From Cirrosporium novae-zelandiae (taxonomy: Eukaryota), in NCBI GenBank assembly GCA_026023565.1, contig JAPETS010000011.1:744001-795753 (forward strand): a DNA stretch of 51,753 bases, read 5' to 3'. The notes beneath the pieces were generated by a model that worked only from the letters and a program-made list of their open reading frames with translations, did no database searches and was not told the DNA's origin. Position numbers and translations under genes: made by a program. How positions within the stretch are numbered: the first letter of the stretch is position 1; each line of letters starts with the position of its first letter. Of this stretch, positions 1 through 51,753 are shown in pieces.

Positions 1-45
1 CGAAGTTGGGTGAGCCAGTCCACCCACTCAACCATGACAGAATAA

Positions 46-86
46 TGGTGATGATGATGGTGATGGTGGTAGTGATGATGATGATG

Positions 87-121
<35 letters not shown>

Positions 122-122
122 G
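46..122. repeat. (GAT)n abutting (CAT)n trinucleotide microsatellite, self-complementary
   Basis: GGTGATGATGATGG...GATGATGATGATCATCATCAT... read directly; the two halves are reverse complements. Confidence 0.9.
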
Positions 123-812
123 TAAACTTGTGTGTGAATACGAGGTGTTGAGAGCTAAGCGCCCACGCAACTCCAAGAGCGGTCTATGGCACTTTTCAAG
201 TGCAGTGGAATTCTTACGAAGGATTGAATAATGCGAGGGTATTAATACTTTTTTTATTCTGACAGTGGGGTAACTTGACTACTTAATTCAAGTAGTCGAC
301 TAAGCTCAACCAGAAAATTTGTCAAGTCGGCAAAACCGTGGCATGTTTTAAATGTCGACAGAATAAATAATCTTAGCGTAGGAATTGCAGGCTGATCAGG
401 TCTCCCTCCCCCAAATGATCTGAGGAGAAGCCTCCGCCAAGCCCAACTACCAGCCAGCATTTCTTGGAACTTCAAACATCCCCCCCCCCCCCCCAAACAA
501 ATATACAAGTGATATCCCGTAAACCAGAGACTCTCTATGCGTGATTCCTCTTTGCATGGCGGATCAACTGAACTTGATAACCTGACTTCCCTTTTATTAA
601 CTAATCTGATCCTTCAAATTTCTAATTACCCTTCCCACAAGTCAGCTTCAAACATCTTTCTAGTCTCTGTTGACCCTCATCTCAGTGTTGTTTCCTTCTC
701 GTTAGTCAGAAGAGAATCAACTGATTATAGACGCTGTTACCAGAGGCAATGACTAATAACCAAAGGTTACTCTCGTCAGCTTGATATTTCTTTGGCTTGT
801 TTATGGCTTCTC

Positions 813-933
813 AGCCATCCGCCATATATTTTCTATACCCATTCAAATCGATCCCAAGTTACGCCATCAAGCCATCCGTCACATATTTTCCATGCCTATT
901 CAAGTCAATTTCAAATTACGCCATCAAGCCATC
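813..933. repeat. 57-bp tandem repeat (about 2.1 copies), probably part of a decayed minus-strand coding region
   Basis: AGCCATC recurs at 813, 870 and 927; units 1 and 2 differ at 10 of 57 positions, all transitions. Confidence 0.85.
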
Positions 934-1438
934 TCGACAAAACGGCACGAATAGATTGCTCGGGATACCGATTTCTGTACACAGCCCAAGATCCGGGGAG
1001 TCTGAATACTCCAAACTTAGGAAAGTCCAGTAAAAATCTTCCAGTTTCAGATTTCAAGCTTCAAAGATCCTATCAACTTCTTGCAAGCATCCTTCATGTA
1101 AATATTTAGAAAGGGTTATTGCCAGTTATGACCATCTATATGATAGCTCAAATGGCAGCTTCTGCTACTTTCAGAGAGTTTCTCCGCCCATCATGCCGAC
1201 TTTTATTCTTTTGCTGCTCAATATGGGATGTGAAAGCGTTTTGGGACCATTTAATGATCATGTGTTGAATTTGGATTTTGATATATTACTATCGCTTTAA
1301 TCATAGGCAGTATAAGGCTCCCGTTGTGACCGGCAATGGCATGTCATCCTACCGTTGTGCCTTCTTTCTATCTTTACTATATAATAAAGTTCAGCAAGTG
1401 TCTTCGTTCATGATATTTCTTCTCTCATAAAATTTGCA

Positions 1439-2962
1439 ATGATGATTGTATATCTAATCTCTCTCCCTCTTTTCATGACATTTGTTTTTGCTGCTACCGC
1501 AAAACAATGGCGTTCACGTTCGATATACCAAGTTGTTACTGATCGATATGCACTCACCAGTGGCTCGACGAGCAAACCATGTGATCCAGCATTGGGAATA
1601 TATTGCGGTGGTACTTGGAAGGGCCTTACAAAAAAGTTGGACTATATCAAGAACATGGGATTCGATGCCGTATGGATTTCGCCTGTAACCGCGCAAATAA
1701 AAGGAACGTCATTGGATTTAGAGTCATACCATGGTTATTGGCAGAATAACATCTACAAATTGAACGCCCATTTTGGTACTGCAGCTGATTTAAAGGCCTT
1801 GTCGAAAGCCTTACATACTCGTGGCATGTATCTTATGGTCGACGTTGTCGTCGGTGATTTGGCTTATAAAGGAGCTCAAATCGATGTCAATTATGCCACA
1901 CTCCACCCCTTCAACAAAAAGGAATATTACCATGAGCCTCCTTGTTTTGTGGATTGGGATGGAAATCTCACAAATATGTACGACTGCTGGCTTGGTGATA
2001 ATGTGGTCTCTCTCCCGGATCTCAGAACTGAGGATGATGATGTGTCCCAGAAGCTGTACAGCTGGATCTCAGGACTGGTTACAAATTATTCCATTGATGG
2101 CCTCCGAGTTGACTCCGCTGGGAATATTAATCCTGAATTCTGGCCCGGCTTTTTAGAAGCTGCTGGTGTTTTTGCAACATTCGAATTTGCCGATACGAAT
2201 TATATTACGTTATGCAATGATTTTACTTTACTCCCCAGCGTCCTCAACTACCCTACTTATTTGACGATGACTTATGCGTTTAATGCTACTTACGGAAGCA
2301 TTGCAAACCTTGCGCAAGAAGTTACAAGCTTGAAGCAATCTTGCAAAGACAGTACGATGATGGGATCGTTTTCGGAAAACCATGACCTCCCACGTTTTGC
2401 TTCCTACACCTCAGACATCACAGTATGTTCATCCATAAGCTAAACAGTCTTCTCTTTAGCTAAAGTTTACTAGCTCCAAAAGAACGTCATCGCCATGACT
2501 ATGTTGCAAGATGGTATCCCCATAATCTATTATGGACAAGAACAACAATTCGACGGTGCCTTCAACCCCGTCAATCGCGAGGCTCTATGGCTTTCCAGCT
2601 ACGATACTTCTACGACCCTTTACAAATTTATCACCACCCTTAATGGTATTCGTTCCTACGCTTTCAAGCACCTCCCCCAATACCCTACATACAAGTCCGA
2701 GCCCCTTTACTACGACTCGGAAACGCTTGCTCTTCGAAAGGGAAGTGTTGTTACAGTTCTCACAAACCAAGGGTCTAATGGGGCAGCGACAACAATCATG
2801 ATTGACGGAACGGGGTATTCTAGCGAGGCACAGCTCGTTGAATTTCTGACGTGTACAAAATACACAGCACAACAAAACGGAAGCTTGAAAGTTACAGCAC
2901 AGAATGGTGCTCCCATGGTATTCGGTCCAGTTACAAAGTTTGTAAAATATAAAGGTTGCTAG
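1439..2962 (+). CDS. Secreted GH13 (Taka-amylase-like) alpha-amylase or alpha-glucanotransferase, about 490 aa; exons 1439-2422, 2474-2962
   Basis: Hydrophobic signal peptide; WRSRSIYQVVTDRY, YCGGTWKG, GFDAVWISP, YHGYW, DGLRVD (nucleophile), FEF (acid/base), SENHD, GIPIIYYGQEQ, NREALW; the 51-bp intron GTATGT..GCTAA..TAG (2423-2473) joins the two ORFs in frame. Confidence 0.95.
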
Positions 2963-4179
2963 TGGGACTAGTTATAAGCTTGATGGAATCAAGAGCCAAA
3001 AGATAGAGGAAGTGTCAAGGTTGGGATGCTCTCTTAGGTTTAATTTCCTCTGTTCCATAGTAATTATAATATTAATAAAGCTCTTCTTTCTCCTTGCAAC
3101 TTTAAATTGGCGACACTTTGATAAACTATTGTTATTATCTAAAGTGGTCAAGTGGATCTACCATAATTAAGATATTCCTTTGGTCTGAAAAGCACGTTCA
3201 AAATCAAATGTAAAGCGATACAGCTTAAGTACGGTAGACGATGCGGCATTTTATGACTAACTTCCATTTGTTGGATGAAAAATTTCCTTTTTCCTAGCCA
3301 ATTCATTAACCAGTAACAAGCAAATTTTTCTCTTTTGCTTATTCCCAAAACCCCAGCAGACGAAAAAAAATAAAAAAAATAACCAAGCAATTAAAGTGGT
3401 AGAGCTCATAATTAGTGGATATCCAAATCCGAATCCGTATTCCCGCACTCAAAGGCATTATATTCCGGTAACCGATCAAGGGAAAGTCTCTAATCTTAAA
3501 AATTCCTTAAATCTAATCTCATATGAACTCAAATTCCTATGATTGGAATTTTGACGACCTTCTTGATTTATATTCCTACTAGGGGGTTATGGACGACGGA
3601 TGGCTGGATGGTCCTTACTGTTTGAGTTCGGTAAGGTAAACCTACAGCCAACAACATCGGGTCTCGTGGGCTAATTTAACTCAGGGCTTGCCGAAGGAGC
3701 CTTTGCCCTTTGCCGACAAAACACTTTGCATTCGTTCTTGGCTATGACCCAGAAAAACTTTGATTGTGATACTTCCAAGTCTCTTTGCCCCTTGGGGGTC
3801 CATATCCACTTCCCCGAGGGCTGAATTGTGCCTTGTACAAGAAAAAACGCCTTCCTACTTGGCCGAACCTCCATCTGCTTCAACATGTTGGCCCCCCCGT
3901 TATCGGATAACAACAAGACACTCCTTTTCAATTCTTTTCAATTCTTTTACGTATCGTTGCTCCGACTTCCAAGACCAAGCCACCCAGAGACAAGGCAGAA
4001 AATGATCGGGGTTAGATTTCTCTCACGCTGCAAGGATTTGAACTCTATTAGGTGCAAAAAGGAAAAGACAAACGTGCTGGCTTCCTGCTTTCCAGTCAGA
4101 AAGTGCCACTTGTTTTCCGTCTAGTTAATGTCACTCGGTGGCCTATTCACCAGCTCCTTCAAATTGAACCATCAAGAAT

Positions 4180-5330
4180 CACAATAGATAATATACTCAA
4201 TATTTCAACCACAAGCCATATGGAGACCAAAGGGCTTGGCAATTATGGCCATCTGTCAAAAATTTCCTCTTGGCTGTATTCCCGGAGCAGATCATCTTGC
4301 TTAAGCAGGGACAAGACAACTGGAGAGCAATTATGCATATCTACAAGTTCGGGAGAAGAAGCTGTGGCAGTTAGGCAGGTGGGGATTTCGAAAAATACCC
4401 TGACAGTAACTTACCTACCTTCATGTTCTTGTAACAAGGCCCTAACCTGTGTACTTTTGGTGCGAAGCCCAGATCCCTTTAGCGCCGGCCTTCCTTCCAT
4501 CTAGTCAATATTCCTATGCTGACTAGATTCTTAATTTTTCTTTTCACAACAAGATATCTCGTACGATTTCCGAACTCACCGCTTCATATTGAAATAGTAA
4601 TCCACGATTAGTATTTACCTCGCCTTTCCTGTCCCAGCATCTATGTGGGGGACTATTATTTTCAGCTCATAAGCCTAAGTGGGTACCTGTCAGAAAAATT
4701 TCCTTGTCCTGCCCATTTACTGGGGTGCAGTTCAGCATCTCAAAATTGAACATCACAGGTTTAGACGCCCCACACCAATATACACAATGGTCTTTCCTTA
4801 TTCAATACTACCATTGTGGCGAAATAATCTCCAAGCGATATTCTAGAACGCCCAGGATACATTCTTGTTTCGACTTTGCACTATTCTCCAAATACCTCGT
4901 CCTGGTCTCTTCGAATTTGCTTCTATCTAACCAATCGAATGAAGCTGGTTTCTTCAATGAGCATTGAAGAGTATGCCTAGGTATTAAATTTTGTACTACA
5001 TTCCAGCAGAGCCTCGACGCCAGTCTAAGTTTCCTTTGGACCCTTTGTAAGAGCCTCATTCTTGACCGAGCTCTCACGGACCTACTGCAACAGGCAGAGT
5101 TAGCCACACGATGGCCCGAGAGTTTGACTGACCTGCATTTCAAGGGATTCTGCGTACGACCTTGAATCCGTGCATCAATAAATCACATCTCACCCTTTCT
5201 TATAGTCACTCCAATCCACATTTCCAACCCCCTCTGGGGTCCGCAATCCTATTCCACTGCAGTTCATCTAGCTGCGGCTCCACTTGTAGTAGTTATAGGA
5301 TCGTGAGGAACCCTTGCAACCCACGTGGAG
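4180..5330 (-). pseudogene. Possible decayed spliced gene of unknown product; boundaries approximate
   Basis: Two well-formed minus-strand introns (4362-4414 GTAAGT..CTAAC..CAG; about 5082-5132 GTCAGT..CTAAC..AG), but the flanking frames are interrupted by stops. Confidence 0.35.
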
Positions 5331-8300
5331 ATGCGTGAGCTTGATCTCGCCCTACGCACTGATGAATACTCGCATGTAGATGCTTTAAATGCTATAACCC
5401 CTTGGGAGCTTGGTGGTGTGATCTCTACAAAGTAATATTGCTACTTGGTTTCATTTCTTCTGATGCACTAGTATCAACATTATATTATTGCCTACCCCTA
5501 ATTCTTCTATCCAAGCTACCTCCTACCCACCTCCTCATCGTAAAAAGGAACGGAGACCAAAAAATCCATACTTAATTCCTTGATCCAAAAACACTCATTT
5601 CAATTATTCCATTATATTCCTCCTGCCAAGGAACATGAGGGTGCCCAAACAGCTGCCCATATTCATATTTCACGTTCCTACTTTTACAGTATGACTAATT
5701 TTCCTTTATGCAACATTCATATATCTTTAACAAAAAGATCATCGCAAAGAGCTAATCAATCAACAAAAATAGCCTGAAATTAACGGACCAATGAAGTAAT
5801 ATCCTCCTCTCATCTATATCCTTTGTGTATCATATCTCATCCAGTACACATTTCCCCTCCCTTATACTAACTAGGAGAGACCTTAAAATAGAGGCTGAGG
5901 GTACCTTTCCGAGCATAGATAATTCCACTCTACTAATCATGAAGTTTGATATCTCTACCGAGTCTAGACGAGATAGGTATAATTACTAAAGCTCAAGATG
6001 GTCAATGCATTTTCCTCTTCAGGCGAGCAGCCATGTCCACCGGGTTTTGAAGACCAACGACTATTTCAAGGTTACAGTGGCGACTGAAGCCGAAGCTTTG
6101 AGGAAGAATGGTAGTGATCTATATAAAGGGATAACTGGAACAAGGTTTTATACGCATGCATATATCTATGGCTTGATTAAGTACTGACTTCAGGTGACAG
6201 CGGCTAAGGCCCATAAAAGCATTCAAGCTTACACCACATGATTCCCTTTCGCTCTCAACCCTTTTAGCAGCCTACTTTGAAGCTAGAATATATTCAGAAT
6301 ACATCGATTTGCCAACAAAAGCATTGTTATTTAGTGAAGAATAAAACTAGACATCTTGTTTCTACACCGCCGTTAAGACTGTTAACCTCTTATCTCCATG
6401 CTAGCCAACTGAGAGATACTACCTTTGGATTCACAGGTAACGATATCAAAACTTCACCATTGACCCGAGACCTTGTATTTTTTTATTCTCCTCGAGGATC
6501 TTTCAGAATCTATCAATGTCAAAGTCGAAAATGACACGGATAAACTTCTAAGCACTCCCTTCTCTACATATTGTATGACCATGGTCTCTAGTTATATTGG
6601 CAAACATATATAGCGAATAATTCAAAAGCGATATCCGGTCTAAAAATGGAAAGTACGTTGCCATATTGGGTTTCAATCCGGGAATAGGGCCGACCCGCTC
6701 TTATGGAAGACCTCGTATCATGGCAAAAAGAAGCTCGGCAACTTTGCAGCCTGAAACAATACCTTGACATAACTCTCTATAATAATTTAGTAGCAAAACC
6801 GAATGCCCAGTTTACAGGATTATAGTGTGACAATATTATTCCTTAGGAATGCAAGGATAGGTCAGAATACTTCAATCGTGTAGGAATTATTTATTAATCT
6901 CGAAAGTTTGTTAAAGCAGAAGAAAGCTTCTGCAGAAACTAATAAACCAACTTGAGCGTTCAAAATTAAGTAAAATCTATAGAGTAGATTACGACTTATA
7001 TAACTCGGAAATGGAATATAAATGTAACTTTGGTAGATGCTCAGTATGAATACAATCATAACCCCCGTCAGGAGCCCGACCTGAATTGTGAACTCATAAA
7101 ATTCGCGCATAAAATATAGACTACAAGGTCATGGATAGTTTAGATCAACCCACAAATTCCTGGTAGGCTCTAGTCTATAATTTTATCGCACCTTTTTTGT
7201 ACAAACCGCTAAAGTTACCAATCATCTATCTCTACGGACGGTTTTATAATTGAGATAGATGGCCTCTTACGGTGAAGTTTTATCAGTGACTTAGAACAAA
7301 TGCGTTTTGTTTCAAGTTTTGGAAGGACTTTATGAATAGACTATGGAACAAGGTGGGCTCTCTTCCGAGACTCTCTATATGATGACCGGATGGATACCAC
7401 TTAAGTAATATATATAACGTAGGTAATTCATTTATCATGACTCTATACCAAGTAAAGCACACTGAACTAACTTAAAACACATTTAAAAGGGACTGTCTTG
7501 TCGGCGGTACACCCTTATGTCGTCGTTTTCTTTTACGCTATCACCAGTGATAAAGAGAAAAATCTCAATTCTTTCGTTTTTATTATACTGTTTTCGAAAC
7601 ACTCCTCCCATTTGGGAGTTTGGTGGAAGAGTTCAACAATGATTATTTCTTGATCAACGTCGACGTACAGTAACTCTGACTGGAGTCCTTTCGAGGTTGT
7701 ACGTACCCAAACGAAGCAAGAAAGGTTTCTTAAGTACCTGTTGCCGAAACCAACGCTACTTGTGGAATATATTCGTTAGCAATGTCCAACAAAGCGCCCA
7801 TTGGCATTGTTTGCTTTGATGAAACGCAACATCCTTATAGATTGGCTTTATGCCCTTGTTCTTCAAACTCGCTTTATTTGTCAAACACCAAATGGGTTTC
7901 AACGTACTTGTAGAAGTGCTATAGAACCTTACTGTCTTGCTGCAACTGCTTAATCGTCTGAGGAAGTCAGGGCATCCGTCACACTGCGACATATTAGAGG
8001 ATAACGTGGTAACCTCTTACGACCTCCAAAACTATCCCGCTTTACATTGAGGGAGACACGCCAGCAGAATTCTCCAATCAAATTGAGCACAGCACGTTTT
8101 CTCCCTGAGCTTCTCCAAGCTCACCATAATTTTTCAACGAACTCTACCATTCTGTCCCACGACATCCACACTCACTCCTCCCCCAGGACATATTTCGCTA
8201 TTGCGTGAGTTTCCAACCAATAGAATATGATGATTACCTTTATCCCGTCTTTGTTTTTCTTTTTATAAACTGGCGGATTTTCCATTTTCCATTTAAGGGA

Positions 8301-10004
8301 TTGTATGAAAGGCCCGAAGCGTTAAGCATCCAAAATGCGTTCATTAGCAGCAAGGAGATTATGTATGGCTTGGTAAAGGAAGACGAAACAACTAAAGGGA
8401 AGAGGTCTGCGAATGGTGGCGACGTTCGAAAAATAGGGTCAACCAATATAGACTGCAAGCTTTTGGATAAGGTCTGATGTAGTGGAAGAAATGAAGGAGA
8501 GCCGTTCCTGAATGTGCCACATTTACAGAACAGATTACGAGTTGGCTGACTTGAATCTAGTCATTGTGGAGGAAGGTTTGAAGAAGGACAATCAGTGGAC
8601 GAAAAACTTGATCCTGTCCGAAGAGATTTGCGATATGGTAACTGGTATCAAGATGCTATAAATTCAGCTTACTTCATCGGAATAGCTTCTCTTAGCATCC
8701 AAGGTTAATCAACTTTCCTCTACCTACCTAAAGTTTATATTTAAAAAAAAGATATTTCTGGCACAAAGATGGATAGATATTACTAGCTCAAGAATCAACT
8801 GGTTACGGGGAATTGTTCTGAGCTCGTCAGATGTATTGCATCAATTCAGAAATTACTGTGATGCAGCTTTAACAATCTACCGATGTTCCTTGGTTTAGCG
8901 AGGATAGTCACCTTCTCAAGCACGGTTAGTCGTTAGTTTTATCTGAAGGCCAAAGGGTCCTCCCAACATAGATCATTGAATATTGTTATTTTTGAAATGT
9001 GTATTTGTGCGCCCTTGGGTCTGAGGGGACAGCATAAGGTAAAAAGTAAAAAGTAGGCGGTCAATTTATGCTTTTTATGGAGGCGGGTATCGGGATTCAT
9101 ATGAACCCGGTGCCGAGGCGGGAAGGGTGGATTGAGGCTTCACCGATCCTCGGAGCTTCGGACTTAGGAGTAATGAGTCAATAACAGCATTGCAAGTGGC
9201 TTTCGATCTTTGGTGGCACCCGCGCATTGTGTGGAGTTCCAAAATTGTTTTGATGGATTTGGTAATGAAGAGGTCACCAGATTCCTCGTTACTTTCGGAA
9301 GGATTGAAAGAAATACATACTTATGTAGATACACATGTGTCGGCTATTCAACATAAAAGCTGAAGTGGGAAAAAAACTACTTGGTCATTATGAGATCCGG
9401 GTAATCCGTAGACCCGTCGAGTCCGGACTACTGGTAGAGATGACAAACAACAACAAGGATAATCAGAATGTACAAAAGTACAGAGCTCACATAAGCCATA
9501 AGCGCCCAAGGGAGGAATTGTACTCTGTAGACATGTCAAGAATTGAGTCATGAATGACTATGTAATTAAAGATGACTTGAAAAAGTCAATTTGAGGATGG
9601 TGATTAGGTCAATTATTTATCCTTTGTTATTATCGTCCCTGACGTCACACCCAAACTCGTAGAGCGTACTATGTAGAGCTGTCCGTGGAGCTTCGATGGA
9701 GTCAAAGTGAGAAGCCCAAAAGTCCGGTACTAATTAGCACAGTACGCAGTAGTATTATGGATCATCAACCGCCAGCATGCCAGCATGACCCTAGCCTGAG
9801 TAATCATTTATTGTCTACCATCTAACGAATTCCTTCATCCATTTCTTCCTCCTCTCGCCTCTGTTAAAATGTATTGATCTGTTCTTCCCAAGGCCCTCAT
9901 ATCTTCATTCATCTCCAAATCCCGTAAACCTCTTCTCCACTCGTCACCTTGAACTCCACTCTCATACCTAGCTACCAAAAAGTGTACACCACATATATCC
10001 CGCA

Positions 10005-11448
10005 ATGTCCGGTTGGGTCTCTAAACAGCCTTCGCGACAATCACACAGCTCTCATCATGGCCATCACGATTCCTATAGCGCCGATTCTCTCTACGGTCAT
10101 CTAGGTCACCTATCAGAAGCACAGGAACATGCATTTGCACGATTCAAGGAACTATGCTCCAACGAGAAGTTGTACTCACCTGGCCAGGGCGAGCAACCCT
10201 CAAGTCATGACGATGCCACGATGATAAGATTTTTGAGGGCTCGGAGATTTGAACCACATGCTGCATTTGAACAGTTCAAGGAAACAGAAATTTGGAGAAA
10301 GGAGAATAAACTTCAGGAACTGTATGATAATATTGATGTTGAAACCTATGAGGAGGCTAGGAAGATGGTAAGGCTGAGATATAAACCTATCATTTCCCAT
10401 TGACTCTACAAGGCTAACCAATCGTACTACATAGTATCCTCAATGGGTTGGCCGAAGAGATAAACGCGGCATTCCTGTCTACGTATATACAATCCGTCAT
10501 CTAACCTCCAAGAACGTCTCTGCCTGGCAAAAGTCTGCAGCCCCACCCACCGCCCTTCATAAAGACTCAAAAGTACCACCAACGCTACTCCATCTCTTTG
10601 CTCTCTACGAAAATCTCCTTCGCTTTGTATTTCCCCTATGCACATACATGACCGATCGACCCAATCTCGAAAGCCCGATTACTGCGACAGCGAATATCGT
10701 AGATATTTCAGGCGTTGGGTTGAAGCAATTTTGGAACCTCAAGGGACATATGCAAGCAGCATCGACGTTAGCGACGGCACATTATCCTGAAACGTTGGAT
10801 AGAATATTTGTATGTAACCCTGCCATATCCCTCGACGCCTTGACCCTTGCTAACCTTATGCAGATCATCGGTGCCCCGTCCTTCTTCCCTACGGTCTGGG
10901 GCTGGGTAAAGCGCTGGTTTGACCCAGGCACGACCTCCAAAATCTTCATCCTGGGCCAACACGAAGTGGCTTCCACCCTCACCTCCCTTATCGAACCCGA
11001 AAACGTCCCTAAATGCTTCGGTGGAACCCTCGACTGGGAATGGGGTGACTATCCGAATTTAGGCGAAAACGAGAAGAAAGTTGTTGGCGGTGTACAGGAG
11101 AAGGCTGGTGCTGCTAAATGGCTCAAGGGGCCTTTGGAGTGGAGAGACGAGGATAAGGTGACAGGAGAGCCAACGAAAACGGTGGCGGTGGGGACGGTGG
11201 GGGGTAAATTGAGGAGAGAGGATGTTGCAATCGCCGAGAGGATGCATCCTGCAGGGGAGAAAGAAGTCTTCTCAGAAAAACAGGCGGAGAGGACGGCTAC
11301 CGTGAATGGAGGAAACATCGAAACCAATGAAGTATCCGATCTGGACGACAAGGCAGATAGCGGGAAATCATTAGATGGGGTGGCGCCGCCAGAAGAGAAA
11401 GAACAGATAGGGACAGTTGCTCCAATTGCTACTGTGTTGGCAACCTAG
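10005..11448 (+). CDS. CRAL-TRIO (Sec14-like) lipid-binding protein, about 440 aa; exons 10005-10367, 10435-10809, 10864-11448
   Basis: HDDATMIRFLRARRF (CRAL/TRIO N), YPQWVGRRDKRGIPVYV, IVDISGVGL, HYPETLDRIFIIGAPSFFPTVWGWVKRWFDPGTTSKIFIL, VPKCFGG; introns 10368-10434 and 10810-10863 have GT/CTAAC/AG. Confidence 0.93.
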
Positions 11449-13455
11449 GGACTTCAAAGACCCTACGATTAAAGAGATGCATGATGAAAGGGAAGACAGA
11501 TACCCCAATTATTTTCATATGATACCTGCGATGGAGTAAAATCATTTTTCGGAGACGGACTTTCTTGCACAGACACAGACACAAACACACACATCCTATA
11601 CCCCTCCCTCCTACGAGCAAACAAACAACAGAAAAGAAGGTACACCGCCACAACCACAACAGCATCAACAGCAGTCAAGGATCCTCCTCAATCAAATGTT
11701 GATAGCCTCACTTCCAACGCAAACGATGCAAACTGACCAATGACAAGAAAACGAACGAATGATGCTCAAATTCTTCACTCAATTAGCCGATGTCTAAGGG
11801 CCCTCGGGGCAAGAAGGTTCTAAACGAGTTTTTTTTTTACGCGGACTTTAACAATAGAAGGATTTTTTTCGCTAGAAACCAAGATGGATGACTTTGGTTT
11901 ATAAGAGGAAAGGAAGTAAATAGTACTTGTACTATTGGATGGATCGGAACGGGAATAGGCTCTTCTCATGGTTTTTCTCTCGCGCTCTCTTTCTCTTTCT
12001 CCCTCTTTCTTCCTTTATTGAATTGAAAGGATTGGTATAGTTATTGGTATTGGTATGATTCTGGCTTATGGAAATGCAAATATCTATATATATATATTAT
12101 TATGACCTATGAATATTGACACATTTTGCAAGTCATGTGTAAGGATATATAAGGAGTCATCTTGGCTTTTTTGTTTGTTTGGTTTACCATTATTTATCAT
12201 TGCATGACATATTTAAACAGCCCCCCTCTCCCCCCAAAAAATTACAAAAATTGACATCTGCATCCCATTGTACGTTTTCGCTTTTATTATTATTTCCTTT
12301 GAAGCTAGAGAGAAAGAGAGAGGCTTTACTTTTTGCGCAAAGGTTTGTTCCAGTTTGCAAATCATGTCAAGGGATATAAGAATAAATCATCTTGGCTTTT
12401 TGTGTTTGCCATTATTTGCATTAAATATTAAACAACTAAAAAAAAATACAAAAATTTGTGTCTGGTGCTTTTTAGAATGCCAGGCATTTCCTCCTATTAT
12501 ATACAATAAATATCTTTCCAGCACTGAATATATCGTGAGACTCATGTATATATTATTATGCCATGCGTGTCTGTGTCTGTTATGTACGTATGTTGTGTGT
12601 ATGTATTGTGCTTGGATTTTGGCACAATATCCCCCAGCTGGGGGCTGGCTTATTTCCCAATCAGATGTTGTTTTCAGCACTTGAAAATATTCTGAGAGTT
12701 CCCGGGGGGGGAGGGGGTTGTAGATATGCCAGCCAAGCCAGCCAGTCTGATAGATGGTTCCAAACAGGCGGTTTTGATCGCAAGCGTTAAGGAAATGGGT
12801 GGTGGTGGTTGCAGAGACAGTGTGAGGGTGTGTAGGGAAAATTCGAATGTGATGACCGTAGGGATCCGAAAAAATATAAGGGAGGAAGGAGGAGGCCTTT
12901 TGGAGTGAGTTTCATTTGAAGTCTCTGGCTTCAAGTTGGTTCTGGATTTTTCCTTGGGTGCTCCGAACCTCTCTTCGAATTGAAGTGGGGGGCTCATGAG
13001 TATGGTATATGTTGGCTGCTGATATACGGCGATCTGACCCATGAGCAAGGCCTTTTTTGTTGATCTAGGAAAGGATAAGGTCGTGTGAGGGAGGGTGTTC
13101 CTCCCTCGGTGGTGGTGAGGAAAAGGAAGATTAAAAATTAAATCTCTTCCGTTGTTGGATTTCTTGTCTTCGTTGCCTCGGCTGCCTCATCTTTCTTTGG
13201 CAAGCTTCTTTGGGAGGAGGTAGGAGTAGTTTGCTTCGGTGGGAGAGGTAGGGAGGTGGATTGATAGATCTTTGCTAGATTGACGGGGGTCTCCATCTCT
13301 GCGGGTTTGAGATTAAGATGATGATGGTTCACCGTCAGTCAAGCTGAATGAAATGCAACCGGGAGAGGTAGGAATGATTGTCGTATGCGGTAGGGTACCA
13401 GCCATCTACCATCCTCTGTTGGAGTCGTTGGGGTCGTATGTATTCTTGATAAGCT

Positions 13456-13956
13456 CTAAGCTCTTAGGTATGCTTTCGGTGGCCTTCCAAGGCAAGCTTC
13501 GACATCATATTGGATCCGTTGCCGCACTCTCTCTTCATCTACTCTCTCTGCTTCCTCTCGGCTCTTAATATCCTCCATCGACATGTTGTAATTGCCGGCG
13601 CCACCTCTACCTTGGTAGAAGCTCCTCCCTCGTACATGTGTGATGGTTTCGGTAGTAATAGTGCCATGGGACTCCAGTTCCCGTGAAGAAAAGTAATTTC
13701 CAGCGCCACCCCGACCATAATGACCATATTCTGCCGGTTGTTCCTTGGGTGACGAGAGAGTCGATGAGCTTGTTGATCTTTGCGATTCCAAATCCTGTGC
13801 AAGTGCCCCATTAGCGGAGGGGACTCCAATCATCAATGTATGAACACGAACTGCTGTAGCGAGCCTTCGTGCTTGAATGCTCGCGTTGTCAGCATCGTCT
13901 TGGGGATAGAAGTTCCCAGCTCCTCCCCTGCCAACTCTAAGATAAGACTCTGACAT
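13456..13956 (-). CDS. GRGGAGN-repeat protein (DUF3602, Par32-like), about 147 aa; exons 13956-13852, 13794-13456
   Basis: Three GRGGAGN motifs; ATG at 13956; in-frame 57-bp intron GTTCGT..GCTAAT..CAG at 13795-13851. Confidence 0.85.
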   Translation of the reverse strand: MSESYLRVGRGGAGNFYPQDDADNASIQARRLATAVRVHTLMIGVPSANGALAQDLESQRSTSSSTLSSPKEQPAEYGHYGRGGAGNYFSSRELESHGTITTETITHVRGRSFYQGRGGAGNYNMSMEDIKSREEAERVDEERVRQRIQYDVEACLGRPPKAYLRA

Positions 13957-14431
13957 TGGGACGATGAGGGGGGATTGTGTTCGTGTGAGGAAAAAAGAAA
14001 GAAACAAAGATATGCTTTTGTGCAAGGAGACAAGAAATAAATAGTTACCCAAATCCTGATACAATAAAATTGAACAATTCGTTTACAAGGTCAATAGCAT
14101 AGGCCGGAGTCTTGGCCTGGATTGGGGAGGCGTCGATCTAGAATACCAAGGTGCGAGCAAAATCTTGACATAAACATATAGACTTTAGCTAACGATTATC
14201 GGGTAAACAACGATTGTAATTGGCGACTGTGGCTTATTTTTACACCAAAACCACGTTTAATATAGCGATTTGTCAGTAGTCAATATGTCTGTCAAGGGTC
14301 TGTTGTTGTTTTTTTGACTAGGTTAGTTATCTTGATATTTTCAGCTACACTTGAAGTTGACCTGGGTACCTAGTTACTTAGCAGTGCTACCTAGGGACCT
14401 AATTAGTAGGATCTAGGTACTTTTTTAAGGT

Positions 14432-14482
14432 CATCCAGGGCATCCAGGGCATCCAGGGCATCCAGGGTGGCCAGGGTAGCCA
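14432..14482. repeat. 9-bp tandem repeat (CATCCAGGG) x4 plus degenerate copies
   Basis: Read directly; lies in the divergent intergenic region between the DUF3602 and Nudix genes. Confidence 0.85.
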
Positions 14483-14789
14483 AGAAAACCAATTGCGCAG
14501 ATACTTGAAACTCATTTGCTTGGTTGCTAGGTAAGATAAGGCATCAATGCACCTACGGAAATCCTTCTAAAGACTTAGCCATTCCTCTCTGTCTTGCCCT
14601 ATATGAACCATCCCCCGACCGGAGCAACAAATCGAACCACTCTATTCCTTGCACCGAAATGCTTGCCCCTACCTCTTTCTGGATCCGAATGCCGCCAGCT
14701 CTAAGTTGCCTAACCAGTTTTATATATTACTATGCGTAATTTCTTAGCACTTTCTATCAAGCTGGACTTCGCTATCGGTTACTACGAAA

Positions 14790-15617
14790 ATGTCATCAGA
14801 CTCATCCATTGGCCAAGCGAAAATATTCCAGTCGCTGGCCCCAGCTTCGGCATGTGTAGTCTGCCCACCTTCTGATTGCCCTGTGTACGCAAATTTCGAA
14901 TACAGACATTTGACGGTAGGAGCAGGCGTGGCAATATTCCATCTCGCCTCTGCTAGAGTTGTGGTATGTTATCATAGCAGAGATAAATACTGGTTTCTAC
15001 CAAAAGGCCGCAGAGATGCGAATGAGGAGACGGGACCCGGGGCAGAGAGGGAAGGGTTTGAGGAGGTGAGCATATGAGATACCCCTCTTCAGATAGGGAG
15101 TATGATTTAATGTGTTTCTTGACAATAGTCTGGGTACCGAAACCGACTTCTTCCCATATCTTTAAGCCACCGGCAGCCCAAACCTCATAACCCTGCCGGG
15201 AAATCTATGACTCCATTTGTGACAGAACCAATTTGGACACAGCTTGTACCCCAATCCCCAAGATCCCAGTATCTCCTTTTCTGGTATATAGCAGAAACCC
15301 TTCCTCCAGATATTGAACAGAGCTTGAATGCACAGACCAAAGAACAAGCTTCCTCATCGTCTGAAAACCCTTACCAGTATCCGCCGAGATATCCTGATGA
15401 TCTGACATTGGCCGCGCGCTTGAAACTTGAACCCCAAGAATATGAACCCTTGCATCATCCAAACACCGGAGTAGATGACGAAGAAGCACAATATGTTTCC
15501 CATCTCCTTCCTATCAACGAAGCGCTACAAAAGTTAAAAGGAAGCCTCCAGCAGACCGTAGTCAATCAAGGATGGGAAGGGATTTGTTTGAGGCATACAA
15601 TGGAGAATCTGACTTGA
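14790..15617 (+). CDS. Nudix hydrolase, about 254 aa; exons 14790-15065, 15129-15617
   Basis: Splicing GTGAGC..TAG (15066-15128) restores a full Nudix box GRRDANEETGPGAEREGFEESGY (GX5EX7REUXEEXGU), preceded by WFLPK. Confidence 0.92.
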
Positions 15618-18600
15618 TTTGATTCCAGAAAGATGAAAACCTCGGGTCAAACCTGAAAGCCCGAAGCTGACATGGTTTCTTGAATTCAATGGTGTATAGT
15701 GGACTGTCTACTAATCTGGCCCTTTCAGCTACACCAATGGTGACCAGGAGGTCCCTATCCATGTTATGCTTGGTACTCTGAACCCGTTACTGTGGTATAG
15801 ACCTACTAAATGCCGAACCCCACCTCCGTAAGGATGATCCCCACCTAGAAAATGCATCTATCCGTTCTCATTCTTCATGTTGTCTTACAGGCCGACTCTC
15901 TACAAAGAAACTACGAAGTGACATAAAAATATCAATTTGAGAATGCACGGGTAGCAAGTGCCTACCCTGCATGCTTCTATAAATATGCTGTGAAGACACG
16001 AAACACTGTCTATCTGAAAATTCATATTAGTACTATCTCCTCATTTAAACAATACTCAAACTGTTCCTAAAGTATGCTGCGACCGATTGCGCTATTCTGA
16101 AAGTCACGGGAGTTGAACCAAGCTGGCGGGTTAAAAACTGGACAATGCGGCGCTTCGGGCCGTCTGCACTAGCAAAAAATATAGTAATTGGATAAAAATC
16201 GCATGTCAAGCATAACCAACGAACGGAACTAAGAGGTTCACTTGAGAGTGATTGTAAACGCGTTCTTGATTTTATTGATCATCTGTAACAACGGCGGGGA
16301 GGAGGGGCTCGTTGGAACGAAAGGCACCAATGAGACGCGTAAGTCCTAGACGCGAGAAGGAGGGTGGAAAAAGGGGTTTTCATGATGGTCGTTTCAGATT
16401 ACAAGACCACCCCTCGAATCGAGTATTCCTATCACCTATTTTGTTTGGGGATTTCTCCAACATTATAGGTTCGAAAGTCGAACCAGATCAAACCGCCGCC
16501 TTGTTTGAAGGTCCTCTCAATGTGAATTGGACAATATCTCTGCCTTTCGATTAACGTCCTAGGCGCTTAAGTGTACGAGAAAGGCCTAGGTACCTAGGTA
16601 CTAATGGCTCGTTATCCTATGAGGAGGTTCTGCAAATTTATTGTTGGCTCCTATATTTTAGGGCTTGGGGCCATTTTGCTTATCGAGAATAAACACTTAC
16701 GACAGCACGGGGTCGGAGGGAGCCGCATTCAGTGCCAGCTAACAGCCAAATAGTCGGAGACTCGGGAATCAATATATCTTTCTTTTTCAATTGCCGTTAC
16801 CGCTCACAGGCCAATTGTAGCTCTTAGAATCCAGTCCCGGCTCATTGGCTTGTTGACGGTTCACCACTAGTAGCAAAGACATTCGACATCCCGTTCGTTC
16901 TCCCCAGGGTGTTCTCTCCATTGACTATGGTCAGACTCTGACGCTATAGTTCATTATCATATTCGGGCCGTCGAAACGCTTCTGCAATGTTGACGGTAGA
17001 GATGTGTACTTCTGACGACGACAAGTTGTTTGAAACAGATGGACAAAGAGGTTACAGGCATGGGGTATTTCCGTTGCACAATTACTTCTTAAGCGCATTA
17101 CTTCGGGCTAAAGCGTTAAAAACAATTGAGCACATAGGAATCAAGGGGTACCAAGGGGCTTTCCGTGTTCATCGTTTTGCAGAGCAACGGGCGATGTGTG
17201 ATGATGATGCAAGGGTTAAGGATGAATGTTTCGTTCCAGTTCACCACAACAACAAACCTCAAACTTCTACTGAATTATAAGTTGATACATTATAGTTCAC
17301 GAAAGCCGAGACGTAGAAGGGCTGCTAGCGAGCTTATTCCTTTTCTACTCCCTACCCAGCCTAGTTTATTTACAGAAATGGCTCCCACGAAATGTTCCGT
17401 CTCATCTCATCATCAAACAAAACCCCTTGCAGCTGTAACAACACACACCAGCTTTTCAGGCTATTGTTAGTTTTCTCCATCATTCTATCCCGACTAGGTC
17501 TTAACATTATACGGGATTTGCTATCTTCCCTATCGCACGAAGTAAAACTGGTAGTCGCCGCAGAGAGAGAGTGAGCTCTGACAAACTTGGCGATTACTAC
17601 TACTCATGTTAGCGATAAGGATCCCGATAAGATGCTGATTCTATATGATGGGATTTTTTTGTGTCATGTCATGGTGATTTAATTCGTAGGTAGGTAAATG
17701 CCTTTAGACGAGATGTATTGGAGTGAGTGATGCGCTTTTGTGATGGAACGGGGGGAGGGCATCTAAATCTTCAAATTGAAAAAATAGAAATGCCCTCCCT
17801 AATTATATCCATAGTCTTTGCCCCTCTCATCCAGCATCCAGCACATACATAAATATCCACCAAAAAGGCCATCATGTCCCAAATGGTAAACCATTAATGC
17901 GATACCGATGTTAAACTTCATGATCAGCAAGAGTCCGACTGACATATTTCGAGTAACAGGTCAGATTTTCCAGTTGACAAGTGATGATATATATATATAT
18001 ATATTCGGAAAATAAACTTGAGTGAGTGAACAACAACAATGCTAGGAATACCGAGACGGGACGGGACGGTTAGGGGGAGGATTGATTATATTTATTCTAG
18101 AACAAATGAATTCCCTCCCACAATAATCACAACCCCCTATTCTGATGTAAGTGAGCGAGTGAGTGAGTGAATGAATATTCTACTATACCGTCTTTAATTC
18201 ACCTAGCTTAAGTCCTCCTCCTCCTCCTCCTTCTCCTCCCCATTGTCATCAAATCTTAAGCCCTGGGGGAGAGAGGAAGAGAGGAACAGAAAAAGAGAAC
18301 AAAATCCATTTACCCAAGTAGCTTGCTCATTTACTCATATTTTTTTTACTTTGAATGAATGAATGTATATCAACTCGATTTAAAAGAAAACCAAAAACTT
18401 TCCTCTTAGTATTATCATTATTATTATTTAAAAAAATATTTATCTATGTTCCCCAACCAACTATTTTAGTTCTTTTTTCAGTGTGTTGGTTCTGACTGCC
18501 AATTCTTGGGACTTCTTCCTTCCTTCCATTTCTCGAGAGAGAACCATCTATTTCATTAGTTTTATCTAAAGATTCTAGCTAGCATGGTTATCTAACAAAC

Positions 18601-18632
18601 AAAACAAAGGAACAAACAAATAAAAATCATAA

Positions 18633-19483
18633 ATGACTTCGACCTCAGTCTCATCTTCGCAAGCCGCCAAGCGCAAGAGATGCAATGATGAGACCTCCCT
18701 GCCCAGCTCAGAGACGTTATGTTCTTGTGACAGCAACAACAGCAACAGCAGCAGCAACAGCAGCAACAGCAGCAACAGCAGAAGAAGCAGTAATAGTGAC
18801 GGTCATTCCACCCAGCAAGAGAATACTACAAAACGCAGGAGTAAGTTCCCTTCCTCCCCTTATCCTCCCTCCCAATTCTATATGCAGATACTATAATCCC
18901 CCAAAGCCCCCAAGTTAACAAAACCCCAAACACATAAAAAGCAGAGATCCAAGAACCCAACCCTACTACTACTACTACCCCACAGCCTCCCGCCACCACC
19001 ACCTCTTCATCCCAAGCTAGTCCCTTCCCTCACCATCCCCCCCCTCCTCCTCCTAACCTCCTAACTAACACAGCCGCACTACGTCAAGCGATCCACGGGA
19101 ACCTTCATCAGATAGTCGACCACATTGAGGGCATGCAATGGCAAGGTTGTTTGATGCTGGTCTCGGCTGTGTTGGCTGTGCAACAGAATGTTGGGGATTC
19201 TATATTTTCTGGGGTCTTGGGGGGACAGGGTAGTGCCAGGGGGGAATGGCAGGATTTCTTGTTGACGCAGTTGGGGATTTGGAAGGATGAGCTTAGGGGT
19301 GTGGAGAGGGTTAGTAGTGATGTGATTGTTAGGGGTGGTGATGGTGGCAGTGGAGGAGGATCTGGGAGGGATCCTGGAGATAAACGGAATTGTCAGACAA
19401 GGCGGTGGAAGGAGGAAGTGGGAGAAAACGGGTTGGTTATTTTGGATTTTACTGGTGATGATGATAGCGACAATAAGGGGTGA
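18633..19483 (+). CDS. Hypothetical spliced protein, about 248 aa (Ser/Asn- and Pro/Thr-rich N half, helical C half); exons 18633-18840, 18945-19483
   Basis: GTAAGT donor at 18841 and CAG acceptor at 18944 join ORF 18633 in frame, without stops, to ORF 19133-19483; basic KRKR and KRRK stretches. Confidence 0.6.
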
Positions 19484-20077
19484 GGTTGAAGTAAGGATCA
19501 CTTTTTTCTCATGGAACTTTTCCTTGAGGGGGGCCTTCCTGGTAGAACTTATATTGGAAGGTTTAAGGAAGAATATTATCGAGTTTAGGGAATGGGAAAC
19601 TGCTAGCTAGATCTTGAAAAGAGGATATTAATAGGAAACGGAAGTATTTAGAAATATTTTGGTTATATCTAAGTATACATAATAACTTCATAACCAACCC
19701 GTTTTGCGTTCAGGTTCCATGTGAGCTGTGAGTTACCACCTGGGTAGTTTATTCAAGTATTTAAGTACTGAACCCTATTTCATTAATTTATCCATCCATG
19801 GCCGGGCGTCAATAGACACATTCCCAGCTTTTTTTTTATTCAGGTACAGAAATAAAAAAAAAACTTGTGACTGTAGCTCCCAATCCATAATCCCACAAAA
19901 GGCCGTGTGGAGTTTATAAATCCTTTTCTATTCGCTTGTAATTATTTCTCTCATCTTTCAACTCCAAACCTGGGGGTAGGTAGGTAGGTTAGGTAGGACA
20001 TATATATCCCTCTTGTTGTTGTGGTGGTGGCATCGATTACTTGATTATATGTTAGACATCATACATCATACATCATC

Positions 20078-20885
20078 ATGAATTCAGTTGCTTCGACCGC
20101 CTTTGGGTCATCGGCTTCGGCTGTCTTCTCGTCAGCGAACGGTAAGATGAAACAGGAACTTAGATTCATTTGTGACTCTGAAGCTTCGAGCAGCAGTAGC
20201 AGCAGCAACACCAATGGTGGTCACCACAAAGAAAGATGGTCTGTTCCTACTGTTCACGTCAACAGTCATCAACTTGGTGACTACAGGTCTTCTCCTCATT
20301 ATACCGTCAAAGGCCCTTCAAGTATTCTCCCCCCCCCCCTTATACTCACATCACATACTACATTTTCACTAACAACAACCCCCCAAAAAGCAACATTCCA
20401 AGTAGCACCACTCCACGAACTCGCCAATACCCATATCCATAACCATAACGCCACCTACCCCGAAGAAGAATACATCTTCAATCGATTTGAATTCCACCGC
20501 CTCGTTCAAACAGTTTCCAATAAAATCAAACCTGGTTTCCTCTGGCCACTTCACGTTACCGAGCATGTACAGGAGAATGTGGAGATGGTTTTGAAACGGG
20601 CTTTTGAAGGAATGTATATATTCACCCGTCCCCTCCCTTTTTTTTCTGCTGACTTAAGTTGGATTTTTATTAGACGCCAAGATATGCTGTGAGAAGGATT
20701 CTCGAAACGTAGTTGAATCTCGAGATTTCAGGAATGGTCTAGCAGTGAGAAGTTTGACTGGAGATTATGCTGGTTGGGATGACATGATTGATGGGATTCT
20801 GGCCTGGGATGATACGACAACCGAGGAGGAGTTTTTGTCTGGAGATGAGGACGACATGACATGGGGGACTTGGAACGAGAAGTAG
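20078..20885 (+). CDS. Highly divergent histone H3-fold protein (H3 variant/CenH3-like), about 247 aa if 20610-20673 is spliced as a GA-AG intron; may be a recent pseudogene
   Basis: YIFNRFEFHRLVQTVSNKIKPGFLWPLHVTEHVQENVEMVLKRAFE|DAKICCEKDSRNVVESRDFRNGLAVR aligns without gaps to the H3 fold [72 protein letters not shown]; branch site GCTGAC and TAG acceptor present, donor is GAATGT. Confidence 0.72.
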
Positions 20886-22427
20886 GCTATGATGATGACG
20901 GCTGGAAATGGCCTTGGCCTAGGTCTGGAGTTAAGCTGGTGATGATGGATATTATGGGGGGTTTTCTGTTATGTGAATTGCTCCGCGTAGTCAATGGTGG
21001 CCTACAGAGAGTGGGGACGGCATATCGAAAGATAAGCGGGGACTAGCTTATATCTAGGATATGTGGTAGCGGAAGGGAGAGGAATAACTGAGAATTAGCA
21101 TACTTGAACGAATTATCTTCTTAATGCTGCCTGCCGGTTTATGGCCTACCTACCTAGGTACCTACCGCAAGCTAGATTTTCAATACTAATATTAATAACA
21201 ATGTTCAACGCAGGGGGGAGGGGGTACTTCTATCCAATATCCAAGGGAATTTGTCATAGCAACCCCCATCATATTATATCACACCACATCACATCTCTCA
21301 AGTTCAAGTTCAATCCAATCCATGAAATCCACACACCTTCTTCTTCTTTCCTCACCCCCTCACACATAAAACTAAGAAGAATCCATAGCTTTTGCATCCT
21401 CACTCATCCCCCCCCCTAAAAAGGATTTAAAAAAAAATTGAAATTTTCTTTTAAAACACACATACACATGGCCAAAATAACTGAAAAAAAAAATTGAGAT
21501 AGTTCCGAGCGAAGATTTAAGTTTGAATGAATAAATGAAAAAAGGAAAGTAGGTGTGTGGATAGGTGGATGTTGATATTGATATTATATGAAATATCCAA
21601 GGAGGGGGCGGTCCATCATCGAGAGAGAGAGGGAGAGAGAGGCGAAATCAAACGAACAAATAGGGGGGAAAGAAAAAACATTCAAAATCACCCAACCAAT
21701 CAATTAAGCCTAAACATTTTCATTTTCATTTTTTTCTCTTTCTAGTCACGAACGAGCCCTTTGAAGGATTAATAAAATTATCTTAGTCGCATTTAGTCGC
21801 AACTTGTGAAGGAAGGATACATACCTACCTAGGTACTTACTTACCAAGTTGTATGTAGAGAATAGAAATGGAATAGAATAAGGCTCTGGCTGTGGCTCTG
21901 ACTTCTGGCTTATTTATTTGGCGCACGCTGAGAATAAAAAGGGTGTGGAGGTACTGTACATGTTACATGTACAGTAAATGGCATCTAAGAGTAGAATATA
22001 TGGAATAGAATAACAAAACGAAGGTAGCTAATTAGCTAGTTGATATACCTACTCTCTTTCTTTCTCTTTTCTCTTTTCTCTTTCTCTTTTCTCTTTCTCT
22101 TTTTCTTTCCTTCTCATATATGTCATGTCATGTCATATGTATGCATCATCAAAGAAAGCTTTTTTATTAAAAAAAAAAGGGAGGGAAGGAGGAAGGGAAA
22201 AGAGGAAAGGAACGAAAAAGAGAGGAATATAACGATCAGAAATACTTGCTGGAATATAGTGATTGTTTACAAAAAGGAAGGAGATGTAATTAACTTGTCG
22301 AGTTTTAGTTTGGGTAGGTAGGTAGGTGGTGCAATGAAAAAGGATGTGTACAAGGGTACTCAGTAATTACTTGGTATATTCTTTACCTCTCACGTGCCTC
22401 TTTACCTACTTTTTGCCAATCCTTCAT

Positions 22428-22465
22428 ATACCACATACCACATACCACATACCACATACCATACA
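22428..22465. repeat. 7-bp tandem repeat (ATACCAC) about x5
   Basis: Read directly. Confidence 0.85.
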
Positions 22466-23101
22466 CATACCCCTAAATAATAAATACCATTTAAAGAAAT
22501 AACTTAATCCAGTTCATTCGAATAATCTTTTAAAAGTATGCAATTTTTCTTAAATTAAATAAACAACATCAACTTTCATCCCTCATAAAATCGGTAAAAA
22601 AGGAGATAAGTATATGGGGGGAAGGGGGGGGGGGGTTTGTTCAAGGAATCAAGGACCGAATTGATAGGTACAGGTATATCCATACAAGGTTTTATGCACT
22701 TAGACTCTACTTTTATTGTACTGTAGTATGTACATGTATAGAAAGTACCTAGGTAGATAAATATCCCAAAGTATGGATAAGATAGATCAACTATTGTACA
22801 TGTACTGTACTATAAAAATCTTTCATCCAGGATCTGTGTGCATTTGAGCTCCCATCCTTATACACCTATACATACAAACACACAACTTCCAACAAAATAC
22901 CCTCCTCATCATATCCACGTTTTCATTTTATAATCCTATCAACAACGACAGCAACGACCCCATTATCCGACTCTTTCTCATCCCCCTCCCCCTCCCCCTT
23001 TCAATCCCATAATAGAGACTTTGCCCGGCCCGGCCTGTTATCATTTTTTTAACCACTCCCCCCCCAACCAAACCCACACCCACGCCAACCCACCAACTCA
23101 C

Positions 23102-23627
23102 TTAAATATAAACTTGGTAAAACCCCAACTTAACCTCACCCTCACTCCCACCAACAACCCTCAACACCGCCCTCCCAGCCCACTCCTTCACATCCCTCAC
23201 CCCACCATCACCATCACCACTACCATCCTTCTTCAATTCATATTCCACGTCCCCATACAACATGACCTCAAGCGCATCCGAACCAAAAGGAAACACTTTA
23301 TGAATTGTATGTTTGCGGGATTTTACATACTCCCACATGCTTGCGCGGAGGGATTTGATTTCTGGGGGACTTTGTTAATTGGGGGCACGGGGGACAGGGG
23401 ACGGGAGATGGGAACAACGAACCAGATGTCCCCTGCGCAATCTTAGAACCAAGTTTGAATGTTGCATCGTCGGTGAAAGAATTCACGTAGGTGTCGTGCG
23501 CGTTGGGGTTATCGGAGATTTCGTAAAACTTTTCGAGGAATTTGAGGACTGAGGGGTTTATGGGGAGGTGGGTTGGGAATTCGGCTTTGTAGGATGATGA
23601 TGAGGTGGTGGTGGTGGAAAGAGACAT
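23102..23627 (-). CDS. SnoaL/NTF2-like fold fungal protein, about 154 aa; exons 23627-23423, 23361-23102
   Basis: FLEKFYEISDNP..YVNSFTDDATF..GTS|EIKSLRASMWEYVKSRKHTIHKVFPFG..EVMLYGDVEY..EWAGRA..FYQVY; 61-bp intron GTTCGT..TTAAC..CAG at 23362-23422. Confidence 0.8.
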
Positions 23628-24567
23628 GCTTGGTGGTGAATGGGTCCTTTTTCTTAAATAAAATTCCTATAAGAAGAAGAAGAAGAAGGAGGAGGAGGAG
23701 GAGGAGTGGTTGTGTAAATTTATAAAATTGAGCTGAGTTGAATGTGTCAAGATAAATGTTCTTAACTGTACATGTACAAATATATATTTCGATGAAGGAT
23801 GGTTTTCTAAATAATTAGTAGTAAAATATTTTCAGTAGAACAATGGATATTTGGGGGAAAGACTATTAACTATTAATTATTAACAACGGCGGTGGTCGTG
23901 GCTCACTCATCATCCCCATCATCTTCTTCTTCTATTTCAAATGCAAAGTAATTATCAAACTTGGGGGAGAGAAAAAGTGACGTCGAGCTTTGATTTTCGG
24001 CAGATCATTTCGGGACGAGCCTCCCTCCTCCTCCGCATTCCTTGGCGGGTATAGTAATTAGCGGGCTGGCTTACCTAAGGCACTATTACTTAAGATGTCT
24101 AGCCCTAGCACGCACGCACTTGACCACGGGTCCATTATTGAAGATATGAAAATATCTGTTCAGGGAGGCCCCTCAAATAAAACTGGAGGGGTTTGATTCA
24201 AATTGGTTTCTTAATCGGAGTAGATTTTTTGCATCTTAAATATTGAGGAGGGCTTTTAGATACGAAATGAGCCATGGGAATACTCACTCGTTCGAGAGGA
24301 TGAAGATAAATGACCTAGAATTGTAAGAGTATATTGACTGAGTGTGATTCTGGCATAAGATCAATAGTTCCCATGTTCGAAGAAGGGTTAATTGCATCAG
24401 ATTTATATCATCCTACTTTTCCAATGTTCATAGATTGTACTTTCGAAAGCAGTAGCGTGGGTGAACACATCAAGTCTTATGTCAGCCGTATAGGGTATCA
24501 CATTATTAACCAAACCAATCTCAGACGCCTTTTCCTCCCTGGTATAAGGTTATCCAAGCAAAATAAC

Positions 24568-26830
24568 CTAGCTATTCCCTCTCAGAAACTCGGTTGCTTC
24601 CTCCTCTACAACTTCGCTAATCTCCAGAGCTTTCTTGTCAATCAAGCCTAATCTTGCCTTTCGGATCTCCCACCATAATTCTCTTCGGTCACCACCAAAA
24701 TCACCTTTCAATAATTTCTGCTTAAACTGTCTTATCCACCCATTCCAAGTCTCTGGCTCTTCATATTGGGTCAGTTCATCCCGTAGAACGCCCATCTCTT
24801 CAATCGCACGAGCATAGTTTGCATCACCAAAACTATTAGAGACCTGGTCTTCGATGATGTGTTGGAAATTTTTGGAAGCTTCCCGAACAATAGAAAGGTC
24901 ATCGTTACGTTGCAGCAATTGTTTAAACTCTGGAATTGGATTGGTTGGAGATATTGCAGTTCTATCGGTAGTAGCGGGGGCCCGTGAAGCCAACAATGCC
25001 GTAACATCCAGACCAGAGAGTGGCTTCTCAGGCTCGCGATAATCACCCCGTTTAGCGCGAAGACGAGGAGGTACTTTCTTAACATCGGCAATTTTTATAA
25101 GGGAGTCTAGCGAATCTTGGGATTGCGATACGAGCTCTTTAGGTGAGTTGGAATATCGAGTGATGACTTCGTACGGTGGGGGAATAGGGTCTGTGGAATG
25201 GATAGCACGGAAGCGGATAGCTTGCTCCAGACGGTGGAGCAGCGGCGAATATGTGTCTTCCGGAGCAGCGTATTCCTCGCCGTCAGGAAAATTGGAAAGA
25301 TCCATTGCGTCGACATAGTCACTCATTGAAGAAACAAGATCGTCCGAAGGTAGGTTACGATGGTTTTGAAGTTGTTTGCCGGAAACGGTGACAACCATGT
25401 CTAATGGGGGAAAGCGATAGAGACGCAAGTCTTCGGCGAATGGAAGTTGCACATCGACTAAGCATTCATAGTCCAACTCAATGGAGGGTGCCATGAGAAT
25501 GAGAATCGGGCTTTTTCCAGCTTTAGTAACTAACCGGCCAATAGCATAGGAGTTCATTTCATAGAGTGCATTGATGAATGAGGACAGAGCAAGAGCAGCC
25601 GTGTCGCTAACTCGGGATGCGATAATTATACACGATTGTGATATGTTCATGTAGCGTTCATACTTTAAATGGGTTAGTCCAAAATATTTAGAAAGGTCTT
25701 GTAAACTCGTGAGATATTATCCCAGGGATACTTACCTTCTCTTGAGGTACGAACCCAATAATGTCCAAGCCAGCTTCGGTTTCCAACTTTGTTATGTTTT
25801 CATCGGTCTCGCTGATATGCACAGCTGTGCGCCCATACTCGTAACCCTTTGCCAAATCATCTCGCTCCACATCCCTCTTTCCACCCGGTGCCTCTTCATC
25901 TTGAACTTGATAGGTCCTTGCCTGTTTTACAGACGTCAATGCATTCGAGTTGGCTATCCTGTCTTCATCAAGCATATGAGTGTCCTCTATGGCCGTCCCG
26001 GTGCACTGCGTGCTTGGTCCACCATTGGAGTAATCTGAACGTAAAACAAATGAGCTTGCAGTTGGTGGTTTTGCAACGCTGGTTCGGGGGTAACGCTCCA
26101 CCTGAATACTCAAAACAGAGTCATATTGATTTGGATTGCCTAGAGTCAATGGACCTCGGTACGAGGGCACAGGTCTTACTGGCTTGATCCTTGGAATTTC
26201 CATTTGCTCAATGGCTTCCGCAAGGGTACCAAATACCCCACCGCAGGATTCTGTCATTTCCTTGAGAATTTTCTCGTTTTCAGCTTTGCCTGGTTCTTTA
26301 TTTTCCTCCTGCAATCCATATTCTTCGTCATCAAAATCTACTCCGAGGACCACAAGTTCAATGTGATCTTCCTGAATCTTTCGAATAATTCCGTCGATAT
26401 CATCTGGGTCTATTCCTCCAACCCCACTGGTAACTAGAACAATTCTCTTTTTGAATTTCAACTTCCTGCAATGTTTTGCGATCATCTGGATCGCAATCAC
26501 AATTGCGGATATATCGTCTCCGGAATCTGTATCGTTGACTTTGATCTTTTCCTTCAAGTCCTTCAGGTCGGATAGAAGAAATTGGCCGATATCATGAAGT
26601 ACACTGATATTGCCATAATTATCAGCATCTTTGCTCAGCTCGTTATTTGTGTCGTCGGTTCGTAATCCTAAGACGCCCATGCCAGCTGTTTTTCGACCAG
26701 TGCTCACAGTGGTAGTTATTTTGTCCCATACGTATTGCATTGTCCAATCGAGTGTTATAGTCTCGCCGCGACCTTTGCCCATGGACGCACCCATGTCAAT
26801 AATATAAACGGTAGCTTCCTTGTCTGCCAT
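24568..26830 (-). CDS. ku80: Ku80 non-homologous end-joining subunit, about 729 aa; exons 26830-25736, 25662-24568
   Basis: MADKEATVYIIDMGASMG vWA start, LAKGYEYGRTAVHI, VQLPFAEDLRLYRFPPL core, C-terminal NPIPEFKQLL..ELWW; intron GTAAGT..CTAAC..AAG at 25663-25735. Confidence 0.97.
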
Positions 26831-27294
26831 GATGTTATTTTGGTGAAAGAGTGAATAGAAAAGAAAACTCAAGCATAAGGAAAGAGGAAAGAGGAGCTCT
26901 TTAAGGGTTATTATTTTTTTATTCTGATTCTTCTCAAGGCAGAAGCGGGGGGGTTTCAGCAGATAGAGCGATCGATCATAGAGAATCCAGGCAGACGCGA
27001 AGTGAACACGAAGTCAAATGACGACATTTCTAGCGGTCAAAAGAACGGAATACCTAAATATCTCCGATTGGTTGCATAAAATCAATCTTTTCACCATCGG
27101 AGGCTTACGGGTAGCCCAATTACTCCCAACACACCCCACGTCATCAATTCTGCGTTGTACTAAAGTAGAAACTCCATAAAACGTTCACCCCCACCACTTT
27201 TCGAATCAATTGTCGTCTATATCCAATTACAAAAAGTTTCCGGATATCATCCACAGCGTCAAACAAATTATCCAAGTTGTCAAGTCAGATCAAA

Positions 27295-28133
27295 ATGCCG
27301 GATTTTTCACAGCTGACAAGTCCAGCACCATACCATATCATAAGGTATGTCCATTTACAGTACTCCCGACGGGAGAAATGAAAGCGACTAGACCGTGGAA
27401 CCAGAAAAGTGATCTTGGGAAGGCCTTCAAACAAAATCTATTTTTATATATTCGCAATTGATTTTTGTTTTTTGGGGTTTGGGGAGGCCTTCAAATTAGA
27501 TTGTCACTGAAATTTGATTTTGGTTGAAGGATTCCTTACAATCACTTGTCTGGGTTTGTTTTTTGGGTCTGGTCGCTTTCATTTCTTCCTGTCAAAAGTA
27601 TACATCTGCTTCTCACGGTTTGCTGATGGTGACTCTTCATATATAGTTATGGAACCCTCCTCGGAACAACCGTCTTCCAATCCTTCGTCGGTGGCACAGT
27701 TGCCTTCCAACGTCTTGCCCGCCCACAATTTTCTCACCTCCAACAGGGCATATTCCCCATCTACTTTGGCATGCAAACTGCCCTCCCTGTTCTCATCGCT
27801 CTAACATATCCTGTACGCCGTGGGCTTGGAATCACTGCTGTTTTCGCTCCTCAGAACCGAATCAGCGTTTTGGCACCATTAGCATGCATGCTAGTAACAG
27901 GTGCAACAAATTTACTGGTTGTCGGACCAGCCACAACCAAGTGTATGAAGGAGAGGAAAAGGCAGGAGTCAAAAGACGGAAAGAAAAGCTATGATTCCGG
28001 TTCCCAGTCACAAAAGATGGTGAAGTTGAACAAGCAATTTTCGAGATTGCATGGCTTGTCCTCATTAGTGAATGTAGGTGGAATCATAGCAATGGTGTGG
28101 TACGGATTTACTTTGGCCGAAAGAATTCGGTAA
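27295..28133 (+). CDS. TMEM205-like (DUF4149) membrane protein, about 178 aa; exons 27295-27344, 27647-28133
   Basis: Spliced APYHIIS|YGTLLGTTVFQSFVGGTVAFQRLARPQFSHLQQGIFPIYFGMQTALP...LNKQFSRLHGLSSLVN; 302-bp intron GTATGT..GCTGAT..TAG; divergent from ku80. Confidence 0.9.
27361..27600. mobile_element. MITE (about 240 bp, TA-bounded, Tc1/mariner-type) inside the TMEM205-like intron
   Basis: Left end TACTCCCGACGGGAGAAATGAAAGCGACTAGACC matches the reverse complement of the right end TACTTTTGACAGGAAGAAATGAAAGCGACCAGACC; related copy at about 35.2-35.45 kb. Confidence 0.85.
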
Positions 28134-28835
28134 ATATTCTCTTGACGAAAAAGGACCTTTATATATACAAGGAATAGCTTTGATAGCACTGTACATGAAA
28201 ATAGGAGAACCGCAGAATTGATCATTCATCATTACATTTATATAAAACCACGCTCCTTTAAAATACCCACTCGCGTTAGGTATCTTAGAGACAAGACATT
28301 TAAGAGAAGCCCCACGGGGGCTGAGTAGCTATCTGGCTAATTAGAATTAAAATTCCACAGGATTGCCGAACAGTGGCATCTTTTAAATATTCACAGGAAG
28401 CGAAAATCAAAGCTCTCTGTGACTAGAAACAGAAGAGCATAAAAAGGAAGTGGGTATCCTAACACGAGCATAGCAAACCGATAGATCGGCAGCGATATTT
28501 TTTCCTTTTTGTCCAAACCTAGAATCGGATTGACGCCCATGGCATTACGGCATCATGAATAGACAGAAGCTCAGCAGTGGAGCAGGTATAGTTAGATCAT
28601 CATCCGTGACGACCAGACAGAATGTACACCAAAAGAAAGTAGGTACAACACCATCATGAAGAAAGTCGACGCCAGAAACATTAGGGTGCCTTCCACGACT
28701 CGTGAATTTCCAGCAGTGTAAGCTGAATCCAAAATATCAAGCATTAGAGGACACTCGAAATGAATGCATGCCGTTGATGCTCATGTGGCTTAGTAGGTTA
28801 AAATTGTCCGAATATATATACATCGGACTAGCAGA

Positions 28836-30543
28836 TTATATGTCCTCTGTAAACTTGCTGTCTCTACTTCCATTAAACTCGGGGTGACTTCTACCTAATG
28901 GATCCCGAATCCTAGGACTACCCCTTGGGGGTGTTGCGGGGGAATGTGTTCGGGTATTTGCCACGGGGTGTGCAGGTCCAGGGCGTATCACAACCACTTC
29001 ATCTTCCGCTGCTTCAGTAATGGGTCCCCAAATTGGTGAAATCGGTGTGCGAGGAGACATGACAGAAGGAGAAATCGGCGTGCGAGGAGACATAACGGAA
29101 GGAGGAGAAAGGTTGCCACGGCTAGGAGGTACCCCTGAAGTGGGCACTAGGGGAGGGGTTCGTGGATGTTGGAAACCACCAGATCCGTCGTCCCCAGGAG
29201 TAAAAATTGATGGAAGCTTCCGACCTGAGATCTTTTGAAATCCACGTTCACTTGGCTCGGTTTCAGAAGTAGATGCCGTATTCATTGAGGAGCGGCCTCT
29301 CTTAAGGAATTCGGGTATAAGGGCAGCAGCAGTCAGAGGAACAGCGCTTGATCTTTGAGTCATGGTTTCCGCGTTTTGTGACGATGATGGATTCATGCCA
29401 GAGCTCCCAAGTAGGGGCTTATTTGTCTGCTTGCGCCAGCGATGTACCAGAAATGCTATCAATGTAAGGATTATAAGACCACCAGCAACTCCTCCAATTA
29501 TTCCGCCAATTTGCGAAGCTGTTAATCCTCCATTTTCGTCATTCCCATTACTGGATGAGGTTTCTGACGAGGAAGGCTGACTAGTAGAACTTGTTGGGGA
29601 CCCATGGCCTCCTCCTTCTAGAGATGTAGATGGAGATGGAGATGGAGACGGAGACGTAGATGGTGACGTAGATGTAGGCGTAGATGTAGATGTGGATGTA
29701 AAACTCAAGCTTTCAGGGAAGGTGGTTGAAGAGCTGCTTATATAGATGCGGCTACTACTTGAGGGCTCAGAAGTCAATATGAATAGTGAACTTGATGAGG
29801 GGGTGGGTATGGCAGTATATGAGCTTTGAGACGTGATGGCCGGTTGTGAGCTAGAGGACGTGAGGAGTGTAGTACTATTGAGCGATGTTGAAAACGGTGG
29901 TATTATTGTATTTGTCTCCCCGGTAGAGGCTGGAAGATTGTCAATACCCTCTCTATAAGATTTGTGAGGACAACTTACTAGAATTGCTCACACCTGGAAA
30001 TCCGGGGGAGGTCGACGACTCGTATGGTGGCGGTGTACTTAGCGGAGAGGAAAATACAATCTGAGAACCATCGGGAGGGATGGATGTGTAAGGAAATAGT
30101 GAAACACTAGAAGATACCGAGGTAGATGTCGTAGGAAATGCTGGAACAGATGGGACTGTCAATTGTCCATAGCTAGAAAGAGGCACAACGGTAGAAACCA
30201 CCGGCTGGGTAGCTGTAAGCTCTGTAATGGTACTGCCGGAAGCATCAACGACAACTGTAATCACGACATCAGCCGTCACAGTAGAAGAGTCATCCTGGGA
30301 TTCCATATCCTGTCGGACATGGTAAGATCGCCCTTTGAAAGAGTGACTGTGCATTTTGTGGAACCGGAGATCTGCCTGACGCCGACGTGATCTCGCAATA
30401 TCCCTCGAGTTTTCCAATTCATCTCCTTCATCGTTTCCTGCGCCTGTTGATGGCAAACTGCTGCCGTCATTGTGTTTCGAATTCAAATTGTTATTTTCAA
30501 GTATTCCTGTCCGGGTGTTCTCTTCTTCAAAGGTTTGTGTCAT
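28836..30543 (-). CDS. Ser/Thr-rich single-pass membrane protein (Mid2/Wsc-like architecture), about 552 aa; exons 30543-29979, 29929-28836
   Basis: Long S/T tract, TM helix IGGIIGGVAGGLIILTLIAFLV followed by HRWRK, Pro-rich cytosolic tail; 49-bp intron GTAAGT..TTGAC..CAG at 29930-29978 keeps the frame; start codon uncertain and no clear signal peptide. Confidence 0.8.
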
Positions 30544-31544
30544 GATGAAAGTTGAGGGAAGCAGAATGGATATCCTTCAAAATCAAGCTTGTCGAAAAGA
30601 ATGCGAAGAGATGGGGGTCGCCAAAGCGTTGTGGGGGGAATAAGTGATTGCGAGACCTGTCGCCCATTCGTACATTCGTAAAATGAAGATGGGGACAATA
30701 TTTGACTGCTTGGAAAAGTAGGAAAGATTTGAAGAATAAACAACGGATTGAATCGAGTGAACTGCCAATTGATCGGACAAAGTGCAGAGTATGAATGAGT
30801 GGCTCGTCGATTATTCGTAAAACGAATTGCCAGGCACGGAAATATGGCGTAAAGGAGTGTGTTGGTGCGCTGTAACTTTCCAGAGCGCACGCAAATGGTT
30901 GTTGGAAAAGAGTGGAAGCTAGACTTTGGAAGACTAGCAATGGAGGATATAATTCAAAGCGAGCTATCCAAAAAATTGTTAGTAATTAATTAATCTAGAG
31001 AATTAGAAAGGAAAACACTACCGTCTCAAATTGTTAACATGCTGAGTTCAATTTAATAATGCAGACATGAAGAGGTAAATGGATAAAGACAGAAGTTTGT
31101 AGTTGATCAGTATAGCTGATGGAGACTCGTAACGACCTCTACAGCTGGATAGACAACCATTACTGCCATTAAACACCTTTTGACACCACACACACACCGA
31201 CTTAAAAGAGGGAAGAAGAAAAAAAGGTGAAAAATAATATCAAAAACGACAGCGGAATTAGTGAAAGAATTTTTTTTCGATATGGATGGATTGTTGGATT
31301 GGTTGGATCGAGGGAGGGGGGGGGGTTAGGTGAGGGAGAGAGAGATTGGGGTTGACAATGGGGTCAAAAGTTGTTTATTGTGGTTGGATATGGTTGGATG
31401 GATTTGCTTCGATGTCGTTGCCAGCTAAGATTGACTTTTGCTTGAAACAGAAACGTTGACGAAAACCAAGACGGCTCGGGGAATTATTAAAATTAGGAAC
31501 ATTACAAATTTGATCAATTCAAACGGTCCTGTCCTCCCGTCCTA

Positions 31545-31590
31545 CCACCCAGTCCACCCAGTCCACCCAGTCCACCCAGTGACCACCCAC
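31545..31590. repeat. 9-bp tandem repeat (CCACCCAGT) about x4
   Basis: Read directly. Confidence 0.85.
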
Positions 31591-32527
31591 TGTACACCCA
31601 CTGCACCCGACCACCGCGGACCCATGCACGCCGAGACCATCTGGACCAACCAAACTAGCAAATAATACAATAATAATCAAAAAACTATATAACACTTTGG
31701 CTTTTTTGGGATGTCTTTCAATATATCCTAGGCTATCTAAACACCTCCCATATGGCGTCGTCATACTTTGCTTCAATTAGCACATATCACCACTAGTTGC
31801 TTATATAAGAAACAAACTTTTGACCATATGGATATTCGAGACCTGGATATGGTAAAACCACAGACGTTTCCCATCATGTAAATGTAGAAATTTAGCTACT
31901 TAGGGTCATTGTTTTGATATACATGAGTCTTCACATCCATCTTTGCTATCCAGCAGCACCAGAAACACAGCATAGGGTCACCTGAACATGATCTATCCAA
32001 CCCATTCCGTTCATATCGTGCCATCTTAATCATACGCATCAGGTTGAAACCATCTCGAAAAGATACTTGTCCATGGATAATCAGCCACCTAGCGGATGGC
32101 AAGGGAACATGTATACCATCCTTTTGTCCATTGGTTCGACGGTCCAGCCATCCATCACCCGTCATATCATTAAAGTCACAAGGAGTGTCCTCCAATTTCT
32201 GAGACGCCAGCCAGCAGAGGATAGTAGAAAACGCCAGTCTCTCAAAGGTCCATCCCAAGAGAGATATGCTTGGTAGATTTTTGCATTTGGAACAGTCAAG
32301 GGAAGTCGAGGAGCACAGAAAAGAGAATGTCGAGATTATCATTATGATTGACCAAATATAGGCATCGGCGTCTGATGGGAGTTTTAACTGCAGTTGACAA
32401 CAATAAAAGTCCATGGTCATGATGCTCCGAGAGTGCTTTCAGGTCTTGAAGGGGTTCACGCTATTACGAAACCTATCACCCAAGTTTTTGGTCAACTATA
32501 ATCCGGAAGGCGACGGCATGCTGCGGC

Positions 32528-34225
32528 TCAATCCTTCCAGTCCCAGACCTGCTTGAGGAATGACTCCATATTAACTTTCTTGCTCTTCATGTCAACCATC
32601 CAGGGATGTTCCAGCATCCGCCATGGAGTTGCCCTCCGTGAAGGCTCTTTTTCGAGACTAATTGCATCTTATCAGCTTCCAAATCGCACATATAGATAGA
32701 AGATTCCGACGGTCCCAGTTCAGACATACCAGCATTCAATGAAATACTTGAAATTTTCACTCCATTTAATCCTATTCTCGAGCTCATCTTTCAGCTTAGG
32801 AATAGGTTGTCGTACAATGTATGTCAAAAGATCTATCAAACCTGCACGAGGTTGCATTTCCGTGCCATCTGCAGGGAATGGAAAACGATGTTGTGCCACC
32901 TCAAGTAAGGTAACACCTAGGGACCAGACGTCTGATGTAATGGTATACGACTGACCAGTTATCCGCTCCGGAGCCATGTAATAGGATGTACCGATAAACG
33001 TGTTTGCATCGCCTTTGGTACCAAACTCACCGCTAACACCGAAGTCACACAGTTTGACTTGGCCATTACGGCAGAGAAGAATATTGGATGGTTTGATATC
33101 TATTGGCTAGTCAGGAGGGTGGAACTGCCATTAAAAGATTGGGTCATACCTCGATGAATGATCTTTCGCCCATGGAGATAGGTCAATCCATGGAGAACGC
33201 CCTCCGCAACTTTCCCCAAGACTTTCTCACCGGTCCTGCCACCCAATTTTTTGACTTCCTTGTAGACACTGTCTAAACTTCCACCTTCACAAAACTCCAT
33301 TGCGATAGATATAGTCCCAGTTGAATCGTCCATGAAGGCTCCATAGTACTGGCAAATGTAGTCCGAGCAGCACTCTTTATTGAAATTCAGCTCCCTTACA
33401 ATCTGCTTTTTGACATCTGGATTTGGGTCCGTTGTGATAACCTGAGCGAGATATCAGTAACTGTCAGCATATACTATAGGGGATACAGACCTTGAGTGCA
33501 AATATAGTCTTTCCTCCCTTTAGCATGCATCTCGTGACCGCACCTCCAGCACCTTCTCCCAAGCTCCCTAACTCAACAATTTTCTTCTGTTCACTTGCTG
33601 CTCTCCATCCCACATCGTCAAGATCTTCCACATCCAGACTCCTTCCCTTCTCTAAGCTCAACTTGTCCAGGTCAGGAAGTAAACCATCTAAACTTCTATC
33701 CCTCTCCATGGCAACACCTCCCGCACTCGGTGGTCGCTCTGAGTAAACCGAGCTGATTGCTGACGATGGGTCCGGCGTTCCCTGAGGTTGTCGTAATCCT
33801 GGTAAAAGAGAAAATGATGAATATTGTGAAGAAGTTGCAGATGCCGGCCCACTGGCCTTTCCATCCAACATCGTAAAACTTCCTGACCGCGAATGACCAC
33901 TATTATCACTCGCCCCGCTTGCGGAGTTGCCTCCATATGGTTGAGGGGTCGGCCTTCCATTCAATAGTGGCCCTTCGTGTGGAGTAGCTGTGCTGCCCAT
34001 AGGTGTCGCTAATCTCAGTTGCGGAGCGGCGGGTCGGGATGGAGGTCGTTGGGGCTGATGCAGCTGTGGTATTTCAGGCACTGCTCCACGGAGATCTTGA
34101 TTTACAGGTTTCATATTGGGCGAAGGAGGGATGGCGAGGCCAAGTCGAGGAGTACGAGAACCACTCCCACTCCGGTTCGCCGAACCGGGAATGGGAGGCC
34201 GGAGTAACGGTGCCGGTGTAGTCAT
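32528..34225 (-). CDS. mkk1: MAP kinase kinase of the cell-wall-integrity pathway (Mkk1/Mkk2/Pek1 ortholog), about 508 aa; exons 34225-33491, 33441-33150, 33099-32730, 32657-32528
   Basis: [75 protein letters not shown]; three canonical introns. Confidence 0.95.
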
Positions 34226-35196
34226 CTTCACAACCCAAGGAAGCACGAGATGTAGAATGTGGAAGTAATAATCAGTCAATTAGCTGAAGGGCCAGCTTTT
34301 GCTGGTGGTAAGAGGAAAGGGTAGACTGGGATTATGGAGGGTTCGGGGAGGGAATTGGGTTGGCGTAAGATTCTGAACGACAGACAGGTAAGTGAAGGGC
34401 TATTGATATGAAGGTAGAGGGTGGAGGTTAGAAGTTAGAGAGTGGAAAGTAGAGAGTAAGGTAGTTGGTAGTTTGGTAGTTTAACCTGTGACGTGGTCGC
34501 GCTGTATGAAACAGTCCAAGTCAATACCGAGGCGGGTAGTAGAGTGATAGAGTAGACACTTTGGGTACGAGAGGGGCTCTGTGGCTTCTGTGGCTGTTGG
34601 GTACTGTGGCTGTAATCAAAGACTTTAATCCACAAAGCAATCCTTCAATCTCTCAATAATTATTACTTTTAGAATAAATACAAGTGAATAATAATTGTTA
34701 GCACAGACATCCTCCTAATTACTAGGTACACAAGTTCTTCTCAAATTTCTGTTGAAGCTGCTGACGTTGGAACTTTAGCTTCATTGCCAATATCCATCTC
34801 AGCCAAACGGATAATACAGAACATACGAATAAAATACCAATTGTACACTTATTGTTGTTTCATCAACCGCCGAAGCATAGGTACCTTGGGTTAATCACTT
34901 GATCACCTACCTAATTACTGAGTACTTGCTTTAACAGCTCGCTATCTTTGCCTAAAATCAATTTTGCATAAGTTAATTAATCCCCAAGATATTCACCCAC
35001 CTGCCGAATTAGGTCTAGTTCATACTTTCTAATTATCAACAGGAAAGAAACTCAACAACCACATTTACAACCACAACCACAACCACAACCACTTACAGGT
35101 ACACAGTATAGTATCTCCCAATTTACATTCGGGAGACCTAACAAAACAGAAATTCTGTTCCATTCAGTTTCTGATGGATACTGACCTTTATATATG

Positions 35197-35452
35197 ACAT
35201 CTTGGGGAGGCTTTCAAACAAAATAGAGGTTCTCCCTAAATTAAGCAGGTTCTAAAAGTCACCTGAAGAGACTTTCAAACAAAGTCAATTTTTATATATT
35301 ATAATCAATTTGTTCTCAGGGCTTTAGGGAGGCCTTCAAATTGGATTGTTATCGAAAACTGATTTTGTTTGAAGGCTTCCCTAGGATTACTTCTCTGGGT
35401 TCATTTTTGGGAGTTTGATCGCTTTCATTTCTACCTGTCGAAGGTAGGAGTA
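35197..35452. mobile_element. Second, longer and degenerate copy of the MITE family (left end may extend to about 35023)
   Basis: Shares TTTTTATATATT, GGGAGGCCTTCAAATT-GATTGT, TGATTTTG-TTGAAGG and CGCTTTCATTTCT-CCTGTC with 27361-27600; ends in GGAGTA. Confidence 0.8.
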
Positions 35453-37133
35453 ATCAACTTTATATTTAGCATCTTGAGGATAGCTCCAGGCAAAAGTGCG
35501 AGTGCCTGATATGTTTAAGGGCTAGATACTAATGTATGAGATGTAAGTCAACCTTGGTCCCTTCCTACTTTACAGGGATTCTTCTAACTTGATCATCTCA
35601 GATTAAGCTTCATTTAACATCATCATTATTTTAAATGCTCTTTTTATTTAATCTTATCAATTTTTTAATCCTCTTCTCGCTAGCATTTCATAATACTCGA
35701 CTCCATTTTCTTATTCTCTAATGGGTTTCGGGTGTTTCGTTCGTATACTCTCTCCTCTTCATGGATTTCAAACCAACATCTATCACCGAGGCCTATATAA
35801 ATCTGTTAAATCTGCTTTTGTATACACCGATATTTCCTATGACTATCAACTCTAGAGCATGTTATGGTATGCTTGAGGTTTCTTCCGAGAGACCCTAGGT
35901 AGCTGAAGCCATAATATCTAGTGGGATGGCCATGGGGAATTCATGTGTACGACAGAGGACCAGGTTGTAGGCCAGTAGTTTTAGTAAGACTTTGGATTCG
36001 CGTTGATAGCATCCTTTTCATAGCCTTAATGATTATTATATTCTATGATTCCATGAGTTGCTTATCATTCGCCTCTATTGTGTTCTGTTGCGTGGTCCCT
36101 TGCTAACCACGTGACCGTGAAAATCTGGTCCGTACCCCCCCATAGGCTCAAATGAAGGCAGCGTCGACATTTGTTGCTATATGGCCATTCTTTGGTTTTC
36201 TTAGTGTTCCTATATGTTCCTATATAGTGATATCATTGATCTGCCAACAAATATTAACCGCAGGCTGTATCGTCGATGTTGACAAGGCTATGCCTATATA
36301 ACCCACTCTGACCCAGTTTCATATACTCACCACACCATCCTATACCGCATCTTCCTTGATACTAAAGGCAAATATCGTCATCTACTAGTGTATCGAGACA
36401 CTTTTCAACACTATATTCCTTCTCTTGCGTCGGTACAGGGCGGTGTTGCTCAATTAGGTCCTCATATTGCAGTACTCAGCACCCAAATATCCTCGACGTC
36501 TCTAAAGGTCAAAGGTATATCTATATACTGCTTGAAGCGTCCTGATTACACTCATCTAATTTTCAAGTCATTTAGTCTTACTGTTGGCCAGGCGTTCGTG
36601 GTCTCAATATTACGCGTCGCGAACTACTTTCAAACGCCCTCCAAGCCTCCACCAAACACCCGCCAACTTTCCTACAATCCCTCATACATCAACAACCACG
36701 CTCCTGTTCGCCAAGATATTGGTACCGCTAGAATCCTCTCCCTTATATTACTCTGATTCTACACTTTTTATATACTCCCACCACACCTACGCCGAGCCTT
36801 TGGACATCGACGTTGGTCTCCCACCTTTCCCTACGACGGCCCCCCCCACGATTTTGACCACCTCGCCTCGCTTTTCAGCCTCCCAACCCCACCATTCAAC
36901 ACCTCATTAGGCAAAAATAAGTCCCAACAAAACGTAACCCTTACAATTACATCAAAACTATCCTTTTTATTGGTAAAATTATATATTCTCCGAGATCTGC
37001 CCAAGCTCAACAATTACTTAGCGAGAGCGCATAAATAAATTTTCTGGGGTCGTTCCCTTCTGTTTTCTCTTTTATTTCTACTCATAATGCACTCAGAACT
37101 GCAAGCTTAGTAATCACTTTATTACATAATCTG

Positions 37134-37275
37134 ACTACTATTACCACTACTACCACAGCCACTACTACCACGGCCACTACTACCACTACCACTACTACCA
37201 CAGCCACTACTACCACTACCACTACTACTACCACTACACTACACTACTACTACTAATACTACTAACACTACTAAC
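37134..37275. repeat. (CTA/CCA)n degenerate microsatellite upstream of ORF 37282
   Basis: Read directly. Confidence 0.85.
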
Positions 37276-37281
37276 GCACAA

Positions 37282-38382
37282 ATGTCTACTAAATCCAAAG
37301 TTTTCACTTCCATCCCCTCTCCGCTCTCCGCCCACGGTCTCCCTCGGCAGTACTGCAACGTGAACAAATCGCCTGTTTTCCTTCGGCCACGGTTCACCAC
37401 ATCAACCGACACCACCGTGACTCATATCCGCCATTTCCCAGCCCAGGTTATGGTCACATCCATCACGTACACCATTGTCACCGTAACTGCTGTTGCGCCT
37501 CCCCAACCACCATCTTCATCTCGTCCATTGTTGTCGTTCCCATCATGCTCGTCAACTTCCTCTTCCTCGTCATCTTCCACCTCGTCATCCACTTCTTCTG
37601 GTTCTCTCTCTACTAGGCGTCAGCGTCGCGATAGTCGCGCACGGCCTTGGAGGCTGCCTTTGCCAGCCTCCCCGCCTTCTTCGGGTGCGTCATCCCCTAC
37701 ATCTTCCATTTCGTCTGCTTTGTCATTGTTGTCCCTTTCGTCATTGCCGCCCTCCCCTCCCACTTCCCCTCTTTCTTGTACCCCTCCTCCTTCTCTTCCA
37801 CTTCCTCCTCCTTCTCTTCCACTTCCTCCTCCTTCTCTTCCACTTCCTCCTCCTCCTTCTCGCATCCCCAGTCCCACTCATTGTCCCCCTCGTTATTCTT
37901 TCCCTTCCCCTGGTTCCCGTCTTCCGCTTCCATCTAGGCTGCGGACCCACCTCCGGATTTCTCCGGACTCCAAGTTTGCCGCCTCTACCCCTTCTCCTAT
38001 CTCTTCGCCAACGCCCTCGCCAACACCTTCGCCAACACCCTCGCCAATACCTTCGCCCCCTCCTTCCCCACCACCCTCCGTTACTCGCCATCCACTTTCT
38101 CTTATTCCTCGCTGCCCCCCCCCTCGTTCCGCTCCGGCGGTAGGTAAGTCGGGCTCAATGGTTTATAGGCCCCTAAGCACGGGCGAATTCATCGAGGGGT
38201 CCTATGGGCTCTGGGGTGCACCGACCTTTCAACCCACCATCCGACGGCCCCACATGTTTCTCCGGTCAGCGCTCAAAGATCCGGACGTCCATCGACCAGC
38301 AAAATCGGTTAGCTTTACGAAAGCCAATCGATCCTATTTAATCGACCGGTGGATTACCCCGAACGACACTTACTCTTGCTAG
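37282..38382 (+). CDS. Intronless Pro/Ser-rich hypothetical protein (366 aa) with a short C-terminal non-repetitive segment carrying SALK and KSVSF motifs
   Basis: 1.1-kb open frame, ATG in CACAAATG context; internal repeats (PPPSLPL)x3 and (PSPT)n; much of the length is low complexity. Confidence 0.5.
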   Translation: MSTKSKVFTSIPSPLSAHGLPRQYCNVNKSPVFLRPRFTTSTDTTVTHIRHFPAQVMVTSITYTIVTVTAVAPPQPPSSSRPLLSFPSCSSTSSSSSSSTSSSTSSGSLSTRRQRRDSRARPWRLPLPASPPSSGASSPTSSISSALSLLSLSSLPPSPPTSPLSCTPPPSLPLPPPSLPLPPPSLPLPPPPSRIPSPTHCPPRYSFPSPGSRLPLPSRLRTHLRISPDSKFAASTPSPISSPTPSPTPSPTPSPIPSPPPSPPPSVTRHPLSLIPRCPPPRSAPAVGKSGSMVYRPLSTGEFIEGSYGLWGAPTFQPTIRRPHMFLRSALKDPDVHRPAKSVSFTKANRSYLIDRWITPNDTYSC

Positions 38383-38410
38383 GCGCTGCCTACCGGTTCC
38401 CGGATCTCCT

Positions 38411-38570
38411 AGACGACAATTTTTCCTGGACTTTGCAACCCCAGGCCGACTAGGCGCCTGGTTTTCCTATAGCCGACAAATTCTCGACCATGCCGACAAT
38501 CTTCCGGAGTGGCAACATTTCACCGACAACATTCCATGGTCTCCGACAACTTTCTTCTATAGGACAACCA
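38411..38570. repeat. Cluster of phased CCGACAA direct repeats
   Basis: Motif starts at 38413 (ACGACAA), 38473, 38493, 38523, 38543, with degenerate copies at 38446, 38484, 38512, 38561. Confidence 0.75.
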
Positions 38571-39849
38571 GGGGCACTTTCTAGGATCCACAATTTTTGG
38601 TGAGTTTCTTTCCTATGTTTTTCCTTGCGTCACAAAAAAGTTGCACGATGGACATTACCAAAAACATGTAAATACCACAAAACTTCAGAAAAAAATTTGC
38701 TTTTCTTTCCTTTGTTTTTGTTTCATGCATGGATGTTTTTGGCAGCGGTTGTTTTTGGCAGTGGTTGTTTTTGGTTCCCCCTTCCTCTCTTCCTTCCCTC
38801 CACCATTTATCATCGCCATCTATCCCCCGATCTAGTCTGGTACAATAAGCTTGCACCTCTACGTGGTTTACCAGACCAGTAAGACAGTCTTTTTGACTGG
38901 TCTGAAGCTAAGTCAAGCTTTTTCATGTACATATAGATATAGATAGTTTTCTTTGACTTTAGTTTTTGGGTTCGGGTTTGGGCATTATCGTGATGATTCA
39001 CGGATTAGACTAGAGTCATCAATATTCAACTTAATTAAACTCCATTACTTTGGTGACCTAATTATTAAATTTCTAAATTTCTTAAGAGTGGTTTGTTATG
39101 TAGATATATATAGAATTAATTTATTTTTTTACGAAGACCTCCCAAAGTTCCCATGAGAGAGAAAAATGAATTACATCTTCATTTTTGCTCAAAGGGCCTC
39201 CCCAGTATATACATTGGTGAATCTATATCTATTTATTATATATCCATCTATTGTAATTAATTAGGGCTTAAACGTCTAATTAGGGTAATTTTGGAGGTTA
39301 CAGTAAACGGGCGACACGCGTCTTAAGGTTTAACGAGAAAAAAGCTTAATTAAAAGGCTTAATCTCGTAACTTGGTAGAAACGAAAACAAAAACAACAAC
39401 AACAGCATCTCATATTATTGACAACAACAAAACCCTCCTCTAGCCCTTGTGTTATAAATAAAACCCTTTTGGAAATTCCTTTAGTTACTTGGTTTTTTTT
39501 AGATGAGTGTTAGGAATGGGAATAATTAGGTTGGGCTATTTTGATTTGAGGACCTCCCGAATTACTCAATTCGAGGATATTGAATTAGATACGAGAATGC
39601 CAGGGTGTCGTGTGTGTCGAGCGATGATTTATTATAAACCGCCCAAGCGGGGGATCTATATACACACAAATGCCTCTACTCCTTAGCCGATACCAGAGAT
39701 AAGATGCTAATCAAAGTTTCATAATGCTCAAAGGCTCTTGTGGTTAATATTGCTAACTATTTAACTAACTATGCATCGCATTTAACATAAAGCCCCTTTC
39801 CAACGAAGATAACGAAATGTATTCTACGATGAACGGCTTCAGCTTAACA

Positions 39850-41150
39850 GCCCTCACCCCCTCCAGGTATGTTATTTGTTCCTTTCCCGTTATTAAAGAC
39901 TTGACCCCTTTAGGACATTCATACTCTCATATAAGAATAGGAAGTCTTGTGCTCTAATTAACAATGTATTGGCGCGATCATTTTCCGCAAAGAAGCCCAA
40001 ATCCCTCCGCATGTTTGCACTAGAGATGACGAGATCGACCAAAGTCATTTTTTGTCTTCTCCTTGATAGCCGTCGGTTGTAGCGACCACTCGGAAGTTCA
40101 TTGAGCTTGATCTTTTAGCTCTTGATCGTCGTAGCAAAAAGGGAGCGAATCAGGATGACTATTATACAGGTCGATTACGTCCTTCACTATAAGCTTGATA
40201 TTAGGGAGATTTGCACGAGAATGGTTATTCGCCATTTCACTCAGAGGATGTTGATAGGGGGGAACTGCTGATCTACCAATTTAGTACTAAGTGATAGAAT
40301 AATATCCATGGGAGTTGTTTTCCAAACTCGTCAATCCCCATGTTTTCGGTCAAGACTAGAGGCGAAAGCTGCTTTTCATCCCCAATAAGGATGATACTTC
40401 GAACACGCTTTCCGAAGGCAGGTTTTGCTAAAGCCACCCAAATCCATATCTTAAACGTCATGGCCGCTTCTTCGATGATAAGAGCAGCTCCGATCCCACA
40501 GGGTGAAGTTGCAAAACGAATTCCTGATGAAATCGCAAAGTGCCTAAAGCAGCGGTATTCACGGGTCTTGGGGTGACGGGAATTAAAACTAGGAGGGAGA
40601 AATCGAAGTTAGGTAGAAGGGGTAAGAAGTTCTAATGGAATTTTTTTCTGATTATGATAGGTTTGTTTCGGTGGGAAATGAAGTGGGAACTGTCACAAGA
40701 GAATAACTTCTATTGTTATGAGTAACACTCGACTTTTCATTTCCGAACCAAGAAAACCAAAAGAAAAGAAAAAATATCCAGAGTTGTTTTTATATATCTT
40801 TCTGTGATATGTTGTGGTATATAATAAAGTAAGGAGTTTTCGATAGAAAAGCCCTCCTCGGTAAACCAATCTCGTTCATGCTCACCAACACAGATACGGT
40901 CACAATATCTACGGAATTTGGTTGCCATATCCACATTGTTTTCCACACTAGTAGTGGACGAAAAGGAGTTTCTTTTGGCGTTTTCAGGCGTGACTAAAGG
41001 TCTTTCCTTGGGTTGCAATGGACGCAGACCTGTTTAAAAATATATTCCACTATCGTTTATGTTGGTGATGGCTGGGGCACATGTCCATGAAAATAACTAA
41101 GCGTTCCAGGCGAGAGACCCTACAATCCGGACAAGTTTTAGGTCAGTAAC
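39850..41150 (-). pseudogene. Decayed Upf1/DNA2/NAM7-like superfamily-1 helicase (AAA_11/AAA_12); boundaries approximate
   Basis: Minus-strand fragments in the correct order: ALIIEEAA (motif II), IILIGDEKQLSPLV (III), VATTDGYQGEDK (V), LGFFAENDRANT..IRAQ (VI), separated by stops and frameshifts. Confidence 0.85.
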
Positions 41151-42593
41151 TTGATTTTGCTTTCGAAAAATGACATGCGAACCTTGAAAGACCCGTGGAG
41201 GTGTCTCCATAATTTGCCTGCCTGCAAAGCGTCTTCTAGGCTTGTGCTGAGCTTACAGCTCCACACTTCGTCCTTTGCCTATTAGAGATCGAATTAGTTG
41301 TCAGGCTGCACACTTGCATTAACTGATTATGTCACGCATGGTGCAGAATCACGGAAACCCCGATACTATGTCTCGGGTCTAGGAGTTGTTGACTTGGACG
41401 GGAATATAAAGCTCCCATCATTTCTGGTATTCCTTGACCATAGAAACTAGCCTTTTGCATGAACGTGGAAGGCACCCCCCATCCTTAACTAAAATGACGA
41501 TTTCATTAGGAGAACCGGCGAGAAGGTGCCTTGCACTTGAATATTTTGTCAAAATTTATTCACCACGGACCCGGCCTCGATCTTGAATTAAGTATTTTCA
41601 TCGAGACCAGTGTGTTTCTCTTTCGACGTTTCCATCGAATTTCACGAGAATAAGAAATAATAACAACAAAGGATACTAAGAGTAATAAATCTACCTAGAA
41701 GTGTGCATACATTCCAGCCGACCATGAGTGTTCAACATCATGCTCGTATATAAGTTTTATGTTCCCTTCCGTGATAGTAGAGAATACGGATCTAAATGGA
41801 AATTTACAGAGTAGAGTCGAAAAAAACGTCTTCCGTCAAAAACTCGTGGTTTTCAATCTCTCTTGCGCGTCGCTGTTGTTGTTGTCAAGCTCCCATGGGG
41901 GATTAATGGAGTTTTATATCTTTTAATTTATCGAGGAAGAGCTTTTGTCATGGTAGCGTAGCTTAAGTTTCACTTTATCTAAAAGGGGCTTATGCAGGAT
42001 AGAGTGTTGGTCGTTGATGATCTAATCCTAACCGACGATAGGCATCAAGATAGGGCTGGTCGGGAGGATGGACAAGGCCCATGTCCGTGACAGCCTTGAG
42101 AAGCTTATCATTGCTGATCTAGTCAGCTTCGTTGCTTTCCTGGCCTAAGGTATCTGCTTCGTGGATATTAGCTGCGACCGCGGCGGTTTCGTACGTCTGC
42201 TTCACTTCCTGGTGGGAAAGGACTTCTTCTCCGCGGGTTGGCCGGAGGATATCCGTCCCCTCGACTATAGTGACATCCTGGGTGATAGTTTCCAGGAGTA
42301 TTTTGATGTCCTCTAGCGGAAGAGGTGCCCCGGCAGTCTTTTCAAACTCCAGTTCGTTATCTGTAGAAGCGGAGTATTTGAGCACTAACTGTTCAATGGT
42401 CTCCGAGCCAAGGAAAATTGAAAAAAAATAAACAAAAAATCCGAATTTATTTTCTATATTCCATTTGTGATATTTTGTGGTATATGCAGTAATAACAAAA
42501 TGAGACATTTTTCAATAGAAAGGAGTGCTATATTGTTACAAGTGATATTTCGACTTTTGTTTTTACCAAGGCTCTCTCCAATGACTTTGAATG

Positions 42594-42876
42594 TGTCAGG
42601 GGACCTAGGTCATAGATGAATGACTAGGTCTGACTTGGTGATATGTGTGTTGGTTGATGTTCTAGACTAGGGTGGAGGCTCACCTTATAAGGTGAGCCTA
42701 GGGTATATGCCCTAATGACCTAACCTAATAGGGAACCGTAATAGAATGAGATAGTTTAATGTCGAAGATGGCAAGTTGGAAAAGTAAAGACAACAACGGT
42801 TGCTAGGGCAGGCATTAGGCTGACCTTATTAACTGAGTCAAAAGACCACAATAATCGAGCTTCGCACGCCGTAACA
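42594..42876 (-). mobile_element. Retrotransposon 3' LTR (283 bp) with adjacent polypurine tract
   Basis: Minus strand begins TGTTAC and ends TGACA; preceded by PPT AGAGAGGGGGGC (42880-42892); contains a 24-bp palindrome centred on TATA. Confidence 0.7.
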
Positions 42877-43265
42877 ATTGCCCCCCTCTCTAGGATTCTC
42901 GTCCCGAGACTCCGAGTATGCTTTGCATAGGATTATTTATCCAGCCTCTCTGAGCTTCCCAACTGGAAAGCTCTCGTCCCTCAGCCTATTCGCAGGTACG
43001 ACAACCTAGTCATCATCCTCATCATCCTCATCATCCATCTCGATATCCGGTTCTGCCTCACCACCAACAGGGCCAGGGGAAGGGGGGGCGGAGCGTTAGT
43101 AGCAGTCGTATCATCAGCCTCTCGCAGGCGCTGGATCTCTTTTTCAGCAGAGCGGAGAGCGTCCTCGCCTTTTCCCCCATCGAATTCGTCAACACCTCTC
43201 TCATCTTCCTGGGCTACCCCAGGCCAGCTGAATGGTTCCAAATTATTCTGAATATATGGTGTAAA

Positions 43266-43641
43266 TTAAAATAGATGAATACATAGCGAACCAAAGACAA
43301 AAGGGGTAATTGATTCGATTTCTGGTAGCTTATTCGGTTTCAAGTATGTGCCATCAACAAACTCCCATAAAAGCTCAGCTTTCGAGTAAAGAGTCATTTT
43401 CATGCTCCATTTCGAATATCCCGTCGACGTTTTCAGCTTGTCTAGGGTATAATCGATTCTATTCAAGTGAGTCTCTTCGATTGGAGGCGTTATTGATATT
43501 CTTATCGGTATTCGGAGTCTTGGGCCGCCGAATCCTTTGTGTAACGTTTTGTTTCGATTTGAAGCCAGTGGAATTGTCCCATTCTAGGAATCCATGTCCT
43601 AAGAAGTTTGCTCTAAGGGAAAAGAATAGGGCTTCATAACC
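43266..43641 (-). mobile_element. Ty1/copia 5' remnant: PBS-like GGTTATGAAGCCC and truncated gag N-terminus
   Basis: LKTSTGYSKWSMKMTLYSKAELLWEFVDGTYLKP fits the copia gag N-terminal pattern (Y..W...M.......LW..V.G...P); 43629-43641 resembles the copia GGTTATG(A/G)GCCC primer site. Confidence 0.75.
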
Positions 43642-43649
43642 CGACGAGG

Positions 43650-44169
43650 TGTAACCTGGTGGTTGCATTCATCTATCTAGGGCACGAGACAGCTTTGTAC
43701 TGTACATGGCGTAAATCAAGATGTATGAATATAGCCAAGTACGTAAAGGGTTTGATTATATGCCGTAATAGATAGATTGTCTTTTATATATAAAATAGGA
43801 AAAAGAAGAAAGTCGACTAATAGGTCTATGGGGAGGTCTTCAGGATAAGAATGTTGGAGGTGATTGTGTTTAGTTGTGGAAGGTCTTATCCAAGGGGGAG
43901 GGAGGAGGGAGGAGGGAGGTCCTTATATGCTAAAGCGGAGATAGCCAAACAGTGGTGGTGCTGAGTTGAGTCAGTTATGGGTGAGGAGTTTTCCGCATGC
44001 ATCGGGCATGTATTGTATGCTTGCTTCATTTGCCTACGTTTGTTGCTTTCACTCAACTGATTGATTCACTGGGGGATTTCCTTCACTACAAACTTCGTAC
44101 AAAGTTGTGTGAACTTTGCTGTATAAATGTGTTTGACATGCATACATACTAGTCACCAGGTCTGTTACA
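43650..44169. mobile_element. Possible LTR-like segment bounded by TGTAAC...GTTACA
   Basis: Inverted termini TGTAAC-CTGGTG and CACCAG-GTCT-GTTACA, next to the copia PBS; no target-site duplication visible. Confidence 0.4.
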
Positions 44170-44447
44170 TTCTCCATCACTGAACGCCTTTTCTAGTCAG
44201 CCCGACCCTGGGTTGTTTAGACATATATATATACCTACAGCTCGAGGTTTAGGGGGAAAGTAGTACGGTGGCACGTGCTGGGACAAATATCACCGACTTC
44301 CCGGCACACGTGACTTTGTTTACCAGATGGGTAAAAAGCTCCGAGGCAACTCAATTAATATTTCTTAACCCACCATCTCCGAGATCTTGTTATGGCAAGT
44401 TTGGTTAAAAAAAGTTGGCAGGCGTTTTGGCCTTACATATAGCTCCA

Positions 44448-46613
44448 ATGAAAATACTTTGCGTGGCTGAAAAGCCTTCCATTGCAAAATCTGTTGCCAA
44501 CCATCTTGGGGGAGGTAGGGTTAGAACTGTTAGTTACTCTGGTCTACTTTGGCCTGAAATAATAGCTGATCTAGAATATCAGCATGCCATTCAAGGAAAT
44601 CAATATGTCAAAAACTATGAGTTTGATTTCTCATTTAACCAGCCATGGGGAGATTGTAACGTTACCATGACTTCGGTCCTTGGGCATATTACGGAACAAG
44701 AATTCGCCCAGCGCTACCGGAGTTGGACTTCGTGTCGTCCAGGAGAGCTTTTTGAAGCTGAAATCACCGAATCTATAGCCAAGGTACGGTTAAGAACACA
44801 CCTCTCATTGCTGTGACATAGTTGCTTATAAGGACGTAGGACAAGAAAGGTATTGCTGACAACATCAAAAGACAAGCGCGGCTTGCCAGGATTTTATTTA
44901 TCTGGACAGATTGTGATCGTGAGGGTGAACATATTGGAGCAGAAGTCCGTAAGCAGGCGCTGTTGGGTAATTCAGGAATTGAGGTCAAGAGAGCCAAATT
45001 CAGCAACATCGAAAGAGCCCATATCATCCAAGCAGCCCATAATCCCATTGCCCTCGATGATCTGCAGGTCCACGCGGTTGCTGCGAGAATAGAGCTTGAC
45101 CTTAGAATTGGAGCAAGCTTTACAAGACTTCAGACCTTAGAGTTGAAAAGTCTAGGGGGTGCTCTCCAGGATCGTGTGATTAGCTATGGGTCTTGTCAGT
45201 TCCCTACGCTTGGGTTTGTTGTCGATCGCTATTTCCGAGTGAAGAACTTTGTGCCTGAACCTTTTTGGTCCATTAAGGTGATGCTTAAACGAGATGGCAA
45301 GGAAGTAAATTTCCTCTGGGATCGGGTTCATTTGTTTGACAGGCACGCAGCCATTGTCCTATTTGAAAGATGTCTAGCTGCGAAACAAGCAAAAGTTACA
45401 AAAGTCGCTAAAAAGCCTACGAGCAAGTGGAGACCATTGCCGCTGACTACCGTCGAATTACAGAAAGTAGGTAGCGCAGTTCTACACATGGATAGTTCTA
45501 GGGTCATGAAAGTTGCAGAAGCACTCTACACTAAAGGTTGGATAAGCTATCCCAGAACAGAGACAGATGAGTTCGACAAAGGAATGGATCTTAAGAAACT
45601 CATTGAAAAGCAAGTTCAAGACAACGACTGGGGTCCTTATTCCCAGGGACTACTGGATGGCAATTTCAGACAGCCACGTAAGGGAAGACATAATGATAAA
45701 GCGCATCCTCCTATCCATCCAGTTAACTATGTCGTAGCAACGCAGCTGGATAATGACGAGAAACGAGTTTACGAATTCGTCACCCGCCGATTTCTTGCAT
45801 GCTGCTCCGAAGACGCCAAGGGAGAGCAAACAACAATCAACATCGAATATGGAGACGAAAAATTCCATGCCAGCGGGCTACTCGTGCTGGAGCGAAACTA
45901 CCTCGATGTTTACCCATACGACAAATGGGAAAGCAGCCAACAGCTACCGCAATTTACTGTTGGCGAAACTTTTGAGCCAACGGAAGCTATGATGACCGAA
46001 GGGAAAACAGGACCACCGGGATATCTAACGGAGCCAGAGCTGATTGCTCTTATGGATGCGAATGGAATCGGGACCGATGCCACCATGGCCGAACATATTG
46101 CGAAAATCAAGGACCGGGAATATGTCAGCACGAGGCCACGAGGAAGCGCGGGTGGAGCCGGGGACACAGCTACAGCTACGGGCAGAGGCACAGGCAGAGG
46201 AAGAGGCAGAGGTAGGGGGAGAGGGAGAGGCCGAGGAGGCGGGAGCGTGAACGGAAGAGGGGGTGGTGGTAGCTCCGTCCAGGAGTTCATACCCACACTT
46301 CTAGGCACCGCATTAATCGTCGGATACGACAACATCGGCTTCGAGACCAGTCTAGCCAAACCTTTTCTAAGAAAGGAGATGGAGCTCAAGATGAAAGCCA
46401 TTTGCGATGGCACAAGGACCCGCAACGACGTCGTCCACGAGACCCTGGAACAGTATCGAGAGGTTTTTGTTCGCACACAGCAACAAATCAATGTTTTGAA
46501 AACTGTGAGTCTCAGTTTGTGATGCTTTATTGTTTGACGTATTTTACTAATTGAGTTGTCTGTTTGTGTCTTTCCAGGCCTGCCGTAGATATGTTATAGA
46601 GCAGAATGTTTAG
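44448..46613 (+). CDS. top3: DNA topoisomerase III (type IA), about 660 aa; exons 44448-44528, 44583-44783, 44840-46504, 46578-46613
   Basis: LCVAEKPSIAK, MTSVLGH, IWTDCDREGEHIG (TOPRIM), SYGSCQFPTLGFVV, catalytic ISYPRTET, AHPPIHP, GIGTDATMAEHI; three canonical introns. Confidence 0.97.
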
Positions 46614-46903
46614 CTTCTGCCTTGTGATAAGGATGCTTCCTCGACCCCCACTCCTGTCTACACCCACCGAAGCTATGCCCCTCTTCTCTTCTTCATGCAG
46701 GGGGGGGGATATGGAATCCTCCGATCTGGACTATTCCCAAAATTCCTGGACTCGGCATATTTCAAATATCCTTGGCCATCCTCTTATCTTATAAGTCTCT
46801 TTCTTATCGGATCCACTTATAATTAAACCATTTTTCAGTCTTATACTGAAGGGGAAAAAAAAAGGCTTCTGGGTATCTCAAACCAAAAAAAGGGCGAAGA
46901 AAA

Positions 46904-47596
46904 TCATATCATGGCCCGCTTGCTCTTTATATTCTTCCACTTATCCAGCACAAAATCGATTCGCTCTTGCATACCCGTCACCCTGGACGGCAACACGACA
47001 TAATTAATCCCACTCTTCTCCAGCAGCAAACAAAAATGGCTTGACATTTCCATCCACTCGTCCATATCCAACGGCATCAATCTCTCCCCATCATCATCCA
47101 GCCAATCCATCCCGGGCTCGCACATTATCACCAGCGCCTTCACCATCCTCCCTCTCAAAAATTTCCAAATGTCGCTCTCCATCAGCTGCGCCGCTCCGCC
47201 TTCGGGCGCATACATAGTCGCATAAACAATCGGGTCGATACCACTGCGATCGGAAATAAACCATGAGGAGCCTGACATTCGTGTTCGCTGCTCGACCTGC
47301 ATCTGCGTCTTCTGAATGTGTTGTTGAAGTTCTAGACTTTTGGTAGGCGCATCTCTAATGTCATTCGGTGGAAACTGGTATTTTCGGATGACGTGACGGG
47401 CAACTTCGTCGATGATTGTGGGTGGTGGGATGGTGGGGGAAGGGTGTAGGGCGAAGTGGGCGGCGAGGCCTTCAACAAGCGTAGTTTTGCCGGTGCATTG
47501 AGGGCCGACGATATACACGGAGGGGATCTCATATGGTGGTCGTGAATGAGCGATGTCGGAGGGGGGGTTGTTGAGTATCAGGCTCTTGGGATCCAT
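46904..47596 (-). CDS. NadR/Ttd14-like AAA_28 P-loop nucleotide kinase/ATPase (230 aa)
   Basis: YIVGPQCTGKTTL Walker A, IIDEVAR, FISDRSGIDPIVYA, DDGER; intact single-exon ORF convergent with top3. Confidence 0.85.
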   Translation of the reverse strand: MDPKSLILNNPPSDIAHSRPPYEIPSVYIVGPQCTGKTTLVEGLAAHFALHPSPTIPPPTIIDEVARHVIRKYQFPPNDIRDAPTKSLELQQHIQKTQMQVEQRTRMSGSSWFISDRSGIDPIVYATMYAPEGGAAQLMESDIWKFLRGRMVKALVIMCEPGMDWLDDDGERLMPLDMDEWMEMSSHFCLLLEKSGINYVVLPSRVTGMQERIDFVLDKWKNIKSKRAMI

Positions 47597-50500
47597 GATA
47601 GCGGCAGCGAGATATATGCTAATGGGGAACTAGAAATCTACTCTTTCTTGAGCACACGAAGTTGCATTAGGACATTTATCATAGATTGAAAGTTTAAAAA
47701 GCATATAGGTTGTAAAACAATTTCTCTCATCTTCTCTCTAAGTAATCATAAAAAAAACCCCCCCCCTACGAGGTAAATAGAGAAAGAAACAAAAGGTTAA
47801 AAACCATCAACAAACCTTCTCAAAATAAATCAAAAAGTTCACAAAAAACTTAAAAAAAAAAAGGAAATAACGCGAACTTTACACCAACTACCTACTTCAT
47901 TTAAACCCTCGAAAAAAAAAACGCGTTTCCCTTTCTTTCTTTTAATTAACGTTACCTATCCAAGCTTCCATCACCATCACCATCACCATCCCATCTCCGA
48001 AACCTGGTTTAACCAATTAACTACCTAGGTAACAAACTAATAATTACATCCGCCTCTTTCTCTCAACTCTCTCACCGCCCAACAGAATCAGGAAATAGAT
48101 CCGCAAACGAATAAACAAAAAAAACCCCAGCTTAACCCGTTTTCGAGACCCCCGAGGGTGTCACATCGCGCGCGTTCGCGTTTCCGCGCTTTGTTTTCTT
48201 TCTTGCTCGTTTCGTTGGGTTCTGATTAGGTATCTTTCTCTCTCTCTCTCATACGATGGATGATAAGGATTGGAGATTAGATTGGGAGATTTGGATGTCG
48301 AGGTGTTGTCGTGCATGTGCACGTGCAGCTTGCTTACTATGTGTGTAGCTGTTGTAGTTATGTAGTTAGTCATGTAGTTGGGTATATGATAAGAGTTGCT
48401 TTTGTTTTTGTTTTTGTGAGTTGGGTTGGGTGTGTGTATAGGTAATATGATGCAATTGTTGTGTGGCATTGAGGTTTTCATTTTTTTTATTTCTATGGTT
48501 TTTGGCTGCATATATAACATGTGTATTTCGCTTCCTTAAAAGAATATCAAAGTAAAAAAGAAGTAGGTATATACCTTGAAATTGGTATTCAAAAGGGAAT
48601 TGTTATCCATAGAGGGATTTGATATACTTGAGCTTGATGGACGTGAGTGAGTGGGTGAGTGAGTGGTTGTGACATTAGATTGAGTAGAAAAGTGGCATTT
48701 TGTGTTTGCGATTGGAGGATCTGTAGCCATTATCATATCTGAAGGAATTTCTGTTCCATGGCTATTGGATGAATTGGAGAGCACATGATGTTATAAAAGA
48801 GGGAAATAGATGGATTTTGTCTGGATATTGGAATGCTATATAGTAAAAGATAGTATGGCTATCCTTAAGGTACATTTGCTATTGTTGCTTTATATCAGAT
48901 TCTTACCTCTTGCGAGTGATGAGATTAGAATTAAGATGTCTTTGGTGAATGGTGTGGCGTAAATGGCCGATAGTTGAGATGTTACACCTATAGCTTACTT
49001 AGCTATATTGGAAGATTTTTTTGTAGTTGTCTGTGGTATTGATATCGGTTATTAAACCTGAGAAGGAGTTGGGTCTTGTAGGCTAATGTCTGAAGCCATC
49101 AACTCGTTCACTGCATAGCTTTGTGGGTTGATCTATATAGCTGCTAGAGAGAACCGTGAAGATGCTGGACTGGAAAGATAGGTTGTATAAGAATCATGGT
49201 GTTACCAAGTAAGTACCTTGGAGATTAATGTAATGGTTCCTATAACGGTTGAGGGTCGTTCATGGATGATATGTAGTGGAGAGTCTGGCACATGCTAGAC
49301 AGGGAGGGAAAATCAAATCCTCACCAAGTACCTGAATAGCGTTTACATGCTCGATATTCTGATAGGATAGGATAACCTTCGCCTTACTTTAAATACAGAC
49401 TGATAAATGTCCCTAGGTGTCCCTTGATGTACCACATTCTGGACTCATATGCAATTGTGTCAACAGGATTCGTAACCGTAGTCTGTACTCTGTACGACCA
49501 TCATAACTAAACTCAACGGCATTATCCCCTCATACTATCAGCCACTTCTTCCCTTGCCGTATTTTGTGAACTCGACTCGGCATCCGGCAAGCCGACACGG
49601 CCATGTATAACCATAAACGGTTGTAGGTGCAAGTACCCATTCACAATCAACGAAAGAGTCCTCTTAGTAACAGGATCTTGCCAGCAAGAAGGTTGAATAT
49701 ACTTGGTATTTGGTTTGAGCAACGAGAAGGCTGGAATTGTGAAGGTTCGTCATGTTGCTAGATAATTGGGAGATGAAAATCAGTGGTACATAATTATACG
49801 TAAAATGTTGCATGGTGTTGTCTAGTCAAAGCCATGACTGGAAGGGTCGTGGCTAGCGGGGGCTAATGTTGAAAATGATTGATATTTCGGTCCTGCTGCA
49901 GTTTTCATCACAGCTTGGTGAGGTGTACTTATTTCACAAGGATATAAATCCCTATTTTGTAGTTTATGGTGGAGACTGGAGGTGAGCGTACTATAGGGTT
50001 TGTGCTCACAGTTCAGAGATTGATGTTGTTTCAAGTCAGGTCCACCAAGGTTTATAATTCCAATCCCAATCGAAAATATTAGGAAGAATTGAACAGGCAA
50101 CGGAAGAGAGTCGTAAGTTGTAACACGCATATGTACCTTGTTGTCCAATTGGCTATGACTGTTGATGTTGTCATTTCAGGTGTTGCTTTTGGGGGTGGGT
50201 CTTTTTGGTGGCATGTCAAGACCAAATGGAAGGCCGAAAGACTGAGCCAAAGGGGCGGAAGGCCGGGCAGGTCCTTGGGACCCAGTCGTACCAGTGTTGA
50301 TCCCGCTCAATCAGAATCTGGGGGGGAGAGACGTGAGCACGGATGGGTATCCTAATGGTGCGTAATGAAGGCTAAGTTGATAGTTATGGATAGTTATGGC
50401 GCGGTGGTGGCACTGGGGGAGGTCAAGTTGATCTCCCGGCGCCCGTGTAGTGGATTTTACTAACCGCAGTCAATTTTTGAAACAACTCAATTTTGCATTT

Positions 50501-51582
50501 TGAATTTTGAATAGTTTTTAGGGCATAGGGTATAGGGCAAAGGAAATGTCTTAATTAAGATGACGAGATTTGATAATTAATTGGATGCCAACCATGACGA
50601 CGAAGTTCGGATGAATGGTGAGATGGGTTGATCTTGAGCATTTGATGGTATCCATTCATTACACGATAAGCTGCAGACCCAAGGAATCGAGCTGAATATC
50701 TTATTGATCTGGAATGACCTTTTCGTACGACTTCATCATCATCGGCAGCGTAATCGGAGAAGAACAATATGGGAAAGTAGAAGATGTGGCGAAAATAAAT
50801 GAATGATACGGATGAAATAGGAAAGTCTCGGACGAAACCACCGGTCCTATCATACATACTTAGGTATCTAGATAATCATGTTACTCACAGCCTACTGGAT
50901 TACAAAGATAACAAATGCTAGAGGCAATAAATAGACTTTTTTAATTATCATAATCATCATCATCATTATTGTTAATTCTATTTTAATAAAAATCAAATCA
51001 AATAAAAAGGGGAGGTGAGATATAATTAATTATTGTTATGGTTATTTATGTACGGTATGTATGTACTTGTATGTATGTTGTGCCATTCAGATGACCAACC
51101 CCTGGATCGTCAAAGTACTGTATCTCTTAATTAGTTAGTACCAAAACAAAAGTAACAAATACATCGTCTTTACGAAGCCAACTCTCCTTTAACTACGCCA
51201 TGTCCGGAATGCCCGCAAACCTAGAGTTCGGAAAGCCAAGTCAGTCAGCTGGACTCTATGTTCTTCTAAAAAGCCCCTTGGACAACCCGTGGACACTCTA
51301 AGCAGCCGCCTGCAGTGCTGTTGCAAAAGGTTATCGTAGCGACCCGATAGTTAAAGTGTAAATCTATTCTGTGGGAATACGTAAAGAGATAAGAGGTGGC
51401 TCACCCCAAATGCAGGGAAAAGAAACCACGCATGTCTTAAGAAAAATATGATAGAGGCAGTCATCTTTCGATCATATCTTCAGCCACCGAGAATAATAAT
51501 AATAATAATAATATTAAAAGATGGGAGGGGGGAAAGTTGGTCGGCAAAGGAAGAAGTAGAAGAAGAAGGATGTGTATGGTAT

Positions 51583-51753
51583 GTACTGTATGTAATGTAT
51601 GTACTGTATGTACTGTGTGTACTGTGTGTACTGTGTGTACTGTGTGTACTGTGTGTACTGTGTGTACTGTGTGTACTGTGTGTACTGTGTGTACTGTGTG
51701 TACTGTGTGTACTGTGTGTACTGTGTGTACTGTGTGTACTGTGTGTACTGTGT
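51583..51753. repeat. 9-bp minisatellite (GTACTGTGT) x16 perfect copies preceded by GTACTGTAT variants, running off the window end
   Basis: Perfect array 51610-51753 read directly. Confidence 0.95.

Follow-up and report, generated by a model that had tools for sequence, protein, structure and literature searches.

Histone H3 is among the most conserved eukaryotic proteins. Filamentous fungi normally possess just two or three genes of the H3 family (PMC3538342, citing Hays et al., 2002). The centromeric variant CenH3 is recognised, by the features listed in PMC4359364, from an extended loop 1 and the absence of conserved H3 Gln, Phe and Thr residues; the protein called Neurospora hH3v is identified in PMC4971769 as the CenH3 of that fungus. 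A further H3-like family, the transduplicated H3L of Pyrenophora tritici-repentis, is described as recognised by the histone profile PF00125, residing inside hAT transposons and numbering about 26 copies (PMC3538342). The introns of fungal H3 and CenH3 genes are tabulated in PMC3029354 (Table S3), where site 26 corresponds to codon D106 by our manual column count (no intron phases are given with the table). Four introns occupy this site, all of them in Basidiomycota rows by our reading, and none of the H3 or CenH3 genes of the 11 tabulated Pezizomycotina uses it. Introns with a GA donor are frequent in just two animal species according to PMC7072748, which also describes RNA-supported GA-AG introns in other eukaryotes and their efficient use in human FGFR genes.

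The window analysed here is a 51,753-nt stretch of the Cirrosporium novae-zelandiae genome (contig JAPETS010000011.1, positions 744,001 to 795,753). Its plus strand contains a gene with the ATG at 20078 and the stop codon TAG at 20883-20885, as read from the sequence. In the public annotation this gene is a two-exon model encoding a 253-aa "hypothetical protein" (P0001), which already includes the C-terminal half and keeps 20322-20390 as coding. The following features were distinguished.

19915-19921, plus strand: TATAAAT, a possible TATA box about 157 nt 5' of the ATG, read from the sequence
20078-20321, plus strand: exon 1, an ORF with the start codon and a Ser-rich, non-basic N-terminal region (codon-usage log-odds +3.4 bits in frame, negative in the other two frames)
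20322-20390, plus strand: probable intron 1, 69 nt, in frame and stop-free; donor GTATTC, branch point CACTAAC at 20367-20373 and acceptor AG at 20389-20390, all read from the sequence
20391-20609, plus strand: exon 2, with the end of the N-terminal region, helix 1, loop 1 and the start of helix 2 by H3-profile alignment (codon log-odds +15.8 bits)
20468-20608, plus strand: equivalents of H3 E59-E105; 20609 is base 1 of the Asp106 codon
20610-20673, plus strand: phase-1 intron at D106, 64 nt, aag/GAATGT ... CTGAC (20649-20653) ... TTATTAG; donor GA (20610-20611), not GT, read from the sequence
20614-20619, plus strand: GTATAT, the best-looking canonical donor nearby; spliced to the AG at 20673, it leads out of frame to a stop at 20690-20692 and gives a 184-aa product ending in ...AFEGIRQDML
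20628-20633, plus strand: GTCCCC, donor of the publicly annotated 46-nt intron as seen from the P0001 sequence; GMYIFTH replaces Asp106
20674-20762, plus strand: last exon, fold part, with the rest of helix 2, loop 2 and helix 3 (H3 D106-A135), along which the gap-free alignment carries on (codon log-odds +1.9 bits in frame, about -17 in the other frames)
20763-20885, plus strand: acidic, Trp-rich C-terminal tail of 40 aa with a net charge of -13, followed by TAG at 20883-20885 (codon log-odds +15.4 bits)

Joining 20609 to 20674 preserves the reading frame (g/ac, Asp). Codon log-odds were above zero for all exons in the proposed frame (3.4, 15.8, 1.9 and 15.4 bits) and below zero in the other frames, while the four flanking pieces were negative in every frame and the segment 20322-20390 was close to zero. 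This segment is probably an intron, judging from its splice signals, and its removal would shorten the N-terminal part to 107 aa. The earlier note on this DNA had overlooked it, along with the GA donor of the D106 intron and the acidity of the protein as a whole.

The central claim of that note, that 20078-20609 joined to 20674-20885 aligns gap-free to the H3 fold, was examined with a profile of 38 intronless H3 proteins built in this analysis. The joined protein aligned without gaps over profile positions 60-129, corresponding to H3 residues 59-128, at 20.4 bits (p = 2.2e-8 for one comparison), and none of 20,000 shuffled versions exceeded 7.7 bits. Alignment with hhalign covered 73 columns with a probability of 76% (E 2e-5) against H3, as compared to 0.1% against the H4 control. 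The note had named a comparison of this kind as the check to make and the lack of any histone-fold match as the adverse outcome; against the H3 profile the match was significant. The junction 20609/20674 ranked first among the 217 in-frame, stop-free junctions at the locus and, at 22.8 bits, first among 46,208 possible joins over the whole window, with both strands and any donor dinucleotide allowed. The top 25 of these joins all came from the locus 20078-20885, the best join elsewhere in the window reached 9.9 bits, and the H4 control profile gave at most 7.6 bits over the window joins. Taken singly, the exons were at noise level: the exon-1 ORF reached 6.7 bits, with E 0.25 for a search of 648 ORFs, and the ORF of the last exon came 21st. 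With exon 1 fixed and joined to unrelated 70-aa windows, chance scores rose up to 19.3 and 18.7 bits. The H3-profile ORF scan found no second H3-like ORF elsewhere in the window. With the GA-AG junction only, helix 1, loop 1, helix 2, loop 2 and helix 3 all have H3 lengths, ungapped over 70-73 columns and colinear with H3 residues 59-135, with 16 of 77 residues identical (about 21%); the annotated model P0001 scored only 8.6 bits, with an hhalign probability of 22%, against 20.4 bits and 76% for this junction. The observation of a joined H3-like fold is thus confirmed.

Residues common with H3 are F67, R69, L70, V71, K79, Q93, E94, E97, L100, F104, E105, D106, C110, R116, D123 and R131, and the profile alignment shows the replacements Q68H, F84W, T107A and T118V. 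The substitutions reported earlier at Q68, F84, T107 and H113, the retention of R116 and D123, and a loop 1 of ordinary length were all recovered in this alignment. Among six residues that we take, from the nucleosome structure, to be DNA-contacting in H3 (R63, R69, R72, R83, R116 and T118), R69 and R116 are kept, and R63N, R72Q, R83L and T118V are lost, that is, three of the five arginines. At the positions of the H3-H3' four-helix bundle, C110 is kept, H113 is replaced by K (CCEKDSR), L126 by N and I130 by V. No alpha-N helix could be aligned, as the H3-profile alignment begins at H3 residue 59, and the tail motifs ARTKQTARKS and KKPHR are absent from P0001. The sequence also agrees with the earlier description of an N-terminal part of about 130 aa devoid of H3 tail motifs and of an acidic C-terminal tail, which reads WDDTTTEEEFLSGDEDD. 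The net charge is 0 in the N-terminal part, +1 in the fold and -13 in the tail, -12 overall (pI 5.5); an H3 taken for comparison has +16 in its tail and +5 in its fold. This acidity of the whole protein weighs against a nucleosomal role more than the loss of H113 does.

The junction falls inside codon D106 in phase 1, a site at which some fungal H3 genes have introns. Introns in the same codon and phase were found at three loci, L110 (ttcgaag/GTATGC..CAG/acacc), L077 and L097; by eye, the L110 H3 agrees over its last 70 residues with the Aspergillus rows of Fig. S3 in PMC3029354. Intron sites in H3 genes are numerous (the 55 introns surveyed fall at 32 distinct position/phase pairs), so coincidence with an H3 site by chance has a probability of about 8%. 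The GA donor of the Cirrosporium intron is of a very rare kind. It is one substitution away from G/GTATGT, or one 4-nt insertion away from G/GTATAT. Apart from position +2, aag/GAATGT is closer to the donor consensus than either GTATAT or GTCCCC, the latter matching the consensus at GT only. Near-donors of the form GNA[AT]GT occupy 0.24% of window positions, or 0.02% when AG precedes, and one of them lies at the very position that colinearity demands. In neighbouring genes, the probable introns have the donors GTATGT, GTAAGT, GTCTGT, GTATGA or GTACGG and lengths of 49-73 nt. Over the intron, the Logan contig of run X1, which probably represents the source reads, has the identical sequence at a word depth of 326, and as this is an independent contig assembly, the GA donor is not an assembly slip. 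As the intron starts with GA, a colinear protein requires non-canonical splicing; otherwise, the gene is newly broken. RIP-type decay was set aside on inspection, because the change at the donor is either an insertion or a T-to-A transversion and no stops occur in the exons.

Structure prediction gave leads in the same direction. All ESM Atlas feature matches belonged to the histone-fold clan, with scores of 0.83-0.85, which the tool rates as leads only (below 0.9) and which shuffled proteins reach about a third of the time; the leads included clusters with CENP-S, TAF and CBFD_NFYB_HMF domains at 0.79-0.84. The ESM Atlas model of residues 128-188 aligned to histone models with a TM score of 0.55 by query. 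Co-folding of P0001, the annotated version, with H4 residues 20-103 in ESMFold2 scored 0.59, against 0.01 for the best of three controls, a result rated weak that may stem from the model's memory of H3-H4 structures; across these runs, at least 60% of contacts agreed and the partner pLDDT was at least 58. When the method was calibrated, 51 of 78 solved complexes passed the mark, as did 2 of 108 mismatched pairs, and passes at scores of 0.60 or less comprised only 5 of the 78 solved complexes together with all 4 passing mismatches (of 180). Because H3-H4 complexes have already been solved, the pass demonstrates likeness and not binding. AlphaFold2 run on P0001 without an alignment gave a mean pLDDT of 30.9, which was unusable.

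An exhaustive phmmer search of 1.84 billion representatives returned the protein itself and one low-complexity match (P0002), which falls on the translation of probable intron 1 (residues 78-104), and the single match of a word-indexed search was the gene's own product. No Pfam family, including PF00125, TAF, CENP-S/T/W/X and NF-Y, matched P0001 or the exon translations at E <= 10, the lone chance match on the exon pieces being Zn_ribbon_NrdR (E 0.13). The best PDB sequence match of P0001 was an H3/CENP-A chimera, in the same register, with E = 1.1. As far as these searches reach, they support a lineage-restricted orphan gene, as the earlier note had proposed. Capture by a transposon was considered and rejected: the interval 15000-26000 contains low-complexity repeats only and no terminal inverted repeats, and no transposase domain was found in the 32 ORFs scanned.

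The reading that we favour, with a probability of about 60%, is a lineage-restricted gene of H3 descent that encodes a non-nucleosomal histone fold and is either spliced non-canonically or newly disabled. Its H3-type fold is supported by the profile statistics with their window-wide controls, the phase-1 intron site at D106, the ESM Atlas leads and the weakly rated H4 pairing. Two or three exons encode a non-basic N-terminal region of 107-130 aa, the H3-type fold and the 40-aa acidic, Trp-rich tail. If GA-AG splicing produces the colinear mRNA, the protein may form a histone-fold handshake dimer with H4. It would be unable to build the (H3-H4)2 tetramer or to wrap DNA because its tetramer interface is altered (H113->K, L126->N), R63, R72, R83 and T118 are lost, no alpha-N helix can be aligned, the basic tail is missing and the net charge is -12; it could then be a soluble partner that binds H4 and has an acidic tail resembling those of chaperones. 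If canonical splicing rules are strict, the product would instead be truncated in helix 2, and the gene would stand at the start of decay. A bolder version, which we think unlikely, is an acidic, tail-less "anti-histone" that retains only the H4-pairing half of H3 function, has acquired an acidic Trp-rich tail of its own, sequesters or escorts H4 or H4E, and owes its expression to a functional GA-AG intron handed down from an H3 gene. The function of histone decoy or nucleosome destabiliser proposed in the earlier note is pure conjecture.

That the gene is a young pseudogene is a real possibility, though not the one we would choose. An H3-derived gene would have been under selection until recently, when a donor lesion (T->A at +2, or a 4-nt insertion) forced splicing onto the best canonical donor in the vicinity, GTATAT at 20614, with a stop at 20690-20692 and a frameshifted 184-aa product in which helix 2 is cut short and loop 2, helix 3 and the tail are missing. 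The presence of the GA donor both in the window and in the independent contig assembly fits this scenario, as do the lack of relatives in the exhaustive phmmer search, the fact that no RNA turned up for 19900-21100, and the last exon, still open and coding-like in codon usage as expected after a recent lesion. However, 70 open downstream codons with good usage are equally expected under continued translation, aag/GAATGT fits the donor consensus better than either GT alternative if +2 is left aside, and RNA-supported GA-AG introns exist elsewhere, as in human FGFR genes (PMC7072748). It is doubtful that the public annotation is correct, with an intron at 20628-20673 (GTCCCC..AG, 46 nt) and a 253-aa protein, P0001, in which helix 2 is six residues longer than in H3. 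Its junction is the sole GT-AG one that brings the last exon into frame and scores above exon 1 alone against H3 (8.6 bits, the best for a canonical donor), it restores an H-A-K triplet, which phmmer places on the HAK of CENP-A/H3, and the weakly rated H4 result came from this very version. Yet its donor fits the consensus at GT alone, its intron is shorter than the 49-73 nt of neighbouring genes' probable introns, and it lowers the H3 score from 20.4 to 8.6 bits and the hhalign probability from 76% to 22%. Moreover, automatic gene callers choose poor donors merely to hold a frame open.

Chance resemblance, in which H3-like helical segments have arisen by accident in an orphan ORF, a de novo ORF or a mis-called gene, appears to us just as doubtful. 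It would account for the missing Pfam match and homologues, the PDB E-value of 1.1, the noise-level scores of single exons (the H4 control profile scores similarly on random ORFs, 6.9 bits) and the ESM values of 0.83-0.85 that shuffled proteins attain about one time in three, and the likeness was first noticed by a reader who scanned the whole window by eye for any family. Against it, the join outscores the best of about 46,000 alternatives elsewhere in the window by 13 bits; a near-consensus donor with a good branch point and acceptor lies exactly where colinearity needs it, on a real H3 intron site and phase; and the profile, the language-model features and H4 co-folding (controls 0.01), three methods drawing on different information, all indicate a histone fold. 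Membership in another histone-fold family (TAF, CENP-S/T/W/X, NF-Y/Dpb) is very improbable. Although ESM Atlas neighbours with CENP-S, TAF and CBFD_NFYB_HMF domains score the same as PF00125 clusters, none of those Pfam families matched P0001 or the exon pieces at E <= 10, the H4 profile reached an hhalign probability of 0.1%, the intron sits at an H3 site, and the H3-specific F-x-RLV, QE, FED, C110, R116, D123 and R131 are ungapped over the full H3 fold. The idea that the gene is the CenH3/CENP-A of C. novae-zelandiae is hardly tenable. Q68, F84 (W here, as in the "RWQS" CenH3 rows of PMC3029354, Fig. S3), T107 and T118 are replaced, substitutions that PMC4359364 counts among the diagnostic features, and the N-terminal region is unalignable. 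But loop 1 is not lengthened in the gap-free alignment, H113 and most DNA-contact arginines are lost from an acidic protein, and a broken donor is unlikely in an essential gene. Moreover, the fungal CenH3 rows of that figure keep most of the stretch from FEDTNLCA to RRIRG, against 16 of 77 H3 matches here, and the Pezizomycotina CenH3 introns of Table S3 are at sites 12 and 22, not at D106. Of the H3/CenH3 origin suggested in the earlier note, the H3 part is thus upheld by the profile and the intron site, while the affinity to CenH3 comes down to three substitutions, with loop 1 not extended and the CenH3 introns located elsewhere (PMC3029354).

A lineage-restricted gene of H3 descent, if real and expressed, would show how far the H3 fold can drift while remaining colinear, with about 21% identity, the basic character lost and an acidic tail gained, and would offer a natural test of which H3 residues serve H4 pairing alone and which serve tetramer or DNA contacts. 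The D106 intron also lends itself well to the question of whether the spliceosome of a fungus is able to splice from an otherwise-consensus GA donor. If the gene is newly broken, a lineage-specific histone variant would have been caught dying at its first lesion. For annotation practice, the poor GT donor of the public model conceals the H3 homology.

Compared with known systems, the Cirrosporium gene resembles H3L of P. tritici-repentis (PMC3538342) as an additional H3-like gene of a Pezizomycotina genome, with variable fold helices, that can be assigned to neither H3 nor CenH3; unlike H3L, it has no Pfam match, no flanking terminal inverted repeats (15000-26000), no transposase domain (32 ORFs) and no second copy in the window. 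With CenH3/CENP-A/Cse4 it shares an unalignable N-terminal region and the replacement of Q68, F84 and T107/T118, including a W at position 84, which the rows of fungal CenH3 in Fig. S3 of PMC3029354 also show, whereas its loop 1 is not longer, its identity to H3 is far lower, four-helix-bundle and DNA-contact residues are lost, the tail is acidic and the intron site differs from those of the Pezizomycotina CenH3 genes in Table S3 of the same paper. From canonical H3 (PF00125) it differs by its 16/77 fold identity without a Pfam match, the absence of the ARTKQTARKS tail and of an alignable alpha-N helix, the replacements R63N, R72Q, R83L, T118V, H113K and L126N, a pI of 5.5, the 40-aa acidic Trp-rich tail and the GA donor; common to both are the ungapped, colinear order of helix 1, loop 1, helix 2, loop 2 and helix 3, a phase-1 intron at D106 as in some H3 genes and a predicted, weakly rated pairing with H4. 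The ascomycete H4 variant H4E is, as described in PMC10878826, conserved across a subphylum and clearly H4, in contrast to this remotely H3-like orphan; both are Pezizomycotina variants with their own intron/exon organisation and no known role, and H4E is a conceivable partner of the Cirrosporium protein.

The window is fungal chromosomal DNA; genes neighbouring the H3-like one include those for alpha-amylase, a Sec14-type protein, DUF3602, Ku80, DUF4149, a protein kinase, topoisomerase III and an AAA_28 protein. Between 14 and 24 kb, no Pfam match was obtained among the 32 ORFs scanned. The features used below are as follows.

1388-2962, + strand: alpha-amylase (Pfam), housekeeping, split by short introns
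20078-20692, + strand: first ORF of the H3-like gene, from the ATG at 20078
20322-20390, + strand: probable intron 1, 69 nt, GTATTC...CACTAAC...AG, in frame and without a stop
20610-20673, + strand: intron inside the fold, 64 nt, branch point CTGAC and acceptor TTATTAG, both good
20658-20885, + strand: second ORF, in another frame, ending with TAG at 20883-20885
24568-27013, - strand: Ku80 (Ku_N, Ku and Ku_PK_bind domains; Pfam), housekeeping, split by short introns
44409-46522, + strand: topoisomerase III (Toprim, Topoisom_bac; Pfam), housekeeping, split by short introns

Several repeats lie in this region. A CAG/CAA (poly-Gln) array at 18731-18790 is just upstream of an ORF at 18938-19483 (+ strand), which had no Pfam match in the same scan of 32 ORFs. 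The palindromic 10-mer TACCTAGGTA occurs five times in the window (16591, 21151, 21826, 22746 and 48022) against 0.02 expected, a count reached in 0 of 100 shuffles; four sites fall within the Pfam-free stretch, at 16.6-22.8 kb, the fifth being at 48022. A dispersed micro-repeat and a regulatory motif are both possible explanations. Related GGTAGGTAGG and CCTACCTACC runs flank the gene (approximately 19975-19997 and 21147-21168).

The first ORF has a single match among database proteins, a 253-aa entry titled "MAG: hypothetical protein" from Cirrosporium novae-zelandiae (Xylobotryomycetes). This public model, P0001, joins 20627 to 20674 across a 46-nt GTCCCC..AG intron and reads locally ...KRAFEGMYIFTHAKICCEKDSR...; thus the C-terminal half, which the earlier note held to be missed by the ORF track, is already annotated, with a junction different from the one proposed there (20609|20674).

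For comparison with H3, 120 H3-bearing metagenome loci were collected via a degenerate motif, and a profile was built from 38 intronless H3 proteins (MAR start, 133-141 aa, R-x-RG end) out of 66 motif-bearing ORFs, 55 of them unique. The 20609|20674 join scored 20.4 bits (p 2.2e-8), gap-free to H3 residues 59-128, compared with 8.6 bits for P0001 and 6.9 bits for exon 1 alone; 0 of 20,000 shuffled sequences exceeded 7.7 bits. In hhalign this colinear join gave a probability of 76% against H3 (73 columns) and 0.1% against the H4 control. A Pfam search with the annotated protein and the exon translations returned nothing at E <= 10. The H3 evidence resides in the join: the exon-1 ORF, the highest single ORF in the window (6.7 bits), is not significant (E 0.25 over 648 ORFs), the last-exon ORF ranks 21, and random ORFs score up to 6.9 bits against an H4 control profile. 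With exon 1 fixed, unrelated 70-aa windows gave up to 19.3 and 18.7 bits. Because single exons are not significant and such chance windows score high, all joins in the window were scanned on either strand, with introns of 40-120 nt that end in AG and may start with any dinucleotide, and with a minimum of 55 open codons before the junction and 40 after it. Among the resulting 46,208 peptides the same junction ranks first (22.8 bits), which confirms the earlier observation of an H3-like join. None of the other 217 in-frame junctions counted at the locus scores as high, ranks 2-25 are all at this locus, the best score elsewhere is 9.9 bits, and the H4 profile reaches 7.6 bits at most. The H3 likeness far exceeds chance for the window, and a fortuitous resemblance to H3 is improbable.

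Several further methods bear on the fold. In the PDB, the best sequence match of P0001 is to a chimera of H3.1 and CENP-A, aligned in the correct register but only at E 1.1. The ten best family-bearing neighbours in the ESM Atlas all belong to the histone-fold clan (0.83-0.85, graded by the tool as leads only), and the Atlas model of residues 128-188 superposes on histone models with a TM score of 0.55 by query. AlphaFold2 without an alignment gave a pLDDT of 31. ESMFold2 runs of P0001 residues 122-216 with H4 residues 20-103 scored 0.59, 0.61 and 0.58, graded as weak support, against 0.01 for the best of three controls; the partner pLDDT was 59 with H4 and 32 with H4 replaced. Since H3-H4 structures are already solved, this result indicates likeness and not binding. 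Altogether, we consider the product to be a true H3-derived histone fold, with a probability of about 0.8.

The donor of the intron inside the fold, aag|GAATGT, starts with GA rather than GT and otherwise fits the consensus, departing from it at position +2. Either a single T-to-A change in G|GTATGT or a single 4-nt insertion into G|GTATAT would produce it, and near-donors of this type occupy 0.24% of window positions (0.02% with AG preceding). It is not an assembly slip, because a Logan contig of the probable source run, with word depth 326, is identical across 19900-21100. The main rival explanation, in which the GA donor arose as a recent lesion that has only now killed the gene, seems to us possible but less likely. 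The best canonical donor nearby, GTATAT at 20614, shifts the frame to a stop at 20690-20692, yielding a 184-aa product whose fold breaks off in helix 2. The annotated donor, GTCCCC at 20628, matches the consensus only at GT, and its 46-nt intron compares with 49-73 nt for the probable introns of neighbouring genes, whose donors are GTATGT, GTAAGT, GTCTGT, GTATGA or GTACGG. GA-AG introns are rare; RNA data back them in several eukaryotes, and human FGFR genes are reported to use them efficiently (PMC7072748). For codon usage, log-odds trained on 3,093 codons from the window's Pfam-supported ORFs are positive in all proposed exon frames (3.4, 15.8, 1.9 and 15.4 bits), while the remaining frames, and every frame of four flanking pieces, give negative values; hence the last exon is, or was until recently, read in a frame reachable only by a phase-1 junction. 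In an exhaustive phmmer search, the translation of probable intron 1 was the sole segment with an outside match, of low complexity (P0001 residues 78-104; residues 772-798 of the 1519-aa protein P0002, in 14 stretches), which is most likely compositional.

The junction interrupts codon D106 in phase 1. Three fetched H3 genes (L110, L077 and L097) have an intron at this site and in this phase; that of L110 reads ttcgaag|GTATGC...CAG|acacc, and its last 70 H3 residues match, by eye, Aspergillus rows of Fig. S3 of PMC3029354. By our manual column count, D106 is site 26 of the 31 of Yun and Nishida (2011; PMC3029354), with four introns, all in Basidiomycota rows by elimination, and none in the 11 Pezizomycotina sampled there. 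As H3 intron sites are many (32 position/phase pairs among 55 introns), this agreement, expected by chance about 1 time in 12, is supportive and not decisive. A phase-0 intron after K79, common to 11 fetched H3 genes (L006, L011, L016, L026, L027, L029, L035, L076, L079, L087 and L115), coincides with site 23 (column 192 by our count), which is the hot spot of Basidiomycota in PMC3029354, Table S3.

The fold shares 16 of 77 residues with H3, keeping F67, R69, L70, V71, K79, Q93, E94, E97, L100, F104, E105, D106, C110, R116, D123 and R131. Substitutions are R63N, Q68H, R72Q, R83L, F84W, T107A, H113K, T118V, L126N and I130V, including the replacements of Q68, F84, T107 and H113 noticed earlier. 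No H3 tail motif was found in the N-terminal part and no alpha-N helix could be aligned. Net charges are 0 (N-terminal part), +1 (fold) and -13 (the acidic C-terminal tail already described, 40 aa), in total -12 with pI 5.5; an H3 example has +16 (tail) and +5 (fold). Provided that the colinear mRNA is produced, its protein would pair with H4, or possibly with H4E, an ascomycete H4 variant (PMC10878826). It would probably be unable to tetramerise or wrap DNA and so might partner H4 in soluble form, with an acidic tail like that of a chaperone.

Judged by its residues, the protein is not a conventional histone: it is acidic, and the tail, the tetramerisation histidine and most of the DNA-contacting arginines that were checked are gone. 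Of the earlier interpretation the H3-derived fold stands, but the CenH3 part does not. Loop 1, as had been noted, is not lengthened in the gap-free alignment, its extension being one criterion quoted in PMC4359364; the fungal CenH3 sequences aligned in PMC3029354 are far less diverged, and the intron here is at a different site. A CenH3 identity, which is that of Neurospora hH3v (PMC4971769), is not credible on these sequence features. Unlike H3L of Pyrenophora tritici-repentis, described in PMC3538342 as transposon-borne, multicopy in hAT elements and recognised by PF00125, the gene has no PF00125 match in its annotated protein or exon translations, and neither terminal inverted repeats at the gene nor a transposase among the 32 ORFs scanned was found. 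H3L is nonetheless the nearest precedent, being by the account in PMC3538342 an extra H3-like gene in Pezizomycotina, distinct from both H3 and CenH3.
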